Positions 1-64,000 of a stretch of 64,000 nt of DNA are shown one piece after another (position 1 is the stretch's first letter; each line of letters begins with the position of its first letter). Position numbers and translations under genes: made by a program. Origin of the DNA: Phyllobates terribilis. Lineage: Eukaryota. The notes beneath the pieces were generated by a model that worked only from the letters and a program-made list of their open reading frames with translations, was not told where the DNA came from and did not search any database. The stretch is from the NCBI RefSeq assembly GCF_046119375.1, contig NW_027362762.1, positions 932,232,001 to 932,296,000 on the forward strand. The letters are read 5' to 3'.

Positions 1-33
1 AGAACATTAGAGATATCCAGCCACAGTTCTTAC

Positions 34-754
34 CTTTAGTGTTATTTTTCACAGTCTTGGCCTGTCTTTGAGTGCACGTGGTACAAAGCAGCTGGTTACT
101 GCCGGCCAGGCTCTCCTTGCGGGTGAAATGATCGAGGCACGCCAGGACAGACCAGTCTTCCAACTGCAGCTTCTTTCTGTCCGAGAGGGTGCAAAACGCC
201 GTTTTGGGGTCATCGTTCACTACCTCGTAGACCTGTGTGCTCAGGCTGTCATCTATTATCTCAATCTTTATCTCATTGGGTTCGAGGCCAGAGCTCAGAT
301 TTAGCCGGTTTATGCTTTCCGTCAGCCGATTGGTGTCTTCTTCCGCTTGGGGTCTCTGCGTCACGTCGTACTGAGCCTCCCCATCATACATGTTCACCTG
401 ATCCTCGGTGGTTTTACTGCCTGAATCGCACTTATCTTCTGAATTCTCAGAACTTGTTTCGATGTGACCGTCATTCTGACCCCCCGCGCCGTCACTCAGG
501 TTCTCCAGTTCTACATTATTTCTGCAGGTTTTATTGTTCCCTTCTAAAGGATCCTCACTCCGCTCCATAGCAGCTTCATCTTTCACACTTAAGGAGACAT
601 CACCATCTGAGGGCTCGACCCGAGACCCGGCGTTATTATCTAATGTGTTATTGTCAGAGATGACGTCTTCCTCATCCTCCTCCTCTTCCTGGCCAGCATT
701 AAGATCCGTCAACAGCAGTGTCTTCCCCTGCAATTTCTGTTGTCGTCGATGATT
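34..754 (-). CDS. USP16: USP16 coding exon 13 (large acidic insertion of the USP domain); gene continues left of the window
   Basis: Acceptor ttgcag|AAT, donor AAAG|gtaaga. Open frame NHRRQQKLQGKTLLL...VYEVVNDDPKTAFCTLS...LLCTTCTQRQ resembles human USP16 NQRRQQKIQGK...VYEVVNEDPETAFCTL. Confidence 0.93.
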
Positions 755-1697
755 CTGCAAGATTGTAATACAATACAATAACATGATCAAGCAAAAAAAA
801 AAATAAAAAATTTGACCCTCCTGTAGACAAGGTTAGGAGGGTCAAGTCCCCAAATTGAGACATCCAAATAATTAAAGGGGTAGACATTCAAGGGACATCC
901 ACAGGTAATTCTATAAATATAGGGCCTGGTCCTACTAATGCACCTTACCTGCCATACACTGGAAATGATAAAATCCAACATCACCCATCGGTGGACACTT
1001 GAAAGACCCCATGAGGATAAGCACCACTTACATGACTAGCCTCCTGCATTTTTTGCCAGTTTTCCTCTACATCTAATTTTCAGTTGTCTCTGAGCTAGTG
1101 GGTGGAGTGTAACTGCTATGATGTCTCCCATACACAGCACAGACAGACATCAGGGATTCTTGCCCCCCCCTGTCTCTATGCAGTATGTTCTGGAGGACTT
1201 TACACAGTAATACTGAGCAGTATAACTGTGAATCCAGCTCTGGGGTGAGATAAACACTTAATAGGAAAGCTGCATTGTGTGTGTGTTCCATCATCTCTTA
1301 ATAGCCTTCAATAGGCAACTGTAATTTGATCTCTCAGTGAGCAAGTATTTGTCTGGTCCTGAGCAAGACAGATTTGAGTTGTTTTTTTCAAAGTGAATGA
1401 TGAGTTCAAGGGGCCGGGTTGGAAGGGTAGAAAACAAGTGACTCAAAAGTAGAGAAATAAAAGCAGACTTCTCAGATCAGATATATTACAAAGTTTCTTA
1501 TATTCGCTTGTACTATTGATTTATGTAATGTTTTTCGAAAAGACCCTGATCGTCAGCCAAGACATCATTACCGTCTCCTCAATGTCTGTATCTGGTGATT
1601 TTGCATAAAAATGGACTTTCAGACCATATTAGGCAGAGTTTTCAGGCCATGTCCTATGGGGGTCATATTATTTTCACAATACATTCACATTGCTCAC

Positions 1698-1871
1698 CTT
1701 TGCCTGCTTTTTCGCTTGCTTCTTTGCTTTCTTTTGAAGGTGTTTGCTTGGTCCGGACGCCGAGTCGTTTCTGTCTTTCACATAACCGTTGTCGTCATCA
1801 TTATCGTCATCATCCTCATTCTTCTGTTCACGGACATTCTTTGATGTTTTGAGGTTATTCTTCTTTGGGGG
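1698..1871 (-). CDS. USP16: USP16 coding exon 12
   Basis: ttttcag|CCC ... AAG|gtgagc; encodes ...SKHLQKKAKKQAKKQAK, identical to the human motif; 174 nt, phase 0. Confidence 0.95.
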
Positions 1872-1920
1872 CTGAAAATTGAAAATAATGAGCATTATAT
1901 TCTAGTGTCCAGAAGAACTA

Positions 1921-3059
1921 CAGTCATATCTAAAAGTTTTGAGATTTTTTTTTTTTTTTTTACAAAGTCAAAGTTTTCTGCCTTCTATAGCTGCAATTGA
2001 CATTAATTTTAGATTGCTATGAAGAGTGAAAACAAATTGCATAGTCATTCCTTGCCATGAAAAATCAAAAAAACCCATTTCCACTGAATTTCAGCCCTGC
2101 TACAAAAGGATCTACCAACAAGGACCAGGACCGTCTCCTAAAGAGGACTCAGCTACAGTATATAAACACCAGTGCAGAGCTTGCCCAAGGATGGCAGCAG
2201 GCAGGAGTCCGTGCATCTGAAAGCACAGTGAGGTGAAGGCTTTTTGAGGCGGCCTGGTGTCAAAAAAAAAAAGAAAAAATAAGTAATTTCTCTCAAAGAA
2301 AAACCATCAAGGACAGACTAATATTCTGCAGGAAGTACAGGGATTGGATAGCAGAGGTCGAGAGAAGGTTATTTTCTGTGATGAAGCCCCTTCAGACTGT
2401 TTGGGACATCTGGAAAAAGGAGGATTGTCCGGAAAAGAAAAGGTGACGCTGCCATGAGCCCTGTGTCTGCTAACAGTAAGGCATCCTCAGACCATTCATG
2501 TGTGGGGGCTTCTCATTCATGGAGGAGGCCCACTCACAATGTTGCTTAAGAACATTAAGGAATAGGATCTAAACCTCCTCCAAGAGCAACTTCTCCCAAC
2601 CATCCAGGAGCAATATTGTGATTAACAATGTTTTTTTCCAGCATGATGGAGACACAAAACATTTAAATTTTGGGGTCCATGGTCAGAAAATTCTCCAGAT
2701 CTCAATCCCATAAGAATCTTTGGTTAATCCTCAAAAAGCGGGTGGACAAACAAAATCACAGAACTAGTAAACCTCCAAGCACTGATGAGACAAGAATGGG
2801 TCATCAGGCAGGATTTGGCCCAGAAACCAGCTGCCAGGGGGGTAGGCCAAAAGTTTTGAATAATAAGGGTCAGCACTGTAAATATTGAGTCTTCACAAAC
2901 TTTTTTTTATTGACAATACATCAAGTTTAACAACTTGTGAAATACTTATAATTGTACTTCAGTAACCATAGAAATATCTGACGAAAAGATATAAAACCAC
3001 GGAAGAAGCAAACTCTGAAAACCAAACTGTGTCAGTCTCAAAACTTTTCACCACGACTG
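1921..3059 (+). mobile_element. Decayed Tc1-like transposon in a USP16 intron
   Basis: TA flanks; imperfect TIRs cagtc...aaaagttttgaga; remnant SPDLNP..NLWLILKKRV near 2680-2740. Confidence 0.75.
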
Positions 3060-3317
3060 TAGCGAACCTCCCCAGTCAGCAGCAACATTTTTCTTTCCCA
3101 TTGGTAGTCCAAGCTAGTAGTCATGGCCTTTATTGCTCCAGGTGTCCGATCTATGGCTACTTTATTCTCACAGCTCTTCTCCTTCTATATTGATCATACT
3201 CTGCCACCTAGAGGTTATTACTTACGTCCCCCTTTTGTCATTCATTTTAGAAAAGCCAATAAAAATGTGGCGTGAGTGACGTGCCCATTACAGGACCTGC
3301 AAGTTAACTGTTCTCAC

Positions 3318-3374
3318 CGTATCATCCAGCACAGGAAGAGACAGGTCAAGAAAAGGCTCATGGACCAAGGATAC
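3318..3374 (-). CDS. USP16: USP16 coding exon 11
   Basis: ttcaag|GTA ... ACG|gtgaga; VSLVHEPFLDLSLPVLDDT. Confidence 0.95.
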
Positions 3375-4122
3375 CTTGAAGAGACAAAAAATATATATAT
3401 GTATTTTTTATTTGATGTACTGATATCCTGACATCAGGAAGAGACAGGACTGAAGAGAAACAAAGACGACAAAGATAGTACTGAGTAGGGTTTGTTTGTT
3501 TTTTTTATTAGTACTCCCTCTGCATTGATCCTATTCAGTCTCGTGTTACAATACAGACTGTATTAATTTATCTGTTTCCCAGGAGATCCACCATTTTCTC
3601 CTCTCCTTCTCAAACAAAATCAGGTAAGTCTATTATACACTATGTATTAGGATGAAAAATAATGCTCAAAAAAATTAAATGGAGGGAACATTTATATCAC
3701 ACATTAAACTGTCTATGGCGCTATCTGGCAGCATCGGTTGCACTGATACATAATGACCCGGTGCTTTTCAACTATTTCAGTTCTGGGGAAAATAAAAGCA
3801 ACTTCTCCAATTTTTTTTTTAGCAGTGTATTTCCAAGTTTTATTTGTCACTCAACTGAGAGAAGAGACAAAAACTCCTCCCAAAGAAGGAGCATTTACTC
3901 AAGCAGTTTCCATTAGAAAGCGTCTCATCTTTGACCGCCTCAAAAAAAAAAAAAAAACCTCTAAGCACAAACCTTAAAGGTTTACATTATTGTTAAGCAA
4001 AACTACTCAGGGTGCACATATCCTTAAGAGTGTAAAAACTCATCCCAACTTAGTTTGCATTATGTGGGGGGGATTTATGAGTGTGAGCTATAAAACATAT
4101 AGCGGAAGTGCAATGAACTTAC

Positions 4123-4214
4123 CGTGCAGCAAGTCTCACACATTATCGTACTTGTTAGCTCGCCTCCAAATAAGCGATCCACAAAAGTGGGGATAACTCT
4201 TCTTTTCTCACATT
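4123..4214 (-). CDS. USP16: USP16 coding exon 10
   Basis: gtttag|AA ... ACG|gtaagt; [31 protein letters not shown]. Confidence 0.95.
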
Positions 4215-4531
4215 CTAAACAAAAGACATGAGAAAGGTTCATATCCACAAACCAGCATTCAGACTGAATGTGTCCCCAATTTTTGGAGTTTTAACACACA
4301 GGGCTGTCTCCCAGCTCATCGGACTCCTGCATCTTCCAAGTAATGCGGCTTCATGGTAGGAGTGATCCCCGCAGATCCAGAACAGAATATTCACATGTAA
4401 GTTTCACAGTTGTTTATCACGGACCCATTTATATACACATGTGGCTTGCAGTGATCGGAGCACATGCTGCAGAAACAGCCCCACTGTGATGCATGGAGCC
4501 AAATTCGGCCATTTGTGAATGTCGGATGTAC

Positions 4532-4613
4532 CTTTAACGAGCTTTTTAACTTCCTCCTCATCCATGTTGTCTGAATCTTCAGTTAATGCCTTGGAAAGTG
4601 CCGCAGAGACTCT
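4532..4613 (-). CDS. USP16: USP16 coding exon 9
   Basis: gttacag|AGA ... AAAG|gtacat; RVSAALSKALTEDSDNMDEEEVKKLVK; phases fit both neighbours. Confidence 0.9.
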
Positions 4614-5431
4614 CTGTAACATTTGAGTATACGTGTGAGGACACAGATAATGCAATCCTCCCCCTATACAAATAACTCAAACATTTTTACACCACACTTT
4701 TTTTTTTTTTTTACCCATTTGTACTAACTGAGTAAAAGCCCTAAAACAAGTCTGTGCAGCACGGAGAGGTAGTCTATTGTACAGCAAATAATGCTTGTTC
4801 AAGTGCTGACCAGAGAGGAACAAAATTAAAGGAAAGGTGCAGCGATTTTTAATTTTGCATTAATAATTCTATAATCAATTATATTTAACACAATTAAATG
4901 TACAACTTTAATAGTTTTTTTTTTAAATTATTTTATATTTCAGCCACTGGGGGCTGCCACTTTCATTTGGGGGTGTGCAAGTGTCTGAGCACAACACTTA
5001 CACACCTCAAATCCGGCAGCCCGCGGTCGGACGGTGCGGTTGGTATGCACGCGGGTTGATTTGCATATAACTGGATCCGCGGCCCAAACTGGACATTGAG
5101 ATGTGCAGGTGCTGCGCTGTGGGATCCTCTGCAGCTTTTCCGAGAAGGCCGAGCATGGCCGTTCTTCTCATGGATGATTTTGGCCACAGTATAGAACAGG
5201 ATGGAAGCAGATTTTTTCCCGATGTATGTGAACAGGGCGCTCACAGTGGGGTGCGAATAGTTTTGATGCAGGTTTCCGCAAGCAATTCACGCCGAAATCT
5301 TATTTGCAAATTTAGAACAAGTGAATGGTCCCCAGGAGGGGAGGTAAGAGATAGGACTTCTACCAAAAGTATTTTACTATAGTGGTGGCATGCAGCATTG
5401 TGGATCTGGTAAGACGGATTTGATTGGATAC

Positions 5432-5519
5432 CTGGATTTCTTCTCCTCTCATCCCATCTAGGAGGTAGCGGAGCAGCTCCTGGCTATCCTGCTGCTGGTA
5501 GCCTCTGAACCGCACTGCC
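5432..5519 (-). CDS. USP16: USP16 coding exon 8 (QQD box)
   Basis: ctttcag|G ... CAG|gtatcc; [29 protein letters not shown]. Confidence 0.96.
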
Positions 5520-5768
5520 CTGAAAGCACAACATAATTCCTACAGGGCCATATAAAGAAAGCTAACAAATGGCTAAAATCTAGTCGAGCTCAGTGTTATA
5601 CTTCATTCTTCTTAAACGCATATACAAAATAAAAATAAAAAAAGATTTCAATACCATTCCAGGTCTCATGAAAGCCCCATTCCAATTTCTTTAGGAAGAG
5701 TCAAAATCATCCAGTTGTGGAATTTAAAGAGCCGCCGTCGTTGCATAGGTTTCCTGGTGCATACTCAC

Positions 5769-5935
5769 TTTTTACAGACCTGAGAGAAGAGCTCTTTAGG
5801 GGTCACTACCCCTTTTTTAGTCTCTTGCATCTCAGTCAGAAACTGCCACATGGCCAAAGTCAGGGGTCCCGGCTGCTGCTCCAGCGTCACCTCTCGGGGT
5901 CCCGGCTGCTGCTCCAGCGTCACCTCTCGGTAAGC
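5769..5935 (-). CDS. USP16: USP16 coding exon 7, containing a 33-nt in-frame tandem duplication
   Basis: ctttcag|GCT ... AAAAA|gtgagt; [55 protein letters not shown]. Confidence 0.95.
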
Positions 5936-6716
5936 CTGAAAGTACAAGATGTCCACCATGTCAGGTACAAAAAACGCTGACCGCCACCATTCTTGTTCTG
6001 TTAATTTGGCTTATACGAAGGCCAAGTTTCCGCAATGAGTATTTGGTGAGTTTTCGATGCTGTAGCATTTTCTGCACCAACTAGCTAATTAAAGTTACTT
6101 ACGGCTTTTTTATTGCTTTTTATTTCTTGCTATGGATTGTGTCTCTTATGTCATGTTTTATGTTATAAAACATTGTTTTGGAAATTTTTTAGTTGCTCAA
6201 TAACTGAATTATCATGAAAATGTTTTTTTGGATAAAGTCATCATGTGCGGATTACATGCGGGTTTTAATTGCATATAGACTGCAGAAGCAATTTTTTTTT
6301 TTCTTTCATCTGCAAATATTCCAGATCTGATTCAAGTCTACAGGGAAAGAAAAAATCTGCTAATAAAATACATATGTAGAGAAACGGATAAAAAACCCAA
6401 AAAAAACAACGCCGGTCTGTTTCCGCAGCATAAAAATAAAAAAATAAGCACGGTGGGCATGAGGATTATATCAATCCCATACATTTTTCGGGAACTGTAA
6501 TACACTATGTTTTTTTTTTTTTTTTTTTTATTAGTAGCAGGAATAAAAAAAAAACAAATACGCATTAAATACTTATTGTGGGAAATTAATCTAAAAGTCC
6601 CAACTCATAGGATCAACCAAGACCAGATCACAAGAGAGGACACATGGGAATAAAAAAAAAAAAGAAGAAAATGAATGAAAGACTGGCGAAATAAAAATAA
6701 ATAAAAGCACACTCAC

Positions 6717-6809
6717 AGGCTGGGTATCGGGCACTTGTACAGTCACAATTCTCCCTGGAAGTTTCACGTCATTTAGAAGTTCTCGTAACGCGGGCGTCTG
6801 TGACAAGTT
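6717..6809 (-). CDS. USP16: USP16 coding exon 6
   Basis: tttaag|AAC ... CCT|gtgagt; NLSQTPALRELLNDVKLPGRIVTVQVPDTQP. Confidence 0.94.
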
Positions 6810-7033
6810 CTTAAATGAGAAGAAAAAAAAAATAAAAATCACTCATTATTTTTGGTGATAATGAGAACAGTCCAGACAAAACTCCGACAATGTGATACTG
6901 CATACAGGGGCCCAATGTATAAATCGTGCACAGTCTGCTCCCCCCAGAACACAAGTCATTTTTTTTCGCTCTGAGCGACATCATGGAGGCCGCCTGTCGA
7001 CACTAGAGATGTTGGATTTCTATACATTCTTAC

Positions 7034-7224
7034 CTGCATGACAGCGTTGAAGAAGCAGGTGTTCCCCAAGTTACTGAGCCCTTTAACGGTGACCTCCTTG
7101 CTCTCGCTCCGGGTGCCGACTGTTTTTTCCACTTTGGCGGTGGACTTTGTGGAGTCTTCGCCTGTTTGAGGAGTTTCCTTCTCCTCTGTGTTATCGGTAT
7201 TGCTTATAACTTGGTCCGATTCAC
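7034..7224 (-). CDS. USP16: USP16 coding exon 5 (catalytic Cys box)
   Basis: ttgaag|GT ... CAG|gtaaga; ends [20 protein letters not shown]. Confidence 0.97.
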
Positions 7225-8329
7225 CTTCAATAAAGAAAACAGAAAAAAATACACAAAGAGGAGGAAAAGACTGATCCAATAAAACCCTGCAGAATCAGGA
7301 TAATGTGCACCAAACATCAATAATCATCACGTTCTAGAAAAGTATTAAGAAAAAGTTTGGCCTCATCGTAGTCATACTGACACCATGAATCAAGTTGTCG
7401 GGTCATTACTACTGATTAATCAACGTCGTAAAAAAGGGTAATTTAAAAAAAAAAAAAAAAAGTTCGTTTTTTTCTCACAATTTTACCACACTTCTAATCC
7501 CGCACCTCCAAACCCCCCAGTAATGGCTGTGTCTAACCATGCAGGAACATGGTCTGATCATACCACAGCTCTTGGGCAGGAGGGGGTGAGGGTTTACTTT
7601 TTGAGTGACGAGTTGTAATTTTGAATGACACCATTTATTTTACCATATCGTGTACTGGAAAACGGGGAAAAAAATTAAAGTGCAGTGAAATTGCAAAAAA
7701 AGTGCAATTCCACAATTGTTTTTTGGACTTTTTTTTTTTTACCACGTTCACTAAATGCTAAAACGGACCTGCCATTATGATTCTCCAGGTCATTATGAGT
7801 TTGTAGACACTAAACATGTATAGGTTCTTTTGTTATTTAAGTGGTGAAAAAAAAAAAAAAAAAAGACACCATTTTCTGAGACCCCTAACATCTCCATTTT
7901 TTGGGATCTGGGACCGGGTGAGGGCTTATTTTTTGCGTGCCGAGCTGCTGTCTTTATTGATATTATTTTGGTATAGATACGATGTTTTGATCGCCCGTTA
8001 TTGCATTTTATTGCAATGTTGCCGCAACCAAAAAAATATATAATTCTTGCGTTTTGATTTCTTTTCTTGTTATGCCGTTTACCAATCGGATTAATTCTTT
8101 TTAAGCAGTTGATAGATCAGACGATTCTGAACGAGGCGATACCAAATATGAGTAATTGAATATTCTATGAGATGAAGATCAAGCTCCTGGACGGGGCCCT
8201 ATTTTGCCATCTAGATGTCATTTAGAGTTGGTTCTCTGGCTATTTCAGAACTACAACTCCCAGCATGCTGCCCGATCCGATGTCAGTGATATTTGACGAT
8301 GCACACGGAAGCCTCGCACGTCCACAAAC

Positions 8330-8439
8330 CTTTATCTCCGGCGCGGACGTTAGACTTGGACTTTTTCTGGATATATTCCACCAGCTGTCGGAGCCGCCCG
8401 GAGCAGTTGTGGTCGACTTCGCCATCGCACAGGTAGCAC
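8330..8439 (-). CDS. USP16: USP16 coding exon 4 (end of ZnF-UBP)
   Basis: ggaag|G ... AAAG|gtttgt; CYLCDGEVDHNCSGRLRQLVEYIQKK. Confidence 0.92.
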
Positions 8440-8650
8440 CTTCCAGAAAATGGGAAAAGGAACAAATATCAGGAGCCGGAAGCTGCTCGTTCTTCTATCC
8501 AATGTTTGGTCGCTTCTCGTTCAGCATCACAGCTTATTTCTCACGGGTTGGAATCTATACAAATTTCTCTCTTTTTTTATTAGTTCTAAATTAGTCATTT
8601 TATTTCTCCTCCATGCTTTACACTGCAGCTGTTGATCTTTGGATTCTCAC

Positions 8651-8754
8651 CATACATTCCAGTCTCTGACACTGAGCACCAGACAGTGCGGCTCGGACCT
8701 GGGGGTGTTGTAATGGTTTAGTGCGTGCTTCTGCTCTGAGTATCTGCCGCAGCC
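8651..8754 (-). CDS. USP16: USP16 coding exon 3 (ZnF-UBP)
   Basis: tcgcag|GGC ... TG|gtgaga; [35 protein letters not shown]. Confidence 0.96.
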
Positions 8755-9814
8755 CTGCGAGAAGGACAGAAATGTGACGTTCATATACAGCCGGGGTCCC
8801 GTTACATACGTCCTAGGTGACCTGTGCACACTACAAGGTTTCCATTAGCCATCAAATGGAAAAAAAAAAAAAAAAAAAAAGGAGACCTGAAACACTGGGT
8901 GCTTGCAGATTTGGGGAAAAAAAACACTTAATTGAATAACATTGTTTTTTTTCTACAGGTTGAAAATATGTTTGCGTGAATGCAGCCGCGTCAGATCTAT
9001 AAACCGGCACCGGAGGGTCTGCAATGTACCCTCAAAGTTTTCAGCCCCATCTTGCACCAAACAGAGAAAGGCAAGACAACATGGAGGATTTTGTGATATA
9101 GATGAATGTACTGATATTGCACATATCAGACATATAAAGTCTGGGTTTCTGGGGGGGTTTGCTCCTGTGGATCGGGTCCCATCGGTTCACCGCAGAAAGC
9201 GCCGTTCTGCTCAGACACCTTAAAGAGGTTTGATGGTTTAGGAAAATCCCTCTCCACAAGAGCACTTTGTTTTAAAAAAAAAATGCTTTGTTCACCCTCC
9301 CCGGGTCCAACGCCGAGTTCCCTCCACTGCTCCTGGTGTCTGTAATTGTCTGCAGTGTTGAAGTCACCTGAACAACTGAGCTCAGCAGTTCTGCCCGAGT
9401 TGACGGCACGAGGTCCTTAGAGCTGCTGAGCTCGGGGGGATCGGCTGCAGCGCTGTCGACGTGCAGACAATATCAGACACAAGGGGTAACAGCAGAGCTG
9501 GACCTGGGGAGGGTGAGTAAAAGAACAGGTTTAACTGCAGCCAGGGGATAGTGGAAAAAAACCTTTAAAAAGTAGGGAGTAGAGCGGAGAAGAGCAGACC
9601 CGGCCCGGCCATGGTTGCCCATTTAGTGGGGTGGCCAGCCTGTAATACTTCAGATCTGCAGATGAAAAATTCTGGTAAGAGTGTGGAGACCCCCCATTAT
9701 TAGGATTAAAGGGGGGTATCAGACAGTAAAAATGCACAGATCCTACTATCTAGACTGGTAAAACAAGCGACAGCCTAAAGCTGGAAACTCCCCGTGAACC
9801 CTGGAAAATCGCAC

Positions 9815-9984
9815 CCTGTGGCCGCACTTCAGGCAGATCCAGACCGCATCGTCCTCTTCCTCGGAGCTGGCCTTCTCCTGGTAGTCTGTATGGCAGTCCT
9901 GACAGACGTTCCACTCCACATTGACCAGCGCCCTCTTCACCGCTCCTTCCTCCACTCCTTTCCGGATATGTCTGCACGTTGGTC
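9815..9984 (-). CDS. USP16: USP16 coding exon 2 (ZnF-UBP)
   Basis: tttcag|GA ... AGG|gtgcga; [30 protein letters not shown]...WICLKCGHR. Confidence 0.96.
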
Positions 9985-10482
9985 CTGAAAGACAAATCTT
10001 TAGTGAAGACCCAAGGTCCACGGGGGGGCAGGGAGCCTTACGCTGTGTTCACACCAAATTTTGGACACATGCAGCAATTTTGCAATGGATTAGCTAAGTG
10101 GAAAAAAAATCGGCAGAGGAATACAGTGTGTGCCGAGCAGATGATTATTCTATAATCTCAGCAACATGTTGCAGACATTTTCCATGCACAAAAAGTTTTT
10201 AAAATCCACAAATTGTGCGACATGTTACGTGACAGATTCAGCTCTGATTTCGCTCACAAATTCAATCGTTAGGGAATAGTGCAGCAAAAATCTGCAACAA
10301 ATCTGCTGCTTGTGCAGGTAAGTATAGTCCTTCCTCAGACAGGGAGGGTTTTTTTTCAGACAGATTTACGAGAAGAAAACCAGCAGAGTAACTCGGAGAT
10401 TTCAACCAATCTCACTAAATTAGAATATCATCAAAAAGTTATTTTTTTTTTTCAGTCTTCAATACAAAAAGTGAAACTCATA

Positions 10483-12317
10483 TACTGCTCAAAAAAATAA
10501 AGGGAACACAATGTAACTCCAAGTCAATAACACTTCTGTGAAATCTACCTGTACAGTTATGAAGCAACACTGATTGTGAATCAATTTATCCTGCTGTTGT
10601 GCAAAAGGAACAGACAACAGGTAGAAATGATAGACCATTAGCAAGATACCCCCTATAAAGGAGCGGTTCTGCAGGTGGTGACCACAGACCATTTCTCTGT
10701 TCTCATCCTTTTTGGCTGTTCTTTTGGTCATTTTGCCATTGCTCTCACCCCTAGAGGTACAGTAGCATGAGGCGGTGTCTACAGTACAACCCACAGAAGT
10801 TGCTCAGGTAGTGCAGTTCATCCAGAATTGCACATCAATGCGAACTGTGACAAGAAGGTTTGCTGTGTCTGTCAGCATAGTGTCCAGAGGCTGGAGGCGC
10901 TACCAGGAGACAGGCCAGTACACCAGGAGACGTGGAGGGGGGCCGTAGGAGGGCAACAACCCAGCAGCAGGACCGCTACCTCCTCCTTTGTGCAAGGAGG
11001 AACAGGAGGAGCACTGCCAGAGCCCTGCAAAATGACCTCCAGCAGGCCACAAATGTGCATGTGTCTGCACAAACGGTTAGAAACCGAGGGTGGTAGGAGG
11101 GCCCGACGTCCACAGATGGGGGTTGTGCTCACAGCCCAACACCATGCAGGACGCTTGGCATTTGCCACAGAACACCATGATTGGCAAAGTCGCCACTGGC
11201 GCCCTGTGCTCCTCACAGATGAAAGCAGGTTCACACTGAGCACATGTGACAGACGTGACAGAGTCTGGAGACGCCGTGGAGAGTGATCTGCTGCCTGCAA
11301 CATCCTTCAGCATGACCGGTTTGGCAGTGGGTCAGTAATGGTGTGGGGTGGCATTTCTTTGGAGGGCCGCACAGCCCTCCATGTCCTCGCCAGAGGTAGC
11401 CTGACTGCCATTAGGTACCGAGATGAGATCCTCAGACCTCTTGTGAGACCATATGCTGGTGCGGTTGGACCTGGGTTCCTCCAAATGCAGGACAATGCCA
11501 GACCTCATGTGGCTGGAGTGTGTCAGCAGGTCCTGCAAGATGAAGGCATTGAAGCTATGGACTGGCCCGCCCGTTCCCCAGACCTGAATCCGATTGTCAT
11601 GTCTCGCTCCATCCACCAACGTCACGTTGCACCACAGACTGTACATGAGTTGGAGGATGCTTTGGTCCAGGTCTGGGAGGAGATCCCTACAGGAGACCAT
11701 CCGCAACCTCATCAGGAGCATGCCCAGGCGTTGTAGGGAGGTCATACAGGCACGTGGAGGCCACACACAATACTGAGCCTCATCAGGAGCATGCCCAGGC
11801 GTTGTAGGGAGGTCATACAGGCATGTGGAGGCCACACACAATACTCAGCCTCATCAGGAGCATGCCCAGGCGTTGTAGGGAGGTCATACAGGCACGTGGA
11901 GGCCACACACAATACTGAGCCTCATCAGGAGCATGCCCAGGTGTTGTAGGGAGGTCATACAGGCACGTGGAGGCCACACACAATACTCAGCCTCATCAGG
12001 AGCATGCCCAGGCGTTGTAGGGAGGTCATACAGGCACGTGGAGGCCACACACAATACTGAGCCTCATTTTGACTTGTTTTAAGGACATTACATCAAAGTT
12101 GGATCAGCCTGTAGTGTGTTTTTCCACTTTAATTTTGGGGGGTGACTCCAAATCCAGGCTTCCATTGGTTAATAAATTTGATTTCCATTGATGATTTTTG
12201 TGTGATTTTGTTGTCAGCACATTCAACTTTGTACAGAACAAAGTATTCAATGAGAATATTTCATTCATTCAGATCTAGGATGTGTTATGAGTGTTCCCTT
12301 TATTTTTTTGAGCAGTG
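10483..12317 (+). mobile_element. Tc1-like transposon with degenerate transposase, nested in the IR of another Tc1
   Basis: TIRs actgctcaaaaaaataaagggaacac / gtgttccctttatttttttgagcagt with TA TSD; motifs [33 protein letters not shown]; stops and frameshifts. Confidence 0.92.
11707..12061 (+). repeat. Five tandem copies of a 71-bp unit spanning the transposase C-terminus and stop
   Basis: cctcatcaggagcatgcccaggcgttgtagg...cacacacaatactgag starting at 11707, 11778, 11849, 11920 and 11991. Confidence 0.95.
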
Positions 12318-13664
12318 TATATAGTCATTACACACAGAGTGATCTATTCCAAGTGTTTATTTCTGTTAATGTTGATGATTATGGCTTACAGCCAATGAAA
12401 ACACAAAAGTCATTATCTCAGTAAATTAGAATACTTTATAACAGCTTGAAAAATGTTTTTAAAATCCGAAATGTTGGCCTACTGAAATGTATGGTCAGTA
12501 AATGCCCTCAATACTTGGTCGGGCTCCTTTTGCATCAATTACTGCATCAATGCGGCATGGAGGGATCAGCCTGTGGCTGCTGAGGGGTTATGGAAGCCCA
12601 GGTGGCTTTGATAGCAGCCTTCAGCTCGTCTGCATTGTTGGGTCTGGTGTCTCATCTTCCTCTTGACAGTACCCCATAGATTCTCTATAATAGATTCTCT
12701 ATGGGGTTAAGGTCAGGCGAGTTTGCTGCCAATCAAGCACAGTGATACTGTTGTGTGTAAACCAGGTATTGGTACTTTTGGCCGTGTGGACAGGGGCCAA
12801 GTCCTGCTGGAGAATGACATTTCCATCTCCAAAAAGCTTGTCGGCAGAGGGAAGCATGAAGTGCTCTAAAATTTCCTGGTAGACGGCTGCGCTGACTTTG
12901 GTCTTGATAAAACACAGTGGACCTACACCAGCAGATGACATGGCTCCCCAAACCATCACTGATTGTGGAAACTTCACACTAGACCTCCAGCAGCTTGGAT
13001 TGTGGCCTCTCCACTCTTCCTCCAGACTCTGGGACCTTGTGCAGTGTGTCAGTGACTGCCTTCTGGACATCTGTCAAGTCAGCAGTCTTCCCCATGATTG
13101 TGGAGCCTACTGAAACAGACTAAGGGACCTTTTTAAACGTGTAGGAAGCCTTTGTAGGTGTTTTTTGTTAATTATTCTAATTTACTGAGATAATAACTTT
13201 TGTGTTTTCAATGGCTGTAAGCCATAATCATCAACATAAGGAGAAATAAACACTTGAAATAGATCACTCTGTGTGTAATGACTCTATATAAGAGTTTCAC
13301 TTTTTGTATTGAAGAACTGAAATAAATTAACTTTTTGATGATATTCTAATTTAGTGAGATGCACTTGTACTGCTGAAGAAGTCTGTGCGAAACCAGGCAG
13401 AACTTATCATAAAGTTCTCTATTTGCAAAGGAAACTGTGAAATCTGCCGCAAATTGGCAACAAAATACGGATGTGACAAGTGTGGATTTTGCTGCAGCGA
13501 CATCTTCTATGTGTGGACATAACCTTAAAGGGAACAGGTCATCAGAAGCCACCTATTGTGTGAATCATGGGATATTTTTTAGCGCAGTTTATAGCTGCGT
13601 GTAAGATCATAATTCTATGGAGAAAAGAGTTGATGGCAGCGGCTTAGCACGGCTTTATTCCTAC

Positions 13665-13716
13665 CTGTCTCCGCAGACTCCTGCACAGGGAGGTTCTTTC
13701 CTTTCTTCTTTGCCAT
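13665..13716 (-). CDS. USP16: USP16 first coding exon (exon spans 13665-13735)
   Basis: Acceptor ttttccag|GGTG at 13735, ATG at 13716, MAKKKGKNLPVQESAET, donor G|gtagga in phase 1 matching the next exon. Human starts MGKKRTKGK. Confidence 0.88.
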
Positions 13717-14935
13717 TTTCCTACTTTAATTCACCCTGGAAAAGCAATAAAGTGAAGTCAGATCCTCCTTTAGTGTATTATCAGCGTTATCGGCTCATCC
13801 AGGACACGACGTATGGTTCTCAGAATACAGCCGTCCATGTTTGATCCAGCGAGATCTCCGCTAATTACCTGCTTCTGACACTCGGATTCCATTACTGTAG
13901 ACACAGGAATGGCGGCTCGGCCATATACGTCTGTGCCCGGTAACGCTGAACTTTTTTTTTTTTTCACCCCTATTAAAAAAAAAACGCTTAATAGGGAATG
14001 TGTGTCATCAGAGGAGAATGGCGTATTGTTTATTAGGATAGATGGAATTTTTTAAGTTTTTTTCAGCTTTTTTTTTTTGCTCCAAACTGATTACGACTTT
14101 AGCACCATTTTTCCCTTTTTTTTTTTTTTAGTCCTCGTTATAAATGTGTTGGATTTTCTTGTCGTTGATCATAAATCGAATTGCTCGCTGTAGACTTCAA
14201 TGCAAGTTGCATGGGATGTGTGTTCAACTTATTTGTGATTTTTTTTTTTAACGCAAAACTCAAAGCTCTAAAATAGTCACACGGATGTTTATTTATTTTT
14301 TTTTTACACTACTTTTCCGACATCTTCACCAGTCTCAGATCACAATGTAGGGATCGGCTGCAGTTCTCCCGCCCTGAGAGTGATAGCCTCATAGAAATAT
14401 ATGCTAGAGTCGGGAGACTCCAGCATATATTTATTGAAATGCTTTATGTGCCTCAAAATAATACCAATAAAAATCACAGCTCACCATGCAAAAAAAAAAA
14501 AAAAAAACACACAACAGCCCTCAGCGGAAAAATAAGTTACAGAAAATACACCATCGACAAAAACCAAAGATCGTATTTTGTTTTAAAAAAATAAATAAGG
14601 GCCTTCTTTTAAACCACTAAAATAATAATGACTGCAGAAGTTTGGTATCGCAGCATCTGTATTGACCTGAACAATCACATTTCCAGGTCGTCAGCACAAC
14701 GAAACCAAAAAAATGGCAGAAATTAGGGAAGGGGGTTCTAGTTTCTCCTCACTTTTATCCCTTTTTCAGTACATTAACGGTAAAATAAATGGGGGGCATT
14801 CAAAACTGTATAAAAAAAAAAAAAGTTGTTGGGAAAGTGAGGGGTTAACCGGTGATCCTGAGGCGGCTGACACGTCGGCCCAGAGACGGCAGCGGGACCG
14901 ACCGACCGACCCACCCGTCGGCCCAGAGGCGGCGG

Positions 14936-17122
14936 CTGACATGTTGGCCCCACAGTGGCTGATACGTTAGCCCTGAGGCGCCGGTGACTGACATGTTGGC
15001 CCCCACAGTGGCTGATACGTTAGCCCTGAGGCGCCGGTGACTGACATGTTGGCCCCCACAGTGGCTGATACGTTAGCCCTGAGGCGCCGGTGACTGACAT
15101 GTTGGCCCCCACAGTGGCTGATACGTTAGCCCTGAGGCGCCGGTGACTGACATGTTGGCCCCCACAGTGGCTGATACGTTAGCCCTGAGGCGCCGGTGAC
15201 TGACATGTTGGCCCCCACAGTGGCTGATACGTTAGCCCTGAGGCGCCGGTGACTGACATGTTGGCCCCCACAGTGGCTGATACGTTAGCCCTGAGGCGCC
15301 GGTGACTGACATGTTGGCCCCCACAGTGGCTGATACGTTAGCCCTGAGGCGCCGGTGACTGACATGTTGGCCCCCACAGTGGCTGATACGTTAGCCCTGA
15401 GGCGCCGGTGACTGACATGTTGGCCCCCACAGTGGCTGATACGTTAGCCCTGAGGCGCCGGTGACTGACATGTTGGCCCCCACAGTGGCTGATACGTTAG
15501 CCCTGAGGCGCCGGTGACTGACATGTTGGCCCCCACAGTGGCTGATACGTTAGCCCTGAGGCGCCGGTGACTGACATGTTGGCCCCCACAGTGGCTGATA
15601 CGTTAGCCCTGAGGCGCCGGTGACTGACATGTTGGCCCCCACAGTGGCTGATACGTTAGCCCTGAGGCGCCGGTGACTGACATGTTGGCCCCCACAGTGG
15701 CTGATACGTTAGCCCTGAGGCGCCGGTGACTGACATGTTGGCCCCCACAGTGGCTGATACGTTAGCCCTGAGGCGCCGGTGACTGACATGTTGGCCCCCA
15801 CAGTGGCTGATACGTTAGCCCTGAGGCGCCGGTGACTGACATGTTGGCCCCCACAGTGGCTGATACGTTAGCCCTGAGGCGCCGGTGACTGACATGTTGG
15901 CCCCCACAGTGGCTGATACGTTAGCCCTGAGGCGCCGGTGACTGACATGTTGGCCCCCACAGTGGCTGATACGTTAGCCCTGAGGCGCCGGTGACTGACA
16001 TGTTGGCCCCCACAGTGGCTGATACGTTAGCCCTGAGGCGCCGGTGACTGACATGTTGGCCCCCACAGTGGCTGATACGTTAGCCCTGAGGCGCCGGTGA
16101 CTGACATGTTGGCCCCCACAGTGGCTGATACGTTAGCCCTGAGGCGCCGGTGACTGACATGTTGGCCCCCACAGTGGCTGATACGTTAGCCCTGAGGCGC
16201 CGGTGACTGACATGTTGGCCCCCACAGTGGCTGATACGTTAGCCCTGAGGCGCCGGTGACTGACATGTTGGCCCCCACAGTGGCTGATACGTTAGCCCTG
16301 AGGCGCCGGTGACTGACATGTTGGCCCCCACAGTGGCTGATACGTTAGCCCTGAGGCGCCGGTGACTGACATGTTGGCCCCCACAGTGGCTGATACGTTA
16401 GCCCTGAGGCGCCGGTGACTGACATGTTGGCCCCCACAGTGGCTGATACGTTAGCCCTGAGGCGCCGGTGACTGACATGTTGGCCCCCACAGTGGCTGAT
16501 ACGTTAGCCCTGAGGCGCCGGTGACTGACATGTTGGCCCCCACAGTGGCTGATACGTTAGCCCTGAGGCGCCGGTGACTGACATGTTGGCCCCCACAGTG
16601 GCTGATACGTTAGCCCTGAGGCGCCGGTGACTGACATGTTGGCCCCCACAGTGGCTGATACGTTAGCCCTGAGGCGCCGGTGACTGACATGTTGGCCCCC
16701 ACAGTGGCTGATACGTTAGCCCTGAGGCGCCGGTGACTGACATGTTGGCCCCCACAGTGGCTGATACGTTAGCCCTGAGGCGCCGGTGACTGACATGTTG
16801 GCCCCCACAGTGGCTGATACGTTAGCCCTGAGGCGCCGGTGACTGACATGTTGGCCCCCACAGTGGCTGATACGTTAGCCCTGAGGCGCCGGTGACTGAC
16901 ATGTTGGCCCCCACAGTGGCTGATACGTTAGCCCTGAGGCGCCGGTGACTGACATGTTGGCCCCCACAGTGGCTGATACGTTAGCCCTGAGGCGCCGGTG
17001 ACTGACATGTTGGCCCCCACAGTGGCTGATACGTTAGCCCTGAGGCGCCGGTGACTGACATGTTGGCCCCACAGTGGCTGATACGTTAGCCCTGAGGCGC
17101 CGGTGACTGACATGTTGGCCCC
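14936..17122. repeat. 53-bp GC-rich minisatellite, about 41 near-identical copies
   Basis: Unit atgttggcccccacagtggctgatacgttagccctgaggcgccggtgactgac; only the terminal units differ (one C shorter). Confidence 0.98.
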
Positions 17123-17129
17123 GTTTCTC

Positions 17130-17900
17130 ACTTCTGCAGCAGCTCAGGGTTCACAGTGTGTTGCGGTTTTACTTTTTCCCCAATATGGTGGCGCTTTCCT
17201 TCTGCACCGCTACCAACATGTGCAAATATATCCTAAACATGGTGATAACTACAAATAGGAGTAAAGCGATGGGGAATTCTCCAGCGCAGATCCGGATACA
17301 CAGGAATTCGCCCCTTTTGCACCGCGCCTCCACATTAGGCGCATTGCTCCCTACATTACTGCAGTCTGTGCATGTCTCTGCCTGTACTGACAGCCCTCAG
17401 CGGACGCTGCCACCTACCTCAGCACTTAGGTCCCAGCATATGGCCACAGCTCTCACACAACATCTGGCAGCGATGCCATAAAGTACAGGAGTATTAGATC
17501 TGGCGCATGCGCAGTGCGGCCGCGCCCTGTCAGCTCTCCCCACGTGTCGCCGCTGTGCTGTCTCCCGTCGATCCTTCTACACGTTACCGGCTTTCTCTCC
17601 GTGCTTAGCTTGGCAGTTCAGTGTGAAATCCAGAGAAAATAAATTGTAGTATGTGGCAAACTTTATGTCTCCATTTGTGTGGCGAAGAAATAATTGGGTC
17701 GGCCATTAACTTGGAGATCAACAAATGAAACCTTGTAAGTAATATTCTACGGCAACATGGCGGCATTTAGGACTTTAATCTAGTTTGTTCTCTTAGGATA
17801 AAACGTGCAGATGCGTCAGATGACGTATAAAGCAGGAACTGCTTGGTCATTGGTTAGAAATTCGACAGACAGGTAAAACAACCAATTACACTAAAGAAGC
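17130..17900. promoter_or_regulatory. Putative bidirectional promoter region between USP16 and RWDD2B
   Basis: CpG-retaining unique sequence between divergent genes. NRF1-type GCGCATGCGC at 17503-17512, CACGTG near 17541, YY1-like caacatggcggc near 17753, TGACG half-sites and TATAAA near 17810-17832. Confidence 0.55.
17132..17200 (-). other. USP16: Candidate non-coding exon 1 of USP16 (5' boundary approximate)
   Basis: Donor GAA|gtgaga at 17132/17131 directly beside the minisatellite; YY1-like gcgccaccatattgg upstream. No transcript evidence. Confidence 0.4.
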
Positions 17901-18939
17901 CGGATCCAAGCTCCTCCTGATTACGTGTATTACGTTTCAGTGTAACGTGTATATAATAATGTCAACTACGGTCGCAATGGCTAAAACCATCATTGCTAAA
18001 TAGTTCTGTTTTCTATGTGTGAACACCAAAACGCCATTTTGGATGAGGTCAACTTTATAGCGTGACATTGAAAAATCCTGTAGATTTAATATGCAGTTTG
18101 CCCGTACCAAATATGTCCGCCTTGCGTGATTTTTTTTAATTTTTTTACAATAACTTTATTAATACTGTCAATGTCAATCCATTGATAAGCGCTAAACGAA
18201 ACTATTGCCGAACCCAGTACACGCCAGAGGCTGATCACGTGTTCATGGCATCACCTGACCCTTTCAGACCAATGAGCAGTAGCCTTTACAGACATATGGC
18301 TCTAAGCACTCTGGAAGTGCAGCTGTGTTGGTAAGTTAACCCATAAGCTGCCTTGTGGCCCCAGTACCTGTGCTATCTCTCCTACTGGGCCTTGTAGTAC
18401 TATCACTATAATCATTTCTGTGCCTTGGCTGAGATGAGAGGCATCTTATTTCACTTTTAAAGAGGCTTCCCTAGATATTAATATTGCTGGAAAGGTTTAA
18501 ACATCTTCGGATGGGGTAAGGAGGTAATTTTTTTTTAACTTTTCTTTAAAACATGGATGTATTTTGGGCTAAAAAATATTTTTGCGATTGGGTTTCTTTA
18601 AGAGTTTTGTACCGTTTGTCTTCTGTGGCCTCTGCGTGTTGTGCTGTACATTGCTGCCTGCAAAGTGAGTCACCTGAGGATCCCTCAGTGAGCTCCTCTC
18701 AGCTGATTTAAGACCACGCTGGTTTGTGTGGTCCGAAAAGCTTAAAAGAAAGACAGAAGAGTTACACCAGCTCACTGACGGATTCTCAGTTAACTCATTC
18801 TGCAGCCAACAATGTGCCGGGAAACAAAGAACCAAACGGTGCAACGTTTTGAATGAAACTCAATTGCATAAATTATTATTATCCCCCAAATACTTGCATT
18901 AAAACAATAAATTGCCCCCAAAGGTGCCAATAACCTTTG

Positions 18940-19862
18940 AAGGGAACCGGTCAGCTGACACATGCTGCCTGAACCACCACTGACAGGCCTCTTTCTATTT
19001 GTGTGGTGCGGAGACTAGTCAGTAAAAACACAGAGTTCTTTGAATATTTAAAGTATCGGAGTAACCCATATATGGCTGAAATAATATCGCTGGTGTCTGA
19101 TTCATGTTGCCCATGGTCTGGTCAAGTTCCCTTTATTCATATCGGTCACCAGATTTCACAATACAAACTGCAGACGTTAATAAATAGATCTTATTGACCT
19201 GATGAGGCTGATGTATTTACTTTTAACAATTATGCCGGAATGGCTGCACAGTCACTTATGAAAGTTTAAAGGGATTAAAACTCTGTTTTTTTAATTACTA
19301 AGTAAAATAAAAGCTTATAATCACCTCCCACTTTGTCACCGTTACAACGATGTCGGCACCAGGTCTCCTGTAGCTCGTGTGACATTATGTCACCTGAACG
19401 CTGCAGCCAATCGGTGGCCACTCTAACAAAATAGTAAAGGCAGCAGGCGGTCAGCGGCCACTGATTGGCTGCAGCGCTCACGTAACATAACAATGTCACA
19501 CAAGCTACAGGAGACCCGGTGCCGACATCACTGGTGCGGGAGGTGGTTATAAGCTTATAATATTTTATATTATATTCTGCCCAATTAGCCTGACTGACAG
19601 CTCCTCAGTGTCTCTCCACCCTGCCGAGATCTCACACTGCTCAGTACAAGCCGCTTCTGTCAGGCTGGGAAGGCAGAGACTGAATACAGTTGGATCATGA
19701 GCTCTGTATTCTATATATTCTATAGCCAGACTCCTAAAGTGTTAATCTTAATGTCAACCATTCTGATATGGATTTCAAAATAAGTACATCAGCCTCATCA
19801 AGTGGAAGAGATGTATTTGATAAAGTGTAGTTTTTATTGTTAAATCTGATGACTGATCCGCT
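18940..19862. mobile_element. Palindromic MITE in the RWDD2B upstream intron, with an inner hairpin of about 250 bp (19311-19557)
   Basis: Inverted arms aagcttataatcacctccc...gatgtcggcacc / ggtgccgacatc...ggttataagctt; outer inverted blocks gatgaggctgatgta / tacatcagcctcatc. Confidence 0.6.
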
Positions 19863-19980
19863 AGTAGTTTTGTAAAATTCCTTACTGTTCACAGTTTCCA
19901 CATCTACTCCGAATATTCTCGTCCGGGCCGTACGTGTCCAGGTTTAGGAGACTGACTATTATTCTTGGTTCCTTCAGAGA

Positions 19981-20187
19981 ATGACGAGCTATGAGGAAGC
20001 CGAGGCTCAAATATCTGAACTGGACCTTCTATCCAGCATGTTCCCCAATGAGGAAGAGTTCAACATCACCGATGAGTTAGCGCTGGCCGAGCTGCGGGAT
20101 TACACGGAGAGGCGCGCCGCTGTCACCCCCACATTCCAGATTCAGTTCACTCTGACTATGAAGCTGGGCGAGGCGGACACAGCCCAG
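19981..20187 (+). CDS. RWDD2B: RWDD2B coding exon 1 (RWD domain N-part)
   Basis: Acceptor ccttcag| at 19977, ATG at 19981; MTSYEEAEAQISELDLLSSMFPNEEEF (human [23 protein letters not shown]); donor CAG|gtaaga. Confidence 0.94.
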
Positions 20188-20321
20188 GTAAGACCGCCAC
20201 CGACCCTAGGCTGACTACAAGGGCTCGTTCACACAAGTGTATAAATCAGACAAGTGCAATGCGAGAGAATTGCACTCAGACCAATGTTATTCAATGAGGC
20301 CTGGTTTTCTCTGTCTTGTAG

Positions 20322-20389
20322 CACGTGCTGTCGTTACATTGCTCATACCCGCCGCACTACCCTAACGTGCCTCCAGAAATCGTTGTCAG
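20322..20389 (+). CDS. RWDD2B: RWDD2B coding exon 2
   Basis: cttgtag|CAC ... AG|gtaaag; HVLSLHCSYPPHYPNVPPEIVV, the YPxxYPxxxP motif of RWD domains. Confidence 0.93.
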
Positions 20390-20778
20390 GTAAAGTTTGC
20401 GCTGTCCTATTTCTCTTTATCATATGGAAACTGAACCATCAGTTATATTGTATAGACTGAAAAAAGCCTATAATCCAAAAAATAATTCCAATATGGGTAA
20501 GAGCACACAAAATATATCATAGAAGTATCGCTCCCATTTAATCAAACATCAGACAAAATGCAGATATACACAATAAATATTTTGAGATAAAAAAACTACA
20601 TAATAAAAATAGAATTTTAAAAGTTAATAGTGAAAACAAGAAACAATGAAAGCAAGGGGGGGCCAATGAGAGACAGAAAATCATGAAAATAAGATTACAA
20701 TACCAAGGCTAGCCACCAGATGGCAGAATATTACCAAGGAGTAATGATAACAGGTATGTATAGGCACATGTGTGTATA

Positions 20779-20788
<10 letters not shown>

Positions 20789-20822
<34 letters not shown>
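20789..20822. repeat. (TA)n microsatellite
   Basis: Direct read. Confidence 0.95.
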
Positions 20823-20825
<3 letters not shown>

Positions 20826-21339
20826 CAGTTATATGGAAAAGTTTGGGCACCCCTATTAATCTTAAGCTTAATGTTTTATAAAAATTGGTGTTTTTGCAAC
20901 AGCTATTTCAGTTTGATATATGTAATAACTGTTGGACACAGTAATGTTTCTGCCTTGAAATGAGGTTTATTGTACTAACAGAAAATGTGCAATCTGCATT
21001 CAATCAAAATTTGACAGGTGCATAAGTATGGGCACCCTTATCATTTTCTTGTTTTAAATACTCCTACCTACTTATTACTGACTTACTAAAGCACTTTTTT
21101 TGGTTTTGTAACCTCATTGAGCTTTGAACTTCATAGCCAGGTGTATGCAATCATGAGAAAAGCTACTTAAAGTGGCCACTTGCAAGTTGTTCTCCTGTTT
21201 GAAGAACCTAGAATATAAGACATATTTTCAGTTGTTTCACACTTTTTTGTTAAGTATATAATTCCACATGTGTTAATTCATAGTTTTGATGCCTTCAGGG
21301 TGAATGTACAATTTTCAAAGTCAAGAAAATACAGAAAAA
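20826..21339 (+). mobile_element. Left part of a Tc1 IR/DR element joined to the right-IR fragment of a different Tc1, ending at a gap
   Basis: TA|cagttatatggaaaagtttgggcacccct start; from about 21202 the sequence is identical to 43657-43794. Confidence 0.7.
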
Positions 21340-21481
21340 TNNNNNNNNNNNNNNNNNNNNNNNNNNNNNNNNNNNNNNNNNNNNNNNNNNNNNNNNNNNN
21401 NNNNNNNNNNNNNNNNNNNNNNNNNNNNNNNNNNNNNNNNNNNNNNNNNNNNNNNNNNNNNNNNNNNNNNNNNNNNNNNNN
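21340..21481. other. Assembly gap (N run)
   Basis: 142 N. Confidence 1.
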
Positions 21482-22802
21482 TTACATTGCACCAAATCTT
21501 TATATATCTAACTTGCAGAAGTGCATTGTAATTAACATTGTGGATATAATATATATCACTACATCTAATTTCTACGTTTAGTAACAAACTGTTCATCTCT
21601 CCCTCCATCCTCCCCATCCATCTCGCCTCGTCCTCAGAACTGTTTCTCAGCATTGAATCCTTTGTCTCCAAACAAAGACAGCCACATCATGCCCTCTCCT
21701 CCTCCCACCTACTAATACTTTCTCTGCTCCTCCTCACTGCCGGTGATATCTCTCCAAATCCTGGTCCCCCTCACCACATCCCAACAGTCACTTCTACCTC
21801 TCATCCACGATCTATCACAAGTTTCCACAACCTTTCTAACCTCATACCCATCCGCCCAGCCCCCACTTCTCCAGTCCCACTAACAGGAGCTCTCTGGAAT
21901 GCTCGCTCTATCTGCAACAAACTCTCATACATCCATGATCTTGTCATTATTTTCAAACTTTCCTTCCTCGCCATCACCGAAACCTGGCTCACCCCCTCCG
22001 ACTCAGCCTCTCCAGCAGCACTTTCTTATGGTGGATTCCACCTTTCTCACACTCCCCGCCCCAGCGGCAAGCATGGTGGAGGAGTAGGTTTTCTCCTGTA
22101 AGATAACTGCTCCTTCACCCAAATTCCACTGCCACCCTCCATTACTCTTTTTTTTTTTTTTGAGGTGCACTCTGTGCGCATCTACTCCCCCTCCAATTTC
22201 CAACTGGCTTTCATGACTTCATCCGCCTCTGTTCCCTATCTAACCTCTCTACCTCACCTCTCCCTCTTTCTGACCACAACCTACTCTCATTCTCTTCCCT
22301 CTCCTCTTCTGGCACACAGTCCCACTCCACAAACCTGCACACCCTTGCAGAAATCTTAAACACCTTAATCTACACTCACTCTCTGAGTCCCTTTTCCCTC
22401 TTGCAAACATAAGTTCCTTACACGATGCAGATGCTGCTGCCGCTTTATATAAAACCACAACAGCTGTAGCTCTTCAATCGGTCGCCCCCCCTCACAAAGC
22501 TCACACAATCAACAGGCAACCCTGGCACACCAGCCTGACCAAAGAACTGAGGCGGGCTTCCAGCGTTGCTGAGTGGAGATGGAAAAGATCCCACTCCAAC
22601 AAGCACTTCATCACATTCAAACAGTCCCTCACTACTTTAAAATCCACCCTCACTGCAGCAAAGCAAACCAACTTCTCATCTCTCATATCCTCCGTCTCAC
22701 AGCCCTAAACAGCTATTCAACACCTTCAATTCTCTCCTCTGTTCCCCCAGCACCTCTTCCCTCTCCTCTCATCTCAGCTGAAGACTTTGCCTCATTCTTC
22801 AA

Positions 22803-23138
22803 CAGGGCTGTGGAGTCGGTAAGCCAATCCTCCAACTCCTCAATTTCCATGACACCGACTCCAACTCCAACTCCCTCATACACGGCTCATGTTTAAGTGA
22901 TAGATTTACTGTAGCACAGATTCATCTCAGCTAAAAGTCTAGAGCCTTAGATCAGGAATAGGACAGACATTTATAGGACATTTCATAACTTTCCCAAATT
23001 CTTATGAAAAAAATATTCCCCACAAACTGCATTGAACTACTTGCTGTGCCCAATTTATTATATATTTTAGGAGTCGGAGTCGGTCCATTTTATACCGACT
23101 CCGACTCCACCAAAATGGACTCCGACTCCACAGCCCTG
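22803..23138. mobile_element. hAT-type MITE, copy 1
   Basis: TIR CAGGGCTGTGGAGTC; 8-bp TSD ttcttcaa; subterminal CCGACT repeats. Confidence 0.93.
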
Positions 23139-24206
23139 TTCTTCAAGCAGAAGATCGATCACATCAGAGAAAGCTTTGGCCTACAACCCCCACAACCCCT
23201 CCTCATAACTATTCAGTCCTCCTCCTCCAAATCCAGCTCATACACCATTACTGAAGATCAACTTTCCTCTCTACTCTCAAGATCACATGTCACCACCTGT
23301 GCGCTCGGCCCGATCCTGACCTACCTCATCTCAAACCTCAACACATTCTTCATCCCAACCCTAACCCATCTCTTCAACCTGTCACTAACAACTGTTGTTT
23401 TCCCCTTATGCTTCAAATATGCCTCGATCACACCCATCCTCAAAAAGCCATCCCTTGACCCATCCTCTCTGACTAGCTATTACCTCTTATCACTTCTACC
23501 CTATGTCTCAAAACTACTAGAACAACATGTCTTGAACTGTCCTCCCACCTCTCCTCCTGCTTCTCTTTGACCGCCTCCAATCTGGCTTCCGACCGCATCA
23601 CTCCCCTGAAACTGCACTGACTAAAGTCACCAACGACCTACTAACTGCCAAACTCAAGCGACACTACTCTGTCCTCCTACTCCTGGACCTGTCATCTGCC
23701 TTTGACACAGTGGACCATTCCCTCTTACTACAGAATCTCTCATCTATCGGCATCACAGGTTTGGCCCTATCCTGGATCTCCTCATACCTAACAGACAGGA
23801 CATTCAGTGTCTCCCACTCACACACCACCTCCTCATCTCACCCCCTATCTGTCGGTGTCTCACAAGGCTCAATTCTTGGACCCCTACTCTTCTCCATCTA
23901 CACCTTCGGCCTGGGACAGCTCATAGAGTCTCACGGCTTTCAGTATCACCTCTGATGACACACAGATCTACCTCTCTGGACCCGATATCTCCTCCTTACT
24001 AACCAGAATTCCAGTGTGTCTGTCCACTATCTCATCTTTCTTCACTGCTAAATTTCTAAAACTCAACCTGGATAAAACCGAATTCATCATCTTTCCGCCA
24101 TCTCACTCAGCCTCCCCATCTGACCTATCTGTCATAGTCAATGGCTGCCCACTCTCCCCAGTCCCGCAAGCCCGCTGCCTCGGGGTAACACTGACCTCTC
24201 CTTTAA

Positions 24207-25047
24207 GGCTAAGTGCCCACGATGCAGAAATGCTGCATATTTTTTCCGCATCTCCCTGGCAGGAAAAACGCATGCGGATTTTACATGTGTTTTTCCCGTC
24301 CGGTAGAAGCATTTGTCAAGCGTTTTTGCATGCGGGTTATCAAGTTCTTTTCCAAGCGATTTTAGCATCACTTAGGAAAGTGCTTGAAAACTTGGTCACA
24401 CCATATAAATCCATGCAACCGGCGTATATAGTGTGACCAAGTTAATAGTTAAAAAAAAAAAAGAATAAGAATGGTAAAAAATAAAGATTATACTTACCTT
24501 CTCTGCTGCGTCCCGTCTCTTGTACTGCTCACGGTGGTGTGAAAGGACATTTCATGACGTCATTTAGTCATGTGACTAAATTACGTCATGGAAGGTCCTT
24601 TTAGACCATCGCAAGCTGTACAAGAGACCGGATGCATCGTTGAGGAGACCGGGGGCCATCAGAAGGTAAGTATAATCTTTATTTTTTATTTTAAATTCTT
24701 CTTTAACAGGTACCATGGTACCCGGGTCTGGAGGAGAGTCTCCTCTTTTCCAGACCTGGGTACCATCCGCACATTGAATCGCTTAATATCCGCATGTGCA
24801 CATGTAGTGATGCGGATATTATGCGATTCAGTGGCGGCAGTTACGCTGCGTGACCGCAAAATTAATGGACGTGCTGCATATTTTTCCGCAATGATAATCC
24901 GCAGCGGAAATTTCCGCAGCATGTGCACAGCACATTCGGATTATCATTGGGGACCATGGGGCACGTGTTACCAAGCGTTTTTAAGCGTTTTCGCTGAGGA
25001 AATTCCGCGACGAAAACGCTTGATAAATGCATAGTGGGCACACAGCC
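24207..25047. mobile_element. PIF/Harbinger-type MITE inside the L2 RT
   Basis: TIR GGCT..GTGCCCAC / GTGGGCAC..AGCC; TAA TSD. Removing it restores L2 DLSFKPHI. Confidence 0.88.
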
Positions 25048-25670
25048 TAAACCACATATCCAAGCCCTTTCCACTTCCTGCCGACTCCAACTGAAAAATA
25101 TTTTCCAGATCCGCACATTCCTCAACCACGAATCTGCAAAAACACCAGTGCACACCCTCATCATCTCCCGCCTCGACTACTGCAACTTCCTGCTCTGCGG
25201 TCTCCCCTCTAACACTCTCGCACCCCTCCAATCTATCCTAAACTCTGCTGCAAGACTAATCCACCTGTCCCCCCGCTATTCCCCAGCCTCTCCTCTCTGT
25301 CAATCTCTTCACTGGACCCCCATTGCCCAGAGACTCCAGTTCAAAGCCCTAACCAAGACATACAAAGCCATCCACAACCTGTCTCCTCCATACATCTGTG
25401 ACCTAGTCTCCCGGTACATACCTGCACGCAACCTCCGATCCTCAGAAGATCTCCTTCTCTACTCCCCTCTTATCTCCTCTTCCCACAATCGCATACAAGA
25501 TTTCTCCCGTGCATCCCCCCTACTCTGGAACCCTCTACCCCAACACATCAGACTCTCACCTACCGTGGAAACCTTCGAAAGGAACCTGAAGACCTACCTC
25601 TTCCGATAAGCCTACAACCTGCCGTAACCATCGCTCTACCATACCGCTGCACTACTAGCTCTACCCTCAT

Positions 25671-28600
25671 CAGGGGGCAGGAGGGCAGATGCCCCTCGGG
25701 TCGGTCCCCCAGTAGCAGTTTCAGACCACCTGACGCTGTAGAAGCTAGGTGCCAGCACTGTACATACAGAATGTGTACAAGTCCCGGACGGCAGCCGCAT
25801 CCCAGCATTGCAGACACGTCCACACTGTGTGCAGTGTCTGCTGAACTCACCTCCCCAGCGCCGGATGGCTTCAATTTCTTCTGGCGGGAGACTGCGTGGA
25901 GCCGGGGAACAAGATGGAGGTCAGCATGGAGCCGAGGCAGGAGGTGAAGAATTAGGAGGTGACAGGAGAATATTCATGGCACAATCTGCAGTCCCTCTGT
26001 CTGTGGCTCTGGCTGATTTATTGCAGCAGCCTGAACCCTCACACAGATCAGGTCAGTGGGGTCTTCAGCTCCAACGTCACCAGATCTGTATGGAAGTCCA
26101 GTCTGCAGCAATAACTCAGTGAGGGTCAGATAGAGACTGCAGGCGGCGTATACATCACCCTGCACTGACTGATCATCAGCCTGCAGGACACCATATAGTA
26201 TATACAGGGCCATATATTATAGCATGTGAGGTCCTGTAGGCCGAGGATCAATCAGTGCGTATTGTATTGTATATATATGCTCAGTGTAACACCCAATATT
26301 GTTATATGTCATCTGATGTCTGTAGCCACAGTATAGTATATACTGATCTGTATACTGGCTGTGTCGTCAGATGGTCAGAGGCATAACTAGAGTCCTACGG
26401 GCTCTGGTGCAAAATTTGGACCGAGGACCCCACCAGTATGTTGGTCAGATCTATGTAATAACATAGCAGTGACATCATGCGCCATCCATTTCTGGCACGC
26501 CGACTTCTGCTGCCAGTCTATGACAGGCCGGCGGCCACTATGGCTATTGCAGTCCGGGGAGCCGGTGCATTTCTGCTTCAACACATTTGATCAGAATGGG
26601 CATCTGCGGACGCACGTTAGCTGCAGGCGCCGGTGGCCCCCTGACTCCATGGGCCCGGTCACAGTCACACCCTCTGCGAGCGTGATCTGTGCGCCCCTGC
26701 AAATGTTATATACAGGATTATAAGGGCCCGTATATTATCTGATGTCTGTAGTCACAATATATAATACACCAGTGATATATTACCTGTATACTGAATGTGG
26801 TATAAGATGTGCACAGATATCAGATGTTATATACAGGATACTATATGATGTCTTTACTCATAGTATAGTGTACAACAGTCATATCATCCTGTATATAACA
26901 TCTGTCTGTGCACATAGTAGAGTTTAGAGTATATAGGAGAATACATGACCATTATATGATATACTGTGACTACAGATATTAGACAGTATATACATGATAA
27001 TATATGAAGGTATATATTATACTATGTGCACAGATATCAGATGTTATATACAGGATACTATATGATGTCTGTACCCATAGTATAGTGTACAACAGTCATA
27101 TCATCCTGTATATGATATTGGGTGTCTGTAGTCAGTATATCATATATCGGTCATATATTATCCTATATAATTTATGTGCTGTACTATGAACCGATATCAG
27201 ATGTTATATACAGGATATCCTATACTATGACCTTTTTGCATTGAAAAAAAAAAGCACAAAAAAGGTATTTAGAGGTACAGATATTATGTAGTCCCCCATA
27301 ATTATGTGTGAAAACCTTTATCCCAGGTATACGCTTTTTTTTTACAGGACAGCAGTTTTCCGGGTTCTGTAGACGAGCTTCTGTAGTCCCTCTGTCACTG
27401 CAGACGGCTGAGTCTCGGTAGCGCGCTGTGCACACACTGTCACGATTCCCTTCTATTTCTAGCGTAGTGAACACAAGTGTACAATCTGCATAGTCGCAGT
27501 CACGTGCCGACTGGAGTCTCAGCTGCTTCTATCAGTAGAAAATTGAGAGAAGCGGATGAAAATCTAGTTAGCATTTGACCACAATTATGAAAATCACATA
27601 CAGTCTGTACGGAAAGTATTCAGACCCCTTTACATTTTTCACTCTTTGTTTCATTGCAGCCATTTGGTAAATTCTAAAAAGTTCATTTTTTTTCTCATTA
27701 AAGTACACTCTGCACCCCATCTTGTCTGAAAGAAAACAGAAATGTAGAAATTTTTGCAAATTTATTAAAAAAGAAAAGCTGAAATATCGCATGGTCATAA
27801 GTATTCAGACCCTTTGCTCAGTATTGAGTAGAAGCCCCCTTTTGAGCTAGTACAGCCATGAGTCTTCTTGGGAATGATGCCACAAGTTTTTCACCCCTGG
27901 ATTTGGGGGTCCTCTGCCATTCTTCCTTGCAGATCCTCTCCAGTTCCGTCAGGTTGGATGGTGAACGTTGGTGGACAGACATTTTCAGGTCTCTCCAGAG
28001 ATGCTCAATTGGGTTTAGGTCAGGGCTCTGGTTGGGCCAGTCAAGAATGGTCACAGAGTTGTTCTTTTAGTTGTGTACTTAGGGTCATTGTCTTGTTGGA
28101 AGGTGAACCTTCGGCCATATCTGAGGTCCAGAGCACTCTGGAAGAGGTTTTCATCCAGGATATCTCTATACTTGACCGCATTCATGTTTCCTTCAATTGC
28201 AACCAGTCATCTTGTCCCTGCAACTGAAAAACACCCCCATAGCATGATGCTGACACCACCATGTTTCACTGTTGGGATTGTATTGGGCAGGTGATGAGCA
28301 GTGCATGGTTTTTTCCACACATACCGCTTACAATTATCACCAAAAAGTTCTGTCTTCGTCTCATCAGACCAGAGAATCTTATTTCTCATAGTCAGGGAGT
28401 CCTTCATGTGTTTTTGAGCAAACTCTATGAAGGCTTTCATATGTCTTGCACTGAGGAGGGGCTTCCGTCGGGCCACTCTGCCATAAAGGCTCGACTGATG
28501 GAGGGCTGCAGTGATAGTTGACTTTGTGGAACTTTCTCCCATCTCCCTACTGCATCTCTGGAGCTCAGCCACAGTGATCTTGGGGTTCTTCTTTACCTCT

Positions 28601-29829
28601 CTCACCAAGGCTCTTCTCCTACGATTGCTCAGTTTGGCTGGACGGCCAGGTATAGGAAGACTTCTGGTGGTCCCAAACTTCTTCCATTTAAGGACTATGG
28701 AGGCCATTGTGCTCTTAGGAACCTTGAGTAATGCAGAAATTCTTTTGTAACCTTGGCCAGATCTGTGCCTTGCCACAATTCTGTCTCTGAGCTCCTTGGG
28801 CAGTTCCTTTGAGCTCATGATTCTCATCATTTGGTCTGACATGCACTGTGAGCTGTGAGGTCTTATATAGACAGGTGTGCGCCTTTCCAAATCAAGTCCT
28901 ATCAGTTTAATTAAACACAGCTGGACTCCAATGAAGGAGTAGAACCATCTCAAGGAGGATCACGAGGAAATGGACAGCATGTGACTTAAATATGAGTGTC
29001 TGAGCAAAGGGGCTGAATACTTACGACCATGTGATATTTCAGTTTTTCTTTTTTAATAAATTTGCAAAAATTTCTACATTTCTGTTTTTTTTCAGTCAAG
29101 ATGGGGTATAGAGTGTACTTTAATGAGAAAAAAAATGAACTTTTTAGAATTTACCAAATGGCTGCAATGAAACAGAGTGAAAAATGTAAAGGGGTCTGAA
29201 TACTTTCCGTACCCACTGTATATGTGATCGCTAGATTGCTCGCTGGGAACACAGGGGAATCATTGGCAGTGTTTCTGAAAACCACCTCATGGGTATGTGC
29301 ACACAACAACTGGTTAGCCAAGTTTTCTAGGCAAAGATGCTTCAGGAAAATGCCGGCTTTCTTTTTCTTGAGGCAGTTTCACTGGTGGCTTTGCAGTACT
29401 TTTCTGTAGTGGCCCCCGGCCACCGGAGTCTTTTCTCTTCATTTTATACAATAGTGGTTAGTACCTTCAGCAAAGAATGAACATGTCACTTCTTTTAGAC
29501 TCTTCACAGTCTCAATACCCTGAAGCAGTTAAAAGAGGTAAAAAAACACTGAAGACATGCACAGCAATGTTGATTAAACATTGCTGTGCATTATGTTAAT
29601 TTTTTTTTTTTGTGGCATTTTTGCAGCTCTTTTTCCGGTGGAATCCACCTGACAAAGATGTGCATCTACCCCGAGCTTGGTTTTGATACCATATCTGTGT
29701 AGCAGGTTTGGGCCTTTCACTGCTTCTATGTAGCCCCCTGAATGGTGAATTTCATACTGTAGACACAATAAGAATGGGCCGCTGCTGTCTGCTTGCCTCC
29801 CAGGCTAAAAATTTTCCATCCAGCCCCTG
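25671..29829. mobile_element. Non-autonomous hAT-like element (4.2 kb) in the L2 3'UTR, carrying a nested Tc1
   Basis: Ends CAGGGGGCAGGA / TCCAGCCCCTG; 8-bp TSD accctcat/accctcac; L2 sequence resumes on both sides. Confidence 0.72.
27601..29218 (-). mobile_element. Full-length IR/DR Tc1 with disrupted transposase (27818-28818)
   Basis: About 215-bp IRs with internal DRs (gtattcagaccc), TA TSD. MSSKELPKELRDRIV...LWSDETK...[15 protein letters not shown]; deletion/frameshift near 28070. Confidence 0.93.
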
Positions 29830-30217
29830 ACCCTCACCTAATGTATCCTCCCCCATCCCCTGTAGACTGTGAGCCCCCGCGGGCAGGGTCCTCGCTCCTC
29901 CTGTACCAGTCATTGACTTGTATTGTGTAAGATTACTTGATTTGTTTTTCTACAAGTTAAATATGTAAAGATTTGGTGCAATGTAATGCACAAAAAATCA
30001 AAATGCAGATACATTATAATCAGATATACCAACCAAAAAGAGTAATAATAGACTGTATCACCACATCAGCCTCCATCTCAGAAACCGACGCGCGTTTTGA
30101 TCCTACTTCATCTGGGGTCCAATTATTATCATGTATTATATAAACTGTAATAAAACTTGCTGTGCCTTTTAAAATGGATTCCGGGTGGGATCTGCCTGAA
30201 AAAGACGTCATCTGCAC

Positions 30218-30546
30218 CAGGGCTGTGGAGTCGGTAAACCAAACCTCCGACTCCTCAATTTCCATGACACCAACTCCGACTCCACGACTCCGACTCCCTC
30301 ATACACGGCTCATGTGATGGTGATAAATTTACTGGAGCACAGATTCATCTCAGCTAAAAGTCTAGAGCCTTAGATCAGGAATAGGACAGACATTTATAGG
30401 ACATTTCATAACTTTCCCAAATTCTTAGGAAAAAATATTCCCCACAAACTGCATTGAGCTACTGTACCCAATTTATTATATATATTTTAGGAGTTGGAGT
30501 CGGTCCATTTTATACCGACTCCAATTCCTCCGACTCCACCGCCCTG
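30218..30546. mobile_element. hAT-type MITE, copy 2
   Basis: Same TIR as copy 1; TSD atctgcac. Confidence 0.92.
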
Positions 30547-30895
30547 ATCTGCACAGAGCCTAACCAAATAAAATGGTTAACTTTGGGAAAAGAAACCCAC
30601 GCCCCTAAAAACAAATAAGTAGTTGGTATCACACCCCTCGCTATAAACCTATTTCATTCGCTATTTATCCTTTATTGTAATAGAAAGTAATCAAAAAGTC
30701 GCTCCAAAGGTTAGTAAAACATAAAAAAACAATATAAAGTGGATATTTTCTATAATTCTGTCACGGTTCTCAGAATGTGGTGATACGAAAACATTTTTTT
30801 TTTTTTTCAGTTTATTTTTTACATAATTAGCGTAAAATTTAAAATGTAAGAAAAAGTCAGAATTGATTTTTTTTCTTCTCTTCCTTCTCATTTAA

Positions 30896-31323
30896 AGGGA
30901 ATCTTTCAGCATGTTTTTACTATGTAATCTGAGAGCAGCATGATGTAGAGGCAGAGAGCCTGATTCCAGCAATGTGTCACTTACTGGACTGCTTGGTGTA
31001 GGTTTGATAGAATCCCTGTTTTCTCTGCTGCAGAGCTCAAATGCTGAGCTGTATAACCCCGCCTACAACACTGATTGGCAGCTTCCTATGTATACTGTCA
31101 GCAAACTGCCAATCAGTGGTGGGGGGCGGGGTTACACACTTTAACTGGACTGCCTGGCGTGTGAGATCTAGTCCTCCAGTGATGATCTCCTGCTCATAAA
31201 ACACTTATTGTATTGAAACTACAGCACACAGCCTAATAAGTGACACATCCCTGGAATCAGGCTCTCTGCCCCTATTTTATGCTACTCTCAGAATAAACAG
31301 CAAAACCTGCTGATAGATTCTCT
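30896..31323. mobile_element. T2/Kolobok-type MITE
   Basis: TTAA|AGGGAATCT...AGATTCTCT|TTAA with palindromic arms. Confidence 0.85.
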
Positions 31324-31340
31324 TTAAGTTAGATGACTAG

Positions 31341-31820
<480 letters not shown>

Positions 31821-31969
31821 TGATTTTTTTTTTTTTTTTAAATATTTCATATATTTTATCCCTTTCACATCACGACCAAGAGTGTTGGTAATGGGTTAAC
31901 TGTTTAGATGCTGCAATCACTATTGACCGCAGCATCTAAGGGGTTCAACTTCCAAAAATGCTGCACTTA

Positions 31970-32990
31970 CATGTGGGTGTATACCATATAAGCCGACCCA
32001 CCTAATTTTACCACAAAAAAAAAATGGGAAAACGTATTGATTCGAGGATAAGCCTAGGGTGGGAAATGCAGCACCTACTGGTAAATTTCCCCATCCTAGT
32101 AAGCATTGCCCATTCATCACCAATCCTGGTATGCATGGCACCCCTCATCCCCTAATCCTGGTAAGCATTGCCCATTCATCCCCTATCCTGGTAAGCATTG
32201 CCCATTCATCCCCAATCCTGGTATGCATGGCCCCCCTCATCCCCAATCCTGGTATGCATGGCCTCCTCATCCCCCAATCCTGGTATGCATGGCCTCCTCA
32301 TCCCCCAATCCTGGTATGCATGGCACCCCTATCCTGGTATACATGGCCTCCCATCACTGCAAACACAGAATAAACACTTTATACTCTCCTTCCTCCCTCA
32401 CCTCTGCTCCAGTGCTGCGTTCTGTCTGCCAGCAGCTGATCTCGGCATCTGAGCAGCGCATGACGTCACTGCCATGCGCCTTCAGACGCTGAGGTGAGCT
32501 GCGGTGATGTTCACTCTTTTCCACGCCGGGACTATGGACGTGGAGAGGAGTGCATATTCATTCTCCTTAATAGCGCGCACTCTCAGCAGCGGCCGCCAGC
32601 TTCTTGCTGCGGCTCAGCTATCTCGTGTGCCCGCTAATAAAAAGAGAATGAATATTCACTCTTCTCCACACCCATGAGAGTGGAGAAGAGTGAATATTCA
32701 TACTCTATTATCGGGCACAGAGGATCGCTGAGCCGCAGCAAGAAGCCGGCGGCTGTGACTGACAGTGTGTGCTATTAAGGAGAATGAATATTCACTCCTC
32801 TCCACTCCCATGGACGTGGAGAAGTGAATATTCATTCACTTTAGCAGTGGGCACACGTGGTACCTGCAGCAGCCGGCTATTGCCTGTGCACCGCTCCTCC
32901 GCCGCCGCAACATCCCTCCACAGCCGGAATGTAAGTATATAGTCGAGTATAAGCCGAGGGGGGGCTTTTTCAGCGAGTATATACGGTATA
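31970..32990. mobile_element. Non-autonomous pogo/Tc2-like element with an internal minisatellite of about 30 bp (32085-32350)
   Basis: Ends with tataagccga motifs and ...cgagtatatacggta; tandem cccaatcctggtatgcatggc units. Confidence 0.6.
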
Positions 32991-33155
32991 TTAACACATG
33001 TGTTTTATGGCATGTGGCGGAGAGGCTAATTAGTGAGGGACACAGGTTTTGTAGGAATTTTTGTAAGCTTTTTGGTATTAAATAGAGCAGCCTGGGTCTG
33101 TGGCCACTTCTCCCGGGTTAGGTGGAGCCGGACATTAGCTCTGAACACAATTTAA

Positions 33156-33428
<273 letters not shown>

Positions 33429-33589
33429 AAGAGGGCGATCATTGGAAATCCTCTGGCACAAAGAAATTGTTTTACACTTTTTATATGACCTGGGAAATAT
33501 CCTTTTTATAATCATCTTTTTACTTTTATTTGTTTCTTATTCAATATTTATCATTGTCAAATTGGGGAGGAGACCAACTGGGAAATTTA

Positions 33590-35115
33590 CTACAAACTTT
33601 ATTTACAGCTGCCAGAAGGGGAAGGAGACCAACCAGGGAACCTCTTTACTATGTTTTCTATCTTTACCACTGCCAGAGGGGAAAGGAGACTGATATTGGA
33701 ATATGCTAAGGATTATATTTATGGCTTCAAGAAAAGAAAGGGCATTGACTAAGGACTGTATTTATGTAGTAGCTGCCGAAGTTGAAAGAAGATTGATTGA
33801 TTGAGAGAAATAATAGGTATTATATGTACAGCTATCAGAAGGGAAAGAAGGCAGTACTAGGGGGTGAAGCAGACTGACTTGAGATTTTACTAGGGACATT
33901 TTTTACAGCTGCCAGAGGGAGAAGGAGGCTGACAATATTTATAAATACAAGAAAAGGAAGGACAGTGACTGGGGACTATATTTATACAGTAGCTGCTCGA
34001 CGAGAAAGGAGACTGATTGGGGGAAATAATGATGATTATATATAAAACTGTCAGAAGGGGGAGGGGCATGACAAAAGATCTAAGTTACATCTGCAAGGGG
34101 CTGAAGAAGACTGATTGGAAATCTTGCTAGGGACAATATTTACAGCTGCGGAGGGGGAAGGAGGCTGATTAAGGGACTAAGCGGGGATTATATTTACAAT
34201 AATCCAGGATAATCTGTGTCTTTTACACTTGAATTACCAATAATTGAGATGGTGCAAGTATAAAGACTGTTTGTTTATACAGGTACAGCACGGTGGCTCA
34301 GTGGTTAGCACTGTTGCTTTGCAGCGCTGGGGACCTGGGTTCAAACCCCACCAAGGACAACATCTGCAAGGAGTTTATATTCGTGTTTGTTCTGGGTACT
34401 TTACTTTCCTCCCACATTGCTGATGGGGAATTAAGATTGTGAGCCCCAATGGGGACAGTGAAGAAAATGTGTATAAAGTGCTGCGGAATATGATGGTGTA
34501 CTAGATACAAACAAAACAAAAAAGTAATCTACTTCAAAACAATGCAGGGACATGTAGATGGGGCAAAAAGACCATTTACAATCAAAGGCAGCATCACTAA
34601 ATGGCAGCACAATATAATGGCAGATTTCCAGAGCGGAAAGGTAAATTCAAGTGAATATATTTACAGCTGCCAGAGGGGGAAGGAGACTGATGAGGGAACT
34701 TCTTTGGGATTATATTTACAGCTACCAGATGGGAAAGAAGACTGATTAGGGAATTTAGATACTTTATTTAAAGCTGCTAGGAGACTGGCTGATGGTGACA
34801 TAAAGTGGAAGAGTGGGTTTGGCTGTTGTAGGCATAAAACAAAGAAATGGATGGACAGTACCCGGCAGCCATCCCACAAGATCACTGATGAGCAGTGGTG
34901 CTAAATCATTTAACTTCTTAGGGATTATATTTACTGCTGCCAGAGGGGGAAGGAAACTGATTAGGGAACTTAGACACTATATTTAAAGCTGCTAGAGGAC
35001 TGACTGGTGGTGACATAAAGTGAAAGAGTTTGGCTGTTGTAGGCATAAAACAAAGAAATGTATGGACAGTACCCGGCAGCCATCCCACAAGATCACTGAT
35101 GAGCAGTGGTTCTAA
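33590..35115 (+). repeat. Degenerate purine-rich repeat downstream of the RWDD2B stop, including a tandem duplication of about 215 bp (34706-35115)
   Basis: Recurrent tatatttacagctgccagagggggaaggagactgat; block ...gcagccatcccacaagatcactgatgagcagtgg occurs twice. Confidence 0.7.
34287..34520 (+). mobile_element. tRNA-derived SINE with an L2-like tail
   Basis: A box TGGCTCAGTGG 34294-34304; B box GGTTCAAACC 34338-34347; tail taaagtgctgcggaatatg. Confidence 0.82.
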
Positions 35116-35257
35116 GGCGGAGAAAGAAAAAAGACAAAAAAATTAAAGTTTTTCAAAAGAAAACTGCAAGTCTTTTAATGGAATGTAAATTAAAATACTG
35201 AATAATAAGTTGCTGGGAATTTTTAACTTTACTTGATTTGTGGGACAACAACTTTAA

Positions 35258-35894
35258 CCTGGTAACGACCAAGTGCTGTAAAGGAACCAAGCTCCATGTT
35301 GAATTTATGACGTCATATTAAAAGTCTTGCTCTTGCAAACTGTCAGGAGTAAGCTCAGGTCTGCAGCTGTCAGTGATAGCCAATGATCCTGGGGAGAAGA
35401 CAGAAATGGTTTATTACCACTTCTGTCTTCTCTTTTGTCGGTTACATAGCACTTAATGAGCGCTATGTATTGTCCAGAAGCTTTGGCACTGCTGATGCTT
35501 CTGTAAAACCTTGCAATCTCATGATCGCAGGGGTGTCTGTCTGTCATGACTGCCTGGTCCTATAATATAAGACATAGTCAGAAGGCTGCTTTTCCCTGTA
35601 ACTGGGGATGTCAGTTACAGTGGAAAAAATGTACAGAAGAAATAGTTCAACAGGGTTATTTAATGTGAAAAATTAATAGTAAAAATTAACTAACAAAAAT
35701 TGGGGGATTTTTTTTTGCTTCACAAAGAAAAATTATATAAATTACATGGTCATTTATAGAAACATCCCCCTCTCAAACAGAACTTAAAAAATAATAAAAT
35801 GGGCCCTGTATAAAAGAAGTAGATACGGGTGAAATGTAGGGAGGCAAAAAATTGAAAAATCCTTAAGGTCCTTTCAGGCCTGGTCATTTGAAGG
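35258..35894. mobile_element. piggyBac-like non-autonomous element
   Basis: TTAA|CCT...AGG|TTAA ends. Related fragments appear to lie near 7.4-8.1 kb and 14.4-14.85 kb. Confidence 0.55.
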
Positions 35895-37302
35895 TTAATG
35901 TAATGGCGCAAGGTTCCAGTTTGAGGGTGTAGAGGGGGTATTATTGTATGTATTCAGTTGTAGATTTCTGATTATTCCTCAAATTGGGGGAGAATGTTTT
36001 TCAGGCTGCTTTGATTTGTGTTTTTAAACTTTTCATATTGGTCTGAATCAATGGCAAAATAAAACAAAAATATATTATTCAAAACTTCTTTGGTTTGTCT
36101 CTTGAACCCAGCACAAAACGTCTTTTGTTATTGTTGACGGCCGCATAAATCGGAACATAATGCTCGGACTGGCCGACGGCTCTACTGAGCGTGACCACTC
36201 GGGCCGCGAGAGCCGCCGGCCAGTCCAACATTGCGTTCCGATCTCGGTGCGATTTATACGGCCGTCTGACTGCGCTCTAATAGAGCTGTTAAAGGTGGTG
36301 ACTTTAATTTACATTGGGAAAAAAACTTGGTGGCATATATGTGAGTAAGGATATCACTATCCGAAACGCGTGAGGTTTCACTATGTCTTAGAATTCCCAT
36401 TTTACTCCCATGTATTTTTTAATGAAGCTTGAGTAAAAATTGGAAATTTTTTAATCATTCCTGGTGCCGGACTGTGTCCTTTTTCACTTTCTCAAAACCT
36501 TGTGATTGGTTCCCTTTAAGTGGATCTAATTGGTCTGGGCTTTATAGGAAATCATCAATTTCACTATAAACTACAGTACCATTATATTTTAGTATATTAT
36601 AAGTGTTTAGGATCAGGTTCTCTGGAACCCAAAAAAAATAGTTATAAAAACATTAGAAATTTTGATCACTTTTCCTTTTGCCAATATGAAAATTAAATAA
36701 AAAAAAAAAGTATATTTGGTATCGCAGCATCCGTAAAATCCTCATCTAAAAAAATATATAAAATTATTTAACTCGCATGGTAAAGAAAACAAACCGAAAT
36801 GCTAAATTGATGCTTTTTGGTCACAGCCCCTTAAAGCGAACCTGTCATCAGGTAGTTTTCCCTATGTCATCCACACAGTCTCCCCGGCATCAGGCGCCGG
36901 CGCAGGGGTCCTTCTTAGCCCTGACGAGGGCAGAGCAAAGTACTGCAGTGCGCATGCGCTGGGAAAGGTCAAAGAGCCCTCGTCAGGGCATAGAAGTACA
37001 CCTGTGCAGGAGTGCGATGCCAGGGAGACTGTGTGGATGATGTAGGACGCGTCATCCACATGTAGGAAGAAGGAGGACGGCATCGTAAGAAGGGAGGCGT
37101 CACACCAAGAACAACAACACCCCTCGGACCGGACCGCCCCACAGGTGAGTATAACAAAAGCTCCTTTTCTTGTCTTTCAGCTCTGGTGGTGGCTGTATCT
37201 CATATCGGCCAAAGCTGGTGACAGGTTCCCTTTTAACCTGAAAAAATGCAATAAAAAGCAATCAAAACATTCTATGCGCCCCTAAATTTTACAACTCATA
37301 GC

Positions 37303-37599
37303 TAGGGATGAGCGGACCCGTGGAAGTTTGGGTTCTGGTACACAACCTGAACTTTATTCCAAAGTTTGGTTCAGGTACCAGAACTGTACCAAAACTTGAA
37401 CTAGAACCCGAACCCCATTGAAAATAATGAGGACCCAAACTATTGAGCTGGAAAATATTCCCTCTCCCCAACGGACTTCCCCCGGAACTCCGAACATTGC
37501 AACAGACTTCTGGGAGAAGTTTGTGTTTGGAGTTTAGCACTGGACACTAACTGTCCGGTACGAACCCCGAACTTTTAAGTTTGTGTTTGCTCATCTCTA
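37303..37599. mobile_element. hAT MITE (TAGGGATGAGC family)
   Basis: TIR tagggatgagc / gctcatctcta; TSD ctcatagc/ctcacagc. Confidence 0.8.
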
Positions 37600-37840
37600 C
37601 TCACAGCTCCATTGGCAGAAAAATACAAAAAATTGGTTCTCGAAATATGGCGACACAAACAAATCTTTTTTTTCCTTTTTTCAACCCTTCTTTAAATTTT
37701 ATTTAAAACCAGTAAAAAAATATATACAGTACAGACCAAAAGTTTGGACACACCTTCTCATTTAAAGATTTTTCTGTATTTTCATAACTATGAAAATTGC
37801 ACATTCACACTGAAGGCATCAAAACTATGAGTTAACACAT

Positions 37841-38347
37841 TAACCAGGGGAGGAGTCCTGAGGAGATAATTTGCATATTCCCACTGCATTTTGGGGTAAG
37901 TGAAGAGTCTCCGCGAGCTCAAAGAACACTGGATTTTGGCTGTTGGAGCTGAAAAGAGGACATCGGTAAACCAGGGGAGGAGTCCTGAGGAGATAATTTG
38001 CATATTCCCACTGCATTTTGGGGTAAGTGAAGAGTCTCCGCAAGCTCAAAGAACACTGGATTTTGGCTGTTGGAGCTGAAAAGAGGACATCGGTAAACCA
38101 GGGGAGGAGTCCTGAGGAGATAATTTGCATATTCCCACTGCATTTTGGGGTAAGTGAAGAGTCTCCGCAAGCTCAAAGAACACTGGATTTTGGCTGTTGG
38201 AGCTGAAAAGAGGACATCGGTAAACCAGGGGAGGAGTCCTGAGGAGATAATTTGCATATTCCCACTGCATTTTGGGGTAAGTGAAGAGTCTCCGCAAGCT
38301 CAAAGAACACTGGATTTTGGCTGTTGGAGCTGAAAAGAGGACATCAG
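37841..38347 (+). repeat. Four tandem 127-bp monomers in the CR1 5'UTR
   Basis: Units start at 37841, 37967, 38094 and 38221; differences are limited to one or two positions per unit. Confidence 0.97.
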
Positions 38348-38432
38348 TAAACCACGCACCTACCGGCGCGCGCATTTTGAAGCTTTTTTTTTAAGCTTTT
38401 TTCACTGTTTTCAGAACATTAACAATAAGAAC

Positions 38433-39395
38433 ATGGAAGAGTCCAGGAGCCATTTGGTGAGCTGCATATCCTGCTACATGTTCACAGACTTGCCAGTGGA
38501 AAAGCCAAACTTCACATGCCAGAAATGCAAGCTTGTGTCCCTGTTGGAGGAAAAGTTGCGAAATCTAGAAGAGAGGTTAACTACCTTGAAAATCATTAAG
38601 GAAGGTGAAGAGTTCTTAGACAGAGCAGAATTATCTCTTCATGATTCAGAAAGAGAAGAAATTCGAACTGCACCTGACGAAACAGAGGAATGGAAGCATG
38701 TGACCCACAGAAGCAGGAGGATCGAGAGGCAGTCAGCACCCATACTGCTCAGGAACCAGTACCAGGCTCTCACACAGGAGAACCATGAAGAAATACAGCA
38801 AGATAAGACTTTGCCAGCAATGAATAACCTTGTAAGCCCTCAGAATCCTCCTGGATGGAGAAAGAAGAATGTTGTGAAGAAAAAACGGAGAGTGGTGGTC
38901 ATGGGGGATTCCCTGTTAAGAGGAACAGAGGCCGCTATCTGCAGACCAGACATAACCTCAAGAGAAATGTGCTGTCTTCCAGGAGCAAAAATTAAAGATG
39001 TGTCTGACAGGATATCAAGACTCTTCAGACCTACAGATCACTACCCATTCCTGCTAATACATGTGGGGACAAATGACACCGCAAGAAAGGACCTGGAAAC
39101 CATCTGCAGTGACTTTGAAGACTTAGGCAAGAAAGTGAAAGAATTGGGAGCGCAGGTGGTCTTCTCATCCATCCTCCCAGTGGATGGCCATGGAACAATG
39201 AGGTGGAATAAGATTCTACAGGTGAACAACTGGCTACGTCGATGGTGCCGTCAACAAGGATTTGGATTTCTGGATCACGGAATGAATTACCTATACGATG
39301 GACTACTTGCTAGAGATGGGGTGCACCTTACGAAGACTGGAAAACATGTATTTGGAAGTCGCCTTGCTACACTCATCAGAAGAGCTTTAAACTAG
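38433..39395 (+). CDS. CR1 ORF1p (N-terminal Cys finger/coiled coil + SGNH esterase)
   Basis: 320-aa open frame; CISCYMF...CQKC, GDSLLRG, IHVGTND, DGVHL. Confidence 0.93.
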   Translation: MEESRSHLVSCISCYMFTDLPVEKPNFTCQKCKLVSLLEEKLRNLEERLTTLKIIKEGEEFLDRAELSLHDSEREEIRTAPDETEEWKHVTHRSRRIERQSAPILLRNQYQALTQENHEEIQQDKTLPAMNNLVSPQNPPGWRKKNVVKKKRRVVVMGDSLLRGTEAAICRPDITSREMCCLPGAKIKDVSDRISRLFRPTDHYPFLLIHVGTNDTARKDLETICSDFEDLGKKVKELGAQVVFSSILPVDGHGTMRWNKILQVNNWLRRWCRQQGFGFLDHGMNYLYDGLLARDGVHLTKTGKHVFGSRLATLIRRALN

Positions 39396-39517
39396 AACAA
39401 TGTGGGAAGGGAAGCAAAAAGCCAGAAAAAGCCATACAGCTGACAAATACTATTGAGATCTCTGCTACTGGAAGTGGAAAAGAAGAACAAAGACAAAAAA
39501 ATCTAAATAATAAAAAT

Positions 39518-42307
39518 ATGGGAGGAAGAGAAACCAATCACAAACTAAAATGTTTTTATACAAATGCACAAAGCATGGGCAACAAACAAGGAGAATTGGA
39601 ACTACTAATGCAGGAAAAGGAATACGATGTCATTGGAATCACTGAAACTTGGTGGGACGATACACATGATTGGAATAAAAGGCTAAAAGGATACAACTTA
39701 TTTGCAAGAAACAGACTTGATAAACGAGGAGGAGGTGTTGCATTGTATGTTAGAAAAGCATATATCTGCACAGAGATTGAAGCTTCAGAGACTGGGAGTT
39801 CTGTGGAAACTGTTTGGGTAAGAATACAAGGAGAGAACAACGGAAAGGACACCATTGTAGGCATTTACTACAGGCCACCTGGGCAAGCTGAAGATATGGA
39901 TGAACTCTTTATGTATCAAATGACCAAGTTCTCCAAAAAATACGACGTAGTGGTCATGGGAGATTTCAACTATCCAGACATTTGTTGGGAATCTCTCTCA
40001 AGTAAAACTAACAGGTCAAGCAAATTCTTATCCTCTCTTGCTGACAACTTTATCTTCCAAAAGGTAGGGGAGAAAACAAGGGGATCTGCTACTTTGGATC
40101 TAATCCTTATAAACAGGGAGGAAATGGTTGAGGAGGTAAAGGTGGCTGGGACCCTAGGAGGCAGCGATCATGCTATTATAGAATTTTGGATAACTAGAGG
40201 AGGAAGACATGTGAAGACTCAAACTTCAAGGTTAGATTTTAGAAAGGCAGATTTTAAGAGACTCAGAAAGAGAATAGGAGGGATCCAATGGCTGGATGTC
40301 CTTAAGGACAAAAATGTCCAGGAAGGATGGGAAATTTTTAAAAATGAGATTCTCAAAGCACAATCGTTAACAATCCCGAAAAGTAGGAAGAATGGGAAGC
40401 ATTTAAGGAAACCAGGATGGATGAACACAGAACTTAAACACATGCTAAAAAGAAAGAAAGAAATGTTTATTAAATGGAAAGAGGGAGGCATATCTAAAGA
40501 AGATTATAATGCAGTCTGCAGATCCTGCAGGGCACGTATCAGGTTAGCTAAAGCTGACAATGAATTAAGGCTTGCAAGAGATGTCAAAAGCAATAAAAAA
40601 GGATTTTGGGGGTATGTCAAAAGTAAAAGAAAAGTCAAAGATGCTATAGGATTTTTACAGGATGAAAATGGAGAAATGGTAAGAGAGGATGTTGAGAAGG
40701 CCGAACTTTTTAATTCCTATTTTGCATCTGTTTTCTCTCAGAAAGAAAATGTAACATCAACTGATCTTCACTGTCCTTTTAAAGGAATAGAGGAATCCAA
40801 GTTATCAGTAAACAGAAAGATTGTGAGGGAATATTTAGCTAACATAAATGAGTTCAAGTCTCCAGGTCCAGATGAATTACACCCCAGAGTACTGAAGGAC
40901 ATTGTAGAAGAAATTTTAGAACCACTCTCCATAATCTTTGAAAATTCTTGGAGAACAGGAGAAGTCCCAGAAGACTGGAGAAGAGCAAATGTTGTTCCTA
41001 TCTTCAAAAAGGGGAAGAAGGTGGACCCAGGGAACTATAGGCCGGTGAGTCTGACTTCTATACCAGGAAAGATCTTTGAACAAATTATTAAACAACATGT
41101 ATGTAAGTACATGGATAAGAATGAAGTGATTAACCAGAGTCAGCATGGGTTTGTAACTAACAAGTCATGTCAGACTAACTTAATTTCCTTCTATGACAGA
41201 ATCACTGACTGGGTGGATCAGGGAAATGCTGTAGATATAGTATATCTTGACTTCAGCAAAGCATTTGACAAAGTATCTCACATCATCCTTATTGAAAAAA
41301 TGACCAAGTATGCAATGGACCAGGCAACTGTTAGGTGGATTCATAACTGGCTTAGTGATCGGACTCAAAGGGTGGTTGTAAATGGCTTCACATCCAGCTG
41401 GATGAATGTCTCAAGTGGGGTACCACAGGGCTCCGTCCTGGGACCTGTATTGTTCAACATCTTTATCAATGATTTAGATGAAGGAATTGAGGGTAAACTG
41501 ATTAAATTTGCTGATGACACAAAGCTAGGAGGGATAGCTAATACTAGAGAAGAGAGAGAGAGGATTCAAAAAGACCTAAATAAACTGGAGCAGTGGGCAG
41601 CAACCAACAGAATGGTTTTTAACAGGGAAAAATGCAAAGTACTACATCTGGGCAATAAAAATGAAAAAAGCATATACAGAATGGGAGGAATAGAGCTAAG
41701 CAACAGTACATGTGAAAAAGACTTAGGTATACTAATAGATCATAGACTGAACATGAGTCAACAGTGTGATGCAGCAGCAAAAAAGGCAAATACAATTCTG
41801 GGATGTATTAACAGAAGCATACAGTCTAGATCACGTGAAGTCATTATCGGTCTTTACTCCTCTTTGGTCAGACCTCATCTGGAATACTGTGTACAGTTTT
41901 GGGCACCACATTTTAAAAAAGACATCGACAAACTGGAGCAAGTTCAGAGAAGAGCGACCAGAATGGTGACTGGTCTGCAAACCATGTCCTATGAGGAACG
42001 GTTGCAGGATTTGGGAATGTTTAGCTTGCAAAAAAGAAGACTGAGAGGAGACTTAATAGCTGTCTACAAATATGTCAAGGGCTGTCACATTGTAGAAGGA
42101 TCATCTTTATTCTCATTTGCACAAGGAAAGACTAGAAGCAATGGAATGAAACTAAATGGGAGGAGACACAGATTAGATATTAGAAAAAACTTTTTGACAG
42201 TTAGGGTGATTAATGAGTGGAACAGGCTGCCACGAGAGGTGGTGAGTTCCCCTTCAATGGACGTCTTCAAACAGAGGCTGGACAGACATCTGTCTGAGAT
42301 GATCTAG
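39518..42307 (+). CDS. CR1 ORF2p (APE endonuclease + reverse transcriptase)
   Basis: 929-aa open frame; NAQSM, GITETWW, GDFNYP, SDH; NYRPVSLTS, LDFSKAFDKV, GVPQGSVLGP, FADD. Confidence 0.97.
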   Translation: MGGRETNHKLKCFYTNAQSMGNKQGELELLMQEKEYDVIGITETWWDDTHDWNKRLKGYNLFARNRLDKRGGGVALYVRKAYICTEIEASETGSSVETVWVRIQGENNGKDTIVGIYYRPPGQAEDMDELFMYQMTKFSKKYDVVVMGDFNYPDICWESLSSKTNRSSKFLSSLADNFIFQKVGEKTRGSATLDLILINREEMVEEVKVAGTLGGSDHAIIEFWITRGGRHVKTQTSRLDFRKADFKRLRKRIGGIQWLDVLKDKNVQEGWEIFKNEILKAQSLTIPKSRKNGKHLRKPGWMNTELKHMLKRKKEMFIKWKEGGISKEDYNAVCRSCRARIRLAKADNELRLARDVKSNKKGFWGYVKSKRKVKDAIGFLQDENGEMVREDVEKAELFNSYFASVFSQKENVTSTDLHCPFKGIEESKLSVNRKIVREYLANINEFKSPGPDELHPRVLKDIVEEILEPLSIIFENSWRTGEVPEDWRRANVVPIFKKGKKVDPGNYRPVSLTSIPGKIFEQIIKQHVCKYMDKNEVINQSQHGFVTNKSCQTNLISFYDRITDWVDQGNAVDIVYLDFSKAFDKVSHIILIEKMTKYAMDQATVRWIHNWLSDRTQRVVVNGFTSSWMNVSSGVPQGSVLGPVLFNIFINDLDEGIEGKLIKFADDTKLGGIANTREERERIQKDLNKLEQWAATNRMVFNREKCKVLHLGNKNEKSIYRMGGIELSNSTCEKDLGILIDHRLNMSQQCDAAAKKANTILGCINRSIQSRSREVIIGLYSSLVRPHLEYCVQFWAPHFKKDIDKLEQVQRRATRMVTGLQTMSYEERLQDLGMFSLQKRRLRGDLIAVYKYVKGCHIVEGSSLFSFAQGKTRSNGMKLNGRRHRLDIRKNFLTVRVINEWNRLPREVVSSPSMDVFKQRLDRHLSEMI

Positions 42308-42674
42308 TGAATCCTGCTTTGAGCAGGGGGTTGGACCAGATGACCCAGGAGGTCCCCTCCAACTCTACCATTCTATGATTCTATATACTTAACAAAAAAG
42401 TGTGAAACAACTGAAAATATGTCTTATGTTCTAGGTTCTTCAAAGTAGCCACCTTTTGCTTTGATGACTGCTTTGCACACTCTTGGCATTCTCTTGATGA
42501 ACTTCAAGAGGTAGCCACCGGAAATGGTTTTCACTTCACAGGTGTGCCCTGTCAGGTTTAATAAGTGGGATTTCTTGCCTTATAAATGGGGTTGGGACCA
42601 TCAGTTGTGTTGTGCAGAAGTCAGGTGGATACACAGCTGATAGTCCTACTGAATAGACTGTTAGAATTTGTATT

Positions 42675-43673
42675 ATGGCAAGAAAAAAGCAGCGAAGTAA
42701 AGAAAAACGAGTGCCCATCATTACTTTAAGAAATGAAGGTCAGTCAGTCTGAAAAATTGAGCAAACTTTGAAAGTGTCCCCAAGTGCAGTTGCAAAAACC
42801 ATCAAGCGCTACAAAGAAACTGGCTCACATGAGGACCGCCACAGGAAAGGAAGACCAAGAGTCACCTCTGCTTCTGAGGATAAGTTTATCCGAGTCACCA
42901 GCCTCAGTTCTAGCAGCAGACACATCTCTACAACAACTGTTAAGAGGAGACTTTGTGCAGCAGGCCTTCATGGTAAAATAGCTGCTAGGAAACCACTGCT
43001 AAGGACAGGCAACAAGCAGAAGAGACTTGTTTGGGCTAAAGAACACAAGGAATGGACATTAGACCAGTGGAAATCTGTGCTTTGGTCTGATGAGTCCAAA
43101 TTTGAGATCTTTGGTTCCAACCACCATGTCTTTGTGCGACGCAGAAAAGGTGAACGGATGGACTCTACATGCCTGGTTCCCACCATGAAGCATGGAGGAG
43201 GAGGTGTGATGGTGTGGGGGTGCTTTGCTGGTGACACTGTTGTGGATTTATTCAAAATTGAAGGCATACTGAACCAGCATGGCTACCACAGCATCTTGCA
43301 GCGGCATGCTATTCCATCCGGTTTGCGTTTAGTTGGACCATCATTTATTTTTCAACAGGACAATGACCCCAAACACACCTCCAGGCTGTGTAAGGGCTAT
43401 TTGACCAAGAAGGAGAGTGATGGGGTGCTACGCCAGATGACCTGGCCTCCACAGTCACCAGACCTGAACCCAATCGAGATGGTTTGGGGTGAGCTGGACC
43501 GCAGAGTGAAGGCAAAAGGGCCAACAAGTGCTAAGCATCTCAGGGAACTCCTTCAAGATTGTTGGAAGACCATTTCCGGTGACTACCTTTTGAAGCTCAT
43601 CAAGAGAACACCAAGAGTGTGCAAAGCAGTCATCAAAGCAAAAGGTGGCTACTTTGAAGAACCTAGAATATAA
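42675..43673 (+). pseudogene. Tc1 transposase pseudogene
   Basis: ATG at 42675 followed by an in-frame TGA near 42750 and a short in-frame deletion in the DNA-binding region. [14 protein letters not shown] and SPDLNPIE are retained. Confidence 0.88.
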
Positions 43674-43809
43674 GACATATTTTCAGTTGTTTCACACTTT
43701 TTTGTTAAGTATATAATTCCACATGTGTTAATTCATAGTTTTGATGCCTTCAGGGTGAATGTACAATTTTCAAAGTCAAGAAAATACAGAAAAATCTTTA
43801 AATGAGGTG

Positions 43810-43977
43810 NNNNNNNNNNNNNNNNNNNNNNNNNNNNNNNNNNNNNNNNNNNNNNNNNNNNNNNNNNNNNNNNNNNNNNNNNNNNNNNNNNNNNNNNNNN
43901 NNNNNNNNNNNNNNNNNNNNNNNNNNNNNNNNNNNNNNNNNNNNNNNNNNNNNNNNNNNNNNNNNNNNNNNNNNNNN
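43810..43977. other. Assembly gap (N run)
   Basis: 168 N. Confidence 1.
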
Positions 43978-45554
<1,577 letters not shown>

Positions 45555-47104
45555 TATATATATAATTATATAAGTTTTGGTATCGCGATAATTGGAGTGT
45601 ATTTGTGCAGCAATATAATTTTTTTTATAATACACAATTTAAAAATAGAAGTGTTTGTCAATTTACTAGAATTTTAGATGAAAGTGTAGTACTCAGCAGT
45701 GGCCACTAAGGTGCTATGGCGCTGTTTTATCCCTCCTTGTATGCTGTTTTTATTACATATTAAGTCCTGCCAGGACAACCCCTTTAAACGATAATGCGTT
45801 GTCGATTATCCAACATTACCTGGGGATTTAAATTATACAGACATTTTCCTATTCATGATATAGGGAAAGTAAATTTTCGGACCTTTGCCAGTATCCAGAA
45901 ATGAACCTGAACAAGCTGCGAGTCCTAATCATATTGTTACAGCTTGTACAGAATTTCTGGCATCATTTTTACAACACAGGGGCAGCCCCCGCCCGCATTG
46001 TGGTCTCTGTGTGCCCCGATGGTTACACCAGCAATGTTCCTAAGATCGCTCGTCGCGGTCCCGCGGAGGCCTCCACGGTGTCCAAATTTCGGCCCACTCA
46101 ATTTTTTTTTTTTACTTGTGATGGAACTAAAATATAAAACATCAAAGGCAAAATATTCAAAATGCAACGAGCCGCAGCGCTTCCCGGACACATATATGGC
46201 ATCAAAGCTGCGGGAACCACTGTCAGCGGGTTTTGAGAATACAGGGACACCTTGATAGAAAGGTCACTATTTTCCTATGTTGGAGACTGTGACTCACTGT
46301 TAGATGTTGTTCTGATTTTTTTTGTAATTTATTTGAATCTGTTTCAGAAAAAAAAAAAAAAGCGGTGGCAGAAAACAATGAAAGGAACTAAGGACCAAAC
46401 GCAGGGGTGAGGACCCACCGCTGCAAACGTGACGACATCTCACATTTTTGTGCAGATCCTTGATTGTTTCTGTTTCCAAAAATCCCTCTAACCAGCAAAC
46501 TGTGCTTTACTAATTCTCCCCAAATCCGGTGCCGAGTCTCCGCCGCAACTTCTGGTGTCTGTTATTGTTACATCAACAATCGCTGCAATCAATCAGCGAG
46601 CTTAGTCGCTGGTGCCATAAACTTGGGTAAAACCGCTGAGCTCAGTGATTAGCTGCAGCACTGTTGACATGACTTCAGCACTGCAGACAATAACAGACAC
46701 TGGGAACAGCGGCAGAGACTTGCTGGACATAGAGGGTGAGGAAAGCAGCAGCCTAGTCCAGGAAATAATTATGCTTTTTTAAATTTTATGCATTTAAAAG
46801 GGGTTTTCCAGTAGTGGACAAAACCATTAAAGGGATTGTCCATGTTTGTGACGACAGTCTGCATTCCCTCTGTGACTGCAGGATCCTCCGGTGCGGCGAG
46901 AGCCTTCCAAGCGTTTTTGATTCAATTTTTCAGTCGTTTTACTTTAAAAAAAATTGCTCCAAAAAGCTTTTAAAAAAGCTCTTTTCACTCACACCCTAAA
47001 TTATTTGAAATTACACATTATAAATAAATCTTAATTCTTTTTTTTTTTTTTTTTTATAGAATTAGTGCTGCAAATCATGATATTAATTATTCAAAAATAT
47101 TTAA

Positions 47105-47340
47105 ATCTGAGAGTCCTCAGTGGTTGATACCTTTTAATGGCTAACTGAAAAGATGGTAACAAATAGCAGCTTTCGAGACTACTCGGGTCTCTTTATCAGG
47201 CATAGAATAACACAAAATCTGAAGTCACATATTTCTACACAGCAGGGCACAAGGATATTGCAATAGATGAGACAAGCGACGTGAAGCAGAACTATCATTA
47301 TGGGAGGGGGATAAACAGTTGTGGCCCAAACCCATACACT
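47105..47340 (-). mobile_element. Probable Penelope-type terminal-repeat remnant with a decayed hammerhead
   Basis: Minus strand reads tatgcCTGATAAaGAGACccgagtaGTCTCGAAAgctgc; family assignment is inferred from the motif. Confidence 0.5.
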
Positions 47341-48784
47341 TTAGAGAAGTGTCTGCTGAACAATCGTTTGTCCCTCCCAACTCTTCCATATACAGGAGCC
47401 GAGTACTCTTGTGTTTTCTATGAGAAAGCCACCGCCAGACATCTATGGCGGCAGCTTTTCCTTGCACGGCAAATGTGTCTGTCTGTCCGCCCCCCTACAT
47501 GCGGCCTTCAGATGGGATATTCTATGTGCTCCTTCTCTCTGGTCTTCAGCGGTGATGTGTGCTTCCCAAAGTGCTCTTCTATGCCCCCCATGTACTCTGC
47601 TGCCTCCCCACCTTTGTGTGTGAGGGTTAACCCTTACCTCTCGCTTTTGCACCGAGCTTGTGTGCTATTCTGCTGCATTGTATAACCCGCGCAGCCCCTT
47701 ACAGTGACCCCTCCTGTGATCTTATCACATCCGCCCCATAGACTTCAATAAAGATTTCTTGTGCTTCTATGCCTGAATCATCTGTATAGCATCTGATTTT
47801 TACAGATACATTTCCATTACTAACATAGGACACTATTCGTTCTTGTAAGTTTTATTCACTTCTGATGTGTAAAAATGGATGCCGTACGGATGATAATACA
47901 GAGGTTAAATCGTCTGTTTTTCTGGATGATGATTTTTTTTTATACGCTCATGTGAACTTAACCTTATCAGTAGCAGCTAATTACAACCATATAATCAACT
48001 GCTTTTTATAAAGCGATATAGTGCAAAATGAAAGGGGTGGTCCGAAACCAAAGGTGAATTTCATACCAAATGTCTATTTAATTCAAGAATCTAAACACTT
48101 TTCCAATATACTTCAATTAAAAATTCCCTACCGTTCCCTCTCTACTCTCACTCGTTATTTATTTTTACTTCCAATGATGTTTCATTTGAGAATCCCAGTG
48201 CATGCTGTGACACTCACACAGGACAACATCAGGGGGCAGAGGCTGTGGTTACTGCAAAAGCTGCTTTCCCCATCTTGAAACAAAGTTTCATCAGTGACAT
48301 CTGCTTCAGGGGCTGGGCTAGTCCCTGCTCGCCATGTTGTCTCCTTACAATGTGCACTGACAGTGCGCTCTCTTGCTGGCTCATTACTTCTCTTTGGAGC
48401 AAGCAAGGAAGCGCACTGTCACTGCGCATTCAAAGGAATATACCACAGGGAGCTCATACTGAGCAGAAGTCAGAAGTTACATCCAACGCGTGCCCAGTAG
48501 AGCAGGGACTAGCCCAGCCTCTGAAATGGACGTCACTGATGACGCTTCGTTTCAGTGAAGGGAGCAGAGGCTGCAGCAGTGACATCCTATTTGAGAATCC
48601 CAGCATGCACTGGTAAATCTCAAACGCAATGTCATTGGAAGTTAAGGAAAAAAAGCAGACAGGAAGGCAGAATAGAGAAGGAACGTTGGGGAATTTTTAA
48701 TTGAAGTATATTAGAAAAGGAGATTAGATTATTACATTACAAAGAGCACTGGGCTCACTAACTCAGAACGACCACCACTCTTAA

Positions 48785-49048
48785 AGGGGTTGTCCAGGTT
48801 TCACACAAAAGTCTGCAGTCACTCTATGACACACACTGTCAGGATTCACCGGTGCTGGCGTCAGGAGCAGGTGGTCATGTGTATATATATTGAGCAAGGC
48901 AGCACATGTCTAGTCGAAATGTGGTTGGGAGTATACACATCGCCTACTTGTGGTCACATGACCGTGCACTCCTGGTGGCGGCACCGGAGAATCCTCACAG
49001 TGTGCGCTGTGCGACTGCAGACTTTCGTGCCAAACCTGATCAACTTCT
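48785..49048. mobile_element. T2/Kolobok-type MITE
   Basis: TTAA|AGGGGTTGTCCAGG ... CCTGATCAACTTCT|TTAA. Confidence 0.78.
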
Positions 49049-49369
49049 TTAATTGTATCAACCATGGTTTCCCTGCTCTGCCGCTCTCTGTTCTGTAGGT
49101 TGCGGGTCACTTTAAGCCCGCGCAAGTGGCGCGATGACATTACCACATCGCTCTGCCTGTGCCGAGACTCAGTGCTGGTGTGATCCAGAGTTAGGTGAGT
49201 ATAAAGTATTTTTTTTTATTATAAGAGTAGTTGTAGGGGTCTGTGGGACCAACATACTGTGGGGGGTGGCTGTAGGGGTATACTACTGTGTTTGGGGGGT
49301 ACCCTGAGGACATTTACTGCGTGGGGACATCATACTGTGTGGTGGAGTTTGAGCAGGTTGGGAATAGAT

Positions 49370-50190
49370 TTTACACCTGAAGTATAGGGTGGGTGTATCC
49401 ACATTTAGGAAGAAGCGCAGTATTAGGGAAGGATCAAAAGTTGATAAAAGCCTCTTGTGATTGTAAAGCTTCTTGTAAAGGAGCTGCCAGCAGCAGATCT
49501 TGATGATTTGTACAACTGCATTCAGCGCCGCAGAACTTTCCTCAGACAACCAGTAATAACCGTGTAAGTATAAGTGTCGGGATTTCTACATGTGGAGCTC
49601 ATGCTCCATACTGAATAAATCGAGATGTTTTGAAAATGTTGTTTCCACTTTTTCATCACTTGCACATCAGTAACTTGTCTATCCATCCTGTGACTTCCAT
49701 CATTCCATGACTTTTCCTTCTTGGTGTTGCAATGTCAAGATTGAAGAATGTTGTATAATGAGTGTGCTATAAATAAGGCAAAACCAAGGTGTCTACTTTT
49801 CTACTGATGCAATTAGCCAGCGCGAGCTGCATATTTTAATAAATTATAGGGAGGCGGTAGGAATCATATCAAGGGTAGCAATAAGAAGGTGGAAGCTAAG
49901 TATCTTTTGTCTAATTAGACAATGATATTCTGCTGACATCTCTGGACAAAAATTGCACAAGCAACAAGGTCAATCCATGGCAAAGTTCCACGAGGTTTCC
50001 AAAATTCCGCTAAGCCTCTCACTTGGATGTTCTATTTTCATTAACAATCTAAATATTTACCGTAATTGTATTCATTTATTTCCAATTTCTTATGTGGCAC
50101 CGAGATATTCTTCATCGCTGTACATAGATCACAGTCTAATTTCCCTATCTCAGGCGCGCACACACCCTGTCTAATGACATAGGATGACAT
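49370..50190 (-). mobile_element. Heavily decayed L1/Tx1-like ORF2 C-terminal fragment
   Basis: Stop- and frameshift-riddled pieces GVCAPEI..KNI, SFHLLIATLDMIPTASL, RHLYLHGYYW and ICCWQ occur in the order expected for an L1 post-RT region. Judged by eye only. Confidence 0.4.
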
Positions 50191-51959
50191 TTAGCCAGTA
50201 ACCTTATTAATAAGTTACTGGAACAAGCCAGAGAACCCAGGGGAAGACTTTGCAAAAATGGGGGGAAACTTTCAAACTTTGTTCAAAAGTTACCCCATCG
50301 CCACATTTAAACCAGAGATTCCAGTATTGCATCGGAGCGAACCTCTGAGCCTCTATGATCATCCTTATCTTTGGTTTCTCCGTGATTTTTTTTTTTGTAC
50401 AGCCATTTAAAGAGAACCTGTCAGAAGGATTTAGCCCTATAAACTAAAGGCATGGCCATAATGGCGCTGTGAGGCTGATCAATCTGATACCTGATGTGAA
50501 GGGATCCGCTCAGTGGTTAATACTCACCTTATTAAGTTGTCAGACAATGATGTCTTGTGTGCTTCGGGGTGGGATGTGGGGGCAGGGTCTTCTTCTGGTT
50601 CTCCGCCCCTCACCAACCTCCTCTGCTTCTTGTACAGGTCACTGATTGTGCACTCCATTCCGACGGGATCATCTTCAGGATCATTGGTAGTCTCAGGTGA
50701 CATCTCTTAAATACAAAATTACAAATGTAATAGCGGGGGGGTGTGAATTGGTCAGGAATAGTTTACCTAAGACATTGGCAGAGCATTAAATTTGTAGGAC
50801 ACTGTTTACTTTCACATTTTGATTGGCCTTTGAGTTGCTCAAGTATTGTTCAATTTCACTCCTTGGTCGGCCAATGTTTACTTTACACATATCACTAATT
50901 TAATTAAACTGTACTAATCCTAATTAAATTATACTAATCCTAAACTGTCATTCTCAGGTGATGAGACCAAGACATTATGGTTTAAACTTGGGAAAATCAC
51001 AAAAATAAATGGGTTTAACATACTGCTTGTACCTTCTTTTTTTTCACTAAAAATGCAGCAAAACCTGATACCTGCGCTTTTGCACTTACTCATTGCTTTC
51101 TATGGGTGAAAAAAACACTGAAAGAAGTGACATGCTGCAGTTTTCAAAAATGCAGAAGCTTTCCAATTCAGTCAGGAAAAAAAACCTGTGTGTGAATGAG
51201 ATTTCTGAAATCTCAAAGACTTTGCTGGTACTATAAAACGCAGCTTAAAATTTGCATAAAAGCAGCAAAAACGCAACGTGTGAACATGTCCATCACTTGA
51301 CAACTCCTACAATCTTTGACCTTATCCAGCACTTGAACCCTGCCAGTCGCCATAACGGGAGACTTATGTCCCCTATTCTTGCCTGGCTAAAACGCGTTGG
51401 CAAGAAGTTGAATTCAGCAGCAGCAGCCAGTCACTACAAAATTTCTGGATATCACTATTTTCAGGGCTGAGTTAGGGGTTAATACCGGCAGGAAGTCCAA
51501 GATTTAAAGATGGCATTGACCATGTGATAGGGGGCGCCGGGTAGGCTAGAGGGCGGGTTATTGCCTCACCTGGGCAAAACCGCTTCAAAAACTAATGAAA
51601 AGTTTTTTTACTTGTTACAGAATGCAGGAAAAAGTTGAGTATGAAGAAGTTCGAAAGTTGGGGATCACCTTTGGTGCCATTTTTATGAAGCCATGATTTT
51701 CAAGCTGAACTCCATGTTCTACCCACATATAGAAAAGTGACAATAAACGGCGCCGATTTTATGATGCGCCATATTCTTTAATCAATGTACATTACGGAAA
51801 ATTCTATGGAGCAACGTTTCTGTATAAATCTGTTTTCAGGAGAATACCGATTGTCTTTGCAGAACAAGGGCAAAATTATCACCACTCGGCTGTTTTTACA
51901 GACTCGGTGATGGAGAACTGGAATAGCAGAGCTGAGTAGGAGAAGGAAGTTCAGAGACA

Positions 51960-53735
51960 GAACGGGTCCAGCAGTATAGGCAAAGTAACTCAGCGATATA
52001 GCAGAGCTTGGTTTGTCACAGAGTTCAAAATAGAACTGGCACATCAATACAACAGAGTAACCAAGTTATACAACAGAGCTGGGTCTATTATGAAGTCCAA
52101 GGGAAAGCTAGCACAGTGATAAGGTATGGGAGCCCAGCGACATATCACAGATGGGTTTGTCGCCGAGTACAAAGCTGAGTTGATCAGGGGCATTGCTGAG
52201 CTTGCTTTGTCACAGTATCCAAGGCAGAGCTGACTAGCGGTATAGCAGAGATGCCCAGTGATATTGCAGAGCTGGGTTTGTCGCAGAGTTCAAGGCAGAT
52301 CTGACCAGCAGTATAGTGCTAAGTTTGTAACAGAGTTCAAAATAGAACTGGCACATAAATAATGCAGGGTGTCCAAGTGATATAACAGAGCTGGGTCTAT
52401 TATGAAGTTCAAGGGATAGCTGGCACGGTGATAAGGCATGGGATCCCAGTGACATAACAGAGATGGGTTTGTCACCAAGTACAAGACTAAGCTGATCAGG
52501 GGCATTGCTGAGCTTGGTTTGTCACAGTATCCAAGACAGAGCTGACTAGCGGGATAGAAGAGTTGGCCCAAGATATAGTAGAGCTTGGTTTGCCAAAGAA
52601 TTCAAGACAGATCTGACAAGCAGTATAACAGAGTTGCCCAGTGATGTAGCAGAGTTGGGTTTGCCACAAAATTCAAGGCATTTCTGACCAGCAGTATAGC
52701 AGAGTTGCCCAGTGATATAACAGAGCTGGTTTTGACACAGAGTTCAAGACAGATCTGACCAGCAGTATAGCAGAGTTGCCCAGTGATATAACAGAGCTGG
52801 TTTTGACACAGAGTTCAAGACAGATCTGACCAGCAGTATAGCAGAGTTGCTCAGTGATATAACAGAGCTGGTTTTGACACAGAGTTGAAGACAGATCTGA
52901 CCAGCAGTATAGCAGAGTTGCTCACTGATATAACAGAGCTGGTTTTGACACAGAGTTCAAGACAGATCTGACCAGCAGTATAGCAGAGTTGCTCAGTGAT
53001 ATAACAGAGCTGGTTTTGACACAGAGTTCAAGACAGATCTGACCAGCAGTATAGCAGAGTTGCTCAGTGATATAACAGAGCTGGTTTTGACACAGAGTTG
53101 AAGACAGATCTGACCAGCAGTATAGCAGAGTTGCTCACTGATATAGCAGTGCTAAGTTTGTAACTGAGTTCAAAATGGAACTAGCACATAAATAATGCAG
53201 GGTGACCACGTCTATTATGAAGTTCAAGGGATAGCTGGCACAGTGATAAGGCATGGGAGCCCAGAGACATAACAAAGATGGGTTTGTCACCGAGTACAAG
53301 ACTGAGCTGATCAGGGGCATCGCTGAGCTTGGTTTGTCACAGTATTTAAGGCAGACCTGACTAGCAGGATAGTAGAGTTGGTTCGAGATATGGCCCGAGA
53401 TATACCGGATCCGGGTTTTCCAAGGCAGAGGCAGAGCTGATCAGCCTTATAGCAGATTTGCCCAACGATATAGCAGAGCTGGTTTTGTCACAGATGTCAA
53501 GGCAGAGCTGACGAGCAGTATAGCAGAGCTGACGAGCAGTATAGCAGAGTTGACCAGCGGTAAGGCACCGTTGACAAGTGATGTAGCAGAGGTGTGTCTG
53601 TCATAGAGTTCAAGGAAGAACTTACCAGCAATGTAGCAGAGTTGCCGAGACATATAGCAAAGCTGGATTTGCTACAGCGTTCAAGGCAGAGCTGACCAGT
53701 GGTATAGAAGAGTTAGTAGCAGAGCTGGGTTTGTT
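51960..53735. repeat. Complex satellite: three blocks of about 310 bp plus six near-perfect 71-bp units
   Basis: gagttcaaaat.gaact.gcacat at 52021, 52333 and 53166; ttttgacaca at 52730, 52801, 52872, 52943, 53014 and 53085. Confidence 0.85.
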
Positions 53736-54319
53736 AGAAGGTTGCCGCCTGAGCCAGGTGATACGGCCCGAAATAAAGAAGTCACTTAAGTGCAACAGAT
53801 TTCCATGGAAACCCGACTCACAGATCCCTAATTTACCAGGTCTCCAAAATTTTAACAAATCGGGCAAATTTGGTTATGACCCAGTCAAAAATAGGTGTGG
53901 TTTACATAAACCTTACTCAAACGTGGACACATCTGTCGTTCATCTATTCTACTAACCGAGATTAGTTTATGAAAGGGAATGAGGCCGTCCCAACGTACGT
54001 CAGCGGGCAACAACTTCCCCACGATGGGCAATGATGGAGAATTACGGAACCCACTGACTATAATAGGGTCTGTTAGGGTTTCACCATTTGGATGGAAAAA
54101 AATAATGATAATGGCAGATGTAAACCTAAGTCGCAAAAAAATGGTCAATGTTATGCACTATCCCCTAATAATGCAGTGCGCTTTCTCTTACTATCTTGTT
54201 TCAAAGGTCTCTGATTATGAAAATAAAATTTGCAAAAATAAATTCAACTTTAACTGAATGAAAACAAAAAAAAAAGATAACATGATTCAGATCATCAGAA
54301 AAACGAGATGGAAACCAAA

Positions 54320-54650
54320 ACACGCAGAGGCCGGCGGCGGCGGCGCGCCCGGGGCGTTCACGAGCGGCTGCAGCTAATCACGTGATTTCCCCCTCTGCTT
54401 CTCCTACTTCTCCACTGTTATTGGTCGGATCAGGTGGCAATCAAATGACTTCAGCCAATCAGAAGACAAGTTATGATCGCTGCTCTCTGGAGGGGAGGGG
54501 CGAAGGAGCGGCGCAGTCCGCTGCTTTTCAGCCTGGACAGAGATGAGGAAGATCCCGAGAAGGTGACGAGGCGGCGAGATGTGTGTGAGTCCCCGCGCCC
54601 TGTGACGTGTGCTCCGCACGGCATGCTGGGACTTGTAGTTCCAGCAAGTA
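54320..54650. promoter_or_regulatory. CpG-rich promoter with a candidate first exon ending at 54584 (plus strand), gene unidentified
   Basis: TCACGTGA 54378-54385, ATTGG 54420, CCAAT 54455, ZNF143/THAP11-type motif 54621-54640, donor TGT|gtgagt at 54585. Confidence 0.6.
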
Positions 54651-54839
54651 GTTGTGGTGTATCTGTGCACTGTATGGCGGCATTATTTCCTCCTGTGTGT
54701 TATTGGGCGCTGTATGGTGTCACCATTGTATGTTATCATTGTCCTGGCACTGGGGTTCCTCTATATTCTGTAGTGGCACTCTGTCACTTCCCCATGGTAT
54801 TATTTTGACACCTTAATGTCTCCATTGTATGGTGGAGTT

Positions 54840-55352
54840 ATCCTGGCATAGTATGACGCTGTTATCACCTATTATATGGCGGTATTATTTTGGTTAGTGT
54901 GGCGCTGTTATTACCTATTGTATGGCGGTAATATTATGGCACTGTTATCACCTATTGTATGGCGGCATTATATTGGGTACTATGGCACTGTTATTACCTA
55001 TTGTATGGCGGTAATATTATGGCACTGTTATTACCTATTGTAGGATGGTATTATTTTGGTGTGGCACTGTTATTACCTATTGTATGGCGGTATTATATTG
55101 GTTACTATGGCCCTGTTATTACCTATTGTATGGCAGGATTATTTTTGTTAGTATGGCACTGTTATCACCTATTATATGACGATATTATATTGGTTAGTAT
55201 AGCGCTGTTATCACCTATTATATGGCGGTATTATTTTGGTTAGTTTAGCGCTGTTATCACCTATTGTATGGCGGTATTATATTGGGTACTATGGCACTGT
55301 TATTACCTATTGTATGGCGGTATTATTTTGGTTAGTATAGCGCTGTTATCAC
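54840..55352. repeat. Degenerate AT-rich minisatellite, about 44-bp unit
   Basis: Repeated ggcactgttattacctattgtatggcggtattat; resumes at 63185 after the MITE. Confidence 0.85.
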
Positions 55353-56001
55353 CAGGGCTGTGGAGTCGGTAAGCCAAACCTCCGACTCCTAAATTTCCAT
55401 GACTCTAACTCCACGCCTCCCTCATACATGGCTCATGTGATGGTGATAAATTTACTGCAGCACAGATTCATCTCAGCTAAAAAGTATAAGATGTACCGTA
55501 TAGTACTAAATGGTATAATGAAAAAACAAAAAATAGGAAATGTGTTGCCCAGAAAAAATGGGACAATCCTATATAGGTACAGTCAAAGAGTCCTATGAGA
55601 TACCCCCTCACAGGTAAGCTGGTAGAGTCTTATAGGTAGTAATAGTGATAGAATCCACCAACAGACCATACCCTTTCTAGCACAATTCCCACCCGGCAGT
55701 AAACCATATCAATTACAGAAACCATATCAATTACAGCCACACTATTAATAGGCTTACATACCGATACATGGCCATAGGGAATAGTACAGGCTAACTTAGT
55801 ACATGTAAGATCAGCCAAACATATATATATGCAAAAAGACAGTCAAATTACGTCTGTGGTTAACTAAACCATGTAACCACATAAAAATTATACCACCATA
55901 TACTCGTGGTGTCAAAAATACATCATTCGATCATAGAGGAAACCTATTCAACTTATCTGATCCTCCATTGATGATGGTATGAGAAGACATATGTAGGCGG
56001 G

Positions 56002-56035
56002 CTCCCGACGCTTTTCCCTTTTGTCATCAGGGGAG
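56002..56035 (-). ncRNA. Type I hammerhead ribozyme motif, mutated copy
   Basis: CTCCC CTGATGA caaaagg GAAA AGCG TC GGGAG; C-to-A change at the first stem III position relative to the 61937 copy. Confidence 0.7.
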
Positions 56036-56733
56036 TAAATATGCCCAGATTTATGCCCCCATTTGCTTGAATATGTTGGACGGCTGATTTATTTCCAGAA
56101 ATGATCATGGTGCTTCTTATACACATGCTGCACGCTAGACCCGGCGGTGCACTTCCGGGTATGACGCAATATCCTGTACGCGGTCACAAATGAGTGACAA
56201 CATCCGGTCACATGGAGAGCACCATTCCCGCGCATGCGCACATGGTATTCAATAGGATTCCTCTTTCATACCACATGCTGGCAGGGGGCGTGTTGGTAAA
56301 TACACGCTCATCATGGTGACGCTCCGGATGCAGAGCTCATTACGATATATCCGCATCACAGAGTGATCCAGTGAACTCAAAGCACAAAATCGATGAGATC
56401 ACTCCGGATCACATACCACAGAGTAAAGTGCAGTACCTGGTCACAGTATTAAGATAGATACATATATATACACAGGATCACTGAGGTCAAGAGATACAAT
56501 AGATAGAACAAAAAACCTGAGGAATATAGAAAATAATCATGTAGGGGCCCCCCGAGCTCGCATGGACACGACCAGAGGATATGTAAGAACAAGGTGGGAA
56601 AAAGTATGAGGAGGACCTATCGTAGCCCTAGATTAAAGCTAATATAGTAGCTGGCCCTACCCAACGCGGAGGTTGGCACCCTATGGGGAACGAGATTGGC
56701 GCCCCCACTCGTCGGCGGCTGGCCCTACTTTTC

Positions 56734-59700
56734 CTAGTCCCTGTAAGGCCCTCTGATTACAAAAAAAGAGATGAAGGATAGTTGTTCATTGAGACCATGT
56801 GGTTGCAATGTCTTAAGGCAAAAAATCCATTTACATTCTTTTTGTAAGATCCTTTGGTCCCAATTTCCCCCTCTATCAGAAGGTTTTATCCTGTCCATTC
56901 CCATAAACTGGATGTATCTGACATCTCCACCATGCATAGTATTGATGTGGTTAGATGCCGGAGTGTCACCTTTGTTAACAATGTCACGAACATGTTCTCT
57001 AATTCTCTTTCTAAACTCACGTTTTGTCTTGCCCACATATTCCATGCCACAGCGACATGTGGCCTTGTATATTACTCCGGTGGTGCGACAATTGATGAAA
57101 TGTCTTATGGTGTATTCCTTCCCAGTCACATTTCCAAAAAAGGTCCTGCCCTTCGTCACGGACTCACAAGCACAACAGTTTCCACACCTATAGCAACCCT
57201 TGGTTTGATTGCCCAGCCATAATGGATCAGGGGTCTCCTTGAAAAAACTATGTACCAGCCTATCCTTGAGTGACCTACCTTTACAAAAAGTGATTTGAGG
57301 AAAAGGACCCACTGCCTCTCTGACGTCTGCATCCATAAGCAAAATAGGCCAGTGACGTTTGAGAATCTCTCTGACCTCATTGGCCCCACTGGAGAAAGTG
57401 GTGATAAATCTAGAGATATCCACCTCTCCTTTAACAGTCTTAGGGGTCAATAGAGTCTTACGATCTTTTACCAATGAGTTATTGTAGGCTTCTGAAAGAA
57501 TGTTTTTGGGATAGCCTCTCTCAACAAAACGTTCACGTAGGTCATTGGCCTGTTTTTTAAACACATTAAGGTCAGAACAATTTCTACGTATCCTCAAATA
57601 TTGTCCTTTTGAGATTCCTCTTTTTAGTGGGCCAGGATGACCACTCTCCCACCTCAAGAGAGAATTAGTGGCCGTAGGTTTTCTAGAATTGCTTGTGCTC
57701 AATTCACCATTTTCTTTTCTCTGAATGCAGACATCGAGAAACGGCAGTCTGTTATAATTGCACTCATACGTAAATCGTAGGCCGATATTATTCGTGTTAA
57801 GTTGTGTAACAAAGTCACCAAAGAGAGATTCAGATCCTCTCCAAATGACGAATATGTCATCAATATATCGTAGCCAGATGATGACTCTGTCACTCAAAGG
57901 AATGGCAGGTTCACAGAAAACCTTTGTTTCCTCCCACCAGCCCAGGAACAAATTAGCATACGAGGGGGCACAAGGGCTCCCCATCGCAGTGCCCCTGAGC
58001 TGGTGGAAGTACTTTTTATCAAAAAGAAAGAAGTTTCTGGTAAGACAAAATTCAAGGGAACATAGAACAAAGGTGTTGTGTCTACTAAATTGACGACCTC
58101 TAGCACCTAGGTAATGGTCCACCGCTTTAAGACCCATCGCATGTGGAATGGATGTATATAATGCTTCTACATCGATGCTACATAAAATCATGTCAGATTC
58201 AAGGCAGACCCCATCCAGTTTACTCAATAGGTCTGTGGTATCGCGAACATGCGAGCTCAGGGACCCCACAAATGGTTTAAGTATACGATCAAGATAAATA
58301 CCCAAATTTTGTGTGAGACAATTAGTACCCGCCACTATAGGTCTACCCTTCAGGGGATTGCAACCCTTATGTATTTTGGGCAGACAATAGAAAGTAGCCA
58401 TAGTCTGATACTGTGGACAAAGAAAATCCCTTTCTTTATTAGCCAAAAGTCGAGTGGCAACTCCCTCATCAACGAAAAGCTTCAGCTCCCTTAAAAGACC
58501 TGTTGTGGGATTAGTGGCAACAACTTCATAACTCGTACGATCTTTAAGTATACGATAGTTAAGTAGTTCCCACCTTTATCAGAGTGTTTGATAGTAATCT
58601 TAGTGTCATTTTCAAGACCACAGAGACTCTGCATTTCAAGTTTCGTGAGATTATTCCTGGAAGTAGGTTTTGTAGAGGGTAGATCCATGATATCTTTCGT
58701 AACAAGATCAAGAAAGACATCTATAGATCCAGGGTCACTAGATTGCGGAGGCATACTTCTACTTTTGTTTTTGAGGGTTGTGAAGGGACCATTCCCATCA
58801 AGATTACAGTTGCTATCTCCCAGATGGTTAATGGAATCTAACATCTTGAAGTAAATCCTCTGCAATGCCCAATTCAGAACAGGTTCTCCTATTCTCCCGA
58901 TTTAAAATGTTTTTTCCACCTTAACTTCCTGATGAAAAGATTAAGATCCTTAATTAATGGTTTCAAAGTGATTCAAATCAGTGGTCGGGACAAAGGAAAG
59001 GCCTTTACTTAAAACACACATTTCTGTGCAGTTAATGGGCCTGGAGGATAGATTGATAACCTGGGATTCGTGCTGTCCAGGAGAGCTACTGTGGGGTTGG
59101 TTAATGTGGGAGTTGGGAGGTAAATATTCTCCAAAAGAGGAGGTACTGCTGGAATTTAGACGGTTGCGCAGAGGATAATTGTACTCTAAAAAACCGTCCC
59201 TTTGAGGAGATCTCCTACCACCTCCTCTATTGCCTCGATTACCCCCTCTTCCTCTCCCTTTACCCCTAGAATGTCTAGGTCGAACCTCTGAATCAGAGAC
59301 CTCAGTCTCAGAAGAAGTGTCAGTCTCAGGTCCCCTCTGAGTGCATCCTATGGATATGGAGTATGCTTTGTTATCCCTGAACTCCTGAAGGTCTCTACTA
59401 TACAGTCTATGTTTTTGTTCTTTCAGATGAAACTGAAATTTCTCTAGACCATTTTGGAGACCTATCTCCTTGTTTTGGAATTCAGGTTCTGCTGAAAAAT
59501 TTTTTGTAATTTCAATTTGTTCCTTAAGAGATTCATTCAAATTATGTAAATTCACTCTTTCCTCCTCTAACAAAAGCTTCATAAGTCTCAAGGAACTTTC
59601 TGTTGCTTCCTTTTCCCACTTGATCAATAAATTTGGATTTTTATAACGATAGCCTGGTGACAGAGCAATGCTAAGATGGCATGGTACAATGCCCGACTTA

Positions 59701-59891
59701 ATATAATTGTCCAGGCTCTGCACCTGCCACCAGGATACAATCTGATCTCTATAAGTCTTAGTAAGGTCCTTAAAGGCTGTGTTGAATGAGGGAGTATACC
59801 TCTTTTGGATAAAAGTACAGTCTGAAAAGACCTCCTTGGCCTCAGTGATCCACACTTTAGTATCAATACCTGTTGACAGGAAACCTGCCAT
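56734..59891 (-). pseudogene. Penelope-like RT/GIY-YIG ORF broken by frameshifts
   Basis: VINLS...LSKGLSFVPT N-domain, RT motifs, CYRCGNCCAC linker, GIY-YIG. Frame breaks near 58950, 58870 and 58470. Confidence 0.9.
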
Positions 59892-60392
59892 ACTATAATA
59901 AATATATTAGGATAAGCTAATGTGGTACCCAATCAATTGTACAAAAAATAGCAGAGGGATAAAAATTAACCTTTAATAGAAACGTTTAAAACAGACTCAA
60001 AGTGCAATTGTGCATCAAAAAGTATAAGATGTACCGTATAGTACTAAATGGTATAATGAAAAACCAAAAAATAGGAAATGTGTTGCCCAGAAAAAATGGG
60101 ACAATCCTATATAGGTACAGTCAACCGGAGTAATATACAAGGCCACATGTCGCTGTGGCATGGAATATGTGGGCAAGACGAAAGGTGAGTTTAGAAAGAG
60201 AATTAGAGAACATGTTCGTGACATTGTTAACAAAGGTGACACTCCGGCATCTAACCACATCAATACTATGCATGGTGGAGATGTCAGATACATCCAGTTT
60301 ATGGGAATGGACAGGATAAAACCTTCTGATAGAGGGGGAAATTGGGACCAAAGGATCTTACAAAAAGAATGTAAATGGATTTTTTGGCTTAA

Positions 60393-61155
60393 GGCTATGT
60401 GCCCACGATGCAGAAATGAAGCAGAAAATTTCTGCAGCCTTTCTGCATCTCCCTGGCAGCAAAAACGCATGCAGATTGACAAGAGCTTTCCAGGCGATAG
60501 CATCACTTGGAAAGTGCTTGACAACTAGGTCACACTGTATAAATCCATGCAACCGGCATGGATTTTTACAGTGTGAACTGTAAAAATTAAAACAAATAAA
60601 GCTATACTCACCCCCGATGCCCCGGCGTGGCTGCAGCGCTGCTTCCTGTCTGGTTCCTGGATGCCATCATATCGCGAGACAGAGCGGTGAAGGGCCTGCG
60701 GTCACATGACTGTGACGTCACCGCAGGTCCTCAAGCGATGCCAGCATTCAGAGAGAAGCCGTCGGACAGGTGAATATAACTTTGTTATTTTATTCTTTTT
60801 TTACAGGTACAATGGTACCCAGGTCTGGATGAGAGTCTTCTCTCCTCCAGAACTGGGTACCATCCGCACATAGAGACGCATAGAAGCCGCTTGTAAAAAT
60901 GTACAGTCGCGGTTTCTATGCGTCTCAATGCAAGTCAATGGCGGGAGTTCCGCTGCGCTTCCGCAAAATTAAATGACATGCTGCGGATTTTTGTACGCAG
61001 CATAAACGCTGCGGAAAAATCCACAGCATGAGCATAGAACATGCGGAATCCCTTTGGGGACCATGGGGGGCGGATTACCTAGCGTTTCACAAGCGTTTCC
61101 GCTGCGGAAATTCCGCAGCATAAACGCTTGAAAAACGCTACATGGGCACCCAGCC
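60393..61155. mobile_element. PIF/Harbinger-type MITE in the right Penelope arm
   Basis: GGCTATGTGCCCAC / TGGGCACCCAGCC ends; same family as 24207-25047; absent from the left arm. Confidence 0.88.
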
Positions 61156-61936
61156 TTAGACCATTGCAACCACATGGTCTCAATGAGCAACTATCCTTCA
61201 TCTCTTTTTTTGTAATCAGAGGGCCTTACAGGGACTAGGAAAAGTAGGGCCAGCCGCCAACGAGTGGGGGCGCCAATCTCGTTCCCCATAGGGTGCCAAC
61301 CTCCGCGTTAGGTAGGGCCAGCTACTATATTAGCTTTAATCTAGGGCTACGATAGGTCCTCCTCATACTTTTTCCCACCTTGTTCTTACATATCCTCTGG
61401 TCGTGTCCATGCGAGCTCGGGGGGCCCCCACATGATTATTTTCTATATTCCTCAGGTTGTTTGTTCTATCTATTGTATCTCTTGACCTCAGTGATCCTGT
61501 GTATATATATGTATCTATCTTAATACTGTGACCAGGTACTGCACTTTACTCTGTGGTATGTGATCCGGAGTGATCTCATCGATTTTGTGCTTTGAGTTCA
61601 CTGGATCACTCTGTGATGCGGATATATCGTAATGAGCTCTGCATCCGGAGCGTCACCATGATGAGCGTGTATTTACCAACACGCCCCCTGCCAGCATGTG
61701 GTATGAAAGAGGAATCCTATTGAATACCATGTGCGCATGCGCGGGAATGGTGCGCTCCATGTGACCGGATGTTGTCACTCATTTGTGACCGCGCACAGGA
61801 TATTGCGTCATACCCGGAAGTGCACCGCCGGGTCTAGCGTGCAGCATGTGTATAAGAAGCACCATGATCATTTCTGGAAATAAATCAGCCGTCCAACATA
61901 TTCAAGCGAATGGGGGCATAAATCTGGGCATATTTA

Positions 61937-61970
61937 CTCCCCTGATGACAAAAGGGAAACGCGTCGGGAG
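61937..61970 (+). ncRNA. Minimal type I hammerhead ribozyme, intact core
   Basis: Stem I CTCCC/GGGAG, core CTGATGA, one-pair stem II C-AAAAG-G, GAAA, palindromic stem III ACGCGT, GUC cleavage triplet (cut after C61965). Confidence 0.85.
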
Positions 61971-62502
61971 CCCGCCTACATATGTCTTCTCATACCATCA
62001 TTAATGGAGGATCAGATAAGTTGAATAGGTTTCCTCTATGATCAAATGATGTATTTTTGACACCACGAGTATATGGTGGTATAATTTTTATGTGGTTACA
62101 TGGTTTAGTTAACCACAGACGTAATTTGACTGTCTTTTTGCATATATATATGTTTGGCTGATCTTACATGTACTAAGTTAGCCTGTACTATTCCCTATGG
62201 CCATGTATCGGTATGTAAGCCTATTAATAGTGTGGAAGTAATTGATATGGTTTACTGCCAGGTGGGAATTGTGCTAGAAAGGGTATGGTCTGTTGGTGGA
62301 TTCTATCACTATTACTACCTATAAGACTCTACCAGCTTACCTGTGAGGGGGTATCTCATAGGACTCTTTGACTGTACCTATATAGGATTGTCCCATTTTT
62401 TCTGGGCAACACATTTCCTATTTTTTGGTTTTTAATTATACCATTTAGTACTATACGGTACTAGACCCTTAGATCAGGAATAGGACAGACATTTATAGGA
62501 CA

Positions 62503-63031
62503 CTAGATGGACACTAGATGGTGGCCCGATTCAAACGCATTGGGTATTCTAGAATATGTATGCGGTACACCGGGCGCAATCAGCAAAGCGGTGTTTAAAT
62601 TTGGCGCCAATCGTATTAGTGAGGACCGGGGAGCGGTTCTGCCTGTGCGGGTACTTCCGTTGCGAGCAGCCGGAACATGACCGGCTGCTCGCAGCAGAAG
62701 TATCCCAATCGGCGGCGCCGCTCCCCGGTCCTCTCTTCACACTTGCCGTCGGGAGATCAGTGGCCCTAGCCGCTGATCTCCTGACGGTAGCCGCATGAAA
62801 GGTCAGCGGCGCCGCCGGTTGGGGTGGTTCTGCTGCGAGGAGCCGGGAGATGACCGGCTGCATCGCCGCTGACCTCCGTGCGGCAGATGAGCCGCTAACG
62901 GCCGCCATCTTTTTCTGAAATCCCGCGTCGCTGATTGGCCTCGGCCGGACCAATGAGCGATGCGGGATTTCCTGGACAGAAGGACAGACAGACAGAAAGA
63001 CAGACGGGATAAGACAATTATATATATTAGA
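62503..63031 (-). mobile_element. Non-autonomous Helitron
   Basis: Minus strand 5'-TC...cccaatgcgtttgaatcggg hairpin...CTAG-3', inserted between A and T of the MITE, no TSD. Confidence 0.8.
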
Positions 63032-63198
63032 TTTCATAACTTTCCCAAATTCTTATGAAAAAATATTCCCCACAAACTGCATTGAATTACTGCACCCAAT
63101 TTATTATATATCTTAGGAGTCGGAGTCAGTCCATTTTATACCGACTCCACCGAAATGGACACCGACTCCTTATCCACAGCCCTGGTTATCACCTATTG

Positions 63199-64000
63199 CA
63201 GGGCTCGACAAACCCAGGCGCCTGGTCGCCAGTGGCGCCTAGAAAATGTTGTCTGGCGCCTAGCCCACACACCCACCCGCCCACTCACTGTCGGGGCCCG
63301 GGCCCACACACCCGCCCGCCCACTCACTGTCGGGGTTGGGCCCACACACCCACCCGCCCACTCACTGTCAGGGCCCTGGCCGCTTCCTCGGCACCTGTTC
63401 AGGGACGCAGGCGCTGCTTGATTGCCGGCACTTCCCCCAGACATGGCCGCGCGCTGTCCGGCTGTGTCTGCTAGTAATGATACGGCAGGGTCGACGGCAC
63501 TGCACCTTTAATTGTGCTTGTGTGTCGCTCCTGCCGCGTCATTACTAGCAGACACAGTCGCACAGCGCGCGGCCATGTCTGGGGGAAGTGCCGGCAATCA
63601 AACATCGTCGGAGCGGAGGTCCTGCACAGATGGGCGGGAGGGGCCCGGACCCGACCGCAAGTGGGCCCCTCTGATGTTCCAGGGCCATGAAGTCTGTGAC
63701 ACGCCGGGGGCCCTGCACTGCCCCATACCCGAGGAGCTGCTGGACAGGACACTGGACCGGGGACAGGTGAGTGAGGCTTCCCCAATCCCCATATTAAAAA
63801 TATTAGTAATGGGTCTGTGTGAGTGCATGTATGTGAATGTCAGTGTATATGACTGTCTATATATATTTGTCTGTTTTATCTATGTGTATGTCTGTATGTG
63901 TACATATGTCTGCGTACCGTGTGTGCGCGCATATGTCTGCGTACAGTGTGTGCGTGCATATGTCTGCGTACCGTGAGTGCGCACACATATGTCTGCGTAC
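63199..64000. mobile_element. Start of a further hAT-like element (runs off the window), with an internal hairpin at 63420-63600 and short tandem repeats
   Basis: CAGGGCTCGACAA start; inverted arms gattgccggcacttcccccagacatggccgcgcgctg and complement. Confidence 0.55.

What the first reader, a model, noticed from the sequence alone, without database searches (positions are those of the whole stretch)
37841..38347. CR1 5'UTR built from 127-bp monomers, each with a perfect octamer motif
Seen: four almost identical monomers, with ATTTGCAT at 37869, 37996, 38123 and 38250 and a GGGGAGGAG box in each. Known: ATGCAAAT is the POU/Oct site, and mouse L1 uses tandem 5' monomers as an additive promoter. 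Inference: a convergent monomer promoter in a CR1, possibly driven by maternal or pluripotency POU factors (Pou5f3 class) for germline or early-embryo expression. I do not recall this architecture being described for CR1.
Basis: partly seen in the sequence, partly recalled or inferred. Interest (0 to 1): 0.75.

Follow-up and report, generated by a model that had tools for sequence, protein, structure and literature searches.

The report
CR1 jumping gene with repeat-built promoter leader
An intact frog CR1 jumping gene opens with four near-identical 127-base repeats, each holding a protein-binding "octamer" site that is also kept in related frog and snake CR1 elements, so it is probably a repeat-built promoter like mouse L1's, though transcription was not tested.

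Summary
Window 37842-38354 holds 4.0 tandem 127-bp units, 99% alike, with ATTTGCAT at the four stated positions. They lie at the 5' end of an intact CR1 inserted in a Tc1 transposon.

The scan had already noted this family at nine or more other places in the same poison-frog genome, with about 2.7 to 21 units (unchecked notes).

New here is the comparison with other species.
- A Dendrobates tinctorius copy has 2.3 diverged 128-bp units.
- A Ranitomeya imitator relative has one unit.
- A snake CR1 (Erythrolamprus reginae; ORF1 46% and ORF2 54% identical) has 3.0 homologous 125-bp units in the same phase.
- ATTTGCATA is invariant in all four, and it is the longest invariant run.
- The GGGGAGGAG box and the GGTAAGT splice-donor-like site are not conserved.
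- Independent insertions begin within six bases of the unit start (CCAGG), which fits a transcription start in each unit.
- A lizard CR1 (Zootoca vivipara) has unrelated 183/305-bp monomers at the same place.

No RNA evidence was obtained, so promoter activity and the factor that binds are inferred. A specific Pou5f3 role is unsupported, because there is no adjacent Sox site.

I found no published description of CR1 monomers. I class this as a new variant of a known kind, of moderate to high interest.

The parts
37842..38349 (+). Four complete 127-bp monomers (units start at 37842, 37969, 38096, 38223). GC 47%, CpG observed 8 against 26 expected, no ATG on the sense strand.
   Evidence: TRF; unit-by-unit comparison; ATG count
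38350..38354 (+). AACCA, the first 5 nt of a fifth unit. The array therefore starts and ends in the same phase.
37869..37881 (+). ATTTGCATATTCC in unit 1: the octamer ATGCAAAT on the minus strand plus TTCC. It repeats at 37996, 38123 and 38250. ATTTGCATA is invariant in the window, D. tinctorius, R. imitator and snake units.
37842..37850 (+). AACCAGGGG, the element's 5' terminus and unit start. CCAGG is invariant across the four lineages. This is the inferred transcription start region.
   Evidence: junction with the Tc1 target; 5' termini of L001 and L013; loose ends at 38227; alignment
37895..37901 (+). GGTAAGT, a splice-donor-like heptamer (once per unit; first copy given). It is not conserved in D. 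tinctorius, R. imitator or the snake.
   Evidence: no matching joint
38350..38432 (+). Non-repeated tether between the array and ORF1. It holds a CpG-decayed GC palindrome (38353-38372) followed by CATTTTGA, and an acceptor-like TTTTCAG ending at 38414.
38433..39395 (+). ORF1, 320 aa, SGNH/GDSL esterase type, intact.
39518..42307 (+). ORF2, 929 aa, endonuclease plus reverse transcriptase, intact.
42308..42385 (+). 3' UTR ending in ATTCTATGATTCTAT, the CR1-type 8-nt repeat end.
37700..37841 (.). Flank: the Tc1-like DNA transposon into which the CR1 inserted. The other side is 42386 to about 43806. About 8 nt of target (GTGGAATT) are missing at the junction.
   Evidence: transposase ORF

Best explanation
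The array is the repeat-built 5' leader and internal promoter of a young, apparently competent CR1 LINE.

Each 127-bp unit carries a start region (CCAGG at unit positions 3-7). About 24 nt downstream lies a conserved factor-binding block, ATTTGCATA(T)TCC, which is a POU-type octamer plus a TTCC flank. Transcription starting in the first unit carries the whole array into new copies. Starts in inner units give shorter arrays that begin in the same phase. Upstream units add further binding sites for downstream starts, as in mouse L1.

Shown here: the anatomy, the in-phase 5' ends, the conservation, and the variable unit number in three species. Inferred: that RNA starts there, that the octamer binds a POU factor, and that units add up in strength.

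The unit is an old CR1 5' module shared by frog and snake CR1 lineages. It was not invented in this frog.
For: 1. The array lies inside the retrotransposed unit, at its very 5' end, in independent insertions: the window copy in a Tc1, the D. tinctorius copy L001 in a 36-bp satellite with a 4-bp duplication, and the snake copy L013.

2. The 5' termini fall at unit position 1 (window), 4-6 (L001) and 4 (L013). In addition, three different upstream sequences join at position 5 in contigs of two runs. Given the first terminus, the chance that three more fall within 5 nt of it in a 127-nt unit is about 6e-4 (my arithmetic).

3. Unit number varies: 4.0, 2.3, 3.0. Unchecked scan notes give about 2.7 to 21.

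4. ATTTGCATA is invariant and is the longest invariant run in the four-lineage alignment. These lineages differ by up to 54% in ORF1 and 46% in ORF2 amino acids. The first half of the unit is as conserved as, or more conserved than, ORF1 DNA: 73% against 68% for window versus R. imitator, and 60% against 57% for window versus snake.

5. There is no ATG on the sense strand of the frog leaders: 0 observed against about 3.7 expected on the unique sequence of the window leader. Antisense ATGs are at or above expectation. This fits a scanned mRNA leader.

6. CR1 5' UTRs are promoters in chicken: CR1-B in a reporter assay (PMC2734521) and CR1-H in oocytes (bioRxiv 10.64898/2026.03.19.712899).

7. 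A lizard CR1 (L011) has about 12 unrelated 183/305-bp monomers at the same position, carrying ETS-like and GC-box motifs.
Against: - No transcript evidence. The two RNA raw-read runs laid no reads (no test), and the two contig runs are only guessed to be RNA.
- The units are not CpG-rich (CpG observed/expected about 0.3), unlike L1 monomers.
- The octamer lies downstream of the inferred start, so its conservation could reflect a role in the RNA rather than in the DNA.
- The snake units each carry one ATG with a 5-codon uORF, so ATG avoidance is not universal.
- Between the two close frog subfamilies the unit (86%) has diverged more than ORF1 (93%).
- Loose ends from de Bruijn contigs are weak evidence for insertion termini.
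- The D. tinctorius copy lacks part of the last unit and the tether palindrome, so not every part is needed, or else that copy is dead.
Confidence: 0.6

Rival explanations
1. The array is transcribed leader RNA whose conserved block works at the RNA level, for example in translation control, ORF1 protein binding, packaging in cis, or splicing. The real promoter would then lie elsewhere, such as in the tether with its GC palindrome.
For: The block lies downstream of the inferred start. The sense strand of the frog leaders lacks ATG. The tether palindrome is conserved in the window, a Logan contig (L006) and Zootoca. The window units carry a consensus splice donor facing an acceptor-like site that ends 18 nt before the ATG. 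Zootoca units differ by a 122-nt GT..AG insert, as if some had been spliced.
Against: The splice donor is absent from the D. tinctorius, R. imitator and snake units, and no GT..AG joint was seen. The invariant run is exactly a well-known DNA-binding octamer. The D. tinctorius copy has intact ORFs but no palindrome. There was no Rfam match.
Confidence: 0.17
2. The repeats are a neutral by-product with no selected role for repetition. They would arise by slippage, unequal exchange or reverse-transcriptase template jumping at the 5' end. A single unit would be the working promoter and extra units would be passengers.
For: Units within a copy are 99-100% identical, so the arrays are recent or homogenised. 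The R. imitator copy has one unit. The array starts and ends on the same AACCA, as expected from microhomology-mediated jumping.
Against: Arrays in the same phase are kept in frog and snake lineages that are very distant. A lizard CR1 built arrays from a different unit at the same place. This recurrence suggests that repetition is favoured. The R. imitator copy carries 7 nt matching a preceding unit's end, so it may be 5' truncated.
Confidence: 0.15
3. The array is an assembly artefact or a post-insertion local duplication peculiar to this locus.
For: None found.
Against: Contigs of independent runs hold the unit at several-fold the depth of the tether. Arrays are present in two other assemblies from other species. 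Scan notes report many other copies.
Confidence: 0.02

Closest known systems
Mouse and rat L1 monomeric 5' UTR (A, Tf and Gf monomers plus tether)
   Same: A tandem array of near-identical units sits at the 5' end of full-length elements. Unit number varies between copies. A non-repeated tether lies before ORF1. Start signals are presumed to lie inside the units. (PMC5381506, for the L1 facts.)
   Different: The LINE clade differs (CR1, esterase-type ORF1). There is no sequence similarity. Units are 125-128 bp against about 200 bp. The units are CpG-poor rather than a CpG island. Copy 5' ends fall in one phase. The unit is conserved between very distant CR1 lineages, whereas L1 5' UTRs turn over quickly. 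Promoter activity is untested here.
Chicken CR1-B and CR1-H 5' UTR promoters
   Same: Same LINE clade. In chicken the 5' UTR acts as an internal promoter, and CR1-H is active in oocytes (PMC2734521; bioRxiv 10.64898/2026.03.19.712899).
   Different: Those papers describe no tandem monomers or octamer, so far as my term searches within them showed. No sequence comparison with chicken was possible with these tools.
Octamer-dependent cellular promoters and enhancers (histone H2B, immunoglobulin, snRNA distal elements), bound by POU factors
   Same: A perfect ATGCAAAT, conserved with its immediate flank (named from established knowledge).
   Different: Here the site is inside the transcribed region of a retrotransposon and is repeated every 127 bp. 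There is no adjacent Sox site, and no convincing Staf/ZNF143 (SPH) site, as the spacing is off and the site is not conserved. Binding is untested.

Membership tests
CR1-clade LINE | ORF2 with an apurinic-type endonuclease followed by a reverse transcriptase | tested here: met
   Pfam Exo_endo_phos (1e-16) and RVT_1 (1e-34) in the 929-aa ORF2
CR1-clade LINE | ORF1 with an esterase (SGNH/GDSL) domain, as in CR1/L2-type elements | tested here: met
   Lipase_GDSL_2 scores 32.6 bits (E 1.4e-07), just under the 32.9 cut-off. Homologues from turtles, lizards and birds carry the same domain.
CR1-clade LINE | 3' end with short 8-nt direct repeats of the ATTCTRTG type, and no poly(A) | tested here: met
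   The element ends ...CCATTCTATGATTCTAT at about 42385. The D. tinctorius copy has the same end. The defining motif is taken from established knowledge of CR1.
L1-style monomeric promoter (works like; not homologous) | Tandem array of units at the 5' end, followed by a non-repeated tether | tested here: met
L1-style monomeric promoter (works like; not homologous) | Unit number varies among copies of the family | tested here: met
   4.0 in the window, 2.3 in L001, 3.0 in L013. Scan notes of 2.7-21 units in this genome were not checked by me.
L1-style monomeric promoter (works like; not homologous) | Transcription starts inside the units | tested here: inconclusive
   5' termini of independent insertions cluster at unit positions 1-6. 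No RNA start data were obtained.
L1-style monomeric promoter (works like; not homologous) | Each unit has promoter activity and units add up | not testable with these tools
   Needs reporter assays.
L1-style monomeric promoter (works like; not homologous) | CpG-rich units controlled by methylation | tested here: not met
   8 CpG observed against 26 expected in the array, two per unit; both substitutions between units are CpG decay.
POU/octamer-driven element | Perfect ATGCAAAT, kept under sequence divergence | tested here: met
   ATTTGCATA is invariant in the four lineages.
POU/octamer-driven element | Sox-Oct composite site (Pou5f1/Pou5f3 pluripotency class) | tested here: not met
   The sequence beside the octamer is GGGAAT/GGAAT, with no CATTGT- or CTTTGT-type site in any lineage (reading).
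POU/octamer-driven element | Binding by a POU factor and dependence of transcription on it | not testable with these tools
   Needs gel shift, ChIP and mutated reporters.

The most novel reading that the evidence does not exclude
The octamer monomer is an ancient, portable promoter cassette of a CR1 group shared by squamates and Neotropical poison frogs. Arrays are built and rebuilt by the reverse transcriptase jumping from the capped 5' end of one CR1 RNA onto the array-tether border of another, which would explain why units begin exactly at the RNA start and why the array starts and ends on AACCA. The frog family itself may have come by horizontal transfer from a squamate: its ORF2 is 78-80% identical to tegu fragments but only 39-45% identical to other frog CR1s.
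Probability: 0.2. Interest if true: 0.8.

Novelty: new variant of a known kind. Interest (0 to 1): 0.6.

Why it matters
Monomer-built promoters are the textbook peculiarity of rodent L1. Finding the same design in CR1, the main LINE of reptiles, birds and many amphibians, shows that it is a general solution to the LINE problem of carrying one's own promoter.

Three features make this case useful:
- The unit is conserved between very distant CR1 lineages, unlike L1 leaders, so it offers a defined, conserved site (ATTTGCATA) to mutate.
- The element is intact and young in a giant frog genome, where LINE activity bears on genome-size growth.
- The in-phase 5' ends give a simple, testable prediction for where RNA starts.

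If a POU factor drives it, this would link CR1 expression to a known class of oocyte and embryo regulators.

Tried and rejected
- RNA evidence. One search for sequencing runs and one read-laying run were allowed. The two RNA raw-read runs, from another organism label, laid 0 reads, which is no test. The two 'RNA?' contig runs cannot show starts or strand.
- Splice reading (donor in each unit to the acceptor ending 18 nt before the ATG). The donor is not conserved in the three other lineages, and no such joint was seen; the single joint found was a low-depth CT..CA skip. I keep it only as a minor rival.
- GGGGAGGAG box. Not conserved beyond CCAGG.
- Staf/ZNF143 (SPH) site after the octamer. TTCCCA is present in the window unit, but the spacing to GCAT is 2 nt short and CCCA is lost in the other lineages (reading).
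- Exact look-up of the window ORF1 in public assemblies: not on record.
- Pattern scan of metagenome contigs for the start block plus octamer block: three chance bacterial matches, no CR1.
- Rfam scan of 37500-38600: nothing.
- Other CR1 leaders. Varanus has no array and no octamer module. Chelydra has a different leader, with TATAAA and a 1.2-fold 281-nt duplication. R. imitator copies L003, L005 and L007 are 5' truncated and uninformative.
- Literature. Six full-text searches found no description of CR1 5' monomers. The library lacks most subscription papers and Repbase notes, so this is not proof of novelty.

Full report
**Observation.**
Tandem Repeats Finder reports one array at 37842-38354: period 127, 4.0 copies, 99% matches, no indels. 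Read unit by unit, the four units differ by two substitutions, both of CpG/CpA type. The array ends in a 5-nt stub, AACCA, so it starts and ends in the same phase. ATTTGCAT stands at 37869, 37996, 38123 and 38250. A 50-nt stretch holding GGGGAGGAG and the octamer occurs four times without mismatch.

**What the element is.**
- Downstream of an 83-nt non-repeated tether lie two intact ORFs.
- ORF1 (38433-39395, 320 aa) has an SGNH/GDSL esterase domain. ORF2 (39518-42307, 929 aa) has endonuclease and reverse-transcriptase domains.
- The element ends in ATTCTATGATTCTAT, the CR1-type 3' end.
- It sits inside a Tc1-like DNA transposon. The transposon's other, intact terminal repeat (reverse complement of 43690-43750) shows the empty target. 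From this, the CR1 begins at AACCAGGGG, and about 8 nt of target were lost.
- The closest annotated ORF1 is from Dendrobates tinctorius (91%), so the window comes from a poison frog.

**Earlier notes of the scan.**
The same family was noted at nine or more other places of this genome, with array lengths of 342 to 2641 bases, about 2.7 to 21 units. Two follow-ups reached the verdict 'layout like mouse L1, promoter untested'. I could not read those loci, so I use them only as leads.

**Relatives fetched here.**
- **D. tinctorius copy (L001).** ORF1 is 91% and ORF2 91% identical, and both are intact. It has 2.3 units of 128 bp that are 100% alike within the copy and 86% identical to the window unit. 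It lies in a 36-bp satellite with a 4-bp target duplication, which fixes its 5' end at unit position 4-6.
- **Ranitomeya imitator copy (L002).** ORF1 is 64% identical but ORF2 only 39%. It has one unit, whose first 65 nt align at 73-78% with the Dendrobates-type units and keep GATAATTTGCATATTCC exactly. It also carries 7 nt that match the end of a preceding unit, so it may be 5' truncated.
- **Snake copy (L013, Erythrolamprus reginae).** ORF1 is 46% and ORF2 54% identical. It has 3.0 units of 125 bp that are homologous to the frog unit: 62-65% over the whole unit, and 73% over 78 nt by blastn at E 4e-6. The units are in the same phase. The element begins at CAGGAATC, and the array ends just after CCAG.
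- **Four-lineage alignment.** The invariant runs are CCAGG at the unit start and ATTTGCATA, which is the longest. The GGGGAGGAG box and the GGTAAGT donor-like site of the window unit are not conserved.

**Other CR1 leaders.**
- A Zootoca vivipara CR1 (L011; ORF2 65% identical) carries about 12 units of 183 or 305 bp of unrelated sequence, 99% alike. They carry CAGGAAGT and GGGCGGAGC motifs. The longer form differs by a 122-nt insert with GT..AG ends.
- That array ends exactly at a GC palindrome, CGCGCGCCTAGCGGCGCGCG, followed by CATTTTGA. The same palindrome stands, CpG-decayed, at 38353-38372 of the window, immediately after the array, and also in a Logan contig.
- A Chelydra CR1 has a different leader, with TATAAA and a partial duplication.
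- A Varanus CR1 has neither an array nor the octamer module.
- So tandem 5' units recur in CR1, different units can occupy the same place, and the octamer unit is one old module among several.

**How it most likely works.**
- Four independent insertions in three species begin within six bases of the unit start. In addition, contigs of two runs show three different upstream sequences joined at unit position 5. Random 5' truncation would not produce this clustering.
- The pattern is what one expects if RNA starts at the CA of CCAGG in a unit and is copied to its end. Starts in inner units of a long array would give progeny with fewer units in the same phase.
- The conserved octamer block would then lie about 24-31 nt inside the transcript in the first unit, and about 100 nt upstream of the start in every following unit. 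This is the logic of the mouse L1 array.
- The frog leaders have no ATG on the sense strand, while antisense ATGs are at or above expectation. This fits a scanned mRNA leader. The snake unit, however, has one ATG with a 5-codon uORF, so this argument is limited.
- In chicken, CR1 5' UTRs are promoters, and one is active in oocytes.

All of this is indirect. No RNA data were obtained: two raw-read RNA runs laid nothing, and two contig runs cannot show starts.

**Which factor binds.**
ATGCAAAT is the classic POU site (established knowledge). The invariant flank TTCC suggests a composite site. No Sox motif adjoins the octamer, so nothing favours Pou5f3 over the ubiquitous Pou2f1 or other POU factors.

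**How the arrays might grow.**
The array starts and ends on AACCA. This fits addition of units by template jumping of the reverse transcriptase from an RNA 5' end onto the array-tether border of a second RNA, and it also fits unequal exchange. This is inference only. The majority tether variant seen in the contigs lacks the CA of the stub, so the microhomology may be shorter in other copies.

**Comparison with what is known.**
The layout works like the mouse and rat L1 monomer promoter (PMC5381506). It is not related to L1 in sequence. It is also CpG-poor, so it fails that L1 feature. Six full-text searches found no description of monomeric CR1 leaders, but the library is incomplete.

**Verdict.**
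The monomer-promoter reading is well supported by comparative anatomy but untested at the RNA level (confidence 0.6). The octamer is very likely functional. The Pou5f3 assignment is speculative. I rate it a new variant of a known kind, with interest 0.6.

Noticed in passing
window 39518-42307; proteins P0157, P0175, P0003, P0124: ORF2 of this frog CR1 is 78-80% identical to tegu (Salvator merianae) RT fragments, 76% to a Logan contig protein and 65% to Podarcis. It is only 39-45% identical to other frog CR1 ORF2s (R. imitator, Leptobrachium). This suggests possible horizontal transfer between Neotropical squamates and poison frogs, or an amniote-type CR1 lineage retained in frogs.
   Followed up: partly
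L011:335-2877 (Zootoca vivipara): This lizard CR1 has about 12 tandem 5' units of 183 or 305 bp. The longer form carries a 122-nt insert with GT..AG ends, as if some units had been spliced before retrotransposition.
   Followed up: partly
window 38353-38380; L011:2879-2906; L006:31-50: A GC palindrome (CGCGCGCC-TANC-GGCGCGCG) lies right after the arrays, followed by CATTTTGA in the window and Zootoca (L006 reads ACTTATAA there). It is conserved between the frog CR1, the Zootoca CR1 and a Logan contig. In the window copy two CpGs have decayed, and the majority contig variant restores them. Its role is unknown.
   Followed up: partly
L002, L003, L007 (Ranitomeya imitator): R. imitator CR1s have ORF1 64-71% identical to the window element but ORF2 only 39-45% identical. 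The 5' UTR/ORF1 part and the ORF2 part therefore seem to have different histories, which points to module exchange.
   Followed up: no
L001:5617-5662 and 9956-11450; also L001:5064-5396 and 3000-3710: The D. tinctorius CR1 copy is inserted in a long 36-bp satellite, with a 4-bp target duplication (ATCA). Further 33-bp and 36-bp arrays lie upstream.
   Followed up: partly
L012:2277-3000 (Chelydra serpentina): This turtle CR1 leader of about 724 nt has no sense-strand ATG (13 expected), a TATAAA box with a GC box, and a 1.2-fold duplication of about 281 nt.
   Followed up: no
window 42768-43673 and 44318-45349: Two different Tc1/mariner-type transposase ORFs lie close together. The first belongs to the element that hosts the CR1. 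A run of N lies between them, near 43810-43980, and was left untouched.
   Followed up: no

What the first reader, a model, noticed from the sequence alone, without database searches (positions are those of the whole stretch)
61937..61970. Intact minimal type I hammerhead ribozyme in the Penelope pseudo-LTR
Seen: CTCCC-CTGATGA-C-AAAAG-G-GAAA-CGCG-TC-GGGAG, with all core nucleotides, a 5-bp stem I, a one-pair stem II and a palindromic stem III. Known: Penelope-like elements carry such minimal hammerheads, which cleave best as dimers. Inference: this copy lies on the plus strand, sense to the candidate gene starting at 54.5 kb, so it may cut host pre-mRNA or pair in trans with other copies.
Basis: partly seen in the sequence, partly recalled or inferred. 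Interest (0 to 1): 0.8.

Follow-up and report, generated by a model that had tools for sequence, protein, structure and literature searches.

The report
Stripped-down hammerhead ribozyme in a retrotransposon
This is a self-cutting RNA motif carried by a Penelope-type jumping gene, with an unusually shrunken structure, and some copies of the jumping gene begin exactly at its cut site, which suggests it really cuts in living cells.

Summary
The motif is there letter for letter: a type I hammerhead core with cleavage after C61965. It sits in the inverted 5' pLTR arm of a broken Neptune-type Penelope-like element (ORF on the minus strand), inside an intron of a plus-strand host gene. A second copy lies at 56035-56002 with a damaged palindrome. 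Hammerheads in PLE pLTRs are known. Two things are not ordinary. (1) Stem II is one pyrimidine-purine pair (C-G, U-G or U-A across subfamilies), outside the published descriptor and Rfam. (2) Among 159 copies picked by a block 3' of the ribozyme, 6 of 27 nearby 5' ends fall exactly on the first base after the cleavage site (4 of 23 without the discovery copies, P=2e-4). None of the six has an extra G, whereas 10 of 12 ends at the promoter start 84 nt upstream carry the cap-derived G. This is indirect evidence of in vivo cleavage of element RNA. Cutting of host pre-mRNA is unlikely: the antisense arm, transcribed first, masks this copy. A comparison family with a longer stem II showed no such ends (0 of 60 loci).

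The parts
61937..61970 (+). Type I hammerhead motif: 5-bp stem I, full core, one-pair stem II (C61949-G61955), palindromic stem III (61959-61964), cleavage between C61965 and G61966
   Evidence: pair counts
61925..61978 (+). Possible extension of helix I (61925-29 with 61974-78) beyond a 5' bulge
   Evidence: RNAalifold; 91.7% of cells paired, one-sided changes only
61733..61888 (+). pLTR promoter: NRF1-like 61733, ETS-like 61814, TATA-like 61851 (motif names recalled); inferred capped start about 61880-61885, 84 nt 5' of the cleavage site
   Evidence: motif places; 21 copy ends at -86..-75; extra G in 10 of 12 ends at -87..-81
60124..62461 (+). Inverted 5' arm of the element: GIY-YIG end of the ORF plus a whole pLTR, split by a later insertion
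   Evidence: self-BLAST; 14 substitutions and 20 gap columns in 1328 against the other arm
60393..61155 (.). Unrelated short element with inverted ends and a TTAA/TTAG target repeat, inserted into the inverted arm
   Evidence: junctions; similar sequence at 24203-25048
59892..60124 (-). 5'-truncated pLTR/leader of the non-inverted arm; lacks promoter and ribozyme; holds the zone where 3' ends of genomic copies lie
56734..59891 (-). PLE ORF in three pieces (stop and frameshifts): N-terminal part, DKG motif, RT with YIDD, CxxCxxC linker, GIY-YIG
55479..56733 (-). 3' pLTR of the non-inverted arm
56002..56035 (-). Second hammerhead copy; C15.2 replaced by A (56012), palindrome broken
54477..54584 (+). 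Host gene first exon, single copy, donor at 54585; the element lies in the following intron

Best explanation
A working but slow hammerhead of a Neptune-type Penelope-like retrotransposon. The pLTR promoter starts a capped RNA about 84 nt before the cut site (inferred from copy ends). One motif alone misfolds. Two motifs swap stem I arms and pair through the ACGCGU palindrome, probably helped by the element's protein (inferred from published PLE work). A minority of transcripts is then cut after C17, losing the capped leader. Reverse transcription starts 500-630 nt downstream and runs to whichever 5' end the RNA has, leaving copies that begin at the cap site (with an extra G) or at the cut site (without). 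Selection acts on the motif during transposition, not on inserted copies. This copy is a passenger in an inverted arm: masked in host pre-mRNA, free only in RNA from its own promoter.
For: Shown: full core and PLE context. Motif identical in 6 of 10 BLAST-found subfamily B loci that are 81-83% alike over 181 nt; the other 4 have one private change. Free 7-nt linker keeps a pair at 10.1/11.1 in 97 of 100 listed rows: 44 C-G, 28 U-G, 24 U-A, 1 G-U (hand count). 6 of 27 true 5' ends in -45..+30 at exactly 0, no other position above 2; 4 of 23 without discovery copies, P=2.2e-4. Extra G in 10 of 12 ends at -87..-81, 0 of 6 at 0, 5 of 21 at other ends. Hammerhead-shaped homodimer -17.1 kcal/mol, monomer -2.9 to -4.8. 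Literature: PLE hammerheads cleave weakly and as dimers (PMC4209133); the Anolis PLE one cleaves only with its protein (PMC11167929); one-pair stem II can be active (PMC3088659; PMC544870).
Against: No cleavage assay. Predicted minimum-energy folds are not the hammerhead (monomer -8.0, dimer -20.9); pair probability of C10.1-G11.1 is 0.002. Stems I and III never vary in the 17-row alignment, so they give no covariation; whole-structure scores are reached by 24-43 of 500 shuffles. None of the six 0-ends is from the window's own subfamily (nearest +3), though two are from subfamily B with the same 34 nt. Two of six could be read 1-2 nt longer if CpG decay is allowed. A family with a 4-bp stem II had 0 such ends in 60 loci. 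Published active one-pair cases used G-C or a pseudoknot. Most copies run through the site uncut.
Confidence: 0.68

Rival explanations
1. The motif is a conserved but catalytically dead protein-binding or promoter element; ends at 0 come from a minor capped start one base downstream, whose cap-derived G mimics position 0, or from RT stalling at the structure.
For: Weak predicted folding; stem I and the palindrome are conserved as sequence across distant families; 13 further ends lie at +3..+29; no ends at 0 in the 60 comparison loci.
Against: The spike is on the one predicted phosphodiester; a start at +1 would follow a purine (initiator rule, recalled) and no end was seen at +1 or +2; stalling should stop RT at the 3' foot of helix I (+5..+12), where a separate scatter is seen; all catalytic letters are kept.
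Confidence: 0.2
2. One reading: this intronic copy cuts the host pre-mRNA and so affects the host gene.
For: It is sense to a real gene and intact; co-transcriptional folding could briefly precede pairing with the upstream arm.
Against: Upstream antisense arm gives a 1.3-kb duplex; no partner in cis; recent insertion (arms 1.1% apart); neutral decay of inserted subfamily B copies, non-CpG 16/785 against 181/9595 in flanks (subfamily A 5/562 against 122/6898).
Confidence: 0.05
3. The ribozyme cuts, but only as a by-product: it is carried along without any role in transposition.
For: Anolis catalytic mutants transpose normally in vitro (PMC11167929); Naiad PLEs lack hammerheads (PMC8557442); 73 of 159 copies reach beyond -450, i.e. 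through an uncut or religated site.
Against: 34 nt kept while flanks fall to about 55-70% identity between subfamilies (partly circular since the pattern fixed 27 letters).
Confidence: 0.07

Closest known systems
[quoted passage not shown]
   Same: Type I topology, pLTR location, palindromic helix III, dimer need, opposite-strand pairs of motifs
   Different: Their descriptor needs 3-7 bp helix II and the consensus has G10.1-C11.1; shortest helix II in their alignment is 3 bp. Here one C-G/U-G/U-A pair. They state there is no in vivo evidence.
PLE-associated small hammerheads that cleave as dimers (Lunse et al. 2017; not held; known only through a review passage)
   Same: Diminished palindromic stem III, PLE link, dimer cleavage
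   Different: Could not check whether one-pair stem II variants are included
Anolis Poseidon PLE hammerhead (PMC11167929; read main text parts 1-2)
   Same: PLE ribozyme upstream of an internal RT start; both target strands extended, fitting tail-out inverted pairs
   Different: There the ORF starts in stem II and no RNA ends were found at the cut; here the motif is about 640 nt before the ATG and genomic ends mark the cut
One-base-pair stem II hammerheads: metagenomic type II (PMC3088659, passages) and engineered miniribozymes (PMC544870, passages)
   Same: Single pair in place of helix II, active
   Different: Those use a pseudoknot or a G-C pair and act as monomers; here no conserved pseudoknot, reversed pair, and stem III also minimal
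R2 retrotransposon HDV-like ribozyme (PMC3774820, abstract)
   Same: Ribozyme cut site matches 5' junctions of genomic copies
   Different: Other ribozyme class; in R2 the cut defines most full-length ends, here a minority

Membership tests
Hammerhead ribozyme, type I | Core C3-A9, G12-A15.1, U16.1-H17 | tested here: met
Hammerhead ribozyme, type I | Three-way junction with open helix I | tested here: met
   5-bp stem I, one-pair stem II kept as C-G/U-G/U-A, stem III 6 bp only in a dimer
Hammerhead ribozyme, type I | Loop I-loop II tertiary contact or pseudoknot | tested here: inconclusive
   5' flank can pair with loop II in subfamily B but not in C (sequences); not conserved
Hammerhead ribozyme, type I | Self-cleavage after H17 | not testable with these tools
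   Only indirect: copy 5' ends at the site
Rfam hammerhead families | Covariance-model match | tested here: not met
   No hammerhead family among 11 matches at E<=10 in 52000-64000
Metazoan PLE min-HHR (Cervera 2014) | Location in pLTR; palindromic 15.2-16.2/loop 3 | tested here: met
Metazoan PLE min-HHR (Cervera 2014) | Helix II of 3-7 bp closed by G10.1-C11.1 | tested here: not met
   One C-G pair; descriptor. Not filed under this descriptor; works like it.
Penelope-like element, EN+ | RT followed by GIY-YIG, direct and inverted pLTRs | tested here: met
   Pfam RVT_1 E 0.0011 and GIY-YIG E 0.002, both below cut-off; motifs; repeats
Neptune clade | CX2-5CxxC linker between RT and EN | tested here: met
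   feature from PMC8557442 passages, shared with Nematis
Neptune clade | Placement in RT phylogeny | not tested
   No reference RT set fetched

The most novel reading that the evidence does not exclude
Genomic copies record in vivo cleavage by a hammerhead with both stem II and stem III reduced to a minimum. Cuts at two successive pLTRs release a 4.5-kb unit RNA; unligated it yields the short copies that begin at the cut, and circularised it lets RT, starting just 5' of the ORF, run round the circle to make full-length and tandem copies.
Probability: 0.3. Interest if true: 0.78.

Novelty: new variant of a known kind. Interest (0 to 1): 0.52.

Why it matters
Whether PLE hammerheads cut in vivo is an open question in the papers read. 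Scoring 5' ends of genomic copies against the predicted cut, with the cap-derived G as an internal control, is a test that needs only assemblies and can be run on any PLE family. The one-pair stem II also means current descriptors miss part of this class: 132 exact matches with the 7-nt linker in this genome beside 1,020 with longer linkers. For the host gene this copy is probably unimportant as a ribozyme.

Tried and rejected
Rfam: no hammerhead match. Sequencing runs: no RNA holder on record; the four laid contig sets cover the pLTR hardly at all, which is no evidence on expression; the letters joined to exon 1 were not displayed, so the link to the downstream receptor exons is inferred. Search for stem I variants gave 2 poorly paired hits. 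A subfamily C query ran into another repeat and was useless. A conserved loop II pseudoknot and a long extended helix I were looked for; RNAalifold found no two-sided change. Automatic furthest-reach end calling over-extended into mutated references and fold-backs and was replaced by an exact-core reference walk plus hand curation. Comparison family with 4-bp stem II: 0 ends at the cut in 60 loci, some duplicated. Earlier scan notes: none. Lunse 2017 and the Terminon paper were not held. Literature searches listed no report of PLE 5' ends at the hammerhead cut or of one-pair stem II PLE motifs; the library is incomplete and bioRxiv supplements were closed.

Full report
Observation. A loose descriptor finds two such motifs in the window and 0.005 per shuffled window (200 shuffles). 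Rfam has no hammerhead match even at E<=10.

The element. A frameshifted RT + GIY-YIG ORF runs 59891 to 56734 on the minus strand, with DKG, YIDD and a CxxCxxC linker; the linker points to the Neptune clade (PMC8557442 passages; no tree made). Its 3' pLTR (56733-55479) holds a second hammerhead whose palindrome is broken at 56012. The finding lies in an inverted arm, 60124-62461, that repeats the ORF end and pLTR and differs from the other arm by 14 substitutions in 1328 columns. The whole insert sits in a host repeat without target duplication. Tail-out inverted pairs are the rule here: 13 divergent, 3 direct and 0 convergent neighbour pairs among the 80 matches, and 15, 12 and 0 among the first 100. 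Such inverted 5' arms are described for PLEs. The genome is 10.6 Gb; an amphibian is my inference.

Host gene. 54300-54640 is single copy. Contigs of 2.6-3.1 kb in 4 of 4 laid runs match 54477/85-54584 and leave at a GTGAGT donor, so the element is intronic and this copy is sense to the host. Plus-strand exons of a class II cytokine receptor lie about 26-44 kb past the window end (Tissue_fac E 1e-9, Interfer-bind E 1.5e-5), followed by a GART-like gene; the join to exon 1 is inferred. The pre-mRNA reads the antisense arm first; the duplex is worth -65 kcal/mol over the motif and -449 over 234 nt, far more than the -17 of a hammerhead-shaped homodimer. Host cutting is therefore unlikely.

Conservation. 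BLAST-found subfamily B loci, 81-83% alike over 181 nt, keep the motif unchanged in 6 of 10 and with one private change in 4. After insertion the motif decays like its flanks in subfamily B (non-CpG 16/785 against 181/9595) and somewhat less in A (5/562 against 122/6898). With the 7-nt linker left free there are 132 matches; of 100 listed, 44 have C-G, 28 U-G, 24 U-A, 1 G-U and 3 no pair at 10.1/11.1 (hand count; few independent subfamilies). Stems I and III are invariant in the 17-row alignment and give no covariation. A further 1,020 motifs share core and palindrome with 8-16 nt linkers; 6 of 10 fetched had PLE coding matches within 1.5 kb. The published PLE descriptor needs 3-7 bp of helix II and its consensus has G10.1-C11.1. 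One-pair stems II are active in a pseudoknotted metagenomic case and in engineered G-C miniribozymes. Against activity: predicted lowest-energy folds are not the hammerhead, and the C-G pair has probability 0.002.

Fossil ends. Queries lying 3' of the ribozyme first showed two subfamily B copies starting exactly at G1.1 and one subfamily A copy at +3. To test this I took the first 100 of 231 places of a conserved downstream block and 50 further places, of which 15 were one amplified unrelated repeat and were left out. With the discovery loci (5 of 52 lacked the block) the pool was 182, and 159 after removing 23 same-place or near-identical rows. True 5' ends between -45 and +30, internal deletions and one duplicate removed by hand, number 27; six are at 0 and no other position has more than two (P=1.2e-6; without discovery copies 4 of 23, P=2.2e-4; against the downstream part alone 4 of 16, P=0.0014). 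Three of the six join non-PLE DNA, two join an inverted arm and one a 22-nt inverted piece. A larger peak of 21 ends lies at -86..-75, below TATA-, ETS- and NRF1-like motifs (names recalled). Of 12 ends at -87..-81, 10 carry a non-templated G, the mark of a reverse-transcribed cap known from L1 (PMC2912911 passage); 1 of 8 at -80..-74, 5 of 21 other ends and 0 of 6 cut-site ends do (Fisher P=0.0015). Results against: no 0-end in the window's own subfamily; 0 of 60 loci in a family with a 4-bp stem II (about 2 expected at the same rate); a capped start at +1 would mimic position 0.

Mechanism. Shown: anatomy, copy-end map, 3' ends spread 500-630 nt below the cut and just before the ATG. Inferred: capped start near 61882; dimer formation through the palindrome, in cis between pLTRs 4.5 kb apart or in trans, likely protein-assisted as in the Anolis element; cleavage of a minority of RNAs; RT running from the internal start to the cap or to the cut. 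Speculative: ligation of doubly cut unit RNA into circles, as proposed in PMC4209133. 73 of 159 copies extend beyond -450, so most templates were uncut or religated. At this locus both promoters point away from the ORF, so it is a dead-end copy; the plus-strand promoter could still make an RNA in which this ribozyme is unmasked.

Papers. Read in named parts: PMC4209133 (parts 1-2 of 4, whole supplement text), PMC11167929 (parts 1-2 of 4), bioRxiv 2026.07.22.740005 (parts 1-3 of 5; supplements closed). Passages: PMC8557442, PMC6765202, PMC3088659, PMC544870, PMC11300833, PMC7229834, PMC3846280, PMC2912911, PMC8782182. Abstract only: PMC3774820, PMC2377424. Lunse 2017 was not seen and may cover such variants.

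Verdict. Known kind, new variant. The single copy is an ordinary passenger; the family-level evidence for in vivo cutting and the one-pair stem II are what deserve follow-up.

Noticed in passing
L063:5804-6004, L064:2634-2831, L065:1784-2182, L065:4046-4179: Plus-strand exons of a class II cytokine (interferon/IL-10 type) receptor, the likely host gene of exon 54477-54584
   Followed up: partly
L068:7414-L072:9305: Divergent GART-like purine synthesis gene downstream (GARS_N E 1.9e-9); lacks an obvious match to some usual residues, not examined
   Followed up: no
window 56090 (-) and 61882 (+): The two pLTR promoters point outward: one antisense towards host exon 1, 1.5 kb away, one sense into the host intron; could affect the host gene more than the ribozyme does
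   Followed up: no
window 62003-62021: Block conserved across subfamilies about 37 nt 3' of the cut, with a GATA-like site; 231 genomic matches; role unknown
   Followed up: partly
L364-L378: 15 near-identical repeats on small scaffolds carry only the downstream block without the ribozyme: one captured pLTR piece amplified in a larger repeat
   Followed up: no
L205-L207 (C1, 277-bp period): Short tandem repeats each holding a PLE hammerhead, retrozyme-like, next to a 4.5-kb-period tandem of the same family
   Followed up: no
L311, L282, L308, L312, L332: Fold-back junctions close to the ribozyme, suggesting snap-back priming at cDNA ends
   Followed up: no
window 14789-17100; 52154-53714; 54794-55353; 37715-38476: Tandem arrays of 53, 71, about 83 and 127 bp; the 53-bp array has many identical units
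   Followed up: no
window 62618-62872 and 63412-63607: GC-rich hairpin-forming short repeats that give weak false microRNA matches in Rfam
   Followed up: no
L064:5681-8985, L066:4750-8514, L070, L074: LTR and DIRS-like retrotransposon open frames within or near the receptor gene
   Followed up: no
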